DNA of 64,000 nucleotides, taken from an uncultured Actinomycetes bacterium. GTDB taxonomy: Bacteria; Actinomycetota; Thermoleophilia; Gaiellales; Gaiellaceae. How positions within the stretch are numbered: the first letter of the stretch is position 1; each line of letters starts with the position of its first letter. Where the stretch lies: assembly GCA_963722755.1 (NCBI GenBank), contig CAVROJ010000006.1:102255-166254 (forward strand), read 5' to 3'. The translations under genes and the position numbers were made by a program. Shown here in pieces: positions 1-64,000 of this stretch. The notes beneath the pieces were generated by a model. It did no database searches. It was not told the origin of the DNA and was given only the letters and a program-made list of their open reading frames with translations.

Positions 1-66
1 CGAGCCCTCGAGCATGGTCGGCGTGAGGCCGTCGATGACGACGAGGACGAGCTTGCGCGGCGTCAC
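1..66 (-). CDS. Alkaline phosphatase/nucleotide pyrophosphatase superfamily protein, N-terminus only (runs off window)
   Basis: Manual translation from GTG at 66 gives MTPRKLVLVVIDGLTPTMLEGS, with the typical 'LVVIDG' first metal-binding motif. The GTG overlaps the upstream gene's TGA. Confidence 0.6.
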   Translation of the reverse strand, partial: MTPRKLVLVVIDGLTPTMLEGS

Positions 67-480
67 TTGGCGAGCGTGCGGAGCCCGGCGTGTCGGTCGG
101 GCTCTTGCCGCGCTCGGCGGGCCGCGAGGGCGGGCACGGCCACGGCGAGCACGTAGCCGACCAGGGGGATCAGCGCGAGCAGCGCCACCGCGATCGAGGC
201 GCTCCCCACGAGGAAGGCCGTGCCGCCGGGCGTCGCGCCGCGCCGAAGCGCGCCCGCGGGCGATCACCGACGCGGAGACGGCGCCCACGAGCGCGCCGAC
301 GAGCGCGCCCGGGAGCCCGATCCAGCCCTTGACGAGGAGCCCCGCCAGCACGCCCACGGCGAGCGCCCCTACGACCGAGGTGAGGAGCCCGTACCGCCAG
401 CCGGCGAGCAGGCCGGCGAGGAGCAGGCCGGCGGCGACGCCCAGCCCGACCGTGATCCCGATCTCGTACCAGTCGCCCAC
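63..480 (-). CDS. Small hydrophobic membrane protein (one apparent indel)
   Basis: Reads MGDWYEIGITVGLGVAAGLLLAGLLAGWRYGLL...LLALIPLVGYVLAVAVPALAARRARQEPDRHAGLRTLAK*. TACAAT lies 6 nt upstream of the GTG. Confidence 0.7.
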
Positions 481-544
481 GGCCGGATTGTACGGGGCGG
501 CCGTAGCCGCCCCGTACTCCGCCGAGGGGCCCCTTCAGCTCGTG

Positions 545-1067
545 CTACCTGATGTCCGCGCGGATCTCGCCGCCCGGGAAGTCGCCCGCGCCCGTGTTGT
601 CGGGCGTCGACTCCGTCGTTGGTGTGGAGGTTGACGTAGGCGTTGCCGGTGCTCATCGCCTCGACGAGGTCGGATAGCGGATGCCCCGCCAGCGGCCCGA
701 CGAGGTTGGCCGCCGTGATCGTGCCGGTGGCGAGGACGCCGTCTGTGCGGCCCGCGCCGAACGGCCCGGGCGCAACGGCGGTCGACGGGTACAGCCAGAC
801 GACGATCGGGCCGTTCACGCCCGGAGCGTTCTGGTGGATGTGCGCCATGAACACGTTCTCGATGTTCGACGCGATCAACTGGTAGTCGAGCGAGCTTCCG
901 TCCTTCGAGAGGTGGAAGATCGCCTGGCCCTGGCCTTGCGTGTCGCGTGCAGGAACCTCCTGTGATCCGTTCGCGTGCACGCTCCAGTTCCGGTTGATGC
1001 CCGCGGCGGCGACGGTCACGCCGACGAGGCCGAGCACGAACAGACCGAGGAGCAGCCTCCCTCTCAT
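545..1067 (-). CDS. Secreted CHRD-domain protein
   Basis: Signal peptide MRGRLLLGLFVLGLVGVTVAAAG; CHRD motifs GSQEVP, AHIH, YVNLHT and, after an indel, FPGGEIR. Confidence 0.85.
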
Positions 1068-2222
1068 CGTTCTCCCCTTCGTTCTCGTGGGACGACGGAT
1101 TCGTTCGGTACTACGCGCCGTCCGCGGCCTGCGGATTGCAGCCTGTCGATCACGTCGAGGCAGAACGCGGCCGCGCGGACGCCGTCCACGACCCGGTGAT
1201 CGAAGCTCACCGAGACATTGCCGACCGGCCGGACGACGACCTGGCCGTCGCGGACGACCGGGCGCTCGGAGACGCGGTGCAGCCCGAGGATCGCGACCTC
1301 GGGATGGTTGACGAGGGGGGTCACGAAGAGCCCGCCCAGCTTCCCGGCGCTGGTGACGGTGAAGGTCGAGTCGCGAAGCTCCTGGGCGGCGAGCGTCCCT
1401 GCCCGCGCAGCCGTCGGCGAGGCGCGCCGCCTCCGAGGCGATCTCGTCCACGGTGAGGCGCTCGCAGGAGCGGACGACCGGGACGACGAGGCCGTCCTCC
1501 GTCTGGACCGCGATGCCCACGTCGACGCGCTCCAGGAGCACGATCTCGTCACCTTCGAGGCGCGCGTTGAGCTCGGGGAACCGGGCGAGAGCGCCCGCGG
1601 CCGCGTGGATCGCGAGCGGAACGAGGCGCGCGAGGTCGACGCCCGAGAAGTCGCACTCCTCGACGAACGTGACGGCCGGGACTTCCCGGTGCGTGCGCGT
1701 GACCTGCTCCACGATCGCGCGACGGATGCCGCGCACCGGGACGCGCCGGCCGGCCGCACCGCCGGCCGCGGCGCGAACGTCCGACTCCACGATCCGTCCC
1801 CCGGGGCCGCTGCCCGGCAGCCCGACAAGCTCCACGCCGAGCTGCTTGGCGAGCTGACGTACCGCCGGGGTAGCCCTCACCGCCGCCGTCGGGTCGGTGG
1901 GCACCACCGCGACGAGCGGCTCGGTGCCGCCTTCGCTCCCCGCCCTCCGCTCGCCCGGCTCGACGGCACGCAGCAGCTGCTCGCCCGCGTCGCCGATCAC
2001 GACCAGCACCGCCCCGACGGGCGCGATCTCGCCCTCCTCGACGAGGATCTTCAGCACCGTCCCGGCCCGGGGCGACGGAATCTCGACCGTCGTCTTGTCC
2101 GTCTGCACCTCGACGAACGGCTGATCCTCGTCGATGTGGTCACCCTCGGTGACGAGCCAGCGCGCGATCTCCGCCTCGGTGAGACCCTCGCCCAGGTCGG
2201 GCAGCTTGAACTCGTAGGCCAC
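1064..2222 (-). CDS. pdhC: 2-oxoacid dehydrogenase E2 dihydrolipoamide acyltransferase (indel near 1410)
   Basis: Lipoyl domain EVQTDKTTVEIPSP, E3-binding ATPAVR motif, catalytic SFDHRVVDG. Confidence 0.9.
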
Positions 2223-2280
2223 GGCGGCGCAGGATACTCAGCCTGGCTGCCGCGGCGGCCGCCGGCCGGGCTGACCGGGG

Positions 2281-3276
2281 TCAGAACGCGAGCACGCGGC
2301 GCACCGCGTCCACGACCCGCTCGACCGACGGCATGTACCAGTCCTCGAGCTGCCAGTACGGGTACGGCACGTCGTAGCCGGTGACCCGCAGCACGGGGCC
2401 GTGGAGGTCGAGGATCGCCTGCTCCGCCAGCAGCGCGGCGACCTCGGAGGCGAACCCGCACGTACGAGGAGCCTCCTGCACCACGACGCAGCGCCCCGTT
2501 CGGCGCACCGACGCGAGCAACGACTCCTCGTCGAGCGGCTTGAGGGTGCGGAGGTCCAGCACCTCGGCCGCGACCTCGCCGGCAAGCGCCTCGGCGGCCC
2601 GCTCGCACACCGCGACCATCGCGCCCCAGGCGACGAGCGTCACGTCGGTGCCTGCGCGCGCCACGCGCGCCCGACCGAGCTCGACGAGATGCTCCCCCTC
2701 CGGCACCGCGCCGCGCGCGGTCCGGTAGACGAGCTTGGGCTCGAGGACGACGACCGGGTCCTGGTCGCGGATCGCAGCCGCGAGGAGGCCTTTCGCGTCG
2801 GCCGGGGTGGACGGCACGGCCACCTTCACGCCGGGTGTGTGCACGTAGTACGTCTCGGGCGAGTCGTCGTGCAGCTCGGGCGCCCGCACGCCGCCGCCGT
2901 AGGGCATGCGAACCACGATCGGGAACGCCATCTTCCCCCCGGTCCGCCAGCGGTAGCGCCCGACGTGGGTGATCAGCTGGTCGAGGCACGGGTACGAGAA
3001 CGCGTCGTACTGCATCTCCACGACCGGTCGCCAGCCCGCCATGCAGAGACCCACCGCGGCGCCGAGGATGCCCGCCTCGGAGAGCGGCGTGTCGATGCAG
3101 CGGTCCGGGCCGAACCGGTCGCGCAGGCCGGCGGTCGCCCGGAAGACGCCGCCGAGGCGGCCCACGTCCTCGCCCAGCACGAGCACCGAGTCGTCGCGGG
3201 CGAGCTCGACGTGGAGCGCGTCGTTGACCGCCTCGACCAGGAGAAGCTCGCGCGTGGCCACGGCCGTGGCGTTCAC
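2281..3276 (-). CDS. pdhB: 2-oxoacid (pyruvate/branched-chain) dehydrogenase E1 beta
   Basis: GEDVGRLGGVFRAT, DTPLSEAGI, DLRTLKPLD. Confidence 0.92.
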   Translation of the reverse strand: MNATAVATRELLLVEAVNDALHVELARDDSVLVLGEDVGRLGGVFRATAGLRDRFGPDRCIDTPLSEAGILGAAVGLCMAGWRPVVEMQYDAFSYPCLDQLITHVGRYRWRTGGKMAFPIVVRMPYGGGVRAPELHDDSPETYYVHTPGVKVAVPSTPADAKGLLAAAIRDQDPVVVLEPKLVYRTARGAVPEGEHLVELGRARVARAGTDVTLVAWGAMVAVCERAAEALAGEVAAEVLDLRTLKPLDEESLLASVRRTGRCVVVQEAPRTCGFASEVAALLAEQAILDLHGPVLRVTGYDVPYPYWQLEDWYMPSVERVVDAVRRVLAF

Positions 3277-4325
3277 CCGTGCACCCGCCGGAGCTCGTCG
3301 AGGTCCCGCGCGAGGGAGGCCGGCGGATCGGCGTAGGCGTGGGAGAAGATGAGCTCCGGGTCGCCCGCCGGCTCGTCCTCGGCCTGCTGGATCCCGGCGC
3401 GCATCGTGGCGAGCGCATCTGCCCGGACCGCCTCCGCCCGTTCCTCGTCGAGCAGACCCAGGCGTTTCAGGTAGGCCTCGAAGAGCGTGATGCAGTCGCG
3501 CTCCTGCTCGGCGGCGACGCGATCGGGATCGATGTACATGCTCGGGTCGTCCGCCGTCGCGTGCGGCGCCGACCGGTACGTCACCGCCTCGACGAAGGTC
3601 GGGCCGTCACCCGCACGGGCCCTCGCGACCCCTTCTCGCACGGCCTCGAAAACGGCGAGGACGTCGTGCCCGTCCACGCGGATCCCAGGCATCCCGTACC
3701 CGATCGCCTTGTCCGCGAGGCGCGCGGCTGCGGTCTGCGCGCTGAGCGGCGTCGAGATCGCCCACTGGTTGTTGTTGCAGACGAGGACGAGCGGCGCGCG
3801 TACGACTCCTGCCAGGTTGGCCCCTTCGTGAAACGCGCCCTCGGACGTCGCCCCGTCGCCGAACAGGACGGCGGCAACCGCGTCCGACCCCTTGAGCGCG
3901 AGACCCCACGCGAGCCCCGCGGCGTGCGGGACCTGCGTGGCGATCGGGACGCAGATGGAGGCGACGTTGACGTCCGCCGGGTTCCACCACCCCGAGGGGT
4001 GGCCGCGCCACCACTGCAGGATGGTCGCGGCCGACAGGCCGCGGAGGAGGCCGATCGCCGAGTCGCGGTAGCTGGGGAAGATCCAGTCGCGCTCCTCGAG
4101 CGCGTGGACGAGACCCGCCTGGATCGCCTCGTGCCCACGGAAGATCGCGTACGTCCCGATCCTGCCCTGGCTGTGGTAGACGACCGAGCGCTCGTCGTAG
4201 CTGCGCAGCAGGACGAGCGAGCGGTGGAGCGCGAGCAGCGCGTCGTCGTCGAGCGCGTCGAGCCTTCGATCGGGCTCGCCGTCCACTCCGATCACACGCC
4301 GCAGGCCCTGCTCGACGACACTCAT
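3273..4325 (-). CDS. pdhA: 2-oxoacid dehydrogenase E1 alpha
   Basis: ThDP motif GDGATSEG...NNQWAIS and HATADDP. Start placed at MSVVEQ. Confidence 0.9.
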   Translation of the reverse strand: MSVVEQGLRRVIGVDGEPDRRLDALDDDALLALHRSLVLLRSYDERSVVYHSQGRIGTYAIFRGHEAIQAGLVHALEERDWIFPSYRDSAIGLLRGLSAATILQWWRGHPSGWWNPADVNVASICVPIATQVPHAAGLAWGLALKGSDAVAAVLFGDGATSEGAFHEGANLAGVVRAPLVLVCNNNQWAISTPLSAQTAAARLADKAIGYGMPGIRVDGHDVLAVFEAVREGVARARAGDGPTFVEAVTYRSAPHATADDPSMYIDPDRVAAEQERDCITLFEAYLKRLGLLDEERAEAVRADALATMRAGIQQAEDEPAGDPELIFSHAYADPPASLARDLDELRRVHG

Positions 4326-4391
4326 CACCGGAAGTGAAACAACGTTTCTCTTTTGGCGCAAATCCACCGCGGCACGCTCGGGGCGTCGAGC

Positions 4392-4416
4392 GGTGTCAGA
4401 CACCGAAAGCTGTCAA
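4392..4416 (-). promoter_or_regulatory. pdhA-direction -35 (TTGACA) plus palindromic operator GGTGTCTGACACC
   Basis: Minus strand reads TTGACA-GCTTTC-GGTGTCTGACACC; the same layout recurs at 4524-4548. Confidence 0.6.
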
Positions 4417-4523
4417 GCGGGGCCCGCCATCTGTGGACACCCGGCGCCGCGATCCGCCGACGTCACCGGCCCCCTTGCCTCCCGGCTGTGGAGCGATCGG
4501 CACGAAGTCGGCGCATGCCCCCC

Positions 4524-4548
4524 TTGACGGAAAATGGTGTCTGACACC
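4524..4548 (+). promoter_or_regulatory. Regulator-direction -35 (TTGACG) plus identical palindromic operator
   Basis: TTGACG-GAAAAT-GGTGTCTGACACC upstream of the FadR-family gene. Confidence 0.6.
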
Positions 4549-4598
4549 GGTGGCGCCCGCCATCCCGCATCCCCGCGAACCCTGCGAGACTGCCGCCC

Positions 4599-5357
4599 AT
4601 GCCGCCTCCGATGGCCTTCGACGTGGAGCCGGTCCGCGCGACGCGGACGTTCGAGGCCGCGATCGAGCACCTCACCGAGGCGATCGAGCGGGCCGGGTTG
4701 CGCACGGGCGACCGCCTTCCCAACGAGGGCACGCTCGCCGAGCAGCTCGGCATCTCGAAGCCGACTTTGCGGCAGGCGTTGCGGGTGCTCGAGCTGTCAG
4801 GGCTCGTCCAGGTGCGCCGGGGGAAGTCCGGAGGCATCTTCGTCGCGACCGACCTCGTCCCGTCCGTCGCGATCTTCACCGCGGTGAAGCTCGAGGAGGC
4901 CGCGGCGGTCGACGTCCTGCGGGCGCGCCGCGTGCTCGAGCGGGCGGTCGTCCACGAGGCGATGCGCACGGCGACGGCCGCCGACCTCGTCGAGCTCGAG
5001 CGGACGGTCGACCTGCTCGAGCGCCATCTCGGCGAGCGGCCGAGCGTGATGCGGGCCGACGCGATGTTCCACCGCGCGCTCGTGAGGAGCTGCCGCAACG
5101 AGACGATCCGGGCCGCGATGCGCGGGGTCGGCCGCGGGCTGGCCCCGATCAGGGACGCGTACTCCGGAGGCGTGGCCTACGACCGCCAGACGCTCGACGT
5201 GCACCGCCGCCAGATCGCCGCCATGCGGCGGCGTGACGAGGATGCGCTGGAGAAGGTGCTCGACGAGCACTTCCGCATGCTCGAGACGCAGTTCGCGAAG
5301 GGCATCGGCAGGCGCTGGTCGGACCTCTTCGGCCCTCGCGCACGCCGCACCACGTGA
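4599..5357 (+). CDS. GntR/FadR-family transcriptional regulator (FCD domain)
   Basis: GDRLPNEGTLAEQLGISKPTLRQALRVLE winged HTH; DAMFHRAL FCD motif. Confidence 0.92.
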   Translation: MPPPMAFDVEPVRATRTFEAAIEHLTEAIERAGLRTGDRLPNEGTLAEQLGISKPTLRQALRVLELSGLVQVRRGKSGGIFVATDLVPSVAIFTAVKLEEAAAVDVLRARRVLERAVVHEAMRTATAADLVELERTVDLLERHLGERPSVMRADAMFHRALVRSCRNETIRAAMRGVGRGLAPIRDAYSGGVAYDRQTLDVHRRQIAAMRRRDEDALEKVLDEHFRMLETQFAKGIGRRWSDLFGPRARRTT

Positions 5358-5400
5358 CGACGCAGTCGCTGCGTGTCGCGCCGCGCGAGTGTCGGTGCGC

Positions 5401-6281
5401 CTACCGACCGGGAACCAGAGCCGTGACCGCGTGGGGCTCGGTCTCGAACACCGCGTGCTCGACGTCGCCCAGGTCCTCGCCGTCGACCTGGAGCGGCATC
5501 GGCGCGTCGCAGCGGATGACGATCCGGTCGACGTCGTGGAGAACGGTGAGACCGGGCCGAGGCCGGGCGCCGCGGGACATCTCGAGCAGAAGCCGGGGCA
5601 GGTCGCGGGCCCGCAGCGAGGCGGGAGCGACGAGGTCGAGCCCGAGGTCGAACGACGCGCCCCTGGCGACCCGCACCGGGACCCGGCCCGCGTACGTGTA
5701 GGGGTCGCAGTTCGCGACGAGCGCGAACGCGGCCCGGCCGGCACCTTCGATCTCGAGCGCGTCCGGGAAGATCCCCGCGGCGCGACGTGACGAGGCCGAT
5801 CGCCGTCCGCACGAAGGCGAGGTCGCCCGGGCGGCGCCCGTCGGCGCGTCGGCCCTTCGCGTCGATGCGGCGGACGAGCTCGGCGTCGAATCCGACGCCG
5901 GCGTTGAACGAGAAGCGGCGACCGTTCACGCGCCCGAGGCCGATCGGACGGGTGGCACCGCGCGCCGCCACACGCGCCGCGACGACCGGATCGCGGCCGA
6001 GCCCGAGCGCGCGCGGCAGCACGCTCGTCCCTCCTCCGGGCAGGAACCCGAGCGGGATCGTGCCCGCCACGCCGTTCAGCACCTCGTTGTACGTCCCGTC
6101 GCCGGAGAGCACGTAGATCGCCTCGACCGACGGCTCGTGCTCGGCGCGCGATCGTGGTCGCCTCGCCCGGCCCGCCCGTGCGAACGACCTCGAGCCGGTC
6201 GGGCAGCTCCTCGACGACGCGCGCGACGAGCTCCTCCGAGACGCCGCTCGCCTGTGGGTTGACGATGAGCAGCGCGCCCAC
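5401..6281 (-). CDS. Diacylglycerol kinase family lipid kinase (indels)
   Basis: LIVNPQAS, SGDGTYNEVLNG, LPGGGTSV, LQVDGE motifs across frames. Confidence 0.85.
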
Positions 6282-6292
6282 GAGCCGACAGC

Positions 6293-6874
6293 CTACGCAG
6301 GGCGCGTCGCGTACCCCCGGACGCCGTCGAGCAGGATCGCGAAGAAGCGGTCGGCGAGCGCCTCCGTGTCGGCCCCGGGCCGGATCCAGGTGTACGCCCA
6401 GTTCGCCGCCGAGAGCACGAGCAGCACGGCCGCCGGGACATCGAGGTCGGAGCGGAGCGCGCCGCGCTCGGCCGCTTCCCGCAGGAGGTCGCCCCAGCGC
6501 TCCTCGTAGCGACGGCGCTCGGCGCGGAACGCCGTCCGCTCGGGCTCCTCGAGGAACCGCCACTCGCGGGTGAACACCGTCGCCGCGTCGACCTGGGCCG
6601 CCACGACCGCGAGGTGCCCGCGCAGCGCCCAGCGGATCCGGTCGAGGGGCGCCTCGTCGGCCTCGGGTACCGCGTCGAGCGCCGCGTGAAAGGCCGCCGC
6701 ACCTTCCCGCGTGACGAGGACGAGCAGCTCCTGCTTGGAGCCGGTGAGCGAGTAGAGCGAGCCCTTCTGGACGCCCATCGCCTCGGCCAGGTCGGCCATG
6801 GACGTGCCGTGATAGCCCCGCTCTGCGAACAGCCGGGCGGCGACGGAGACCAGCTCCTCGCGCCTGGTGGCCAT
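6293..6874 (-). CDS. TetR-family regulator (PaaR/KstR2-like), divergent from paaA
   Basis: RREELVSVAARLFAERGYHGTSMADLAEAMGVQKGSLY HTH. Confidence 0.9.
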   Translation of the reverse strand: MATRREELVSVAARLFAERGYHGTSMADLAEAMGVQKGSLYSLTGSKQELLVLVTREGAAAFHAALDAVPEADEAPLDRIRWALRGHLAVVAAQVDAATVFTREWRFLEEPERTAFRAERRRYEERWGDLLREAAERGALRSDLDVPAAVLLVLSAANWAYTWIRPGADTEALADRFFAILLDGVRGYATRPA

Positions 6875-6878
6875 TCGG

Positions 6879-6904
6879 ACGATGCTACCGTTCGGTAGCA
6901 TCGT
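6879..6904. promoter_or_regulatory. Perfect inverted repeat: probable TetR operator overlapping two divergent -10 boxes
   Basis: ACGATGCTACCG-TT-CGGTAGCATCGT. TAGCAT on each strand sits 7 nt before the tetR ATG and the paaA GTG. Confidence 0.7.
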
Positions 6905-6908
6905 GGGT

Positions 6909-7808
6909 GTGGACGCCCGCACCGAGGAGTTCCTGGCGCACGTCCAGTCCGGCGGCCTCGTGGAGACCGGCGACTGGATGCCGGACGAGTACCGCAAGCG
7001 ACTGACGAAGTTCGTCGAGATGCACGCGAACTCGGAGCTGATGGGCGTCCTTCCGGAGCGCGACTGGATCCTCCGCGCGCCCACGCTCCAGCGCAAGCTG
7101 GCGCTCACCGCGAAGATCCAGGACGAGGTCGGGCACGCGCAGCTCCTCTATCGCGTCGTCGAGGACCTCGGAAAGCCGCGCGACGCCTGCCTCGACGACC
7201 TGATCGCCGGGCGCTCGAAGTTCCACAACGTGTTCCACTACCCGACGCGGACCTGGGGCGACGTCGGCGTGATCGCGTGGCTCGTCGACGCGGCCGCGAT
7301 CATCTCCCAGAAGGCGCTCCTCAAGTGCTCCTACGCGCCGTACGCGCGGATCATGCGGAAGATCTGCTGGGAGGAGTCGTTCCACATCCTCCACGGCCGC
7401 GACGTGATCCTGACGCTCGTGACCGGCACGGACGGCCAGCGCGAGCTCGTCCAGGAGGCGCTCGACCGCTGGTGGGAGCCGCTGATGATGTTCCACGGCA
7501 ACCCGATCCCCGCCGACGAGGACCCGATGGTGCACTGGCGGATCAAGAGCCAGGCGAACGAGGAGGCGCGACAGCAGTTCCTCGAGGGCTACGTGCCGCA
7601 GGTGTGGGAGCTCGGGCTGACCCTGCCCGACCCGAAGCTCCGCCGTACCGACGACGGCGTCTGGGAGTACACGGAGCCCGACTGGGAGAAGCTGATGGCG
7701 GTCGTCTCGGGGAACGGGCCCGCGTCGGCCGAGCGGCTCGCGTTCCGGCGGCTCTCCCGCGCGGAGGTCGACTGGGTCTCGCGCGCGGTGCTCGCCGAGG
7801 CGGCGTGA
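6909..7808 (+). CDS. paaA: Phenylacetyl-CoA epoxidase subunit A
   Basis: DWMPDEYRK, HANSELMG, AKIQDEVGHA, KFHNVFHYP, EESFH di-iron motifs. Confidence 0.93.
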   Translation: MDARTEEFLAHVQSGGLVETGDWMPDEYRKRLTKFVEMHANSELMGVLPERDWILRAPTLQRKLALTAKIQDEVGHAQLLYRVVEDLGKPRDACLDDLIAGRSKFHNVFHYPTRTWGDVGVIAWLVDAAAIISQKALLKCSYAPYARIMRKICWEESFHILHGRDVILTLVTGTDGQRELVQEALDRWWEPLMMFHGNPIPADEDPMVHWRIKSQANEEARQQFLEGYVPQVWELGLTLPDPKLRRTDDGVWEYTEPDWEKLMAVVSGNGPASAERLAFRRLSRAEVDWVSRAVLAEAA

Positions 7809-8093
7809 CCACACAGGTCTTCGAGGTGTTCCGGCGCGAGCGCGCGGGAGCCGCGATGCAGCACGCCGGCTCGGTCGTCGCCCCGGACGAGCGCTTCGCC
7901 GAGATCTACGCCCGCGAGCAGTACGGCCGCCGCGGCGAGTCCGAGGCGCTCTGGCTCGTGCCGCGCGACGGCCGTCGACGAGATCGAGGAGTTCGTCGAC
8001 GAGTTCGACCTCAAGTACCGGCGGGTCGACGGGTACTCGATCAAGGAGCGGCTGAAGGAGGCGCGTGCGGCCGCCGAGGGCGGACGACCATGA
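7805..8093 (+). CDS. paaB: Phenylacetyl-CoA epoxidase subunit B (indel)
   Basis: VFEVFRR...HAGSVVAPD...AREQYGRRGESEALWLVPR; GTGA/ATGA overlaps with neighbours. Confidence 0.85.
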
Positions 8094-8760
8094 GCGAGCG
8101 TCGACCTCCTGCTCACGCTGGCCGACGACGAGCTGATCCTCGGCTGGCGGAACTCGGAGTGGACCGGGATCGCGCCGTTCCTCGAGGAGGACGTCGCGTT
8201 CTCGTCGATCGCGCAGAACGAGATCGGCCACGCGCGGGCGCTGTACGAGCTCGCCGCGCGCGAGCTCGGCACGGACGCCGACGCGCTCGCGTTCGACCGG
8301 CCGCTCGACGAGTACCGCTCCGCGCCGCTCGTCGAGCTGCGCCGGCTCGAGTGGGCGCGGACGATCGCGCGCCACTGGCTCTACGAGACCGCCGACGCGA
8401 TCCGGCTCGAGGCGCTCAAGGGCTCCGACGACCCCGAGATCGCCGGCATCGCGGCGAAGATCGACCGCGAGGAGGTCTACCACCGCATCCACGCCGAGAT
8501 GTGGATCGACCGGCTGCTCGGCTCGGAGGAGGGCCGTGCGCGGCTCGACGAGGCGCTCGACGAGCTCTGGCCCTACGCGCTCGGCGTGCTCGACGACGAG
8601 CTGCGCGCCCGAGCTCGTGCGGCGCGTCGAGGCGAAGCTCGGCGGCCGCTGCCGGACGCCGAGCCGGTGACCGCGCGGCCGCCACGAGGCGGAGCTCGCC
8701 GAGCTGCTCGAGGAGATGACGATGGTGCGCCGCTCGGCTCCCGCCGGAGCGCGGTGGTGA
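8090..8760 (+). CDS. paaC: Phenylacetyl-CoA epoxidase subunit C (indels)
   Basis: LADDELILGWRNSEWTGIAPFLEEDVAFSSIAQNEIGHAR, KIDREEVYH. Confidence 0.9.
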
Positions 8761-9288
8761 GCCGTCCTGGCGAGCAAGCTCGTGTTGATCGACACGAGCG
8801 CCTCCGACGACCGCCGTCTGGCGGGCGCGCTGCGCGGCGATCCCCGACCCGGAGATCCCGGTGATCTCGATCGTCGACCTCGGCGTCGTCAAGGACGTCC
8901 GGGTCGACGGGCGAGCGGGTGCAGGTCGACTTCACGCCGACGTTCATGGGCTGCCCGGCGCTCGAGACGATGCGCCGCAGATGGAGGACGCGATCCGCGG
9001 CGCTCGGCGCCGAGCCGGACGTCCACGTCGTCCTCGACGACTCGTGGTCGACCGACCGGATCACGCCCGGAGGGCCGCGAGAAGCTCCGCGCCGCCGGCT
9101 TCGCGCCGCCCGCCCCGCGCAGCGCCGGCGCGCCGACGCTCGTCCAGCTCGAGCGCGGCCCGTTCCGCTGCCCGTGGTGCGGCTCGACGGACACGAAGCT
9201 CGAGAACGTCTTCGGCCCGACGCCGTGCCGCTCGCTCCGCTACTGCAACGCCTGCCGCCAGCCGTTCGAGCAGTTCAAGACGATCTAG
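8757..9288 (+). CDS. paaD: Phenylacetyl-CoA epoxidase subunit D (indels)
   Basis: [30 protein letters not shown]...FGPTPCRS...[12 protein letters not shown]. Confidence 0.88.
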
Positions 9289-9307
9289 AGGCTGATGCCA
9301 CGAGCCC

Positions 9308-9810
9308 GTGCGTGTCGGGCTGATCGCCGACACCCACGGCCTGCTCCGCCCCGAGGTCGCCGCCGCATTCGACGCCGTCGAGCACATCGTCCACGCCGGC
9401 GACGTGGGCTCGCTCGAGGTCCTCGAGGGCTTGAGCGCGATCGCGCCGGTCACCGCGGTCTGGGGCAACGTGGACGGTCCCGAGCTGCGCGCGGTGCTGC
9501 CCGGAGGTGGCCAGGGTGGCTCTCGGCGGCGCGCGCGTGGTCGTCGTGCACGGCGACCAGCTCGGCTCTCCGACGCCCGAGCGGGTCGCCGCCGCTCATG
9601 CCGGGTGCCGATCTCGTCGTCTTCGGCCACTCCCACCGGCCGCTGATCGATCGCGTCGGCGACGTCCTGGCCGTCAACCCGGGGAGCGCCGGGCGCCGCC
9701 GATTCTCCAGCCCCGTCAGCGTCGCCCTTGCCGATCTCGAGGCCGGCTCGGTCAGCGCCCGACTCGTCACGCTCGGCGGCGAGCGCGGGACCGCGCCATA
9801 CTCGCGCTGA
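9308..9810 (+). CDS. YfcE-like metallophosphoesterase (indel)
   Basis: IADTHG, HAGDVG, VWGNVD, FGHSH, NPGSAG motifs. Confidence 0.88.
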
Positions 9811-11442
9811 TGGCGACGAGCGCTGCACCTCCGAGCCAGCCAACCAGCCGCCGCCGCTCGAGGGCTACGACCTCTTCTCGGAGAACCGCCCGCTCGTCGA
9901 GGCGCTGCGCCGCGAGGGAGCGCGCGCGATGCCGAGGAGCGTTGCGCCGCGTTCGGGCGGCTCTGCGGCGGCGAGCCGCTCGAGCTCGGACGGCTCGCGA
10001 ACGAGCATCCGCCGGTCCTCCGCACCCACGACCGCTTCGGCGAGCGGATCGACGAGGTCGAGTTCCACCCCGCGTGGCACGAGCTGCTCGGGCTCGGCGT
10101 CGAGCACGCGCTGCACGCGCTTCCCTGGCGCGAGCCGGCCGAGGGCGCACGTCGTCCGTGCGGCGCTGTTCATGACGCTCGCCTACGCCGAGGCGGGCGT
10201 CGGCTGCCCGCTCTCGATGACCTCACGCCGTCCGTGCCCGCGCTCCGCGCCGCGGCACCGGAGCTCGCGGCCGAGTGGGAGCCGCTCCTCGCCTCGACGA
10301 CCTACGACCCGGGCCTGCGACCGCTCGTCGGCCAAGCAGGGGCGCGCTCTGCGGGATGGCGATGACCGAGCGCCAGGGCGGCTCGGACGTCCGCGCGAAC
10401 GAGACGCGCGCCGAGCCCGTCGGACGACGCGCTACCGGCTCGACCGGGCACAAGTGGTTCTGCTCGGCGCCGATGTGCGACGCCTTCCTCGTCCTCGCGC
10501 AGGCCCCGGATGGGCTCACCTGCTTCCTGCTGCCGCGTGTGCTCGACGACGGCACGCGCAACGGCTTCCGGATCGAGCGCCTCAAGGACAAGCTCGGCAA
10601 CCGCTCGAACGCCTCGGCGGAGATCCGGCTGGAGGAGCGCGTTCGCGTACCGCGTCGGCGACGAGGGCCGCGGCGTGGCGACGATCATCGAGATGGTCGT
10701 CCACACGCGGCTCGACTGCGTGCTCGGCTCGGCCGCGATCGTGCGCCGCGCCGTCGCCGAGGCGACCCACCACGCCGCGCACCGTGACGCCTTCGGCCGG
10801 CTGCTCGCCGAGCAGCCGCTGATGCAGAACGTGCTCGCCGACCTCTGCCTCGACTCGGAGGCGGCGACCGCCACCGCGCTGCGGCTCGCCCGCGCCTTCG
10901 ACGAGGGCGACCACGCCTTCCGGCGGCTCGCGACCGCCGTGGCCAAGTACTGGGTGTGCAAGGCGACGCCGCCGCTCGTCGCCGAGGCGCTCGAATGCCT
11001 CGGCGGCAACGGCTACGTCGAGGAGTCGGGCCTGCCGCGCCTCTTCCGCGAGAGCCCGCTCAACTCGATCTGGGAGGGGTCGGGGAACGTCAACTGCCTC
11101 GACGTGCTGCGCGCGCTCGAGCGCGAGCCCGAGAGCCTGGAGGCGTTCCGCGCCGAGCTCGCGCTCGCCCGTGGGGCCAACCCGCACCTCGACGCCGCCC
11201 TCGCGCGGCTCGACCGGGAGCTCTCGGGCTCGGAGGACGCCGAGCCCGTGGCGCGACGGCTCGTCGAGGGGATGGCGCTCTGCCTGCAGGGCTCGCTGCT
11301 CGTGCGCCATGCGCCCTCGGAGGTCGCCGACGCCTTCTGCGCCGCCCGGCTCGGGGACGAGGGCGGGCGCGCCTACGGCACGCTCCCCCGCGGCGTCGAC
11401 GCGGCCGCGATCGTGGAGCGCCACCGCCCGCGGGTCGGGTAG
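9810..11442 (+). CDS. AidB-like acyl-CoA dehydrogenase (indels)
   Basis: NQPPPLEGY, GMAMTERQGGSDV, GHKWFCSAPMCD, KDKLGNRSNAS, EALECLGGNGYVEE, SIWEGSGNV. Confidence 0.9.
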
Positions 11443-11452
11443 CGTCCCGGGC

Positions 11453-11701
11453 GTGCGCGTCGAGATCTTCTACTGCCCGGTCTGAAACGGCTACGACCGC
11501 CGGGCCGCGAGTCTCGCGGCCGTGTTGAACGCCGCGGGGCACGAGGCGTCCGCGATCGAGGGCGAGAAGAGCCAGTACGACGTCGTCGCCGACGGGAAGC
11601 TCGTGTTCTCGAAGCAGCGCGAGGGCCGCTTCCCCGAGGACGACGAGGTCGTCGGCCTGCTCGGTGTAGCCGCGCCGGTAGCTCGAGCCGCGCCGTCCTG
11701 A
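11453..11701 (+). CDS. Rdx/SelW-SelT-SelH family selenoprotein; in-frame TGA at 11483-11485 read as Sec
   Basis: MRVEIFYCPV-U-NGYDRRAASLAAVLNAAGHEASAIEGEKSQYDVVADGKLVFSKQREGRFPEDDEVVGLLG. CxxU motif and the family's 'G.LVFSK...GRFP' C-terminal motif lie in one frame across the TGA. Confidence 0.85.
11503..11521 (+). promoter_or_regulatory. Bacterial SECIS-like hairpin
   Basis: GGCCGCG-AGTCT-CGCGGCC, starting 17 nt after the UGA; the apical loop contains GU. Confidence 0.7.
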
Positions 11702-11722
11702 CCCGACTACGCTGCACCTCGC

Positions 11723-12654
11723 ATGGCGCTCCTCCGGGCACGCGAGCTGACGAAGACGTTCGGCGCCGTCCGGGCGCTCGACGCGGTCAGCTTCGAGATC
11801 GACGAGGGCGTCACGGGGCTGCTCGGGTCGAACGGCGCGGGCAAGAGCACGTCGCTCAAGCTGTTCCTCGGGCTGCTCGACCCGGACAGCGGCTCGGCCG
11901 AGGTGCTCGGCCACGATCCGCGCGCCTCTCCCGAGTACCGCGCGCGCGTCGGCTACGCGCCCGAGCACGACTGCCTCCCGCGGGGCGTCTCGGCCGCCGA
12001 GTTCCTCGCCTACATGGCCCAGATCAGCGGCCTGCCGTCCGACGGCGGCGAGGCTGCGGGCGTCGGACGTGCTGCGCCACGTCGGCCTGTTCGAGGAGCG
12101 GTACCGGCAGATGGGGACGTACTCGACCGGGATGAAGCAGCGCGTGAAGCTCGCGCAGGCGCTCGTCCACGATCCGGTGATCGCGTTCCTCGACGAGCCG
12201 ACCGCCGGCCTCGACCCGCTCGGCCGCCGCGAGATGCTCGACCTCGTCCGGCGCGTCGGCGGCGAGTTCGGGATCAGCATCGTGATCTCGACGCACCTGA
12301 TGGGCGACGTCGAGCGCGTCTGCGACTCGGTCGTCGTGCTCGACGCGGGCCGGCTCCTGCGGACGGGCGCCGTGTCCGGGCTTCACGGAGGAGACCGAGA
12401 CGCTGGAGGTCGAGTTCGTCGAGGGCGCCGCGGCGGTGGCCGACGGGCTTCGGCGGACGAGGGCTCGAGCCACGGCTCGACGGGAGCCGTCTGACGCTCG
12501 AGCGGGTGTCCGGCGAGGAGTACGACATGCTCCGCGACGCCATCGTCGACTCGGGCGCGCTGCTCTACCGGCTCGCGCCGGCACGACACTCCCTCGCGGA
12601 CGTCTTCGCGAGCGATCCGGGCGAGGCCGCGGCGAGAGCGAGGAGCCGCCGTGA
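11723..12654 (+). CDS. ABC-2 exporter ATP-binding subunit 1 (indels)
   Basis: GSNGAGKST, YSTGMKQR, FLDEPT, STH motifs. Confidence 0.9.
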
Positions 12655-13532
12655 CGTCCGGGCCTGCGGAGGTCTTCGATCTCGGCTACCAGGGCTACGA
12701 GGGCGAGCGGACCGACCGCTGGGCGCGCCGCCGCGCGATCTGGCGGGACGGGATCCGGATCTCGCTCGGGCTCGGGCGCGGCACCGGCGCGAAGGTCGCG
12801 CCCTGGCTGCTCCTCGGCCTCGCCCTCGTGCCGATGGTCGTCCTCGTCGTCGTCTCCGCGTTCGTCGGCCCCGCGACCGACCCGGACGACTTCGAGCTGC
12901 CGTCGTACGCCGACTACTACGAGTGGGCGATGGTGCCGCTCGGCCTCTTCGCCGCGGTCGTCGCGCCGCTCCTGATCTGCCCCGACCGGCGCGACGGCGT
13001 GCTCGCGCTCTACGCGGCGCGGCCGATCACGCCGCTCGACTACGTCGGCGCGCGATGGGCGGCGTTCCTGACGGTCGCGCTGGCGGCCGCGTGGCTCCCC
13101 GAGGCGGTCCTCTTCGCCTGGAACGCGCTCGACGCGCGAGAGCCCGGCACGTTCCTGGCCGACAACTGGGACGTCGTCCCGCGGTTCCTCGCTCGCCGGC
13201 GCGGTCGTCGCGGTGGTGCTGACGACACTCGCGCTGCTCGTCGCCTCGTTCGCCACGCGGCGCGCCTACGCCTCGGTCGGCGATGCTCGCCGTGCTCTTC
13301 ATCGGCTCCGCGATCGGCGGGATCGCGGAGGAGGACTTCTCGGGCAGGCGTCGCCGACGCCTTCTCGCTCGCGAGCATCCCGCAGGCGCTCGTCGACGCC
13401 GTCACTGGATCTTCGGCGACGAGGTCGACCGCCCGGTCTCGGGCGGGGTCACGCTGCTCTGGCTCGTCGGGCTCACGGCCGTGCTCGCCGCCTGGCTCGC
13501 TGCGGCGCACGAACCGGCTGGTGCGCGGGTGA
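12651..13532 (+). CDS. ABC-2 exporter permease 1 (indels)
   Basis: Multiple TM segments; DRRDGVLALYAARPIT motif. Confidence 0.85.
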   Translation: MTSGPAEVFDLGYQGYEGERTDRWARRRAIWRDGIRISLGLGRGTGAKVAPWLLLGLALVPMVVLVVVSAFVGPATDPDDFELPSYADYYEWAMVPLGLFAAVVAPLLICPDRRDGVLALYAARPITPLDYVGARWAAFLTVALAAAWLPEAVLFAWNALDAREPGTFLADNWDVVPRFLARRRGRRGGADDTRAARRLVRHAARLRLGRRCSPCSSSAPRSAGSRRRTSRAGVADAFSLASIPQALVDAVTGSSATRSTARSRAGSRCSGSSGSRPCSPPGSLRRTNRLVRG

Positions 13533-14478
13533 GCGCGGCGGCGGCGCCGACGATCGTCGTCGACGGCGGTCTCGAAGTGGTTCGCGGGCGTCGTGGCGGT
13601 CAGCGACGTCTCGCTGGTCGTCGAGCCCGGCGTGACGGCGCTCCTCGGGCCGAACGGCGCCGGCAAGACGACGCTCCTGCGCGCGATCGGCGGCCTGACG
13701 CCGCCGTCGCAGGGCACGGTGACGCGTGTTCGGCGAGCCGGTGCGGCAGAACCCCGGCGCTGTACCGCCGGATCGGCTACATGCCCGAGCACGAGGCGGT
13801 CTACGACTTCCTCGACCGGCCGCCAGTTCGTCGAGCTCGGCGCGCGGCTCCAGGGCGTCGACGACCTCGACGCGCGCAGTGCGCCGCGCGATCGAGACGG
13901 TCGACCTCGTCGAGCGATCAGGACCGCCGGCTGCGCGGGTACTCGCGCGGCATGCGCCAGCGGATGCGCCTCGCGGCGACGCTCGTGCACGACCCTCCGC
14001 TGCTCGTGCTCGACGAGCCGCTCTCCGGCACCGACCCGGCGCAGCGGCTCCACCTCCGCGACGTGATCCGCCGGCTCGCCGGACGAGGGCCGGACGATCC
14101 TCGTCTCGTCGCACATCCTCGAGGAGGTCGACGAGCTCGCCGACCGGATCCACCTGATGGTGAGCGGCAAGCTCGCGGCGAGCGGCGACTACCGCGCGAT
14201 CCGGCATGCAGCTGAACGACCGGCCGTTCGTCGTGCGCATCGACTGCGCGCGACGCCGCGCGCGCTCGCCGCCGGCCTCCTGCGAGTGGACGCGGTCGAG
14301 TCGGTCGAGGTCGCCGACGACGGCGCCCTGCGCGTGCGCAGCCGGCGACGTCGCGTCGCTCCAGCGCTCGCTTCCCGCGATCGCGCGCGAGCTCGACGTC
14401 CGGCTGTCGCGCGTCGAGCCGCTCGACGACTCGCTCGAGAGCGTCTTCGAGTACCTGGCGACGGGGACCGGCAGATGA
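13529..14478 (+). CDS. ABC-2 exporter ATP-binding subunit 2 (indels)
   Basis: GPNGAGKTT, YSRGMRQR, VLDEPL, SSHIL. Confidence 0.88.
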
Positions 14479-15192
14479 CGGCGATCTTCGCCCTCACCGT
14501 GCGGCAGCTCGCCGGGAGCCGCCGCGTCTGGCTCGTGCTCGCGCTCGTCGCGCTTCCCGTCCTCGCCGCGGTTCTCTTCCACGTCGGGGAGACGACGACG
14601 ACGAGCGCGCGGTTCGCCGACAACGTCACGACGACGCTCATCGCCTCGGGGATCCTCCCGCTCGTCATGCTGCTCTTCGCCACGTCCGCGTTCGGGAACG
14701 AGCTCGTCGACCGGACGCTCGGCTACCTGGCCCTGAAGCCGCTCGCGCGCTGGCGGATCGTCCTCCCCAAGCTGGCCGCCGCGTTCGTCGTGGGCGGGCG
14801 TCCCGGTGGCCGCGAGCGGGTTCGTCGCGGTCGCGCTCGTCGACGGCGGCGGGCTCCGCGGGGCGCTCGCGACCGGGCTCGGGCTGCTGGTGGGCGCGGC
14901 CGCGTACGCGGCGATCTTCACCTGGGCCGGGCTCGCGTCGAGGCACGCGCTCCTGCTCGGCCTGGTGTACGTGTTCGTGTGGGAGGCGACGCTCGCCGCC
15001 TACCTCGACGGCGTCCGCTTCCTGAGCATCCGCCGCTACACGCTCGGGCTGATCCACGGGCTCGACGAGGCGCGGCTGGCGCGCATCGACGACCCGCTCT
15101 CGTCGGGCGCGGCGATCCTGGCGGCCGCGCTCGTCATCGGTGCCTTCACCGCGCTCACCGTGCGAAAGCTCGTCCGCATGGACGTGCCCTGA
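14475..15192 (+). CDS. ABC-2 exporter permease 2 (indel)
   Basis: TM segments; ELVDRTLGYLALKP motif. Confidence 0.85.
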
Positions 15193-16167
15193 TCAGCGGA
15201 GCAGGAAGCCCTCGCCGAGCGGGTCGTCGGGATCGAGCTCGAACTCCGCGCGGCCGGTCCGGTAGGCGGAGCCCTCGACCTCGGTGATCACCGCCGGCCT
15301 GCCGGCGACCTCCGTCTCGCCGACGACGCGGCCCGTGAACTCGGAGCCGACGATCGAGAGGTGGCGGAGCTCCGCCCCGCGGGGCAGCAGGCCCTGCGCG
15401 TCGAGGAGCGCGAGCCGAGCGGACGTGCCGGAGCCGCAGGGCGAGCGGTCGACCTCGCCGTCGGCGAACACCGTCACGTTCCGCTGGGTGAGCGGGCTCG
15501 AGGCCTCGGCCTGCCAGAAGATCACGCCGTAGACGTCGCGCAGCTCGGCCTCGACCGGGTGGACGACCTCGTGCGATGCCTCGAGCGCCGCCTTGAGCTC
15601 CCGCCCGAGCGCGATCAGGCGCGGAAGCTCGGCGGGCTCGACCCGCTCCTCCAGCGACGCGTAGAACGCGCCGCCGAACGCGACGTCCACGACACGACCG
15701 GCCGCCTCGACGCCCTCTGCCCACACGAACGCCGGGACGTTCCGGAACCGCACGGCGCGCACCCGGCCGCCCGCCACGGTCGCCCAGGTCTCGAGCCGCC
15801 CCGACGGCACGTCCACGACCAGCCGGTTCTCGCCCTCGCGCGGCTCGACGACGCCCTCCTCGAGCGCCCAGGTGACGAGCGCGATCGTCCCGTGGCCGCA
15901 CGCCGTCGAGTACCCCTCGTTGTGGAAGAAGACGACGCCGAGATCGGCTCCGTCGTCGTTCGGCGGGACGACGTGGCAGCCGTACATGTCTGCGTGGCCG
16001 CGCGGCTCGAAGACGAGGAGGCGGCGGAAGCGGTCGAGGTGCTCGCGCGCGAAGCGGCGGCGGTCGAGGACGGTCTCGCCCTCGAGCGGCGGCACGCCGC
16101 CGGTCACGATCCGGAACGGCTCGCCGCCCGTGTGGTAGTCGACGACCGAGACCCTCGTCGGGGTCAC
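15193..16167 (-). CDS. Proline racemase/hydroxyproline epimerase family (Cys/Cys active site)
   Basis: DYHTGGEPFR, EPRGHADMYG, STACGHGT, DRSPCGSGT. Confidence 0.9.
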   Translation of the reverse strand: MTPTRVSVVDYHTGGEPFRIVTGGVPPLEGETVLDRRRFAREHLDRFRRLLVFEPRGHADMYGCHVVPPNDDGADLGVVFFHNEGYSTACGHGTIALVTWALEEGVVEPREGENRLVVDVPSGRLETWATVAGGRVRAVRFRNVPAFVWAEGVEAAGRVVDVAFGGAFYASLEERVEPAELPRLIALGRELKAALEASHEVVHPVEAELRDVYGVIFWQAEASSPLTQRNVTVFADGEVDRSPCGSGTSARLALLDAQGLLPRGAELRHLSIVGSEFTGRVVGETEVAGRPAVITEVEGSAYRTGRAEFELDPDDPLGEGFLLR

Positions 16168-16758
16168 TCGTCCGAGAAGCTCGGGTAGCGCTGCGTGAGG
16201 AGCAGCAGGTAGCCGAACGTCTGCGCCTGGTAGCGCAGGCAGTACACCTGGAGGTCGCGCATCCCCTTGCTCATCCGGCCGGTGACGAGCGCGTAGAACC
16301 AGGCGAGGATCGCGACGATCCAGGCGACGTTCTGGAGCACGCTCATCACGATCGCGGCCGGGATCGCGAGCAGGAGGCGGAAGAAGATCGTCAGGCGGTT
16401 CTGCGGCGTCGCGGGGGCGATCTCGACGTCGACCGGGTATCCGGGCTCTCCGGTGAAGCCGGGGTACGGGTCGGCCGCGATCCAGAGGTACGCGTCGAGA
16501 TGGGTGTAGTAGCGCGTGTAGGCGGCCATGAACGAGTGGAGCCCGTCGGGCACGCGTCCGGTGACCAGGCCGATGACCCAGGCGACGATGGCGGCCAGGA
16601 CGACCGCGAAGCTCCACAGCGTGACCCAGATGAAGCTGGGGGATCGCGAGGAGGAGCCGGAAGAAGACCGTCAGCCGGCTCCGTGCCAGGTCGTCGGTGA
16701 CGACCATCCGGATCGGATGAGGGTCGGGGGCGTCGATGGCCTGGAGCGTCTCGGACAC
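16164..16758 (-). CDS. DUF4389-like membrane protein (indel)
   Basis: Twice-repeated RLT(V/I)FFRLLLAIP...TGR(V/M)...YP unit. Confidence 0.8.
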
Positions 16759-16775
16759 GGTGGCCTCCGTCTCGG

Positions 16776-17549
16776 TCAGGTGCCGGTGAACCTCGGTGCC
16801 CGCTTCTCCAGGAACGCAGTGACCCCTTCCGAGAAGTCCTGCGTCCCCACGGACTCCTGCTGCAGCCGCGCCTCGAGCGCCAGCTGCTCGTCGAGCGAGG
16901 CCGCGTACGCGTGCTCGAAGAGCTGCTTCGTCCGGCCGATCGCGAGCGTCGGCCGGTCGGCCCACTCGGCGGCGAGCTCGGAGACCCTGGCCCCGAAGGT
17001 GTCGTCCGGGACGACCTCGGAGACGAGCCCCCACTCGAGCGCCTCGGCCGCGGACAGCCGGCGGTTCGAGCTCATCCACTCGAGCGCCCTCGCGAACCCG
17101 AGCAGGCGGTGCACGAACCACGTGCCGCCCGCGTCGGGGACGAGCCCGATCCCGATGAACCCCGGCACGAACGTGGCGGACTCCGCCGCGACCCGCAGGT
17201 CGCAGGCGCAGGCGAACGAGAGCCCCGCGCCGGCCGCAGGCCCGTTCACGGCCGCGAGCACGGGCTTGGCCAGCGAGCGGACGAGGCGAACGTTCGGGTG
17301 GTAGGTCGTCTCGAGCGCCTCGCTGATCGACGCTGAGACGGCGCCGAACTCCTTCAGGTCCTGCCCGGCGCAGAAGCCCTTGCCCGCCCCGGTGACCACG
17401 ACGCAGCGCACGGAAGGGTCCTCCGCCTCGCCGAGCGCCTCGTGGAGCGCGTCGTGCAGCGCGCGGTTGAAGGCGTTGTAGACCTCGGGCCGGTTGAACG
17501 TGATCGTCAGCACCGCCCCGTCGCGGCTCGTGAGCACCTCGTCGGCCAT
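16776..17549 (-). CDS. Enoyl-CoA hydratase/isomerase (PaaG-like)
   Basis: GFCAGQDL, AVNGPAAGAG, IGLVPDAGGT, which resembles PaaG. Confidence 0.85.
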   Translation of the reverse strand: MADEVLTSRDGAVLTITFNRPEVYNAFNRALHDALHEALGEAEDPSVRCVVVTGAGKGFCAGQDLKEFGAVSASISEALETTYHPNVRLVRSLAKPVLAAVNGPAAGAGLSFACACDLRVAAESATFVPGFIGIGLVPDAGGTWFVHRLLGFARALEWMSSNRRLSAAEALEWGLVSEVVPDDTFGARVSELAAEWADRPTLAIGRTKQLFEHAYAASLDEQLALEARLQQESVGTQDFSEGVTAFLEKRAPRFTGT

Positions 17550-17581
17550 CGCGAGACCCTATCGCGCACAGGGGCGTGGCT

Positions 17582-18418
17582 TCAGCCTCGCCCCGCTTCC
17601 GTCCCACGGCCACGCGAGTCGAGGAACGCCTGGATCGCTCCCTGGGCCTCCTCGCCGAGCATCGACATCGAGAGCCAGTCGCGCGCGTGGCCGATCGTCT
17701 GGTGCCACGCCAGGTCACGCCAGACATTGAGCTGCTGCTTCGCGTAGCGGGTCGTCTGGGGCAGCTTGCGGACGAGGCTCTCGACCCACTCGTCCACGAC
17801 CGGGTCGAGCTCGTCCGCGGGGACGGCGCGGTTGACGAGCCCCCACTCGGCCGCCTGCCGAGCCGGGATCTCGTCGCAGAGGAGGACGATCTCGCGGGCG
17901 CGGCGGTCGCCGACCATCAGCTGCAGCCACTGCGTCGCGCCCCCGGCGGGCACCGAGCCGTGCTCGAGGCCGACGTGACGGATGAAGGCGTCCTCGACGA
18001 TCACCGCCAGGTCGCACGCCATCTGCAGCTCGTTGCCGCCGCCCACCGCGATCCCGTTGATCCGCGCGATCGTCGGCTTGCCCAGCTCGCGCAGCCGGTC
18101 GTGCATGTCCTTGAACGCGCCGAACCACTTCCAGTACTCCTGGGGCCGCCCGACGAGCGTGTCCTCCCACGAGCGGAGGTCGGCCCCGACGCAGAAGGCG
18201 CGCCCCTCGCCGGTGACCACGACGACCCGGATCTCGTCGTCCCAGGACGCGTCCTCGCAGGCGCGCGCGATCTCGCGCAGCATCCGGAAGTCGAATGCGT
18301 TGAGCACGTCCGGTCGGTTCAGCCGGATCGTCGCGCGCGGGGGCTCCTTGTCGTAGACGATCGCCTCGAAGCCGAGCTGCGCCGGGTCGACGGGGCTCGG
18401 GTGTGCCGGCTCTGCCAT
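17582..18418 (-). CDS. Crotonase-family protein (MenB/BadI/Oah-like branch)
   Basis: AFCVGADL, INGIAVGGGNELQMACDL, HGSVPAGGATQ. Confidence 0.8.
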   Translation of the reverse strand: MAEPAHPSPVDPAQLGFEAIVYDKEPPRATIRLNRPDVLNAFDFRMLREIARACEDASWDDEIRVVVVTGEGRAFCVGADLRSWEDTLVGRPQEYWKWFGAFKDMHDRLRELGKPTIARINGIAVGGGNELQMACDLAVIVEDAFIRHVGLEHGSVPAGGATQWLQLMVGDRRAREIVLLCDEIPARQAAEWGLVNRAVPADELDPVVDEWVESLVRKLPQTTRYAKQQLNVWRDLAWHQTIGHARDWLSMSMLGEEAQGAIQAFLDSRGRGTEAGRG

Positions 18419-18697
18419 CTAGGAGACGTCGGCGAAGTGAACCTCGAAGGGCACGCCCATCGCCATCGCGTCCTTCCCGGACTCCATGAACTCGGGCGTG
18501 CGGGCAGCCGCCTTGAAGGCGTCCCTGTCGGCGAACTCCCACTCCGCGTAGTAGTGGAAGCTCGGCTCGCCCATCGGGACGCCGAACACCTTCCCGTGGC
18601 GGAACGTCCCGCCCGGAACCTGCCGGCAGAGGGCCGCGTGCTGCTCGTACCGCTCGGGGTCGGGCTCCGCCTCGTACACGACGAACACTCGGATCAC
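18419..18697 (-). CDS. EthD-like small protein
   Basis: 92 aa; YEQHAALCRQVPG...YYAEWEFADRDAFKAA pattern; AAGGAG RBS. Confidence 0.65.
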   Translation of the reverse strand: MIRVFVVYEAEPDPERYEQHAALCRQVPGGTFRHGKVFGVPMGEPSFHYYAEWEFADRDAFKAAARTPEFMESGKDAMAMGVPFEVHFADVS

Positions 18698-18740
18698 GAT
18701 GGCTCCTTCGACTCGGGAGCAGAGCGTATAGCGTCAAACG

Positions 18741-19187
18741 ATGGATTCGACCGGCCTCGCCGCCACGCTCGCGATCACGGCCGGCCTCTTCGGGGCGGTG
18801 CAGGTGGCGGTGATGGGGAAGCTCGGCGAGCGGATCGGGTCGCTCGAGGCGGTGATGGTCGCGGCGCTCGTCACCGGCCTGCTCGTCCTGCCGGCCCTGA
18901 TCGTGGCGAGGCAGGGCTTGGGGGGCCTCGGCGGGACGCTCTCCCAGCCGTGGTGGATGCTGACCGGCGGAGCGCTGGGCGCGTTCATCGTGCTCTCGAT
19001 CACGATCGCCGGCCCGAAGATCGGGACGACCGCCGTCGTCGGCCTGCTGATCGCCGGGCAGCTCGTCGCCGCGACCCTGATCGACCGCTACGGCTGGTTC
19101 GGCTTCGACCGCGTCGCGCTCGACTGGCCGCGCGTTCTCGGCATCGCGCTCCTCGCCGCGGGTGCCGCCCTCACTCTCCGGCGGTGA
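18741..19187 (+). CDS. DMT/YdcZ-family inner-membrane transporter
   Basis: PWWMLTGGALGA, AGQLVAATLIDRYGWFG. Confidence 0.85.
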   Translation: MDSTGLAATLAITAGLFGAVQVAVMGKLGERIGSLEAVMVAALVTGLLVLPALIVARQGLGGLGGTLSQPWWMLTGGALGAFIVLSITIAGPKIGTTAVVGLLIAGQLVAATLIDRYGWFGFDRVALDWPRVLGIALLAAGAALTLRR

Positions 19188-19208
19188 CCGGCACGAGGCG
19201 CGTCCCTG

Positions 19209-20033
19209 CTACGACGCGACCCAGTCGACCGCGACCGGCGCCGGGAACGCCCCGATCGCCTCGCCGCGGCGCAGGAGCTCGGAGACCGCCGAGCGGCCCT
19301 CGTCGCCGTAGTCCTGCGTGAGCTCGTTCACGTACATCGACACGAACCGGTCGGCGACCGCGGCATCGATCCCCCGCCCGAACTGGAGGGCGTACTCGAG
19401 CGCCTCCGCCCGGTGGTCGAGCCCGCAGGAGATCGCCTCCCGCAGCACCGCCGACAGGTCGCCGAGCCGCTCGATGTCGCGCCGTGCGACGTTGACGCCG
19501 AGCGGGAGCGGGAGGCCCGTCTCGAGCAGCCACCATTCGCCCAGGTCGAGCACCTTCACGAGGCCCTGCTCGGAGAACGTCAGCTGCCCCTCGTGGATCA
19601 GGAGCCCGGCTTCCGCCCGGCCGCTCGCCACCTCGTCCGGGATCTGCTCGAAGGGGAGCTCCCGGTACGCGAAGTCGCCGAGGACGAGCCGCAGCGTGAG
19701 GAACGCCGTCGTCATCGCCCCCGGCACGACGATCTCGAGGCCGCGGAGGGCGTCGACCTCGGTCTGGCCCCGCGCGACGACGACAGGCCCGTAGCCCGAC
19801 CCGATCGAGGCGCCGTGCGGCAGCAGCGCGTAGTCCTCCTGGACGAACGGGTACGCGGCGAGCGAGATGGCGGTCACCTCGAGGCGCGCCGCCCGGGCCC
19901 AGTGGTTCAGCGTCTGGATGTCGGCGAGCACCTGCTCGAACCGGAATCCCCGCGTGGCGACGAGATCCGTCGTGAGGGCCCAGTACATGAACGCGTCGTC
20001 TGGGTCCGGGCTGTGGCCGACTCGGACGTCCAC
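19209..20033 (-). CDS. mqnD: 1,4-dihydroxy-6-naphthoate synthase (futalosine menaquinone pathway)
   Basis: GHSPDPDDAFM, GSGYGP, PGAMTTA, LIHEGQLT, LPLPLG. Confidence 0.9.
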   Translation of the reverse strand: MDVRVGHSPDPDDAFMYWALTTDLVATRGFRFEQVLADIQTLNHWARAARLEVTAISLAAYPFVQEDYALLPHGASIGSGYGPVVVARGQTEVDALRGLEIVVPGAMTTAFLTLRLVLGDFAYRELPFEQIPDEVASGRAEAGLLIHEGQLTFSEQGLVKVLDLGEWWLLETGLPLPLGVNVARRDIERLGDLSAVLREAISCGLDHRAEALEYALQFGRGIDAAVADRFVSMYVNELTQDYGDEGRSAVSELLRRGEAIGAFPAPVAVDWVAS

Positions 20034-20145
20034 CGGGCGCCGACGCTAGCAGCGGCGGCTCGAGGCACGGCGGGGAACCGCCCGCGCGCCGGCCCGAGGG
20101 AGCGCGAGGATCGGGCCGCGCGACGACCTTCTACACTCGCCCCCG

Positions 20146-20593
20146 ATGGCCCGGGCGACGCCGCTCAGCGACGCGATCCAGCACTACCTCCGCGAGATCT
20201 ACAAGCTCGGAGCCTCGGGCGAGCGGGTCTCGACCAACGCGCTGGCCCGCGAGATGGGTGTCTCGCCGGCCTCCGCGAGCGCGATGGTGAAGAAGCTCGC
20301 CGCCCTCCAGCTCGTCGAGCACGCCCCCTACCGCGGGGTCTCGCTGACGCCCGAGGGCGAGCAGGTCGCGCGTCGAGGTGATCCGGCATCACCGGCTGCT
20401 CGAGCTGTACCTCGCGGAGACGCTCGGGATCGCGGTCGACGAGGTGCACCACGAGGCCGACAGGCTCGAGCACGCGCTCTCCGAGGAGCTCGAGGCGCGG
20501 ATCGACGAGGCGCTCGGCTTCCCGACGCACGACCCTCACGGCGACCCGATCCCGGACGCGAACCTCGAGTGGCCCGAGGGGCAGCGAGACTGA
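20146..20593 (+). CDS. DtxR/MntR-family metal-dependent regulator (indel)
   Basis: HYLREIYKL...[13 protein letters not shown]; [25 protein letters not shown]. Confidence 0.9.
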
Positions 20594-20695
20594 CGCCGCA
20601 AGCCTCGCGGCGGCCGTGACGGCGATCGGCGGACGGGATGTGGGACCAGGCGCCCGCCGTGGGATGCGAGGTGAGCGACGGATAGGATCCCGCCG

Positions 20696-20953
20696 ATGGC
20701 CCTCAAGGACCTCTTCTCGTTCCTGTTCCAGCGCTCGACCGGCGAGGAGCGGGTCGCGCAGTACGTGATCCGCGAGCACGACCGGGGCCGGCCGCTCGCC
20801 GAGATCCTCGAGGACCGCTACGTCGTCAACCGCCTGCAGAGCCCGCAGCAGCGCGCCCGCCTGCTCGACCGCCCGGAGATCATCCAGGCCGTCGGCGGGG
20901 ACATGGCCGAAGCGGCGAAGGCCGCCGTCACGGGCTCCACCCCGGCCTCCTGA
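20696..20953 (+). CDS. Hypothetical protein, 85 aa
   Basis: Clean ORF with host-like codon usage; TAGGAT 7 nt before the ATG. Confidence 0.7.
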   Translation: MALKDLFSFLFQRSTGEERVAQYVIREHDRGRPLAEILEDRYVVNRLQSPQQRARLLDRPEIIQAVGGDMAEAAKAAVTGSTPAS

Positions 20954-20971
20954 CCGCCCGCTGACCGCCGC

Positions 20972-21080
20972 CGGTGCGCTCGAGCACGTCGAGCGCGACC
21001 CCGACGTCGTCCTCCGCGACCGACTCGCGGGGAAGTGGCTGATGCCTCCCTCGCAACGCACGAACAGCATCGCCGCGGGG
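20972..21080 (-). pseudogene. C-terminal remnant of an M20 allantoate amidohydrolase-like gene
   Basis: AAMLFVRCEGGISHFP-(indel)-ESVAEDDVGVALDVLE aligns with the C-terminus of 25092..26132 (SAMLFVRALNGGASHSPDELSSPEDVSVAIDVL). There is no room for the rest of the gene. Confidence 0.65.
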
Positions 21081-21151
21081 CAGGTGCGAGGAGCTCGGCT
21101 GCCGCCCCGGTCACAGCCGGACGTTGGAGCACCGCGATAACGTCACCCGTC

Positions 21152-22511
21152 ATGGCGACGCTCTACGCGAACGGCTGGATCGTCACGATGGACGACGCCG
21201 GGACAGAGCTTCCGCAGGGATGGCTGCTCGTCGACGGGGACGTGATCATCGCGGTCGGCGAAGGGGCCGAGCCGGACGAGGACGAGGCCGGCGGGCACCG
21301 CGACGCCCAGCCGGTCGACCTCGGCGGCGCGGTCGTCACCCCGGGGCTGATCAACACGCACCACCACCTCTTCCAGACCCTGACGCGCGCCCGCGCGCAG
21401 CAGGCCGACCTCTTCACGTGGCTTCGCGAGCTCTATCCCGCTCTGGGCGGGGATCGACGCCGAGGCCGAGTACGCCGCCGCGCGCACCGGGCTGGCCGAG
21501 CTGGCCCTCTCGGGGTGCTCGACGGTCTTCGACCACCACTACGTCTTCCCACGCGGCCGGGAGGGGATCATCGAGGCCGAGATCCAGGCCGCCCGGGAGC
21601 TCGGCCTGCGCCTCGTCGCCTCGCGGGGGTCGATGGACCTCGGCGTCTCGGACGGCGGGCTCCCGCCCGACGAGCTCGTCGAGGAGATCGACGCCGTCCT
21701 CGCCGAGACCGAGCGGCTCCACGCGGCGTTCCACGAGGCGGGCTCCGGCGCGCGCGTCCAGATCGTGGTCGCGCCGTGCTCGCCCTTCTCCGTCACCGGG
21801 CGACTGATGGAGGAGTCCGCCGCGCTCGCGCGCCGTCTCGGGCTCGCTCTCCACACGCACCTGGCCGAGACCGTCGAGGAGGAGGCGTACTGCCGCGAGC
21901 TCTACGGCTGCACGCCCGTCGAGTACCTGGACAGCCTCGGATGGCTGGACGGCGACGTGTGGTGCGCTCACTGTGTCCACCTCTCCGAGGGCGAGGTGGC
22001 CCGGTTCGCCGAGACGGGAACCGGTGTCGCGCACTGCCCGACCTCGAATCTCAGGCTCGGTGCAGGCGTGGCGCCCGTTCGGCAGCTCGTGGACGCGGGC
22101 GTGCGCGTCGGGCTCGGGGTCGACGGCTCGGCCTCGAACGAGCGCAGCGACCTCTTCGCCGAGGTGAAGCAGGCGCTCCTCGTCGCGCGCGGACGCGGAG
22201 GCGGAGAGGCGATGACCGCGCGGGAGGCGCTGCGGCTCGCGACGCGCGGCGGCGCGGCGGTGCTGGGACGGGACGACATCGGCTCGCTCGAGCCGGGCAA
22301 GCAGGCCGACCTCGCGGTCTGGCGGACGGACGGCCTGGAGCTCGGAGGCGCGGAGGACCTCGTCGCCGGGCTCGTCCTCTCCGGCCCGCACCGGGTCGAC
22401 CGGCTCGTGGTCGGCGGCGAGGACGTGGTGCGCGGCGGCGCGCTCATCCGCGCCGACGAGGGCGAGATCGCCGCGCGCCCACCGGGTCAGGCGCGAAGAT
22501 TCCGGTCGTGA
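21152..22511 (+). CDS. 8-oxoguanine deaminase-like amidohydrolase (indels)
   Basis: PGLINTHHHLFQTLTR, PCSPFSVT, HTHLAET, HCPTSN, GLGVDGSASN. Confidence 0.88.
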
Positions 22512-22812
22512 GCTGCTCGCTCTCCACCCACGTGCTCGACACGGCCGCCGGCCGGCCCGCCGCTGGCGTCACCGTCGAGCTCTTCGTCATCGGGCGACGG
22601 TTCCAGCGGTGTGGCCTCCGGCGTCACCGACGGCGACGGCCGCATCGCCGCCCTCGCCGACGATCTGGCCGCGGGGCACGTACAGCTCGTCTTCCATCCG
22701 CCCTCGCCGTTCTTCACCCGGGTCGAGCTGCAGCTCGCGCTCGACGGAGGGCCACTATCACGTCCCGCTTCTCGTCTCCCCCTACGGATGCGCGACCTAC
22801 CGAGGCAGTTGA
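22508..22812 (+). CDS. uraH: 5-hydroxyisourate hydrolase (transthyretin-like; indels)
   Basis: LSTHVLDTAAGRPA...HYHVPLLVSPYGCATYRGS*; YRGS is the signature C-terminus. Confidence 0.92.
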
Positions 22813-22854
22813 TCTCGCTAGTCGTGCCTTTTCGAAGTCGGTGCGCGACGCAGC

Positions 22855-22954
22855 GCGGCCGGAGGCCGCCTTCGGCGGCCGGGAGGCCAAGCCCCGCGTG
22901 ACGAGCCGCAACCCAGAGGAGGGGGCTCGTGGGGGAACCAGGGGTTCCCCCACG
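22855..22954. repeat. Composite palindromic repeat (motif B plus motif A), copy 1
   Basis: GCGGCCGGAGGCCGCCTTCGGCGGCCGGGAGGCC at 22855-22888; CGTGGGGGAACC-AGG-GGTTCCCCCACG at 22928-22954. Confidence 0.75.
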
Positions 22955-23392
22955 CGGGAGCTACCGCGGGAGCTGACGGTCGAGGAGCTCGAGGAGCTCT
23001 TCGAGGGCCGCACGCGGTTCGTGGAGAGGCTCGCGGCCGAGCCGGATCCTCTCCGCCGCGCGCGCGCCCTCGTCCACGAGCTCCCGGAGGACGAGAAGCG
23101 GGAGGTCCTCGACGCCCACCCTGCCATCGGCCAGCGCGACCGGGCTCTCCGCCCGCTCCGCGTCGGAGCAGGGGCCGGACGACACCCCGGCCGTCCTCGA
23201 GCAGCTCGCCCGCCTCAACGCGGCCTACGAGGAGCGGCACGGCTTCCGCTTCGTCGTGTTCGTGAACCGCCGGCCGAAGACCGAGATCCTCGAGGTGCTG
23301 CGGTCACGCATCGACAACCCGACCGAGCAGGAGCTCGAGACCGCGCTCGGAGAGCTCGTGACATCGCGATGGACCGCTGGGAGCGCGGGTGA
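22898..23392 (+). CDS. uraD: OHCU decarboxylase (indels; repeat-derived N-terminus)
   Basis: VLDAHPAIG, SASEQG, LNAAYEERHGFRFVVFV, ELETALGEL. Confidence 0.85.
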   Translation: MTSRNPEEGARGGTRGSPTRELPRELTVEELEELFEGRTRFVERLAAEPDPLRRARALVHELPEDEKREVLDAHPAIGQRDRALRPLRVGAGAGRHPGRPRAARPPQRGLRGAARLPLRRVREPPAEDRDPRGAAVTHRQPDRAGARDRARRARDIAMDRWERG

Positions 23393-23456
23393 GGTCGAGC
23401 GAGTCGAGGAGCGACCCGCCTCACCCGTGGTCGACCGTGGATCGCTGGGGGCGCGG

Positions 23457-24652
23457 ATGACCTCCACGCTGCCTCTGGCGCTCTCCGACGCGCTGTCGGA
23501 CTGGCTCGATCTCGGCCTGCGCTGGCTGCACGTCATCGCGGCGATGGCCTGGATCGGGACGTCGTTCTACTTCGTGCTGCTCGACCAGTCGCTCCGACCG
23601 CCGAGGGATGCGGCAGATGCCGAGGCCGGTGTCGGCGGCGAGCTCTGGGAGGTGCACGGCGGCGGCTTCTACCAGGTGCAGAAGTACGTCGTCGCCCCGC
23701 GCGTGCTCCCCGAGCACGTCGCCTGGTTCAAGTGGGAGGCGTACACGACGTGGCTCTCCGGCTTCGGGCTGATGCTCGTCCTCTACTACCTCGAGGCGTC
23801 GAGCGCGCTCGTGAAGCCGGGGACGACCTGCGAGCCGTGGCTCGCGGTCACGATCTCGATCGCTCTGCTCGCCGCCGCGTGGGTCGTCTACGACCTCCTC
23901 AACCGTTTCGTCACCGACGGCCGTGTCCTCTGGACCGGCGCTGTTCGTGCTCGTCGCGCTGTCGGCCTGGGGCTCGGCGGAGCTCTTCAGTCCCCGGGCG
24001 GCGTGGCTTCAGGTGGGGGCGATGATCGGAACCGTGATGGCGGCGAACGTCCTCTTCGACATCATCCCCGCCCACTGGGAGCTGATTCGCGCGAAGGAGG
24101 CGGGCCGCGAGCCCGACCCGCGGCCCGGGATCCAGGCGAAGCAGCGCTCGGTGCACAACAACTACCTCACGCTGCCCGTGATCCTCACGATGCTCGCCGG
24201 GCACTTCCCGTTCGCCTACGGCGCCGACCACGCCTGGCTCGTGCTCGTCGTCCTGATGGCCATCGGCGCCTGGGCCCGGCTGTTCTACAACCTTCGCCAC
24301 GCGGGCCGCACGCATTGGTGGATGCCGGTCGGCGGGCGCTGCCGCGTTCGTGGCTCTCGCCGTGCTGGTCGAACAGGGGGACGAGACGGTCGCCGCGCCG
24401 TCCGGGCCCGCCGCGGTCGCTCAGGGGGAGCGGGTATTCGCGTCCGCGGGCTGCGGTGCCTGTCACACGCTCGCCGACGCGGGAGCGACCGGGACGGTCG
24501 GGCCCTCGCTCGATTCCGCGAAGCCGTCGGCATCGCTCGTCGCCGACCGCGTGCGGAACGGACAGGGCGCGATGCCGTCCTTCGCCGGGAAGCTGAACGA
24601 CGTCGAGATCGACGCCGTGGCCGCGTACGTCTCCGGCGCCGCGGCCGGATAG
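23457..24652 (+). CDS. puuD: Membrane urate hydroxylase with C-terminal cytochrome c (indels)
   Basis: RWLHVIAAMAWIGTSFYF, WEVHGGGFY, WFKWEAYTTWLSG, KQRSVHNNYLTLP; haem motif CGACH. Confidence 0.88.
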
Positions 24653-24665
24653 GATCCGCTCCCGC

Positions 24666-25073
24666 ATGCTCCGGATCACCGCAGGGGGGTTCGAGCTCGC
24701 GGCTCGCCTCGAGGAGGCGGACGCGCCCGACACCGTCGCCGCCTTCCGGCGCCTGCTCCCGCTCGAGTCGAAGATCATCCACGTCCGCTGGTCGGGGGAG
24801 GCGGGCTGGATCCCGTTCGGCGACCTGGATCTCGGGCTCGGCCCGGAGAACGCGACGTGCTATCCCCACCCGGGCGAGATCGTCCTCTACCCGGGGGGTG
24901 TCTCCGAGACCGAGCTCTTGCTCGCCTACGGGTACGTCAACTTCGCATCGAAGGCGGGCCAGCTGGCCGGGAACCATTTCGCCACGGTCGTCGAGGGCAA
25001 CGAGCACCTCCGCTCGCTCGGAGTGAAGTTCCTCTGGGAGGGCGCACAGGAGATCGTCTTCCGCGAGACGTGA
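24666..25073 (+). CDS. DUF3830-family protein
   Basis: IIHVRWSGE, ENATCYPHPGEIVLYPGGVSETELLLAYG, FASKAGQLAGNHF. Confidence 0.85.
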   Translation: MLRITAGGFELAARLEEADAPDTVAAFRRLLPLESKIIHVRWSGEAGWIPFGDLDLGLGPENATCYPHPGEIVLYPGGVSETELLLAYGYVNFASKAGQLAGNHFATVVEGNEHLRSLGVKFLWEGAQEIVFRET

Positions 25074-25091
25074 CCCGAGGGCGCCCGCGGG

Positions 25092-26132
25092 TCAGCGCGA
25101 CGCGAGCCGGCCCAGCGCGTCGGTCAGGACGTCGATCGCGACCGAGACATCCTCCGGCGAGGACAGCTCGTCGGGCGAGTGGCTCGCGCCGCCGTTCAGC
25201 GCGCGCACGAACAGCATCGCCGACGGCACGCCGGCGCGCGCGAGGACGCCGGCGTCGTGCCCGGCCCCCGAGGCGAGCTCGATCACGGGCAGCCCCCGCT
25301 CGGCGATCGCGGCCCGCAGCGCGTCCGCGGGCGCCCCTCCGAGCGGCGTCGGCGGCGTTGCCCCGGCCGGGTCGATCCCGAGCGCGTCGAGCAGTAGCGC
25401 GAGCCGCTCGTCGTCCGGCGCGCGCGCGTCGATCGTGAGCAGCACGCGGCCCGGGATCACGTTGACGCCGCCGGGCTCGACCTCGAGGCGGCCCACCGTG
25501 GCGACGGCGCCGTCGATCTCGCGGGCCACGTCCCGGATCCGCAGCACCTCCTCGGCCGCGGCGACGAGGGCGTCGTCGCGCGCGTCCATGGGCGTCGTCC
25601 CGGCGTGCCCCGCGCGTCCCTCGATCACGCGCTCGGCGCGCTCGTAGCCGACGATCGCCGTGACGACTGCGAGCGGCGCGCCTTCGAGCGCGAGGCGCGG
25701 TCCCTGCTCGTGGTGGAGCTCGACCCAGGCGCCGGGTAGTTCCCCGCGGGCGACGCGCGCGTGCGAGCCGACGCAGCCCCGCTCCTCCTCGCGGAACGCG
25801 ACGACCGCCAGCGTCCGTCGCCGTCGCCCGAGCCGCTCGACCGCCTCGAGCGCCCCGAGCACGCCGAGCGGACCGTCGAAGCGGCCCCCCTGCGGCACGG
25901 AGTCGAGGTGCGAGCCCGACCACACCTCGGGCAGCCCGGGCTCCAGGCCGGGCAGGCGTCCCACGAGGTTTCCGTCGGGGTCGACCTCGACCTCGAGGCC
26001 AGCCTCGCGCATCCAGCCGCCGGCGAGCCGATGTGCCTCGTCCTCGCCGGGGGAGTAACCGGGACGGTTCGCGCCCGGCCCTCCTCCGATCGCGTAGATC
26101 GCGTCGAGCCGCAGCTCGAGCCCAGAGGCCAT
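25092..26132 (-). CDS. M20 Zn-dependent hydrolase (allantoate amidohydrolase/N-carbamoylase type)
   Basis: GSHLDSVPQGGRFDG, EEE, ELHHEQGP, GHAGT, SGAGHDA, SHSPDE. Confidence 0.88.
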   Translation of the reverse strand: MASGLELRLDAIYAIGGGPGANRPGYSPGEDEAHRLAGGWMREAGLEVEVDPDGNLVGRLPGLEPGLPEVWSGSHLDSVPQGGRFDGPLGVLGALEAVERLGRRRRTLAVVAFREEERGCVGSHARVARGELPGAWVELHHEQGPRLALEGAPLAVVTAIVGYERAERVIEGRAGHAGTTPMDARDDALVAAAEEVLRIRDVAREIDGAVATVGRLEVEPGGVNVIPGRVLLTIDARAPDDERLALLLDALGIDPAGATPPTPLGGAPADALRAAIAERGLPVIELASGAGHDAGVLARAGVPSAMLFVRALNGGASHSPDELSSPEDVSVAIDVLTDALGRLASR

Positions 26133-27068
26133 CAGCCGGCCACGGTGGTGCCGACCCCGCGCTCGCGCGCTCGCCGGACGATCTCGTGCCCGATCGCGAG
26201 GTCCCAGGGCGCGATGCCGTTCGACTTGAAGACCACGACGTCGGAGTCCGATTGACGCCCTGGCAGCTCGCCCGAGACGATCTGATGCAGTTCCTGCACC
26301 TCGAGCCAGTCGAGCTGCCCCGCCGCCACGGGCTCGATGAGGTCACCGGACTCGAGCTTCGCGTCCTCGAGCGAGTCGCAGCAGACGAGCGTCGCCCTCG
26401 CGATCACCTGCGCGTCGAGCTCGCGCCTGCGCGGGTCGTTGGCGCCGATCGCGCAGACGAGCGCCCCCTCCTGCAGCCAGTCGCCTCTGAGGACGGGGTC
26501 CTTCGATGTCGTGGCCGTGACGACGACGTCGCACGCTCCCGCGTCGGCGGGGGTCTCGGCGACTTCGGCGCCGTGCCGCTCGGCGAACGCCGCCGCATGC
26601 TCCGCCCTGCGGCTCGAGACGACGACACGCCCGATCGACGGCACCGCCGCCCGGATCGCTGCGAGCTGGGACTCCGCCTGCCAGCCGGCACCGATCAGGC
26701 CGAGGCTGGCCGCACCGGGTCTGGCGAGGTGCTTCGCCGCGACGCCGCTCGCCGCCCCCGTTCGCGCCTGGCCGAGGCGGTCGGCGGCGATCATCGCCGT
26801 CAACGAGCCGTCGGCGAGGTCGAACAGGCAGACCACGAACTGCACTTCGTCCCTCTACCGCGAGGTAGCTCTTGAGCCCGGCCGTCCCGAGCCCCCGGTC
26901 GGCGGCCGCCATCACTGCGAAGGCCCCGCCGTCGACGGCGAACCGCCTCCGGGGCATGAGCTCCACCTGACCTGCGGCCATCCGTCGGAAGGACTCCTCG
27001 ATCACCGGCACCGCCTCGCCCGGCGTGATCAGCGAGCCGACGTCCTCCTCGGAGAGCCAGAGCGGCAC
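26132..27068 (-). CDS. Ornithine cyclodeaminase/mu-crystallin family (indel)
   Basis: RTGAASGVA, GAGWQA, FKSNGIAPWD. Confidence 0.87.
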
Positions 27069-27078
27069 GGGACCGATG

Positions 27079-28189
27079 CTAGAGCCCGCCGCGAGGCAGG
27101 GTGAAGCGGAACGCGCTCCCGCCGCCTTCGGCGGGCTCGACCCAGATGTGCCCGCCGTGGGCCTCGACGACCCGTCGGCAGACGGCGAGACCGATCCCGC
27201 TGCCTTCGACGTCTCTCCTCACGCGGGAGAACATCCCGAAGATGCTGCTCGAGTGCTCGCGGTCGACACCGATCCCGTTGTCGCGCACGGTGATCGCCCA
27301 TTCGCGGCCTCGTTCGGCTGCCGTGACCTCGATCCGCGGCGGCTCCGTCCCCCGGAACTTCAGCGCGTTGCCGACGAGGTTCTGGAAGACGCGCCGCAAC
27401 TGGCGCGGGTCGCCGTCCACCTCCGGTAGCTCGCCGACCACGAGAGTCGCATCCGCCTCTTCGAACGCCCGCCGCAGGTCGGCCTCGACCTCGGCCATCA
27501 CGTCCTGCAGCGCGACGTGCTCTCGCGCCAGCTCGCCCGAGCGCGCGTACGCGAGCACGCCCTCGATCAGCTCCCGCCCTCGAGCCGTGCTGGCCCGGAG
27601 CTCGTGCAGAACCTCGGCCGCCGGCGGCTCCTCGGGGCGCTGCTCCAGCACCGTCACGAGCACCGAGATCCCGGCGAGGGGCTCGCTGAGGTCGTGCGCG
27701 ACGACGTTCGCGTACGCCTTCAGCTCGGCCTCCATCCGCCGCTCCTCGCTCACGTCGTGGAGGAAGACGACCACGCCGTCGCCGAGCTTCGCGGTGCGGT
27801 GGAGGAACGTGCCGAGCATGTAGCCGTCGCCGAACGGCGTGTCGTACGTCACCTCGTTGACGAACGGGCGACCCGTGTCGCACACCTCGGACGTAGGCGC
27901 CGAACGCCTTGCTGCCCCGCATCGCGGGCAGCGCCTCGAGGAGCGTGTAGCGATACGGGGTCTCCGCGGGGATCCGGAAGCCGCGCAGCATCGCGGGGTT
28001 GCCGTACCCGAACGTGAAGTCGACGATCCTGCCCGCGGGGTCGCGTACGGCCCACAGGACGCCGACGGCCTCGGGGAACCCGTCGAGCAGCCCGCGAAAG
28101 CCCGCGGCGCCGCGCTCGCCGAGCACCTCGACGAGCTTCGCGTCCTCGCCCCAGGGCTCCGGCTCGAAGTCGTGGGGCGGCGCGTCCAC
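27079..28189 (-). CDS. Cytoplasmic PAS-like sensor histidine kinase (indel)
   Basis: AHDLSEPL H-box, NLVGNALKF, DNGIG, GSGIGLA. Confidence 0.88.
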
Positions 28190-28287
28190 GCGCGCAGGAT
28201 ACGACCGCCCCCGCAGCGACGTGCCCTTGAGCCCATGCTCGGCTCCGGCGCCGGACGAGTGCTCGGCCGAGCGATGCGCGGCCCGTG

Positions 28288-28410
28288 GCGGCCGGAGGCC
28301 GGCTCAGCCGGCCGGGGGGCCAGGGCACGAGAGACCCGTGCACGACGCAGGAAGGAGGGGGTCGGCGGGGGAACCATGGGTTCCCCCGCCCTCAACCATG
28401 GGTTCCCCCG
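28288..28410. repeat. Composite palindromic repeat (motif B plus 1.5 copies of motif A), copy 2, at the tRNA 3' end
   Basis: GCGGCCGGAGGCCGGCTCAGCCGGCCGGGGGGC at 28288-28320; GGCGGGGGAACC-ATG-GGTTCCCCCGCC at 28364-28390; partial AACCATGGGTTCCCCCG to 28410. Confidence 0.75.
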
Positions 28411-28412
28411 TA

Positions 28413-28485
28413 TGCGCCCGGCACGATTCGAACGTGCGACCTCTGCCTCCGCAGGGCAGCGCTCTATCCCCTGAGCTACGGGCGC
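28413..28485 (-). tRNA. tRNA-Arg, anticodon GCG (CCA not encoded)
   Basis: GCGCCCG-TA-GCTC-AGGGGATA-GAGC-G-CTGCC-CTGCGGA-GGCAG-AGGTC-GCACG-TTCGAAT-CGTGC-CGGGCGC-A, a complete 73-nt cloverleaf. Confidence 0.95.
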
Positions 28486-29340
28486 GGGGAACCGGTGAGT
28501 GTAGCGGGATCGCCTGAATCGCCCAGCTGGCGGGCGACGCGGCCGTCCACCATGAGGTCGGCCTCGGGGGGCACCTCGCGGCGGACGTAGGCGAGCGCGA
28601 CGACCCCGTGCTCCGGGTCCGGCGCCGCGCTCGTCACCCGGCCGACGACCTTGCCGTCGAGCGTCAGCTCCGCGTCGTAGGCGGGGAGCCCGTCACCGGA
28701 GAGCGCCAGCACGCGAAGGCCGCGGTTCGGGTGGCCGCGATGGTGCAGGCGCGCGACCGGCTCCTGGCCGGGGTAGCAGCCCTTCGTGAAGCTGATCGCG
28801 CGCTCCTCGAGCCCCGCCTCCGCCGGCATCACGCGGTCGTCGAGCTCGCGGCCGAGGCGCGGCGTGCGGGCGAGGATCCGGAGCCGCTCGAGCTCGTCGT
28901 CGGAGATCGGCTCGGCGCCCTCCGGCGGATCGGCGTCGAGCAGCTCGACCGCCTGTACGCCGTAGTCGCGGTTCGGAAATGCGAGCTTGTGTTGATTCAC
29001 CACGTGCTCGTCTGCGCCGAGGACGACGCAACGAGCGGTGCTCCTCGGCCTCGATCGAGCACTTCGCCGCGAAGCGCGCGCGGAGGAGCTCCCGCGCGAG
29101 GCGCTCGCCCGCCCCCGGCTCGGTGAGCAGCAGGAAGTCGTCCTCGCCGCGGCGCCAGACGACGAGCGGGGCGATGATCCGCGCCTTCGGCGTCAGGAGG
29201 AGCGCCTCGCACGAGCCGCCCACGGGGAGGCTCTCGACCTCGTTCGACACCATCCGGTTCAGGTACGCGGCGGCGTCCGGGCCGTTCACGGAGACGTAGG
29301 CGCGAGGCCGGGAGGCAGCGTGTAACGTCGCGACGGCCAT
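28476..29340 (-). CDS. ygfZ: YgfZ/GcvT-family folate-binding protein (indel)
   Basis: [35 protein letters not shown]. Confidence 0.88.
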
Positions 29341-29359
29341 CGAGACGAGGGTAGCCGAG

Positions 29360-29973
29360 GTGTTCAGGAGCAAGGCGGAGCGGAAGGTGCAGGAGGCGGG
29401 CTACGACCCCGCCCGGCTCCCACCCGGCCAGTACCTGACCGAGAAATGGCCGGTGCTGCACGCCGGCGACGTCCCGTCCTACCCGGCCGACCTGGCGGGG
29501 TGGGACTTCCGCGTGCACGGCGAGGTCGAGACGCCGATCACGCTCACCTGGGCCGAGCTCGACGCGCTGCCGAGGACGACGGTCACGCAGGACATCCACT
29601 GCGTCACCCGCTGGAGCCGCTTCGACGCCACGTTCTCCGGCGTCCCGTGGTCGGCGATCCGCGAGCTCGTCGGCCCGCTCCCGAGCGCCCACTACGCGAT
29701 CGCGCACGCCGAGGCCGGCTTCACGGCGAACGTGCCCGCCGTCGTTCCTCGAGGCGGAGGGCGCGCTGCTCGCGACCCATGCCGACGGCGAGCCACTCGA
29801 CCCCCGAGCACGGCTGGCCGCTCCGGCTCGTGATCCCGGGGAAGTACTTCTGGAAGAGCGCCAAGTGGCTCCGCGCGATCGAGCTCCGCGCGACCGACGC
29901 CCCGGGCTTCTGGGAGCGCTACGGCTACCACAACGACGCCGATCCCTGGAAGGAACAGCGCTACGCGTTCTGA
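29360..29973 (+). CDS. Sulfite oxidase-like molybdopterin oxidoreductase (indels)
   Basis: [42 protein letters not shown]. Confidence 0.9.
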
Positions 29974-30079
29974 GCCGGGACATCGCCCTGCGAGCTTCCG
30001 GCTAATCCCTCGAACGAGGGAGCAGGGCGTCCGCGTGTAGGCGCCGATGCACATAGCACCCACCCTCCCCAGCATCACC

Positions 30080-30118
30080 GAGGCGGCCGCTCCCCCAAGC
30101 GGCCGTCTCGCTTTTCTC
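30080..30118 (+). terminator. Probable intrinsic terminator
   Basis: GAGGCGGCCGCT-CCCCCA-AGCGGCCGTCTC followed by GCTTTTCT. Confidence 0.65.
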
Positions 30119-30436
30119 GTTCGCGAGCGGGAATCCACCGAGTGGATTCCCGCCGCTCGGATCCCCGCCTGCGGCGGGGCACATCCCTGAAGGCGTCGGC
30201 TTCGCCGCCGCAACTGCCGCGAAGCTCGATCTGCACATCGGTCCAGTTCGCGAGCTCTGTTCGCGAGCGGGAATCCACCGAGCGGATTCCCGCCGCTCGG
30301 ATCCCCGCCTACGGCGGGCAGACCCCTGAAGGCGTCGGCTTCGCCGCCGCAACTGCCGCGAAGCCTCGATCTGCAACCAGCGTCGCGATGTTCGCCGACC
30401 GCTGGCGGATCCCCGCCTGCGGCGGGGCACAGCCCT
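30119..30436. repeat. Tandem repeat, 140-bp period, multi-hairpin (2 copies plus a partial third)
   Basis: 30119-30235 is nearly identical to 30259-30375; CGGATCCCCGCCTGCGGCGGGGCAC recurs at 30406-30430. Confidence 0.88.
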
Positions 30437-30895
30437 AGGCGCGGGTGAGGTGCTCGCCGAGCTCGGTGCTCAGGGCCTGGGCGCTCGTCCCGTCGCGGGG
30501 GGCGAGGAAGACGGTGTTGTCGCCGGCGATCGTGCCCGCGATGCCGGGATGTCGCCCCTCGTCGATCGCCTGCGCGAGCGCGCTCGCGTAGCCGGAGGGG
30601 GTCGTCACGACGACGAGCGGCCCTGCCCGCTCCACGCGGGTGGCGTAGCGGCGCATCGCGACACCGATCGCACGGAGCGCGGTCGGCGTCGTCCGAGCCC
30701 GGGGGCGGCGTACACGAGGCGCCCGGACGGTGCCCTGACCTTGGTGAGGCCCAGGTCGTGGACGTCGCGCGAGATCGTCGTCTGCACGACGTCGTGGCCC
30801 TCCTCCCGGAGCGCCTCGACGAGCTCCGCCTGCGTCGAGATCGCGCGGTCGCGGACGAGACGGAGGATCGCCTGCCGGCGGACGGCGTTGCTCAC
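30435..30895 (-). CDS. argR: Arginine repressor (indel)
   Basis: RRQAILRLV...STQAELV...QTTISRDV; IAGTIAGDNTV. Confidence 0.92.
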
Positions 30896-32057
30896 GAGAG
30901 CACCTCGCGCAGGACTGCCGAGCGCCTCCTCCACCTCGGCCTCGGTGACGACGAGGGGCGGCAGGAGCCGGAGCACGTCCGGCCCGGCCGTGACGACGAG
31001 CAGGCCACGCTCGCGGCACGCGTCCACGACGGCTCCCGCGTCGCCGTCGAGCACGCCGGCCAGGAGCAGCCCGCGGCCGCGAACCTCCCGGACGGCGCCC
31101 AGCTCCGACAACCCGGCCGCGAGCTGCCTCCCGCGCGCGGCCACGTTCGCGAGCAGCGCGTCGTCGATCGCCTCCACCACCGCGCACGCCGCGGCCGACG
31201 CCACCGGGTTGCCGCCGAAGGTCGAGCCGTGGTCTCCCGGGCCGATCGCCTCGGCGACCCCCTCGCGCGCGAGCAGCGCGCCGATCGGCAGGCCGTTGCC
31301 CAGCCCTTTCGCCAGCGTGACGAGGTCGGGCTCGATCCCGAGCTGCTCGTAGGCGAAGAAGGTCCCCGTGCGGCCGAGCCCGGCCTGCACCTCGTCGACG
31401 GCGAGCAGCGCCCCGACCTCGCGGGCGATCTCGGCCGCCGACTGGACGAACTCCGCCTCGAGCGGGAGCACGCCGCCTTCCCCGAGCACCGGCTCGAGGA
31501 GGATCGTGGCCAACTCCGAAGCGGGCGCGACGGCCGCCTCGAGCGACTCGACGTCGTTCGGCCGGGCGAACGAGACGCCCGGGACGAGCGGCCCGAAGCC
31601 TTCCCACTTGCCGGGCTGGCCGGTCGCGGACAGCGCGCCGAGCGTCCTCCCGTGGAAGCCGCCCTCGAGCGCGACGATCCGGCGTGCGCCCGGTCGCCTT
31701 GCGGGCGACCTTGAGCGCGGCCTCGTTCGCCTCCGCCCCGGAGTTGCAGAAGAAGGCCTGCGCCCCGCCCATGCGCTCCGAGAGCAGTCCGGCGAGCCGG
31801 AGCATCGGCTCGGTCCAGTAGAGGTTCGAGGCGTGCCACAGCCGGTCGAGCTGCGCGTGCGCGGCGGCCGTCACCGCCGGATGCAGGTGGCCGAGCCCGA
31901 CGACGGCGATCCCGCCGACGAAATCGAGGTACGAGCTCCCCTCGTCGTCCCAGACCCGGCATCCCTCGCCGCGGACGATCGTGACGTCGGCGCGCGCATA
32001 CGTCGGCAGGACGGTCGCGCGGGATGCCTCCAGCAGGCTGTGGCTCCTGTCGCTCAC
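30892..32057 (-). CDS. argD: Acetylornithine aminotransferase (indels)
   Basis: FCNSGAEANE, FHGRT, DEVQAGLGRTG, TLAKGLGNG, HGSTFGGNP. Confidence 0.92.
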
Positions 32058-32713
32058 GCGGGAACCCGGGTCGCGCCGATCGAAGCCTGGACGCCGCCAC
32101 GTGCGGCACGGACGGCGGCCATCAGCTTGGGGACGATCCCGCCCTCGAACCGGCCGTCGTCGAGGCCCGCCTCGGCCTCGTCCGCGTGCAGGACGGACGC
32201 GAGCTCCCCGTCGAGCAGCACGCCGGGGACGTCGGTCAGGAAGAGGATCCTCTCGGCGGCGATCCCGACGGCGAGCGCGGCAGCGGCCTCGTCCGCGTTG
32301 ACGTTGAGCGGCCCCTCGGCGAGCGGGGCGACGACCGGCACACGCCCCTGCGCGAGCGCGTCGAGCACGGCCGCGGGGGCCGATGGCTCCGGGTCGCCTA
32401 CGAGGCCGAGCGCCTCGACCCGCCGCGCCCGCAGGCCGATCTCGTCGCCGTGCAAGCCGACCGCGCTCGGCCCGATCGCCTCGCAGACCTCCGCGTTGAC
32501 GGCCGCAAGCGACTCGCGGACGACGTCGAGCACGTCCGGGGTCGTCACGCGACGGCCGTCCACGAACTCGGGGACGATCCCGCGGCGCTCCATCTCGGCC
32601 GTGATCTGAGGGCCCGCGCCGTGGACGACGACGACGTCACCGTCGACCTCTGCGAGCGCGGCTCGGACGATTCCCGCTGCGACGCGGCCGCCCAGCTTCA
32701 CGACGACGGTCAC
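32054..32713 (-). CDS. argB: Acetylglutamate kinase (short form)
   Basis: VVKLGG, VHGAGPQI, LNVNAD, GGIVPKL. Confidence 0.9.
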   Translation of the reverse strand: MTVVVKLGGRVAAGIVRAALAEVDGDVVVVHGAGPQITAEMERRGIVPEFVDGRRVTTPDVLDVVRESLAAVNAEVCEAIGPSAVGLHGDEIGLRARRVEALGLVGDPEPSAPAAVLDALAQGRVPVVAPLAEGPLNVNADEAAAALAVGIAAERILFLTDVPGVLLDGELASVLHADEAEAGLDDGRFEGGIVPKLMAAVRAARGGVQASIGATRVPA

Positions 32714-33881
32714 GTCGTGTACTCCGCGTTGAGCTTGACGTAGTCGTACGAGAGGTCGGATGCCAGGTAGGCGGCCTCGCCGTCACCGAGCCCGAGGTCG
32801 AGCTCGATCCGGCAGGATGCGCCCGCCAGCTCCGGGACCTGCCCGGTCGGCGCACCCGCGGCGAACACCGGCGTCCCGTCGAACGCGACCCGCAGCCGGT
32901 CGGGGTCGAGCCGGGCAAACCCGCCGTTCGAGGGCGCCGATCCCGCCGCGGCCAGCACCCGCCCCCAGTTGGGGTCGCGCCCGAAGGCGGCGGTCTTGAC
33001 GAGCGGCGAGGTCGCGACGCGGAGCGCGATCGCCTCCGCCTCCTCTTGCGACGAGGCGCTGGAGACCACGATCTCGAGCACCACGGTCGCCCCTTCTCCG
33101 TCGGCGACGATCTGCCGCGCGAGATCCGCACAGACCTCCTCGAGGCAGCGGCGAGAACTGCTCGTCCAGCCCGGGATCGCGATCGGCGATACCGGACATT
33201 CCGTTCGCCAGCAGCACCACGGCGTCGTTCGTCGAGCAGTCGCCGTCGACGGAGATGCGGTTGAAGGAGCGCTCGACCGCGGGGCGCAGGAACGCATCCG
33301 CCTCGCCCGCCGCCAGCGGGTAGTCGGTCGTCACGACCGCGAGCATCGTCGCCAGGCAGGGATGGATCATCCCCGCGCCCTTCGCCATGCCTGCCGACGG
33401 TGAACCCGTCCGCGGCGGCGACCGCCGTCTTCGGCCCCTTGTCGGTGGTGAGGATCGCCTGCGCCGCGATCGCGCCGCCGTCCGGGGAGAGGGCTGCAGC
33501 CGCCGCGTCGACGCCGGCGAGGAGCTTCTCCATCGGCAGCCGCGGCCCGATCACGCCGGTCGAGAGCACGACGACCTCCTCCGGCCGAAGGCCGAGCAGC
33601 GAGGCTGTGCGCGCGGCGGTCGCGAGGGCGTCCTCCTCTCCCGGCCGCCCCGTCGCGGCGTTCGCGACACCGGCGTTCACGACGACGGCCTGCGGCTGGG
33701 CCGTCTCGAGGTTCCTCCGGGAGACGACGACGGGCGCCGCCTGGACACGGTTCTGGGTCCACATCGCGCAGCCCACCGCCGGGGCGACCGAGCGGACGAG
33801 CGCGACGTCCGGCTTCCCCGACGGCCTGATCCCGGCGGCGACACCGGAGGCGAGGAAGCCCCGTGGGGCGGTGACCGACAT
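32710..33881 (-). CDS. argJ: Ornithine acetyltransferase (indels)
   Basis: [46 protein letters not shown]. Confidence 0.93.
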
Positions 33882-33885
33882 GGGT

Positions 33886-34884
33886 CTACACGAGCACTCC
33901 GGCAAGCCGGAGCCCCGTGGTCGCGCCGAGCCCGAACAGCGCGTTCACGTTCTGTACGGCCTGGCCCGCGGCGCCCTTGCCGAGGTTGTCGAGCGCGCAG
34001 ATCACGATCGTGCGGTCGGTGTGTCGGTCCTCGAAGACCCCGATCTCGGCGCCGTCGGTGTGCTGGACGCGCGCGAGCTCGGGGGCGACGCCCTCCGGCA
34101 ACACCGTGACGACCGGGCTCGCCGCGTAGTGCTCCTCGAGCAGCGCGCGCAGGTCGGAGCCGGTCGAGCGGACGTTGCAGGTCGCGAGCAGGCCACGCCG
34201 CACGGGCAGGAGGTGCGGCGTGAACGAGACCGGGAAGCCCAGCACCTGCGCGATCTCGGCGACGTGCTGGTGGGCGCCGACCTTGTAGGGGGAGACGTTC
34301 TCGAGGACGGAGCCCGCGTGCGTGGAGGGCCTCGGCGAGCGGCCGGCGCCGGTCATGCCCGACATCGCGTCCACGACGACGCTGCCCGGATCGACCGCAG
34401 CCGCGATCGGGCCGAGGGCGAGCAGCACGGCTGTCGCGTAGCAGCCGGGATTGGCGACGAGCCTCCCCTCCGGGGGCGAAAGCTCGGGCAGCCCGTAGGA
34501 CCAGTCCGCGAGGCCCTCGGGCCGAGGGTGCGTGAAGCCGTACCAGGCCTCGTACTGGGCGGGATCGGCGAGCCGGTGGGCACCTGAGAGGTCGATCACG
34601 ACGCCGCGCGCGGGCGGCTCGAGCTCGGCCGCTTCCTCGTGCGGGAGGCAGAGGAAGGTCACGTCGGCCTCGCAGGCGAGCGCGGCGGCGTTCGTGATCA
34701 GCCGGGGGACGCGCTTGCCGCCGTTCCGGTTGAGGCGCGGGTCGAGGGCGGTGGCGTCCTGGCCGGCGAGCGAGTCCGAGCCGACGGCGTAGAGCTCGAG
34801 CTCGGGGTGGCCGAGCACGCGGTCGAGCGTCTCCTGGCCCGTGTAGCCGGCGGAGCCGACGATGCTGACGTACGGCATTCGCAT
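33886..34884 (-). CDS. argC: N-acetyl-gamma-glutamyl-phosphate reductase
   Basis: GSAGYTG, VANPGCY, SGMTGAGR, DNLGKGAAGQA. Confidence 0.94.
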   Translation of the reverse strand: MRMPYVSIVGSAGYTGQETLDRVLGHPELELYAVGSDSLAGQDATALDPRLNRNGGKRVPRLITNAAALACEADVTFLCLPHEEAAELEPPARGVVIDLSGAHRLADPAQYEAWYGFTHPRPEGLADWSYGLPELSPPEGRLVANPGCYATAVLLALGPIAAAVDPGSVVVDAMSGMTGAGRSPRPSTHAGSVLENVSPYKVGAHQHVAEIAQVLGFPVSFTPHLLPVRRGLLATCNVRSTGSDLRALLEEHYAASPVVTVLPEGVAPELARVQHTDGAEIGVFEDRHTDRTIVICALDNLGKGAAGQAVQNVNALFGLGATTGLRLAGVLV

Positions 34885-34911
34885 ATTATGCAGAAACCTT
34901 CGTTCTTATGC

Positions 34912-34912
<1 letters not shown>
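34880..34912 (-). promoter_or_regulatory. Possible ARG box(es) at the argC start
   Basis: AT-rich island with TGCATAATATGCG (palindromic core GCATA-N-TATGC) and AGCATAAGAACG; resembles actinobacterial ArgR boxes but is about 1 nt short. Confidence 0.5.
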
Positions 34913-39223
<4,311 letters not shown>

Positions 39224-39262
39224 GCGGGGCTGACCGCCTTTTCGTGGCTGAACGGAGAAGAG

Positions 39263-39412
39263 CCCTCCCGCCGGTGTGTCGGCTGCTAGCTGGCGGGGGC
39301 GGGAGGGGGTCGCCGGCTAGCGCCGTTCGGAGGCGATGAACGCAATCGGCGAGAGCGGGGCTACGAGCGCCCCGGTCGGCCGATCGTCACGAGTCATCGC
39401 TCCGCGAGCCAT
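39263..39412 (-). promoter_or_regulatory. Putative gltB leader peptide (39412-39317) with alternative hairpins
   Basis: MARGAMTRDDRPTGALVAPLSPIAFIASERR*; interleaved helices CTAGCCGGCG/CGCCAGCTAG and CCCTCCCGCC/GGCGGGAGGG. Confidence 0.5.
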
Positions 39413-39478
39413 CGATCATCGATCGTAAAGGGTGGAGAGGCTAGCCGCAAGGACGAGCGGACTGGACGAAGGTCTCAA

Positions 39479-39507
39479 TTGACACGGGTCCAGTCCTCCG
39501 GCACTCT
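39479..39507 (+). promoter_or_regulatory. Housekeeping-sigma promoter of the ilv leader
   Basis: TTGACA-17 nt-CACTCT, 9 nt before the leader ATG. Confidence 0.65.
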
Positions 39508-39516
39508 GAGTCGGCG

Positions 39517-39615
39517 ATGACGCTCTGCCACGCCGTATCCGTACGTCCTCTCGTACCGCGCCCCGCGGTAGCGATCGGCGGCGGCATCGAGCTCATCCTG
39601 ATTCTCCCCGTCTAG
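39517..39615 (+). CDS. ilv operon leader peptide (Ile/Leu/Val-rich)
   Basis: MTLCHAVSVRPLVPRPAVAIGGGIELILILPV*; 14 of 32 residues are I/L/V; hairpin CTCCCC-GTCTA-GGGGAG covers the stop. Confidence 0.78.
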   Translation: MTLCHAVSVRPLVPRPAVAIGGGIELILILPV

Positions 39616-39745
39616 GGGAGATCGACGCTCACGCGCCCGAGACGGCGCACACGCCGACCGAGACCACACCAGAGGTGCGTCCGGAGGACGTACCGAGCGA
39701 GAGGAGCACCACCATGACCCCCGACCCCCCGACTCCCACACCGCG

Positions 39746-40680
39746 ATGACGACACGACGGACCTACGTCGTCGCGTGCCTCGCCGGCCACGGGATCGGCC
39801 CCGAGATCACCGCCGCAGCGAGCCGCGCGCTCGCACGGCTCTCACGCGAGCATGGCTTCGACGTCGAGGAGCTCCATCCGCCGTTCGACACCGAGGCGCT
39901 GACGAGATCGGGCCACATGCTTCCGGCCGCCACGCGGCGGGCGACCGTCGACCGCCGATGCAGTGCTCGTCGCAGGCGACGCGGCGCCGGCCCTCGACGG
40001 GCTCCGCGCGGAGCTCGACCTGGCGGCCCGTGTCACCCGTGTCCTCGACGAGACGGGTGAGGCCACCGCGTTCGCTCCGTTGCACGACATGGCCGCGGAC
40101 TGGACGGTCGAACGTGCCTTCGCGACCGCACGCAAGCGCTCGGGGCACCTCACGTCGGTCGGGGTCTCCGACGGGTGGACTGCTCTCGTGGAGCGGCATG
40201 CCGACCGGCATCCGGGGGTCGAGGTCGAGCACGTGTCTCTCCCCGACGCGCTCAGGCGGCTCGCCGCCGGCTCGGTGGGCGTGCTCGCCGCCGAGGGCGT
40301 GCTCGGTGACGCCGTCGCGGAGGCCCCGCGACTCGGCGGCAGGCGCCGGCTGGTGGCGTCCGCCCAGCTCTCGCCGAGCGGCCCGAGCCTGTTCGGCCCC
40401 GCGGAGGGGACGACCAGCGACCTCGGCGGGCCACGGCGTCGCCGATCCGAGCGCGATGCTGCTCGCCACCGCGCTGCTCCTCTCGGAGGGCCTCGGCCGC
40501 ACGGCCGCCGGCGAGGCGCTCGAGGAGAGCCTGACCGCGGCGCTGCGCGCGTCGCGCCGCCCGTCGGAGGTGTCGGGCCCCGGTGTCTCCGCGACGACGC
40601 GCGAGTTCGTGGATGCCGTGCTCGGCCTGCTTCGCAGCGCTCGTCGCGACACGGAGTTCGCGCTCGGAGTCGGGCCATGA
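39746..40680 (+). CDS. Degenerate isopropylmalate/isocitrate dehydrogenase-family protein (LeuB paralogue; indels; start may be 39714)
   Basis: LAGHGIGPEI N-terminus and AGHGVADPSAMLL C-terminus are retained; catalytic motifs are eroded. Confidence 0.8.
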
Positions 40681-42409
40681 GGATGACGGGCGGCGACGCG
40701 ATCCTCCGCTCCCTCGAGGCCGAGGGCGTCGAGGTGATGTTCGGGATCCCGGGCGGGGCGATCATGCCGACCTACGACGCGATGGCCCGCGGCACCACCG
40801 TGCGCCACGTCCTCGCCCGCCACGAGCAGGGCGCGGGCCACATGGCGCAGGGCTACGCCCGCGCCTCCGGCCGCGTCGGCGTGGCGATCGCCACGTCGGG
40901 ACCGGGCGCGACGAACCTCGTCACGCCGATCGCCGACGCGTGGATGGACTCGACGCCGCTCGTCTGCATCACCGGACAGGTGCGCTCGACCCTGATCGGC
41001 ACCGACGCCTTCCAGGAGTGCGACATCACCGGCATCACGATGCCGATCGTCAAGCACTCGTGGCTCGTGCAGGACGCGCGGGAGATCCCCGCCGTGCTCA
41101 AGGCGGCGTTCCACGTCGCCCGCACCGGCCGTTGCGGCCCGGTCCTCGTCGACATCCCGCGCGACGTCCAGGAGGCGGCGATCGACTTCGCCTATCCCGA
41201 CTCGGTCGACCTCCCGGGCTGGCGGCCGCCGACGAAGGTGCACCCGCTCCAGATCCGCGAGGCCGCCCGGGCGATCGCCCACGCGCGCAAGCCCGTGCTG
41301 TACGTGGGCGGGGGAACCCTGAACGGCGACGCCTGCGCCGAGCTGCTGCAGCTCGCCGAGGCGGGGACGCTGCCCGTCATCACGACGCTGATGGGCAAGA
41401 GCGCCTTCCCCGAGACCCACGAGCTCCACTTCGGCTGGCCGGGGATGCACGGGCCCAAGTGGTCGAACCTCGCGATGAACACCTGCGACGTCCTCGTCGC
41501 GATCGGCGCGCGCTTCGACGACCGCGTCACCGGCAAGCTCTCGGCCTTCGCGCCCGGCGCCACCGTCGTCCACCTCGACATCGACCCGGCGGAGATCTCC
41601 AAGCTCCGGGACGCCGACATCCCGGTCGTCGGGCCGCTGGCGCAGGCGGTCTCGGCGCTGGCCGACGAGGTCGCCAGGCAGCGCGCCGAGGGAGCGCCCG
41701 CGCCGGAGGCGTGGCTCGGCCAGATTCGCGACTGGCGCGAGGAGTTCCCGCTCCGGTACGGCGAGAGCGACGAGTGGCTCAAGCCCCAGCAGGTCGTCGA
41801 GGCGCTCCAGCGGCTGACCGCCGGCACCGACGTGATCGTCACGACCGGCGTCGGCCAGCACCAGATGTGGGCGATGCAGTACGTCGTCTCCGAGCGGCCG
41901 CGGAGCTTCATCACCTCCGGCGGCCTCGGGACGATGGGCTACGGCATCCCCGCGGCGATCGGCGCCAAGGCGGCCCGACCCGAGGCGACGGTCGTCTGCG
42001 TCGACGGCGACGGCTGCTTCCAGATGACGCGCCCAGGAGCTCGCCACAGCGGCCCTCGAGGACCTGCCCATCGTCGTCGTGCTCGTCAACAACGGCTACC
42101 TCGGGATGGTCACGCAGTGGCAGGACATGTTCTTCGACGGGCGCCGCTCGCACGTCCACCTGACCGCGCAGGTGCCCGACTACGCCCGGCTCGCAGAGGC
42201 CTACGGCGGCGTCGGGATGGTCGTCTCGAGCGAGGCGGAGCTCGAGCCGGCGCTCGAGGAGGCCCTCGGCCTCGGCAGGACGGTCGTGGTCGACTGCCGG
42301 GTCGACCCCGCCGAGCAGATCTTCCCGATGATCCCCGCGGGCGCTGCCGCGCTCGACATGCTGGAGTACTCGGACAGCCGACGACACCGTGGAGGCGAGG
42401 GCGTCGTGA
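40677..42409 (+). CDS. ilvB: Acetolactate synthase large subunit (indels; apparent in-frame join to ilvN likely an artefact)
   Basis: FGIPGGAI, RHEQGA, TSGPGATN, DAFQE, GDGCFQM, NNGYLGMV. Confidence 0.95.
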
Positions 42410-42921
42410 AGCACACACTCTCCGTCGTCGTGGAGGACCGCCCGGGCGCGCTGACGCGGATCACGACGATGTTCGCCCGGCGCGGCTTCAACATCGAGTC
42501 GCTCGCGGTCGGCCCGACCGAGCGCCCCGGCGTCTCGTGCATCACGCTGCGGGTCGACTGCACCCAGCACTCGCTCGAGCAGATCGAGAAGCAGATCCAC
42601 AAGCTCGTCAACGTCCTCCGGGTGACCGAGCTCGTCGCCGGAGAGGCCGTCGAGCGCGAGCTGCTCGTCGCCCGCGTCTCGGCGCAGCCCGAGCGGCGCG
42701 CCGAGCTCGTCACGACGGCCGAGGCGCTCGGCGGCCGGCTCCTCGACGTCGGCCCCGACGGGGTCGTGCTCGAGCTGACCGGGACGCCGGAGGAGCTCGA
42801 CGCGTTCCACGAGCTCTGCCACCCCTACGGGGTCGTCGACCTCGTCCGGACCGGCAGGATCGGCGTCCCACGCGCCTCCGGCAAGCGCCGCTCGCCGAGG
42901 CGGCTGGCCGCGATCAACTAG
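42406..42921 (+). CDS. ilvN: Acetolactate synthase small subunit
   Basis: HTLSVVVEDRPGALTRI...RRGFNIESLAVG. Confidence 0.93.
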   Translation: MKHTLSVVVEDRPGALTRITTMFARRGFNIESLAVGPTERPGVSCITLRVDCTQHSLEQIEKQIHKLVNVLRVTELVAGEAVERELLVARVSAQPERRAELVTTAEALGGRLLDVGPDGVVLELTGTPEELDAFHELCHPYGVVDLVRTGRIGVPRASGKRRSPRRLAAIN

Positions 42922-42967
42922 TTCGTCCGACCGAGCAAGCCCGCCCCCACCAGAAAGGACACAGCTC

Positions 42968-43955
<988 letters not shown>

Positions 43956-43969
<14 letters not shown>

Positions 43970-45265
43970 CGTTCCCGTAGCCCTCCTCGGCTACGGGACC
44001 GTCGGCGCGGCAGTCCACCGCCTGCTCAGCGAGCAGGGAGACGAGATCGAGCGTGCGACCGGCCACCGCCTCCGGGTGGTGCGCGCGCTCGTCCGCGACC
44101 CCGCCCGCGAACGGGGCTTCGACGCCGGCCCCGGCGTGCTGACGACCGACTTCGACGCCGTGCTCGGCGACCCGTCGATCAGGCTCGTGGCCGAGGTGAT
44201 GGGCGGCGTCGAGCCGGCGGGCGAGCACGTGCTGGCGCTGCTCCGGTCCGGCCGCTCGGTCGTGACCGCGAACAAGCAGCTCGTCGCGCGGCACGGCGCG
44301 GAGCTCTTCGCCGCCGCGTCCGCGGCGGGGGCTCAGCTGCGGTTCGAAGCGTCGGTGTGCGCCGCGATCCCGGTGATCAAGGTGCTGCGCGAGTCGCTCG
44401 TCGTGACGAACGTCCACCGCGTCGTCGGGATCGTCAACGGGACGACCAACTTCATCCTCTCGGCGATGAGCGAGGGACACTCGTACGCGGACGCGCTCGC
44501 GGAGGCGCAGCGGTTCGGGTACGCGGAGGCGGACCCGACCGACGACGTGGCCGGGCTGGACGCCGCCGCGAAGACGGCGATCCTGGCGACGGTCGCCTTC
44601 GGCTCGCGCGTCCCGCTCGAGCTGGGTCGCGGTGGACGGGATCGAGGCGGTGCGGGAGGAGCACATCGAGGCCGCGCGCGCGCTCGACATGCGCGTCAAG
44701 CTGCTCGGCCGGGCGACGCTCGCGCACGGCCGGGTGGACGTCCGCGTCGGCCCCGCCTTCGTCGACGTGCATCACCCGCTCGCCGCGGTCGACGGGCCCG
44801 TTCAACGCGGTGATGCTCCAGGGCGACGCGATCCGCGAGATCACCCTCGAGGGCCCCGGCGCGGGTGGAATCGAGACGGCGAGCGCCGTCGTGGCCGACC
44901 TCGTCTCGATCGTCGGCACGACCGGCACCGGCTTCCTCCAGGGCGACCCGGTCTGGCGGCAGGTCGAGCGGATGCCGCCCGGCGACCTCGCCTCGCCGTG
45001 GTACCTGCGCCTCGAGGTCGAGGACCGCGCGGGCGTCCTCGCCCGCCTCGCCCAGGAGCTCGCGGTCGAGGGCGTGTCCGTCGCGCGGCTCGTCCAGCAG
45101 CCCTCGAACGGTCACGCGGTGCTCCACGTCGTCACGCACGAGGCGCCCGCGGGACGGGTCGAGGCAGCCCTCGCCGCGATCCGTGCGCTGCCCGAGTCGC
45201 GCGGGGAGGCGAGCGCGCTCCCGGTCGTCTCCGAGCGCGGGGTCGAGGAGCTCGGCTGGGCGTGA
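43956..45265 (+). CDS. hom: Homoserine dehydrogenase with ACT domain (indels)
   Basis: LGYGTVG, VVTANK, NGTTNFIL, GYAEADP, GPGAGGIETAS. Confidence 0.93.
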
Positions 45266-45305
45266 GCGGCGCCCGACCCACATGAGCCTCTAGATTGCGG
45301 CGACG

Positions 45306-46278
45306 GTGACGGTGCCCCTGATCGAGCGGTTCCGCCGACGTGCTCCCCGTCACCGAGGCGACGCCGGTCGTCTCCCTCGGCGAGGGTCGACCCCGCTGCT
45401 CGCAGCGCCGCGCCTGGCGGAGGCCGCAGGCATCCGCGAGCTGTGGCTCAAGTGGGAGGCGTCGAACCCGACCGGCTCGTACAAGGACCGCGGGATGACG
45501 CTCGCCGTCTCGAAGGCGGTGGAGGAGGGAGCGGAGGCCGTGATCTGCGCGTCGACCGGCAACACGGCGGCCAGCGCCGCCGCGTACGCGGCGCGTGCGG
45601 GCCTCCCTGCGCTCGTGCTCACGCCGCAGGGCGCGGTCGCCGGGGCGAAGCTCGCGCAGACCCGGATGCTCGGGGCGACGGTGCTCGAGGTCCAGGGCGA
45701 CTTCGACTCGGCGCTGGCGGCGGCGCAGGAGCTCGGCGGCCGCGGCAGCCACGTGCTGGTCAACTCGCTGAACCCGTACCGCCGCGAGGGTCAGAAGACG
45801 GCCGTGCTCGAGGTCGTGGAGGAGCTCGGCGGCGCCGCCCGACGCGTTCGTGCTGCCCTACGGCGGAGGCGGCAACACGTCCGCCTACGCTCAGGCGCTG
45901 AGCGAGCTCGGCCTCGAAACGCCGATCGTGTCGGTCGAGGCGACGAACCGGAGGGAGACGCTCGCGACGGCGATCCGGATCGGCGACCCGGTGCATGCCG
46001 GGGCCGTCCGGGCGTCGGGCGCGCGGGTCGTCCACGTCGACGACGACGAGCTGGTCGCGGCCTGGCTGCGGCTCGCCTCGGAGGAAGGCCTGTTCTGCGA
46101 GCCCTCGTCGGCGGCGGGCCTCGCCGCGGTGCTGCGCGGCGACGTCGAGGGCGACCGCCTCGTCGTCACGATCACCGGCCACGGCCTCAAGGACCCGGCC
46201 ACCGCGGACCGCCTTGCGCCGGCGCCGGTCGAGGTGGAGCCGGACCCCGACGCGATCGCGGCCGCTGCCGGGCGATGA
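45306..46278 (+). CDS. thrC: Threonine synthase (indels)
   Basis: NPTGSYKDRG, CASTGNT, FCEPSSAA, TGHGLKDP. Confidence 0.92.
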
Positions 46279-47088
46279 TCGTCCGCGCGCCCGCCGACGT
46301 CCGCGAACCTCGGGCCCGCGTTCGACGCCGCCGCGGTCGCGCTCGACCTCTGGAACGAGCTCGAGCTGACCGACGGCGACGGCGTCGAGATCGAGGGAGA
46401 GGGTGCCGGCGAGCTCCCGGCCGACGCGACGAACCTCGCCGTCCGCGCCTACGCGCTGCTGGCCGATCCCTCCGGGAGGAGGTTCCGGTTCTCGAACCGG
46501 ATCCCGCTCGAACGAGGGCTGGGCTCGTCCGCGGCGGCGATCGCCCTCGGCCTCGCGGCCGCGCGCCCGGACGGCGACCCGGAGGAGCTGCTCGCAGCGG
46601 GGCTCGGCCTCGAGAGTCACGCGGACAACCTCGCGGCGGCCCTCTCCGGGGGCGTCACGGTCACGTGGGAGGGGCGGATCGCGCGGATCGCGGCGACGCT
46701 CCCTCTCGCCCCCGTCGCGCTCGTCCCTCGAGAGCGCACCTCGACGGAGGCCTCACGCCGCTCGCTTCCGGCCAGCGTCCCGCACGCCGACGCTGCCGCG
46801 AACGCGGGTCGCGCGGCCCTGCTCGCCGCAGGGGCCGCGGTCGGCGACGCCGTCCTCTTCGCCGCCGGGCTCGACGACCGCCTGCACGAGCCGTATCGGG
46901 GATCGCGGGCACTCGAGGCCGTCAGGGCCGATCCTCCTGCCGGCGCCCGCGGCGCGACGCTCTCCGGCTCGGGGCCGACGGTGATCGTGTGGGCGGACGA
47001 CGCACCGACCTGTGCGAGCTCCCTCGCGGAGCGCTTCCCGGAGCACGACGTGCTCGTGCTCGGCGTCACGCCGCGAGGCGCGCTGTGA
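46275..47088 (+). CDS. thrB: Homoserine kinase (indel)
   Basis: TSANLGPAFD, IPLERGLGSSAAA, HADN, LSGSGPT. Confidence 0.9.
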
Positions 47089-47796
47089 GCATCCGCCTCG
47101 TCGACTGTCGCCCGCGAGCGGACTACGAGACCGGGCACGTCCCCGGCGCGGTCCTCCTCGATCCCGAGACGACGCTCTCGACGCCGACCGCGAACCCGTC
47201 CGTCGGCGGCCGTCATCCGCTTCCCGACCCGTACGCGCTCGGTGCCGCCTTCGCCGACGCCGGGATCGGGCCCGACACGTTGGTGCTCGCCTTCGACGAG
47301 GGCACCGGCTGGGCCGCGCGCTGCTGGTGGCTCCTCCGGCACCTCGGCCACGAGGCCTGCGGCACCGTCGACATGCGCGCCTACACCGGCCCGCTCGTGA
47401 CCGAGGCGCCGCGGGTCGACCGGGCGCCGCTTCGTGCCACGCGTGCGCGACGACGACATGATCGATGCCGAGGAGATCCGCGCGCGCGCTCGACGACCCG
47501 TCGCTCGTTCTCGTCGACGCGCGCTCGCCGGAGCGCTGGCGCGGCGACACGGAGCCGCTCGACCCGGTCGCCGGGCGCATCCCCGGGGCACGGAACGCGT
47601 TCTTCGAGCTTCCCCTGCCCGGACGACGCGACGGAGCCGCCCGAGGTCGTCGCGTACTGCGGCTCGGGCGTGACGGCGTGCGTCGTCGTCGCAGCGGCTC
47701 GTCCTCGCCGGGCGCGAGGACGTCAGGCTCTACCCCGGCTCGTTCAGCGAGTGGTGCAGGAACCCGTCCAACCCGATCGAGAGAGGCGACCCGTGA
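47085..47796 (+). CDS. Two-domain rhodanese/sulfurtransferase (SseA-like; indels)
   Basis: GHVPGA, GGRHPLP, AARCWW, DAR...[24 protein letters not shown]. Confidence 0.88.
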
Positions 47797-49512
47797 CGAC
47801 TCCGTACGACAACCCGTCCGACCCCGCGAAGCGGCAGAGCGCCGCGCTGACCGACGGCCCCGACCGCGCGGGAGCGCGCGCGATGCTGAAGGGCACCGGC
47901 TTCAGCGACGAAGACCTCGCGAAGCCACTCGTCGGCGTCGGCACGACGTGGATCGAGACGATGCCGTGCAACCTCAACCAGCGCGACCTGGCGGTGCACG
48001 TCAAGCGCGGCGTCCGGGACGCGGGCGGCACGCCGATGGAGTTCAACACGATCGCGGTCTCGGACGGCGTCTCGATGGGGACGTCCGGGATGCGCGCCTC
48101 GCTCGTCTCGAGGGAGGTGATCGCCGACTCGATCGAGCTCGTTGCGCGCGGCCACCTGTTCGACGGGCTCGTCCAGCTGGTCGCCTGCGACAAGACGAAT
48201 CCCGGGCGCCGCGATGGCCGTCGGCCGGCTCGACATCCCCGCCGTCGTCTCGTACACGGGCTCGATCGCGCCGGGCGTCTACCGGCAGCGCGAGGTCTCG
48301 ATCGGGGACGTCTACGAGGGGATCGGCGCCCACGCCGCCGGGAAGCTGAGCGACGCGGAGCTCCACGAGCTCGAGTCGGTGCGCGTGCCCGGGGGCCGGC
48401 GCGTGCGGAGGGCAGTTCACGGCCAACACGATGTCGACGATCCTCGACTTCCTCGGCCTCTCGCCGTTCGGCACGAACGGCATCCCGGCCATGCACCGCG
48501 CCAAGGAGGAGGCCGCGTACGAGATCGGCCGGCTCGCGGTGCAGCTCGTCCGCGAGAACGTCACGCCCAGCTCGTTCGTCACGAAGGAGTCGTTCGAGAA
48601 CGCGGTCGCGTCGGTCGCTGCGACCGGCGGCTCGACCAACGCCGTCCTGCACCTCGTCGCGATCGCCCGCGACTTCGGGATCGACTTCACGATCGACGAC
48701 TTCGAGCGGATCTCGGCCCGCACGCCGATCGTCGCGGACATGAAGCCGTGGGGCCGCTGGCATGCGAACGACATGTACGCGGCGGGCGGCGTCGCCGTCG
48801 TCGCCCGGGAGCTGAAGAAGGCCGGGCTCCTCGCACGAGGACGCGCGGAGCGTCGACGGGATGACGCTCGGCGAGCACGCGGACGCCGCGGTGGAGGCCG
48901 ACGGGCAGAAGGTGGTCTTCCCGATCGAGACGCCGCTCAAGGCCCGCGGAGGCGTCGCGGTGCTCTACGGCAACCTCGCCCCCGAGGGCTGCGCCGTCAA
49001 GCTGGCCGGCCACGACCGCACCGTGCACCGCGGCCCGGCGCGCGTGTTCGACTCCGAGGAGGCGTGCTTCGCGGCGGTCAAGGCATGGCGCGATCGCCCC
49101 GGGCGACGTCGTCGTGATCCGCTACGAGGGCCCGCACGGCGGGCCGGGGATGCGGGAGATGCTCCACGTCACGGGGGCGATCGTGGGCGAGGGGCTCTCC
49201 GAGTCGGTCGCGCTGATCACCGACGGCCGGTTCTCGGGCGCGACGCACGGCTTCATGGTCGGCCACGTCGCGCCGGAGGCCTCGAAGGGCGGCCCCATCG
49301 CGGCGCTGCGCGAGGGCGACACGATCGTGATCGACGTCGACCGGCACGTCCTCGACGTCGAGCTGACCGACGAGGAGCTGGCTGCCCGGCTCGCGGACTG
49401 GGTGGAGCCCGAGCCGCGCTACCGCCGCGGCGCGCTGGCGAACTACGCAACCCTCGTCGCCTCGGCGTCCCACGGGGCCGTGACGTTGTCGCGCTACGAG
49501 GCGGCTGCCTAG
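47793..49512 (+). CDS. ilvD: Dihydroxy-acid dehydratase (indels)
   Basis: [49 protein letters not shown]. Confidence 0.95.
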
Positions 49513-49526
49513 CGCCGCGGCGGAGC

Positions 49527-50761
49527 TCAGGGCCGGTTGTCGCGCGGATCCCAGAGCGGGATCGGCGCGGAGGCCTCGTAGGCCATGCCCTTCGGGTAGC
49601 TGATCAGCTCGACGTACGTCGCCGAACGGCGCGCGGAAGTAGTTGATCGACTGCCCGGCCGCGGGCCCGTCGGTGACGGCCAGCGGGCCGAGGAGCTTCT
49701 GCGCTCCGAGCGCCTGCATGCGCGCGACCGCCTTGTCGATGTGACGGACGTAGAAGGCGACGTGCTTCCCGCCGTAGTCGGAGTTCCTGCGGAACGTCCG
49801 GTCCTGGTCGGGCGCGCTGTACTGGAAGAGCTCCACGCTGGGGCCGTCGCCGCAGCGGACGTGCTGGATGCGCTCGACGACCGCCCGCGGATGGACGTCC
49901 AGCAGGTCCTGGATGAACGTGCCCGTCGGGTCGCTGAACGGCCCGAAGGCGAGCGGCGAGGAGCAGCCGAGCACGCGCTCGAACCATTCGACCGCGGACG
50001 GCACGCTCGGCACGGTGATGCCGACGTGGTCGACCCCGAGCAGGCCGGGCACGCTGGTCACCGACGGTGTCGTCCCGTTGCGCTTCGGTGACCAGAGCGG
50101 GCGGCTCGGGTCGCGCTCGTATCGCCATCCCGTTCGGGTAGCTGATCAGCTCGACGTACGTCCCGAACGGCGTGCGGAAGTAGTTGATCGACTGGCCCGC
50201 GGCCGGGCCGTCGGTGACGGGCAGCGGCCCGAGGAACTTCTGCGCGCCCTTCGAGACCATGTAGGCCACCGCGGCATCGATGTCCGTCACGTAGAAGGCG
50301 ATGTGGTGCCCGCTCCAGTCGGAGTTCCGCGGGAACGTCGTCCGCTGGTCCGGGGCGCTGTACTGGAACAGCTCGATGTTCGCGCTGCGGCCGCAGCGCA
50401 CCATCGTGATCTGGTGGATCACCGCCCGCGGGTCGACGTCGAGCAGGTCCTGCATGAACGTCCCCGTCGGGTCGCTGAACGGCCCGAACGTGAGGGGCGC
50501 GACGCAGCCCATCACGTCCTCGAACCAGGCGATCGCCTCGTCGATGTCGGGCACGGTGATCCCGACGTGATCCATCCCGACCAGGCCGAGCTGCCCGTTC
50601 GCCTGGCCCGGTGCGCCGGCCCCGGGGCCGGCGGCGGGGGCCGAGGCCACCCCGAGCGCCGCCAGCGTGGCGAGCGCAGAGGAGCACGAGACCGGCGAGC
50701 GGCGGCGCGCGTCAGGCGCGGCGTCGCTCTCGCCTCTCTGCCCGACACGGCCGGCTGACAT
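49527..50761 (-). CDS. Secreted tandem-domain VOC/glyoxalase-family protein (indels; start uncertain)
   Basis: Two highly similar DHVGITVP...ELFQYSAPDQ...H(I/V)AFYV...YFRxPFG..ELISYP units after a hydrophobic leader. Confidence 0.82.
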
Positions 50762-50877
50762 GTCACCGCGAGCCTAGGACGCCCCGCAGGCGAGTGGCGA
50801 CCGACGCGTCCGAACGAGGGCTCCGCAGACACGGCACGCGAGCCGATAGAGTGGAAGCGGCGCGGGATTCGTCCCGC

Positions 50878-50968
50878 TCCACATCGAGAGAGGCTGAGGG
50901 ACCGGCCCTGTGACGCCTCGGCAACCCCCCTCGAGAGAGGGCCCGGTGCCAAACCCGGATGGATGTGT
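50878..50968 (+). ncRNA. SAM-I family riboswitch (short or absent P4)
   Basis: CACATC-GAGAGAGGCTGAGGGA-CCGGCCC-TGTGACGCCTCGGCAACC...GGTGCCAAA...GATGTG; P1 pairs CACATC with GATGTG. Confidence 0.9.
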
Positions 50969-50994
50969 CGAGCGAGACGAAGGAGGTTCCACCC

Positions 50995-52218
50995 GTGTCA
51001 GCCCTCTCCCTCTCCTGCCGGGTCTGCGGCACCGAGCATCCCCTCGAGGCCGTGGGAACGTGCTCGCCGCTGCTTCGGTCCCCTCGACCCGGTGTACGAC
51101 TGGGACCGGCTCCGCGCCACCGTGACCCGCGAGCGGCTCGCCGAAGGGCCGCCGTCGATCTGGCGCTACGCCGACCTGCTGCCCGTCGAGGCGCCCGAGG
51201 AGCCGCGCCTCGCCCCGGGCCTGACGCCGCTCGTCCCGGCACCGCGCCTCGCGGAGGAGCTGGGTGTCCGGGAGCTCTGGCTCAAGCTCGACACGGCCAA
51301 CCCGACCCACTCCTTCAAGGACCGGGTCGTGGCCGTCGCGGCCCGGAAGGCCCAGGAGCTCGGCCTGACGACGCTGTCCTGCTCCTCGACCGGGAACCTC
51401 GCCGGCGCCGTCGCCGCACGCGCGGCCGCCGAGGGCATGAACGCCGCGGTCTTCGTCCCCGGCCGACCTGGAGCCGGAGAAGCTCGCGTCCGCCGCGGCG
51501 TACGGACCGACGATCTACGCGGTCGACGGGCACTACGACCACTGCTCGCGCCTCTCCGTCGAGCTCTCGTTCGAGCTTCCCTGGGGCTTCGTCAACGTCA
51601 ACCTGCGCTCGTACTACGCGGAGGGCTCGAAGACGCTCGCCTACGAGCTCGCCGAGCAGCTCGGGTGGCGCGCTCCGGACGTCGTCGCGATCCCGATCGC
51701 CTCGGGCGCCCTCTTCCACAAGGTCGGCCAGGGCTTCGCGGAGCTCCGCGCGCTCGGCCTGCTCGACGGGCCGGCGCCGCGCCAGGTCGGCGGCCAGGCC
51801 GAGGGCTGCGAGCCGGTCGCGACGGCGTTCCGCGACGGGACGCCGGTCACGCCGGTGCGGCCCGACTCGATCGCGCGCTCGCTCGCGATCGGCAACCCGG
51901 CCGACGGCGACTTCGCCGTCGCCACCGCGCGCGAGACGGGCGGCTCGATCCACTCCGTGGCGGAGGACGCGGTCGGCGAGAACATGGCGCTCCTCGCGCG
52001 GACGACGGGGGTGTTCGGCGAGACCGCGACCGGCGTGACGCTCGGAGCGCTGCGGGCGGCCGTCGAGGCGGGCGAGGTCGGCCGCGACGACCGCGTCGTG
52101 CTGCTCGTGACGGGGGACGGGCTGAAGACGCTCGGGCCCGTCGTCGTTCACCTTCGCGCCGGTGCACATCGCGGCCGACGCGGACGCGTTCCTCGACGAC
52201 GTGCTCGAGGCCGCCTGA
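50995..52218 (+). CDS. Second threonine synthase-like PLP enzyme under SAM control (indels)
   Basis: N-terminal CRVC..C Zn-ribbon-like segment; NPTHSFKDR, SSTGNLA, YYAEGSKT, SLAIGNPADG, TGDGLKT. Confidence 0.88.
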
Positions 52219-52261
52219 GCCGGGACTGCGCCTCGATCGGTTGCCGCGGTAGCCTGACGGG

Positions 52262-53677
52262 ATGGGCAGGACGCTGTTCGAGAAGGTCTGGGAGCGCCAC
52301 GTCGTCCTCGAGGAGGACGGCGAGCCGACGCTGCTCTACGTCGACCTGCACCTCGTCCACGAGGTGACGTCGGCCCAGGCATTCGAGGGGCTGCGGCTCG
52401 CCGGCCGCACCGTGAGGCGGCCCGAGCGGACGGTCGCGACGATGGACCACAACGTGCCGACGCTCCCCGGGCCGGTGACCGACCCGATGGCGAAGGCGCA
52501 GCTCGACGCGCTGCGCGCGAACACGGAGGAGTTCGGCGTCCGCCTCTACGGCACCGGCTCCGGGCACGAGGGGATCGTCCACGTGATCGGGCCGGAGCTC
52601 GGGCTCACCCAGCCCGGCAAGACGATCGTCTGCGGCGACAGCCACACCTCGACGCACGGTGCCTTCGGCGCGCTCGCGTTCGGGGTCGGCACCTCCGAGG
52701 TCGAGCACGTCCTCGCGACGCAGACGCATCGCGCTCCGGCGCCCGAAGACGATGCTGCTCGAGCTCGTCGGGGCGCTGCCGCCGGGGCTGACGGCGAAGG
52801 ACCTGATCCTCGGCGCGATCGGCCAGGTCGGCGTCGACGGCGGCGTGGGCTACGTCGTCGAGTACGCGGGCGAGCGCGATCCGGGCGCTCTCGATGGAGC
52901 AGCGCATGACCGTCTGCAACATGTCGATCGAGTGGGGCGCGCGCGCCGGGATGATCGCTCCCGACGAGACGACCTTCGCGTACCTCGAGGGCCGCGAGTT
53001 CGCGCCGCAGGGCGGCGACTGGGAGCGGGCCGTCGAGGACTGGCGCTCGCTCGCGAGCGACCCGGACGCGACCTACGACAAGCACGTGATCGTCGACGTC
53101 GGCCGAGCTCGTCCCGCAGGTCACCTGGGGGACGAACCCGGGGATGGTGGTCCCGGTGACCGGGTCGGTCCCCGATCCCGCGTCGTTCGACGACCCCGAC
53201 GACCGCGCCGCGGCCGAGCGCGCGCTCGCCTACATGGATCTCCGGCCCGGCGAGCGGATCGAGGAGATCCGCATCGACCGCGTGTTCATCGGCTCGTGCA
53301 CGAACTCCCGGATCGAGGACCTGCGCGCCGCCGCGGCGGTCGTCGAGGGCCGCAGGATCGACCCGCGCGTGACGGCGCTCGTGGTGCCCGGCTCGGCGCA
53401 GGTGCGCCGCCAGGCCGAGGAGGAGGGGCTCGACCGCGTCTTCCTGGACGCCGGCTTCGAGTGGCGGCTGGCCGGCTGCTCGATGTGCCTCGGGATGAAC
53501 CCCGACATCCTCGCGCCGGGCGAGCGGTGCGCCTCGACCTCGAACCGGAACTTCGAGGGCCGCCAGGGACGCGGCGGGCGGACGCACCTCGTCAGCCCGC
53601 AGATGGCGGCGGCGGCGGCGCTCCACGGCCACTTCGTCGACGTCCGCACGCTCGAGCGCGAGCCCGTCTCCGCATGA
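52262..53677 (+). CDS. leuC: 3-isopropylmalate dehydratase large subunit (indels)
   Basis: [44 protein letters not shown]. Confidence 0.96.
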
Positions 53678-54267
53678 AGCCGCTGCGAAAGGTCACCGGC
53701 CGTGTGGCGATCCTCGACCGGCCCGACGTCGACACCGACCAGATCATCCCGAAGCAGTTCCTGAAGCGGATCGAGCGGACGGGCTACGGCGAGTTCCTCT
53801 TCAAGGACTGGCGCTTCGACGAGGACGGCGACGAGCGGCCCGGGTTCGAGCTCAACCGGCCCGAGTTCCGCGACGCCTCGATCCTGCTCGCCGGGCGCAA
53901 CTTCGGCTGCGGCTCCTCGCGCGAGCACGCCGCGTGGGCGCTGCAGGACTACGGCATCGACGCGGTCGTCGCGCCCTCGTTCGGCGACATCTTCCGGACG
54001 AACGCGGGGAAGAACGGGATGCTCGCGATCGTGCTGCCGGAAGCCGAGGTCGAGCGGCTGATGGAGAGCGTCGACCTCGACACCGGCTCCGAGATGACCG
54101 TCGACCTCGAGCGCCGCGTGATCGTCGCGCCCGACGGGCGCGAGGTGCCGTTCGAGTTCGACGAGTCCACGCGCCACCGGATCCTCAACGGCCTCGACGA
54201 GATCGCGCTGACGCTGCAGCACGAGGACGAGATCGCCGCCTACGAGACGGCCCACGGCATCGCGTGA
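53674..54267 (+). CDS. leuD: 3-isopropylmalate dehydratase small subunit
   Basis: [25 protein letters not shown]. Confidence 0.96.
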
Positions 54268-55248
54268 CCCGCGTCGCGGTGCTGCCGGGCGACGGGATCG
54301 GGCCGGAGGTGGCCGCCGAGGCGATCCGCGTGCTCGACGCGCTCGGGATCGAGCACGACGGAGCACGCGTTCGGCGGCAACGCGATCCTCGCGCAGGGCA
54401 CGCCGCTGCCCGACGAGACGCTGGAGGCGTGCCGCGCGGCCGACGCCGTGCTGCTCGCCGCCGTCGGGCTGCCCGAGCTCGAGGGCCAGACCGGTGCGCC
54501 CCGAGCAGGGGCTCCTCGGCCTCCGCCGAGGAGCTCGGCGTCTACGCGAACCTCCGGCCGGCGAGCGCGGACGGGATCGACCTCGTGATCGTGCGCGAGC
54601 TCGTCGGCGGCCTCTACTTCGGCGCGAAGGGCACGCGCGACGACGGCACGTGGTTCGACACGTGCGAGTACTCGCGGCCGGAGGTCGAGCGGATCGCGCG
54701 TCGCGCGTTCGAGATCGCCCGCGAGCGCGGCGGGCGGCTGACGTCGGTCGACAAGGTGAACGTGCTCCACACGTCACGGCTCTGGCGGGACGTCGTCACG
54801 GAGCTCGGCGCGTCCGAGTATCCGGACGTGCCGCTCGACCACGCGCTCGTCGACTCGTTCGCGATGACCGTCGTCAACGCGCCGGAGACGATCGACGTCG
54901 TCGTCACCGAGAACACCTTCGGCGACATCCTCTCGGACGTCGCCGCGGCGGTCACCGGCGGGCTCGGTGTCGCGGCATCGGCCTCGCTCGGCGACGAAGG
55001 GCCGGGCCTCTTCGAGCCCGTGCACGGCTCGGCGCCGCAGATCGCCGGCCAGGGGATCGCGAACCCCGCCGGCCATGCTCCGCTCGACCGCGCTGATGCT
55101 CCGCCACGGGCTCGGGCGCCCGGACGAGGCGGAGGCGCTCGAGCGGGCGGTCGACACGGGCTTGCGAGACGCGCCGACGCCCGACCTCGGAGGCACGGCC
55201 ACGACCCGTGGCGATGGGCGACGCCGTCCTGCGGCCCTCGCGGGCTAG
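54264..55248 (+). CDS. leuB: 3-isopropylmalate dehydrogenase (indels)
   Basis: [50 protein letters not shown]. Confidence 0.94.
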
Positions 55249-55258
55249 CATCGCCCTC

Positions 55259-55318
55259 ATGGAGACGCGCCCGTCAGCACGGATCGCCTTTGCGTTCTCC
55301 TTCGCCTTTCGGCGCTAG
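55259..55318 (+). CDS. Phe-rich leader peptide of pheA
   Basis: [19 protein letters not shown], with 4 Phe codons including two rare TTT; TAGCAT 7 nt upstream; hairpin CTAGTCGGCGC/GCGCCGGCTAG at 55315-55350. Confidence 0.82.
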
Positions 55319-55386
55319 TCGGCGCATCCGTTCCCGCCCGCGCCGGCTAGGAGATCAGGCGGACACCTCTTCGAAAGGCAGCGCAC

Positions 55387-56248
55387 GTGACACAGAACGA
55401 CAACACCGTCGCCTACCCGGGCCGCGAGGGCGCCCACAGCGCGGCCGCCTGCGACCGGTTGTTCCCCGCCGCCCGGCTCGTCGCGCAGGCGTCCTTCCAC
55501 GACGTCGTGGACGCCGGTCACCTCGCGCGCATGCACCTACGGCGTGCTCCCGATCGAGAGCTCGCTCGTCGGGCCGGTGAACGAGACGCACGACCTGCTC
55601 TACGACTCCGCGCTCTCGATCGTCGCGGAGGCGATCCTGCCGATCCGACACTGCCTGGTCGGGCCCGCAGGCGATCCCGATCGAGGACGTCCGCGAGATC
55701 CGCTCGCATGCGGTCGCGCTCGACCAGTGCCGCGCGCCTCCTCTCGTCGATGCCGTGGGCGACCGCCGTGGTCGCGCCCACGACCGGCGATGCGGCCGCG
55801 GCCGTTGCGGAGCTCGGCGACCCCTCCGTCGTCGCGATCGCCAGCGGCCGCGCCGCGCGGATGCACTCGCCTCGCCGTGATCGGCGACGACGTCGGCGAC
55901 CACGAGGCGTACACGCGCTTCGCCGCGCTCGCGCCGTACACGCGCCTCGACCGGCGCCACGGCGAGTGGCGAACGGCGCTCACCTTCGAGACGCACCACC
56001 GCCCGGGCGCGCTCCACCGGGCGATCGAGCCGCTCGCCCGCCGCAAGATCGACATGGTGCAGCTCGTCTCGCGCCCCATCCCCTCCCGGCCGTTCGACTA
56101 CCGCTTCGACTGCGTGCTCGGCGGGCACCCGCTCGACGACGAGGTCGCCGCCGCGCTCGTCGAGATGCAGGCCGAGACGGCACGCCTGCGCGTGTTCGGC
56201 TCCTACCGGGCCGATCGCGACGAGGGGTGGGAGACGGTCGCGGCCTGA
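55387..56248 (+). CDS. pheA: Prephenate dehydratase with ACT domain (indels)
   Basis: [40 protein letters not shown]. Confidence 0.9.
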
Positions 56249-56268
56249 TCGGGCCTGACTGGCACCGC

Positions 56269-56805
56269 CTAGGCGGCCTCGGCCGCGATCCCGCTGCGCG
56301 CGTGCTCGAGCGCGGGGAGGTACTGGAGCCACGCGTCGGGCACGCGGTGGAGCGCCAGGCTGATGAAGAGCACCGGCGAGGGCGCGCGCGGAGGCCGGGG
56401 GAGGTGCATGTGCGTCTCCTCGAGCAGCCGGTCGCCCTTGCGGAGGTTGCACGGGCTGCACGCCGTGACGACGTTCTCCCAGACCGAGTCGCCGCCGCGC
56501 GAGCGGGGCACGACGTGGTCGAGCGTCAGCCGCGACGAGTTGTCCCCGCAGTAGACGCAGCGCCAGCCGTCACGGGCGAACAGCGCGCGCCTGGAGATGC
56601 GTCGCTTGACCGACCTCGGCACGCGGACATACGTGACGAGGCGGATCACGTGCGGGCGCGTGTACGTGTTCGTGGCGGTGCGGATCGGCTCGTCGAGCCG
56701 CTCGACGACCTCGGCCTTCCCCTTCCAGACGAGCACGTGCGCACGACGAGTCGAGCACACGTTCAGAGGCTCGAAGCTGGCGTTCAGGACGAGCACGTGC
56801 TGCAC
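56269..56805 (-). CDS. HNH endonuclease (McrA-like, common in Actinobacteria)
   Basis: VLVLNASFEPL, RDGWRCVYCG, TLDHVVPRSRGG..WENVVTACSPCNLRKG. Confidence 0.92.
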   Translation of the reverse strand: MQHVLVLNASFEPLNVCSTRRAHVLVWKGKAEVVERLDEPIRTATNTYTRPHVIRLVTYVRVPRSVKRRISRRALFARDGWRCVYCGDNSSRLTLDHVVPRSRGGDSVWENVVTACSPCNLRKGDRLLEETHMHLPRPPRAPSPVLFISLALHRVPDAWLQYLPALEHARSGIAAEAA

Positions 56806-56952
56806 GGCGCGAGCGTAGCATCGGCACCTCCGCGAGCACCCGGCGGAAAGCTGCTCTGTGGAGGCGTTTTCGCCGCTCGAGCGTTCGCGCGCCGCGAGGC
56901 GGTTGCCAGCCGGCCGGCCGCGCTCTCCGCCGTCGAGCAAGCGCGTCCGGTC

Positions 56953-56986
56953 GCGGCCGAAGGCCGGCTTCAGCCGGCCGGGGGGC
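56953..56986. repeat. Palindromic motif B, copy 3
   Basis: GCGGCCGAAGGCCGGCTTCAGCCGGCCGGGGGGC. Confidence 0.7.
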
Positions 56987-57062
56987 GCACGCTGCGGTGA
57001 CCTGCGAGCGGCGCGAGAGGAGGCGGCTCGCCGGCCGGGAGCCAGGGGCTCGCCCGACGGCG

Positions 57063-57533
57063 TCAGCGGGCCATCGCCCGCTCGACGGCCTCGGCTTCCT
57101 CGGGCGAGAGGGCGAGCGAGGGCCTTCCGCGCTCCAGCTCCTTCACGTAGACGCGCGCGTAGTCGCGGCCCTGGATCGCCGTCACCACCGTGCCGGTGCG
57201 CGTCGAGTCGAGGAACGCGAACGAGGCGGACTGCTGGCCTCCCGCGTCCTCGTAGGCGTCGTAGCGCACGACGGAGGTGTTCGTCACCGAGCCGTCGACC
57301 CGCCGGTCGACCCGCGTGAGGCCGGCGGCGACCTCGTCGACGGCGCGGTGGAGGTCGTCGATCCTGCCCTGCAGCGAGACCGCGAAGTCGACGACGTCCG
57401 AGGTCGACCCGCCGAGGATCGCCTGCTGCCCCCGGCGCAGGACGCGGACCTGCCGCCAGGCCGCGAGCGTCGCGAGCAGCGCGAGGACCGAGACCGCGAC
57501 CGCGGCGATGGCGACCCCGAGCTCGAGGCTCAC
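57063..57533 (-). CDS. DUF4446-like membrane-anchored protein
   Basis: N-terminal TM; VVRYDAYEDAGGQQSASFAFLD...ARVYVK...LSPEE. Confidence 0.85.
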   Translation of the reverse strand: MSLELGVAIAAVAVSVLALLATLAAWRQVRVLRRGQQAILGGSTSDVVDFAVSLQGRIDDLHRAVDEVAAGLTRVDRRVDGSVTNTSVVRYDAYEDAGGQQSASFAFLDSTRTGTVVTAIQGRDYARVYVKELERGRPSLALSPEEAEAVERAMAR

Positions 57534-57566
57534 GAGCCGGCCCGTCGGCTCGTGAGTGGGGAGGGG

Positions 57567-57641
57567 CGTGGGGGAACCGGGAGGTTCCCCACACGAGATG
57601 AGGAGAAGGGGGCACGTGGGGGAAACAGGGTTTCCCCCACG
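57567..57641. repeat. Two copies of palindromic motif A
   Basis: CGTGGGGGAACC-GGGA-GGTTCCCCACACG at 57567-57595; CGTGGGGGAAAC-AGG-GTTTCCCCCACG at 57615-57641. Confidence 0.78.
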
Positions 57642-57664
57642 GGAGCGAGCCGCAGGCGAGCGAC

Positions 57665-58837
57665 TCACGACGGCTCGAGCGTGAACACGACCGGATACTC
57701 GGCCGTGTTGTTGCCGGTGTTCGTCTCCCCTGCGACGGGCTCGACGCTCACCTGCACGGTCGTGTTCTCGCCGAACGGGAAGTCCGGGAAGTCGGAGAAC
57801 GTCACGGTCTTCGTCTCGCCGGGGTCGATCACGTCGATCGTCCCGGTCTTCGCGATCGCCGTCGGCTGCGCCGGGATCGTGAGCTTGACCTTGACGCCGA
57901 CCTCCTGGTTCTCGCCCGAGTTGGTCACGCCGACCTCGAAGGCGAGGTCGGTCGAGATCGTGATCTTCGTCTCGGTCGTGGTCGAGAGCTGGACGCCGGC
58001 GGGCTGGACCTCGGTGTACGCGAGGGCGCTGCCGTGCAGGCCGCCGGGGGTGCCTCCGGTCGACGCGCCGTGGACGCGCTGCCAGATCGAGCTCATCGAG
58101 CGGGCCGTGTAGAGGTCGGCGTTCTCGACGAACACCGACGCGGGAGCGTTGAGGCCCTCGACGCCCTCGGTCGTCATCGTCGCGGTCGCCGTGCCCTGGA
58201 AGAGGTCCTTCCAGACGACGTCGCTGGCCTCGAGCCGGGTGCCGTGCGCGGCGAGCTGCTGGCCCGCCGCGGTCTGGTCGTCCGTGTCCTTCGTCGCGCG
58301 GAACGTGTCGAGCATCCCCTGCAGGCCGGTGACCCGGAGCTCGAGCGCCTGCACCGCATACGCGTGGGCCGGCGTCAGCGGGCCGGGCGGATCGAGATCG
58401 CGTGCGCGCTCGACGTCCAGCTGCTGCCGCTGGACGAAGCCGCCGAGCTTCGTCTCGAGCTCGGTCTGCGCGAGCCCCGGCGTCGTGAGGAGCGTCGCGA
58501 GGTCGGCGCCGACCTTCGCCGAGTCCCTGCCGACCTCGCCGACGTCGCCGAGGTAGGCAGAGTAGGTGGTCTGGTCGTCCTCGGCGGCGCACCCCTGGAC
58601 CCAGATGGCGAGCAGCACCACGACGAGGATCGCGAGCGCGACGAGACCTGCGAGGCGGAGAAGCGGCGTGATCCCGTGCGGCGCGCGGAACTGGGGCCGA
58701 CGAGGCCCTCCCCCGCCGCCGCGCGGGCCGTCGCCGCCGGGCGGGCGCGTTCCCCCCGGCCGGGTCGTCGGCGCAAGCTCGCGCGTCTCGTCGTCGACGA
58801 AGTCGAAGTCGAGGATGTCGTCGTCGTGCACGGTCAC
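57665..58837 (-). CDS. Membrane-anchored protein with C-terminal CARDB/Ig-like domain
   Basis: Intact 390-aa ORF; one TM; VTNSGENQE...IDPGETKTVTF...ETNTGNN. Confidence 0.75.
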   Translation of the reverse strand: MTVHDDDILDFDFVDDETRELAPTTRPGGTRPPGGDGPRGGGGGPRRPQFRAPHGITPLLRLAGLVALAILVVVLLAIWVQGCAAEDDQTTYSAYLGDVGEVGRDSAKVGADLATLLTTPGLAQTELETKLGGFVQRQQLDVERARDLDPPGPLTPAHAYAVQALELRVTGLQGMLDTFRATKDTDDQTAAGQQLAAHGTRLEASDVVWKDLFQGTATATMTTEGVEGLNAPASVFVENADLYTARSMSSIWQRVHGASTGGTPGGLHGSALAYTEVQPAGVQLSTTTETKITISTDLAFEVGVTNSGENQEVGVKVKLTIPAQPTAIAKTGTIDVIDPGETKTVTFSDFPDFPFGENTTVQVSVEPVAGETNTGNNTAEYPVVFTLEPS

Positions 58838-58939
58838 GTTGGTCCCCGCCGGGCCCGGTGACGCTCGACGAGTCCTGTCCCGCCGAACGGCCTGACGCGG
58901 ACGAGTGTACGGGAGATTCGGCGGCGGAGGACGTTCCCC

Positions 58940-60653
58940 TTGAGCGGCGAAGGACGAGAACCGGTGTCGTCCGCTGCCTTCGCCCTACCCGACCGAGCGC
59001 TCGTCCTCGACCGCTATCGACCCCTGAAGCCGCTCGGTCGCGGGGGCTCGGGCTCGGTGTGGCTCGCGCGCGACGAGCGGACCGGCCTCGACGTCGCGCT
59101 GAAGATCGTCCCCCGCGAGGGCAAGCGCGCGGCGCGCGCCGCACGCGAGATGGAGGCCGCGTCTCGCCTGCGCCACGAGCGCTGCGTGCGGGCCTACGAC
59201 TTCGGCGGGGACGCCGGGCACGTCTACATCGCGTACGAGTACGTTCGCGGCCGCACGCTGCGCGAGACGCTCCGGACGGACGGGCTGGACGACGCGGCGG
59301 CCGTCGAGATCGCCGCCCAGGTGCTCGACGGGCTGGCCCACGCCCATCGCAGCGGGATCGTCCATCGCGACGTCAAGCCGTCGAACGTGCTCGTGGAGGA
59401 GGGCGGCGAGATCTCGGTCCGCGTGCTCGACTTCGGCCTCGCGCAGTTCGACGAGGCGGACACGCTCACTGCCGTCGGGGACGTTCCCGGGCACGCTCGC
59501 CTACATCTCGCCGGAGCGCCTCGGCGGCGAGGAGGCCTCCGAGCGGAGCGACGTCTGGGCGGTCGGCGTGATCCTGTGGGAGTCCCTCGCCGGCAGCCAT
59601 CCGTTCTGGGGCGTGCCGCTCCCGGACGTCGCGTCGACGATCGCATCGGGCGCGCCGCCGCTCTCCGCGCGCCGTGGCGACCTGCCGCGGCGACTCCTCG
59701 CGGCGGTCGACAGCGCCCTCTCGGTCGACCCGGCCAAGCGTCCCACCGCCGCCTGGCTCGCCGCCGAGCTCCGCGAGGCGTTCGTCGTACCGCGCCGGCC
59801 GCGCCCCGACCGGCGACGTGAGGCCCCGCAAGCGCAGGTCGGCGCCCGGTGCACGGCCCGCGGCCGCCGCGCTTCCGGCCCGCGAGCGCCTCGTCCCCGC
59901 AGGGCTGGCTGCGTTCGGCACCGCGGTCGGCGGCTCCCTGCTGCCGTTCTGGCCGACCCCCGTGCTCGCCGCGCTCGCGGTCGTCGCCGCGCTGACAACG
60001 CTCCGGGCTCCGCGCCTCGGGCTCGCGCTGGCGCTCGCGACTCCCGTCTTCGCCGCTCGGGAACGTGGCGCTCGCGGCCGCCGTCGTCTACGGCGCGCTC
60101 GCGCTCGGCTGGCTCGCGGTGACGTGGCGCGACGCGCGTGCGGGGCTCGCCTTCTGGGCCGGGCCGCTGCTGGCGTCGATCGGCCTGCTGGCGCTCCTCC
60201 CGCTCGCCGTGCAGCCCGCGCGCGGCGCCTGGCGCCGGGGGCTCCACGCGGGCGCCGGAGTGCTCGCCGCGGCCGCCGTGGCGGGCCTCTCCGGGAGCGC
60301 CCTCCCGCTCGGAGGCGGCGTCGTCGGCGACCTCGGGATCGCGCAGACCGAGCGGCCCACCGACGTGCTCCACGCGCTCGGCACGGTACTGACGCGCGAG
60401 CCCGGAGCTCGCGACCACCGCGCTCGCCCTGGCGCTCGTCGCGATCCTGCTTCCGCGCGCGACGGCACGCGGCCCGTGGGGCATCGCCTGCCTGGGCGCG
60501 CTCCAGGTGACGCTGGTGCTCGCATGGGCGCCGTCGATCCCGTGGCCCGGCTTCGTCTTCGGTACCTGGCTCCTCTGCGGCCTCCTCGCGGCACGGCCGT
60601 TTCTCGCGGTGAGGCCGCTCCTCGCGACGATCGCCCGTCGCGGTGCTCGCTAG
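58940..60653 (+). CDS. Hanks-type Ser/Thr kinase with polytopic membrane C-terminus (indels)
   Basis: LGRGGSGSVW, VALK, HRDVKPSN, DFGLA, GTLAYISPE, DVWAVG, then many hydrophobic segments. Confidence 0.88.
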
Positions 60654-60680
60654 ACTCGTTCGGGGGAGGCGCCCCGTTTC

Positions 60681-61505
60681 ATGAGCGTCCTGCGCGCAAT
60701 CGAGAGCAAGATCGAGGGCCTCTTCGAAGGTATCTTCGGGCGCGCCTTCCGGACCCACGTCCAGCCGGTCGAGCTCGCGCGGAAGCTCGCGAAGGAGATG
60801 GACGAGCACCGTTCCGTCTCGGTCTCGCGGGTCTACGTGCCGAACGAGTTCACGCTCTACCTGTCCGCGCCCGACCGCGCCCAGTTCGCCGCGTACGAGG
60901 GCTCGCTCGTCGGCGAGCTCCAGGAGTACCTGGTCGAGCACGCCCGCCGGGAGGGGTACGCGCTGCTCACGCCGCCCCGCGTGCTCCTCCAGACCGACGA
61001 CGACCTCGCGATGGGCGAGTTCGGGATCGCGACCCGCGTCGCGCAGCCCGAGGAGCGCGTCGCGGTGCCCGATCCGTCCCCGGCCGCGCCCCCGGCCCCG
61101 GCCCGGCGCCCCTCCCGTCGCCCGTGGTGGTGCCGGAGCCGCCCGCAGCGACGATGGTCTACCGGCCGGAGACGCCTCTCGGGGAGGACGACGGGCCACC
61201 GCCCGCGGTGGCGCGCGAGGAGGTCACGCTGACGGTCGGCGGCCGCGCCGTCCCCATCACGTCCAGCCGCGATCGTCGTCGGCCGCTCGCGCGAGTGCGA
61301 CATCCGGGTCGACGACGGCAACGTCTCCCGACGCCATGTCGAGCTCGTCCAGGAGAGCCCGACGGTGTGGGTCGTCGCCGACCTCGGCTCGACGAACGGC
61401 ACCGAGCTCAACGGCCGCGCGGTCACGGGCCGTGCGCGACTCGACGACGGCGACCGGATCACGATCGGCGGCACCGAGCTCGTCTTCGGCCGCACGCTCC
61501 GGTGA
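60681..61505 (+). CDS. fhaA: FhaA-like protein (DUF3662 plus FHA; indels)
   Basis: VQPVELARKL...VPNEFTLYLS; GRSRECDI...VSRRH...DLGSTNGT. Confidence 0.9.
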
Positions 61506-61514
61506 CGCGTCGCC

Positions 61515-61985
61515 GTGACGGTCGACGAGGCGCTGCTCGGCCTCAAGGTGGCGTTCCTCGTGCTCCTGTACCTGTTCGTCTGGCTCGTCGTGCGCTCGGC
61601 GACGCGGGGCCTGAGCGCGGGCGCCCCTCAGGAGAGCATCATCCTCCCCGCGTCCGAGGCCTCGGCCCTGCGAGCCGCGGCGGGCATCCAGACGGGCCGG
61701 GTCGTGGTCCTCGCCAGCCCGGCGCTGCAGGCCGGGACGGCGATCGAGCTGACCGACAGCGCGCGCGTCGGTCGCGGCGCAGAGAACATGATTCGGCTCG
61801 ATGCGGACACGACGGTCTCCAGCCGCCACGCGACCCTCTCGAGGCGTGCCGACGGCCTCTGGGTCGAGGACGCCGGCTCGACCAACGGGACGTTCGTGAA
61901 CGGCGCCCGCGTCACGAGCGCGAGGCTGCTCCAGCCGGGGGACGTGATCCGGATCGGCCACACCGACCTCCTGGTAGAGGCATAG
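61515..61985 (+). CDS. fhaB: FhaB-like membrane-anchored FHA protein
   Basis: TM LKVAFLVLLYLFVW; VGRG...SSRH...GSTNGTFVNG. Confidence 0.9.
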   Translation: MTVDEALLGLKVAFLVLLYLFVWLVVRSATRGLSAGAPQESIILPASEASALRAAAGIQTGRVVVLASPALQAGTAIELTDSARVGRGAENMIRLDADTTVSSRHATLSRRADGLWVEDAGSTNGTFVNGARVTSARLLQPGDVIRIGHTDLLVEA

Positions 61986-61995
61986 TGGTGCTCCG

Positions 61996-62913
<918 letters not shown>

Positions 62914-62917
<4 letters not shown>

Positions 62918-64000
62918 GCGCCCGGAACCGCGAGCTGCTCACGCTCTTCCTCGCCGGGCTCGTCGCGTCGACCGCGTTCGCGAGCGCCTGGCTCTCCGAC
63001 GTCGCCGAGATCGACTACGGCTGGCTGCCGTGGGCGGGGATCCTCGGCGGGATCTTCGTCGTCGCCCATCTCGTCGCGCGCTGGACGGTGCCGGACGCCG
63101 ACCCGACGCTGCTCCCGCTCACCGCGCTCATCTGCGCGATCGGCCTCACGTTCGTCTACCGCCTCGATCCGCAGGACGGCCGCAGGCAGCTCGTCTGGGT
63201 CGCGGTCGGCGTCCTGGCGTTCGCCCTCGTGCTCTTCTGGCTCCGCTTCGACTACCGGATCCTCGAGCGGTACAAGTACGTGTTCGGGGTCTCGGCGATC
63301 GTGCTCCTGATGCTCCCGTCCGTCCCGGGCCTGGGGAGCAGGTCAACGGCGTCCGGCTCTGGGTGGAGATCGGGCCGCTTCGGTTCCAGCCCGGCGAGAT
63401 CGCGAAGATCTTCCTGGTCATCTTCCTCGCCGGGTACCTACGCGACAAGCGTGAGGCGCTCGCCCGGGGACGCCTCAAGGACTTCGGCCCGCTCCTCGCG
63501 ATCTGGGGCGGCGCGATGCTCGTGCTCGTCCAGACGAGCGACCTCGGCTCGGCGCTCCTCAACTTCGGGATCTTCCTCGCGATGCTCTACGCGGCCACCG
63601 GGCGGCTCTCGTACGTCGCCGCGGGCCTCGTGCTGTTCGCCGGCGGCGCGACCGTGCTCTACGACTCGCTGAGCCGCGTCCAGCAGCGCGTCACGGTGTG
63701 GCTCGAGCCGTGGACCGACGAGAAGGTGTACTGCTCGCTCAACGGCGCGCTCGAGTACCGCCAGAACTGCGACTCGTACCAGCTGGTCAAGAGCCTGTAC
63801 TCGATCGCGAACGGCGGCTACGGCGGCACGGGGATCGGCAACGGCACGTTCCAGACCGTCGACGGCACGCAGCTGATCCCGTACCTGCAGACGGACTTCA
63901 TCTACTCGGCGATCGCCCAGGAGCTCGGCCTGATCGGGGCGGCTGCCGTGCTCCTCCTGTTCCTCGCGCTGGTCGCGAGGGGGATGCGGGTCGCGCTCGT
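62914..64000 (+). CDS. rodA: FtsW/RodA SEDS protein (indel; runs off window)
   Basis: FQPGEIAK, DLGSALL, YQLVKSL, TDFIYSAIAQELGLIG; position after pstP. Confidence 0.9.

Follow-up and report, generated by a model that had tools for sequence, protein, structure and literature searches.

Selenoproteins of the SelW-like type, which belong to the Rdx family, were described in bacteria by Zhang, Gladyshev and co-workers (PMC1088965, PMC1794560, PMC2398784); as a bacterial family they are well established, and their selenocysteine (Sec) form predominates over the Cys form. Actinobacteria were already placed among the selenoprotein-rich phyla by Zhang et al. in 2006 (PMC1794560), and Sec machinery has been described in mycobacteria (PMC13449736). 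The gene analysed here lies in a 64,000-nucleotide stretch (hereafter the window) of a metagenome-assembled genome (MAG) of an uncultured member of the Gaiellaceae. It resembles the bacterial SelW-like proteins in its small thioredoxin fold, in an N-terminal CxxU motif placed just after beta-strand 1, and in a SECIS element located within the coding sequence, 3' of the UGA. It differs from the described SelW-like proteins in belonging to a Gaiellaceae/Thermoleophilia subfamily (CPVU...FSKQREGRFP) and in its apparently leaderless mRNA. In a literature search, we found no paper describing this subfamily or selenoproteins of the Gaiellales. The best joint explanation of the data, at a probability of about 0.93, is that the locus is a genuine Rdx/SelW-like selenoprotein gene with a SECIS element and a likely leaderless mRNA. 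Its coding features are as follows:

11453..11701, forward strand: coding sequence of the Rdx/SelW-like selenoprotein, 82 codons as assembled, with a GTG start and the stop TGA at 11699-11701
11474..11485, forward strand: CxxU redox motif, TGC CCG GTC TGA, read as Cys8-Pro-Val-Sec11
11483..11485, forward strand: UGA codon, predicted to encode Sec; TGA in 49/49 type-1 orthologues and in all type-2 paralogues examined

The initial annotation had proposed a frame that opens at the GTG, meets an in-frame TGA and continues without a frameshift, and every coordinate given there proved exact. The frame from GTG 11453-11455 encodes V/M-RVEIFYCPV, reaches TGA 11483-11485 as its 11th codon and runs on in the same frame, with the residues NGYDRRAASLAAVL...VFSKQREGRFPEDDEV after the TGA and then the stop. 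The assignment to the Rdx (SelT/SelW/SelH) proteins was likewise borne out, and the read-through protein exceeded both sequence thresholds for family membership. Pfam PF10262 (Rdx) matched residues 2-68, across the TGA, with 41.4 bits (cut-off 22.6), and TIGR02174 (CXXU_selWTH) scored 37.6 bits (cut-off 34.2). The best-scoring NCBIfam model was NF041051 (SelTWH_Campy, SelT/SelW/SelH family (seleno)protein equivalog), in which residues 3-70 aligned with positions 1-69 of 70; membership of this equivalog was rejected at 55.9 bits against a cut-off of 88, the two belonging to the same superfamily.

The AlphaFold2 model of the protein (pLDDT 84.3) showed the order beta-alpha-beta-beta-beta-alpha and the thioredoxin-like fold characteristic of the Rdx family, with a disordered tail beyond residue 72. 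The CxxU motif directly follows the first beta-strand, the model having a strand at residues 2-7, then a loop, and a helix at 14-27. In a Foldseek search with this model, the top 21 matches were Rdx proteins, the best being bacterial SelW-related ones (TM 0.76-0.80, rmsd 1.4-2.0 Å), followed by thioredoxins, glutaredoxins and mouse SelW. The family profile matched seven solved Rdx proteins, with the CxxU aligned on their CxxC (YCTQC in 3DEX and 2FA8). The solved Cys-form proteins SAV_2001 (3DEX), Atu0228 (2FA8), VcR75 (2P0G), 2OBK, 2OJL and 2OKA share the fold and the motif position with the window protein, whereas they carry CxxC (YCTQC), are about 20-30 residues longer and are only 22-29% identical to it. 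The Rdx fold and a CxxU/CxxC motif are also shared with mammalian SelW (2NPB; Foldseek TM 0.56) and MIEN1 (2LJK; profile match E = 8e-9). The eukaryotic SECIS, however, is a kink-turn in the 3' UTR that is read by SBP2 and eEFSec, whereas that of the window gene is a hairpin within the coding sequence, predicted to be read by SelB. The product is a small thioredoxin-fold Rdx protein of about 70-82 aa with a predicted role as a thiol/selenol oxidoreductase, and its physiological substrates would presumably lie in thiol/disulfide or peroxide-linked redox chemistry, as in other Rdx proteins.

The element expected to recode the UGA is a hairpin shortly downstream of it:

11503..11521, forward strand: bacterial SECIS hairpin with a 7-bp G+C stem (11503-11509 with 11515-11521) and the apical loop AGUCU (11510-11514)

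A perfect stem 17 nt past the UGA with a GU-containing loop had been reported at first reading, and it is present exactly so (GGCCGCG/AGUCU/CGCGGCC). The spacing from the UGA to the loop is 24 nt, and the A and U of the loop are able to pair, which would leave a GUC triloop. The published model of bacterial SECIS elements specifies a loop of 3-9 nt, an upper stem of 4-16 bp, a G in the first two loop positions, a UGA-to-loop distance of 16-37 nt and a minimum free energy (MFE) of -7.5 kcal/mol or below (PMC13188914, Fig. 2). With its 5-nt loop (G at position 2, then U), 7-bp stem, 24-nt spacing and MFE of -14.7 kcal/mol, the window hairpin lies within all of these limits. The isolated hairpin was also more stable than expected for its composition (z = -3.6), none of 200 shuffles being as good. 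When the 58 nt that follow the UGA were folded as a whole, the MFE structure preferred another pairing and was no better than shuffles (z = -0.83); thermodynamics alone is uninformative in sequence of 71% G+C. An Rfam scan of positions 10500-12500 at E ≤ 10 gave no match at the hairpin, which is a short element.

Evolutionary support for the hairpin came from covariation. In an alignment of 50 sequences, covering types 1 and 2 of the paralogues and a distant homologue, the helix was paired in 98.8% of cells, and compensatory changes were found in four of the seven pairs (G-C to C-G or A-U; C-G to U-A or G-C), together with wobble intermediates. None of 500 shuffles reached the observed values, and sliding the partner strand by 1-3 columns lowered the paired fraction to 29-59%. 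Synonymous sites within the element were frozen as well: Ala19 was GCG in 48/48 sequences, Leu21 was CTC in 48/48 and Ser20 was AGT in 46/46. The Ser20 AGT codon supplies the G-U of the loop and is a rare A/T-ending codon, conspicuous at 71% G+C. The SECIS of E. coli fdhF is a hairpin directly 3' of the UGA, whose apical loop (AGGUCU) exposes a G-U. Compared with it, the window loop is one nucleotide shorter, a bulged U is not evident and the stem consists entirely of G+C; the loops found in this genome, AGUCU in both Rdx genes and GGUCU in fdhA, are comparable to that of fdhF.

The organism had been expected to use Sec, and a search of its genome for selA, selB, selC (tRNA-Sec with anticodon UCA) and selD had been proposed as a check. 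All four genes were found. SelA (449 bits, above its cut-off) and SelD (329.7 bits) were accompanied by a SelB with the EF-Tu GTPase, SelB beta-barrel and SECIS-binding SelB-wing_3 (49.4 bits) domains, and selB is followed, about 2.4 kb downstream, by a tRNA-Sec (Rfam 68.3 bits; ARAGORN SeC(tca)). When the genome was scanned for the pattern of a TGA and a subsequent hairpin whose loop reads NGUCU or NGUGU, both the window gene and fdhA were recovered. The genome is predicted to hold at least three selenoprotein genes, namely two Rdx paralogues and fdhA; the two beyond the window gene, which add to the case for Sec use, are:

C13:120267-120479 (= L083:1250-1498), reverse strand: Rdx-2, the type-2 paralogue, MADRHHIRIEYCVP-U-...GRYPEPDDV, Pfam Rdx 63.7 bits
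C39:97800-99700, forward strand: fdhA (formate dehydrogenase alpha), with its Sec codon at C39:98038 (L082:2539) and the site CNRT-U-HAPSV

Both are followed by hairpins. That of Rdx-2 is SECIS-like and also carries the loop AGUCU, with one internal C-C mismatch in the stem, and that downstream of fdhA has the loop GGUCU.

The selA and selB genes show frame changes in this indel-rich assembly, and the rival explanation that survives best, which we still regard as very unlikely, builds on them: selA, selB and fdhA would be truly frameshifted, the gene would be a relic in this strain, and the UGA would terminate translation after 10 codons. On C36, selA indeed gives matches in two frames; ORFs 4094-5194 and 4575-5834 of L084 each hold a part of selB; and the TIGR01591 match of fdhA is scattered over five pieces in different frames, suggesting some four indels in that gene. 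Unrelated genes of the window, however, are split in the same manner, as shown by Pfam half-domain matches for two ABC ATPases and an acyl-CoA dehydrogenase. Moreover, a single selA-selB locus is represented twice in the assembly, where one contig ends (C36:9381-14614) and where another begins (C34:1-5294); the two versions agree at 96.7% with 21 gaps and then at 86.9% with 31 gaps. The MAG (3.0 Mb, 40 contigs, 71.5% G+C) is estimated at only 58.7% completeness, compared with 90-97% for congeners of 2.5-3.9 Mb, and low-quality, indel-rich contig ends probably explain this estimate. Because unrelated genes are broken alike, the duplicated contig ends differ by gaps and completeness falls below that of the congeners, we read the frame changes as indel errors of a long-read MAG rather than as decay of the Sec trait. 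The Rdx frame, its TGA and its hairpin are all intact, which further argues against a relic.

Homologues were drawn from 24 congeners and from 35 alignable loci recovered in a scan of 185,579 species genomes, and the related records were mostly soil MAGs. A homologue was present in 22 of the 24 congeners searched, with an in-frame TGA in nearly all matches. Two types could be told apart: type 1, to which the window gene belongs (...FYCPV-U-NGYD...FSKQREGRFP), and a type-2 paralogue (...EYCVP-U-SARPNA...GRYPQPDDV). Aligning homologues for Cys or TGA at this position had been suggested as a check, and the result was uniform among the type-1 orthologues from Gaiellaceae/Thermoleophilia MAGs, which carried TGA at the Sec codon and TGC at Cys8 in 49/49 cases each. 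TGA also occupied this position in the type-2 paralogues (L041-L045 and the copy in the same genome) and in the distant homologue L081. One true Cys homologue was found, P0017 (CPVC). After the TGA the frame stayed open, and dN/dS was below 1 in 48/48 comparisons with the window gene, with a median of 0.48, a value of about 0.5 denoting moderate constraint only. A conserved in-frame UGA followed by conserved coding sequence is the pattern by which bacterial selenoproteins are recognised.

These data bear directly on the reading of the locus as a nonsense pseudogene, or of the TGA as a sequencing error for TGC or TGT. An in-frame stop at codon 11 does look like a broken gene in isolation, and the assembly is error-prone; yet the same TGA recurs in all 49 orthologues, in independent short-read and long-read assemblies and down to about 50% identity, as well as in a second paralogue family, and conservation extends to the frame beyond it, to the motifs and to the hairpin. 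The comparative data in effect refute this reading, and we consider it very improbable.

It is equally improbable that the real gene is only the short ORF of the gene callers, running from GTG 11522 to the stop, or a 48-aa form of it. Public databases do hold more than 100 N-terminally truncated calls of exactly this kind (48-56 aa, mostly 48 aa). Such an ORF would leave out two defining features of the family, beta-strand 1 and the redox motif, whereas the Pfam match at residues 2-68 spans the TGA. Conservation of the 10 N-terminal codons is, in addition, high, and in-frame stops and a TANNNT hexamer at a fixed position precede them. Among the database versions that span the site, P0002-P0016 have W, G or L where Sec is expected, P0017 alone being a true Cys form; this suggests that the genes were called under genetic code 4 or 25 and on short metagenome contigs.

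The W or G in some of these translations could also be taken for a genome-wide reassignment of TGA to Trp or Gly, which is excluded in all likelihood because the tRNA-Sec is the sole tRNA with anticodon UCA in the genome and the tRNA-Trp has CCA; the genome also encodes a dedicated SelB that has a SECIS-binding domain, and TGA serves as the terminator of the window gene and of 11 of the 19 other congener homologues tabulated. Since the same genes both carry TGA in frame and end in it, decoding of TGA depends on context.

The start of the gene was examined together with the sequence in front of it, where one further feature was located:

11440..11445, forward strand: TAGCGT, a -10-like hexamer (TANNNT) 7 nt upstream of the GTG, presumed leaderless promoter

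The position of this hexamer was confirmed as first described; its TAG is at the same time the stop codon of the upstream ORF at 10510-11442. Orthologues fix the start of the gene, with ATG or GTG at this position and, in many, in-frame stops just upstream, and the Pfam model begins at residue 2. A TANNNT hexamer ended 6-8 nt before the start in 47/49 type-1 orthologues, with no other spacing from 0 to 20 nt, and the spacing was kept even where the upstream gene differed. The intervening cccgggc is without GGAGG, and the window copy has no Shine-Dalgarno sequence; the distant L081 has GGGAGG instead. A -10 hexamer some 6-8 nt upstream of a start codon that has no Shine-Dalgarno sequence is the arrangement associated with leaderless transcripts. 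Within the window, TANNNT-N6-RTG occurred at seven sites (478, 17547, 18729, 28187, 34907, 52250, 56803) against 2.5 expected, which suggests that leaderless genes may be common in this organism. A scan for E. coli-type sigma-70 promoters found nothing, as expected for an actinobacterium of 71% G+C. The suggestion of the initial annotation that the mRNA is leaderless thus gained support from the fixed position of the TANNNT hexamer, and on these sequence grounds a leaderless mRNA is well supported but unproven.

Under the selenoprotein reading, the UGA at 11483-11485 would be decoded as Sec by the standard bacterial route. SelB-GTP carrying Sec-tRNA(Sec) would bind the hairpin with the AGUCU loop through its C-terminal winged-helix domain and bring the Sec-tRNA to a ribosome that has paused at this codon. 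Transcription would most likely begin at or next to the GTG, directed by the TAGCGT -10 element, and give a leaderless mRNA whose Sec codon would lie about 30 nt from the 5' end.

The 3' end of the frame needs a qualification. The initial annotation had run the frame to 11701, which stands through the Rdx domain and becomes doubtful for the last 13 codons, because the relatives are shorter. They end right after ...LLG or ...LLV, at about codon 71 (around 11663-11669), and the 13-residue tail of the window gene (VAAPVARAAPS; 11663-11701) has no counterpart in them. A TAG is present one base out of frame at 11667-11669. Given where the relatives stop, a 1-nt indel, an error of the kind seen elsewhere in this assembly, has probably produced these 13 residues. 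The database relatives P0018 and P0020 are 96-98% identical.

The distribution of the trait was assessed at the level of the order and of the phylum. In the order, the SelB winged helix was found in 34/41 genomes, including all 17 high-quality ones. Family f4 (G027, G031, G035 and G039; 78-88% complete) was the only one in which no genome (0/4) gave a SelB winged-helix match; it also yielded no Rdx match, and the best tRNA-Sec scores were only within the range of the tRNA-Ser false positive of the window genome. This joint absence speaks for the selenoprotein reading, and the family may have undergone a lineage-specific loss of the Sec trait. For the phylum, an even sample of 301 Actinomycetota genomes was used, each at least 85% complete except the window's own. 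A homologue was present in 71/301 genomes, and in 59 of these, about one in five of the sample, a match bore one in-frame TGA, the codon position not being individually checked. Several families were near-saturated (19/21, 9/9, 14/14), and Cys forms dominated in large genomes of 8-10 Mb. The tally takes in nine unpublished genomes (G275, G041, G263, G058, G088, G187, G213, G300 and G122), so that the phylum-level counts rest on them in part, and publishing them needs the permission of the depositors. The initial annotation had called Sec uncommon in Actinobacteria; this view does not hold, as the use of Sec is not especially rare there, judging by the listing in PMC1794560 and by the 59/301 genomes with an in-frame-TGA homologue.

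Nothing is new in the protein family, in the mechanism of recoding or in the use of Sec by Actinobacteria, and the value of the locus is that of a clean, comparatively validated example. For annotation, it means that the Rdx gene is systematically lost, since its 11th codon is UGA. For biology, it would make Sec decoding a property of this member of the Gaiellaceae and of most of its order, which bears on the selenium demand of soil communities. Going further, we offer a tentative proposal whose chances we rate clearly below even: Sec decoding might be ancestral and near-universal in the Gaiellales, an abundant soil order, with two Sec-only Rdx paralogues that are mostly missing or mistranslated in annotation. 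The type-1 gene might then be a natural minimal leaderless unit (start codon, nine codons, UGA, and SECIS at most 70 nt from the 5' end), on which 70S-initiated ribosomes would meet SelB almost at once. If true, a major soil lineage would require selenium, and the gene would provide a compact natural cassette for the study of Sec insertion near initiation.

The genes on either side of the locus are as follows:

10510..11442, forward strand: C-terminal part of an AidB-like acyl-CoA dehydrogenase, Pfam Acyl-CoA_dh_1 109.7 bits
11723..15287, forward strand: ABC-2-type exporter cluster (ATPase, permease, ATPase, permease), with Pfam ABC_tran half-domains in two ORFs and ABC2_membrane_4

The N-terminal part of the acyl-CoA dehydrogenase lies in another frame (9728-10819), where AidB_N matches. 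A four-gene ABC-2 exporter had been noted downstream; the succession of ATPase, permease, ATPase and permease does have that look, although the genes are broken by frame changes in the assembly. The acyl-CoA dehydrogenase precedes the Rdx gene in only 17 of the 54 other homologous loci screened and the ABC exporter follows it in only 10, and the gene neighbourhoods of these loci gave no functional clue. The start of the ABC cluster, ATG 11723, has TACGCT 9 nt upstream, and orthologues have TAGCCT 6-7 nt upstream of their ATG; each gene seems to have its own promoter.

Follow-up and report, generated by a model that had tools for sequence, protein, structure and literature searches.

A LeuB-like gene that lies directly upstream of ilvB in a 64,000-nucleotide stretch of DNA from an uncultured Gaiellaceae bacterium (hereafter called the window, at its full length) belongs to a family of paralogues that appears to be real, specific to its lineage, and built on the fold of 3-isopropylmalate dehydrogenase (IPMDH) without the catalytic machinery of that enzyme. 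We consider it somewhat more probable than its negation that the gene product is such a protein, that it acts as an accessory or regulatory partner of acetohydroxyacid synthase (AHAS), and that the two frameshifts by which the gene is broken in the window are errors of the assembly. The coordinates of the features that we discuss are collected in Table 1.

Table 1. Features of the paralogue locus, in coordinates of the window (aa, amino acids; uORF, upstream open reading frame).
Feature	Position	Strand	Basis or remark
Leader peptide ORF, 32 codons, ending GIELILILPV and stop	39517..39615	+	Sequence; conserved upstream of paralogue
11-codon uORF, MTPDPPTPTPR and stop	39714..39749	+	Preceded by Shine-Dalgarno-like GAGAGGAG; TGA overlaps paralogue ATG (ATGA)
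Putative pseudo-IPMDH (LeuB-like) paralogue	39746..40680	+	310 codons minus two inserted bases; assembled form in three frames
First window-specific single-G insertion, frameshift	39947 (approximate within local context)	+	DNA alignment
Second window-specific single-G insertion, frameshift	40425, within GG 40425-40426	+	DNA alignment
ilvB (AHAS large subunit)	40677..42399 (end approximate)	+	Pfam TPP_enzyme_N/M/C over two frames; tblastn with G001 orthologue

Reading frame of the paralogue and quality of the assembly

The window has a GC content of ~73%, and many spurious ORFs overlap the paralogue locus. As assembled, the paralogue is read in three frames, which run from 39746 to ~39947, from ~39948 to ~40425, and from ~40426 to 40680. 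Its N-terminus (MTTRRTYVVACLAGHGIGPE...) begins at the ATG at 39746, its middle part (...ADAVLVAGDAAPAL...LGDAVAE...GPAEGTTSDL) reads in the frame of 39714, and its C-terminus (AGHGVADPSAMLL...RRDTEFALGVGP, followed by the stop codon) reads in the frame of a 301-aa ORF at 39775-40680. The periodicity of GC3 changes frame at the same points as the homology, and Pfam Iso_dh matches only the N- and C-terminal pieces of the window copy, which score 21 and 29.3 bits separately. When corrected for frame, the window product is 83-85% identical in amino-acid sequence to intact orthologues of 310 aa. The 301-aa ORF was discarded as a candidate for the gene because the homologous frame covers just its last ~85 residues, and the antisense ORFs across the locus were set aside as high-GC artefacts because both the frame-specific GC3 signal and the homology sit on the forward strand.

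A preliminary description of this locus had presented the gene as a copy of LeuB with eroded active-site motifs, and each of the motifs that it quoted is found in the frame-corrected product, in which GHGIGPE lies at position 14, RVTRV at 95, SVGVS at 137, LGDAVAE at 186, and GPAEGTTS at 217. We further confirmed that the codon usage is host-like, as judged by GC3, that the stop codon of the paralogue (40678-40680) overlaps the ATG of ilvB at 40677 as ATGA, and that a LeuB of the intact type is encoded elsewhere in the window (~54264-55206). The paralogue had also been called the first gene of the ilv operon, and among the long cistrons of the ilv operon, which is controlled by the leader, it does come first. 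The start of the gene, in contrast, had been placed at 39714, which belongs to the separate 11-codon uORF; the true ATG is that at 39746. The statement that the gene is still full length (about 310 aa) holds for the family in relatives but not for the window as assembled, where it is spread over three frames.

An alignment of the DNA with five intact orthologues contained just two gap columns, both of which are single-G insertions in the window, and when these two bases are discounted the window copy has 310 codons with zero stops and zero deletions. Further, the region 39746-47090, in a three-way alignment that included two congeners, revealed ~15 window-specific insertions, nearly all of 1 nt, in ilvB, ilvN, ilvC, hom, thrC, and thrB, which amounts to a local rate of ~2 per kb; the two insertions in the 0.93 kb of the paralogue occur at the same rate. 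As detected by tblastn with intact proteins of the genome G001, ilvD is broken into five frame pieces, leuC and a second thrC-like gene into four each, hom into three, and ilvB, thrC, and leuB into two each. On another contig (C2) of the same genome, rpoB is split in two frames, compared with a single 1202-aa frame in G012. The genome to which the window belongs comprises 3.0 Mb in 40 contigs and is 58.7% complete.

The breaks in ilvB lie near 42029 and 42376. Its TPP_enzyme_C domain is cut at profile position 61/63 of the Pfam match and then runs on into ilvN, and we note that, at 42028-42921, the C-terminus of ilvB and the whole of ilvN are read as one 297-aa open frame (the end of TPP_enzyme_C followed by ACT_AHAS_ss and ALS_ss_C). 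This apparent ilvB-ilvN fusion was rejected as an artefact of the insertions near 42029 and 42376.

Because similar 1-nt insertions break the neighbouring genes and rpoB, and because the genome is far from complete, both frameshifts in the paralogue are most likely assembly errors and not signs of gene decay. The opposite reading, in which the paralogue of this genome is a true pseudogene that was inactivated by the two frameshifts, draws on the fact that the assembled reading frame is broken twice. We rejected it as highly improbable: insertions of the identical kind hit essential neighbours and rpoB in a genome of such low completeness, the number of insertions in the paralogue fits the local rate, and the corrected frame is free of stops and deletions and evolves under constraint, with a dN/dS of 0.13-0.17 for the corrected window copy. 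That dN/dS is below 1, as expected of a retained gene, was also found among the relatives, where the median of the pairwise values is 0.285 (range 0.085-0.48; NG86, 78 pairs) compared with 0.19 for ilvB (first 380 codons) in the same genomes. The paralogue is under purifying selection, which is looser than that on AHAS. In this assembly, calls of pseudogenes are unsafe, since the region carries ~2 spurious 1-nt insertions per kb, and the gene calls need correction genome-wide first.

Fold, active-site losses, and distribution of the family

The AF2 model of the paralogue (pLDDT 87.1, pTM 0.88) has a disordered tail, and its top Foldseek matches are all IPMDHs (TM 0.74-0.85, E 1e-21 to 1e-26). 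We conclude from the model that the paralogue is predicted to adopt the IPMDH fold, of the two-domain IPMDH/IDH type. The intact orthologue at L003:1300-2229 scores above the Pfam Iso_dh (PF00180) gathering score (88.7 bits in two stretches versus 27) but fails the NCBIfam leuB model (TIGR00169) with 90.8 bits versus a cut-off of 353.2, which the canonical LeuB neighbour in G001 passes with 370 bits. A phmmer search against PDB sequences returned IPMDHs at E ~1e-28, also in two stretches; paralogue residues 3-76 and 112-282 align with residues 39-112 and 206-383 of Arabidopsis IPMDH2, and ~58 residues of the enzyme are left unmatched.

In IPMDHs and IDHs, the active site is made up of substrate-binding Arg residues, a Tyr/Lys acid-base pair, Asp residues that serve as metal ligands, and an adenosine-binding loop. 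In the paralogue family, the VRELTGG Arg is replaced by A, S, G, or T, and the next ~28 residues, which include the Tyr and the arm, are deleted; in IPMDH this arm forms the intersubunit sheet, and the active sites are shared between subunits. The PDB alignments display a six-residue gap over VDKANV, a Lys loop that is deleted in every family member, and the entry of a K232M mutant, which differs from the wild type at the Lys of this loop, pins the catalytic Lys there (K185 in Thermus thermophilus IPMDH and K232 in A. thaliana IPMDH2). In the 21 genome-derived members, none of the three metal positions has a conserved Asp, and the window copy retains, among these, just the first Asp of GDAVAE. 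The GGPKW...RPEQ loop carries a deletion of 11-15 residues, and the HGSAPD loop is reduced to a variable x-G-x-x-x-x. The loss of substrate- and metal-binding residues to which the preliminary description had pointed is thus found family-wide and takes in the catalytic Lys, the segment of the Arg and Tyr, and the Asp ligands of the metal.

The residues that are invariant in the family are A10, L12, G14, G16, P19, H36, H44, F47, G56, P60, R64, A72, L74, R98, W144, A204, G212, G228, P234, M237, L238, L243, G248, A254, L258, and T284. Of these, R98 is the equivalent of the ANLRP Arg and the sole invariant residue of the substrate site, the other substrate and metal contacts being lost. The cleft elements that are retained are the GxGxGPE loop, AGxGVxNP, and the ANLRP-equivalent Arg, and the family has a conserved C-terminal tail of its own (LP..R.[DN].E[FH]) that LeuB does not have. 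Given the loss of most substrate contacts and the variability of the NAD loop, it seems unlikely that the paralogue senses a ligand through the ancestral substrate site. Because some cleft elements stay conserved, however, the cleft loops may form a new pocket that serves either as a new small-molecule site or for new chemistry.

A six-frame search of 40 relatives detected close matches in 17 of the 24 congeneric genomes, with 53-83% identity in the middle third of the paralogue, the part that diverges most. At 13 of these 17 loci, an intact ORF of 309-313 aa terminates as ATGA or GTGA at the start of ilvB; one congeneric locus gives 333 aa, owing to the choice of an upstream start. Three of the four remaining loci, from genomes of 54-71% completeness, seem to carry frameshifts as the window does, and at the fourth (G006, 92% complete) the start codon alone is ambiguous. 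In relatives, intact ORFs of the paralogue span 299-329 aa. Together with 21 further loci from 12 genera, the 13 intact congeneric loci bear out the earlier suggestion of a retained paralogue with syntenic orthologues.

Databases of proteins contain the family in large numbers. Among 5.8 billion proteins, a word-indexed search yielded >120 protein clusters with at least 62% identity, nearly all of 307-313 aa, which are labelled as "3-isopropylmalate dehydrogenase" or [quoted passage not shown]. When 1.84 billion representatives were searched exhaustively with phmmer, 54 matches had E<=1e-30; full-length members of 300-317 aa reach down to ~40% identity, and canonical LeuBs (350-380 aa) appear from ~1e-25 and are aligned in two stretches. 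Four sequences (P0249, P0127, P0170, and P0179) were excluded from the family alignments as frameshift-like or of the canonical type. The contigs with matches are labelled just as Gaiella sp., Gaiellaceae, Gaiellales, Thermoleophilia, or unclassified actinobacterial metagenome-assembled genomes. Full-length matches to the family profile were found in 24 of 52 genomes of Gaiellaceae (GTDB), in 12 genera, and there were none elsewhere among the 301 genomes of the class and, outside Gaiellaceae, none in a phylum-wide sample of 401 genomes. The paralogue is absent from roughly half of the Gaiellaceae genomes, several congeners of 94-97% completeness among them.

In a maximum-likelihood tree, a single clade with 100/100 support unites the 21 genome-derived paralogues on a long stem (~1.3 changes per site), and the branching order inside the clade tracks the genera, which fits a single origin, vertical descent, and repeated loss. 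The canonical LeuB of Gaiellaceae is unusually short (324-336 aa; L047-L056 and L014), and a loop deletion of ~15 residues after the ANLRP strand is common to these LeuBs and the paralogues; LeuBs from other families of Thermoleophilia do not have it. The paralogue appears to have arisen once, and the shared deletion (not the tree, in which the stem is long) points to duplication of a leuB of the Gaiellaceae type as its probable source. We note that L057 (G249:C1:550700-552350), from a Gaiellaceae genome without the paralogue, encodes a divergent 350-aa Iso_dh protein with a VRENTEGEY-type motif; it clusters apart from the LeuBs of the family and may be a tartrate/isocitrate-type dehydrogenase that was taken as the best hit.

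Leader peptide, uORFs, and linkage to ilvB

The leader peptide in the window reads MTLCHAVSVRPLVPRPAVAIGGGIELILILPV, followed by a TAG stop codon, and is conserved genus-wide. A hairpin spans this stop codon, and a conserved GC-rich block comes next. A leader with the ending GIELILILP[VFS] and stop is present in 13 of the 15 paralogue-bearing upstream regions examined, ~200-234 nt before the start of the paralogue, and the congeners G004, G005, G007, and G023 (95-97% complete), which are without the paralogue, carry a leader of the same type ~140-150 nt before ilvB. A scan of 39000-40000 against Rfam, with E values of up to 1 admitted, gave zero matches, so the leader corresponds to no catalogued riboswitch or T-box. 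Because the paralogue-less congeners carry the same leader directly before ilvB, the paralogue is, judging from these upstream sequences, an optional cistron placed between the attenuator region and ilvB.

The site of the uORF that precedes the paralogue is occupied in the same way in other genomes: an ATG-started uORF of 11-12 codons lies there in L002-L006 and L012, and in others a GTG stands at that position. Many relatives share the position of the uORF but not its sequence. Congeners without the paralogue have a short GTG-started uORF that overlaps the ATG of ilvB. These uORFs suggest a chain of translational coupling downstream of the attenuator.

At 22 further loci, the paralogue is located on the same strand as ilvB and immediately 5' of it, with a 4-nt overlap at 13 loci, a spacing of -1 to +88 nt at eight, and an ambiguous ilvB start at one. 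Overall, the paralogue lies directly 5' of ilvB at all loci examined, mostly with the 4-nt overlap, and ilvB is also the next gene in two distant metagenome members (42-44% identity). One of these has an ILV-rich leader peptide of its own (MTGRLTSRTPALGGLVVLLIVVIVPL). In the other (L025:1-1365), no leader is present; the 3' end of a leuA/cimA-like gene (...GKHSGRHAF...) is located upstream, with a stop codon that overlaps the start of the paralogue, and ilvB still follows. In most genomes in which both leuB and the paralogue were found, leuB is on the same contig at a distance of 8-23 kb (mostly ~10-18 kb).

Possible functions and comparison with known systems

The conserved IPMDH fold without the catalytic set, the leader-controlled transcript shared with AHAS, and the coupling to it argue for a pseudoenzyme with a binding role. 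According to this explanation, the paralogue would neither oxidise nor decarboxylate isopropylmalate and would act via binding. As the first long cistron of a leader-peptide-controlled ilvBNC operon, and being translationally coupled to ilvB, it would be an accessory or regulatory partner that is produced in step with AHAS, by a logic like that of HisZ and HisG or of the non-catalytic subunits of NAD-dependent isocitrate dehydrogenase (NAD-IDH), and the [DN]-x-E-[FH] motif of its C-terminal tail would be a candidate docking motif. AHAS appears to be the most likely partner because the paralogue is strictly linked to ilvB and not to leuB 8-23 kb off, although adjacency is circumstantial. The absence of the paralogue from about half of the Gaiellaceae implies that its role is dispensable and would be modulatory and not essential. 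More specifically, the dead LeuB copy could be a pseudoenzyme subunit of AHAS that is kept stoichiometric with IlvB by translational coupling and perhaps binds by the [DN]xE[FH] tail, a proposal that we make tentatively. If true, such a subunit would add allosteric or stability control at the first common step of Val, Leu, and Ile synthesis in Gaiellaceae, and binding to AHAS, itself an important target of herbicides and antimicrobials, would make the paralogue a regulatory subunit of a new type.

Two other functions have to be weighed against a role as a partner of AHAS. The paralogue could be a neofunctionalised enzyme, that is, a trimmed IPMDH scaffold with a new active site or substrate that catalyses a step useful beside AHAS, as the purifying selection, the family-specific invariant H36, H44, R64, R98, and W144 (with a near-invariant C11), and the conservation of the cleft loops GxGxGPE and AGxGVxNP would suggest. 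We nevertheless regard this as unlikely, since each acid-base or metal residue of the superfamily has either been deleted or is not conserved, and the adenosine-binding loop varies; H36 and H44, moreover, are placed by the model at opposite ends of a predicted strand (E38-43), which would be unlike a single metal site, and frequent loss within Gaiellaceae argues against a core pathway step. Quite unlikely, in our estimation, is a non-catalytic subunit that forms heterodimers with the canonical LeuB, in the style of eukaryotic NAD-IDH, and modulates flux through the leucine branch. The paralogue does derive from a homodimeric enzyme, probably from the leuB of Gaiellaceae itself given the shared loop deletion of ~15 residues, and the two genes share a contig in most genomes that yielded both; however, the arm of the intersubunit sheet is deleted, and the linkage that is conserved is to ilvB and not to leuB. 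Further, because IPMDH active sites are shared between the subunits, both sites would be lost in such a heterodimer, which would fit poorly with co-induction under starvation for branched-chain amino acids.

A non-catalytic partner of AHAS therefore remains the function that we prefer, and the family as a whole would represent a bacterial, lineage-restricted pseudo-IPMDH. A description of this family was not found in the literature searched, which covered IPMDH pseudoenzymes, inactive paralogues, and the branched-chain amino acid genes of Gaiella and Gaiellales. The Gaiellaceae are a widespread and largely uncultured soil lineage, and soil metagenomes contain the family in abundance, its members making up >100 clusters at 90% identity. 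Because databases name the family as an active dehydrogenase, the label "3-isopropylmalate dehydrogenase" inflates counts of leuB and could mislead the reconstruction of pathways in Gaiellaceae.

Compared with LeuB/IPMDH (PF00180, TIGR00169), the paralogue has the same fold, N-terminal GxGxGPE loop, Arg of the ANLRP strand, and AGxGxANP..MLL helix region. It is ~40-55 residues shorter than typical IPMDHs, carries an extra family-specific C-terminal tail, and is without the VDKANV Lys loop, the Tyr arm, the VRELTGG Arg, and a conserved metal-binding Asp. Eukaryotes are well known to retain catalytically dead paralogues as partners of metabolic enzymes; in bacteria, where HisZ is the classic case, such partners are rare and poorly catalogued. 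The non-catalytic subunits of eukaryotic NAD-IDH (IDH1 of yeast, IDH3 beta and gamma of mammals) resemble the paralogue as retained, non-catalytic members of the beta-decarboxylating dehydrogenases, and the matches of the paralogue to PDB sequences of IDH3 alpha and yeast IDH2 chains are weak (E ~1e-5). In these subunits most ligand-binding residues are retained, and a catalytic paralogue serves as the partner, whereas in the family described here most residues of the substrate site and the dimer arm are lost, and the linkage is to ilvB instead of a catalytic paralogue. HisZ, a dead paralogue of HisRS that regulates the ATP-phosphoribosyltransferase HisG, is an analogy in logic with an unrelated fold; the binding of HisZ to HisG and its part in the sensing of histidine are experimentally established, and the paralogue is known from its sequence and model. 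Like HisZ, the paralogue would be a pseudoenzyme that descends from an amino-acid metabolic enzyme and is encoded together with the first committed enzyme of the pathway.
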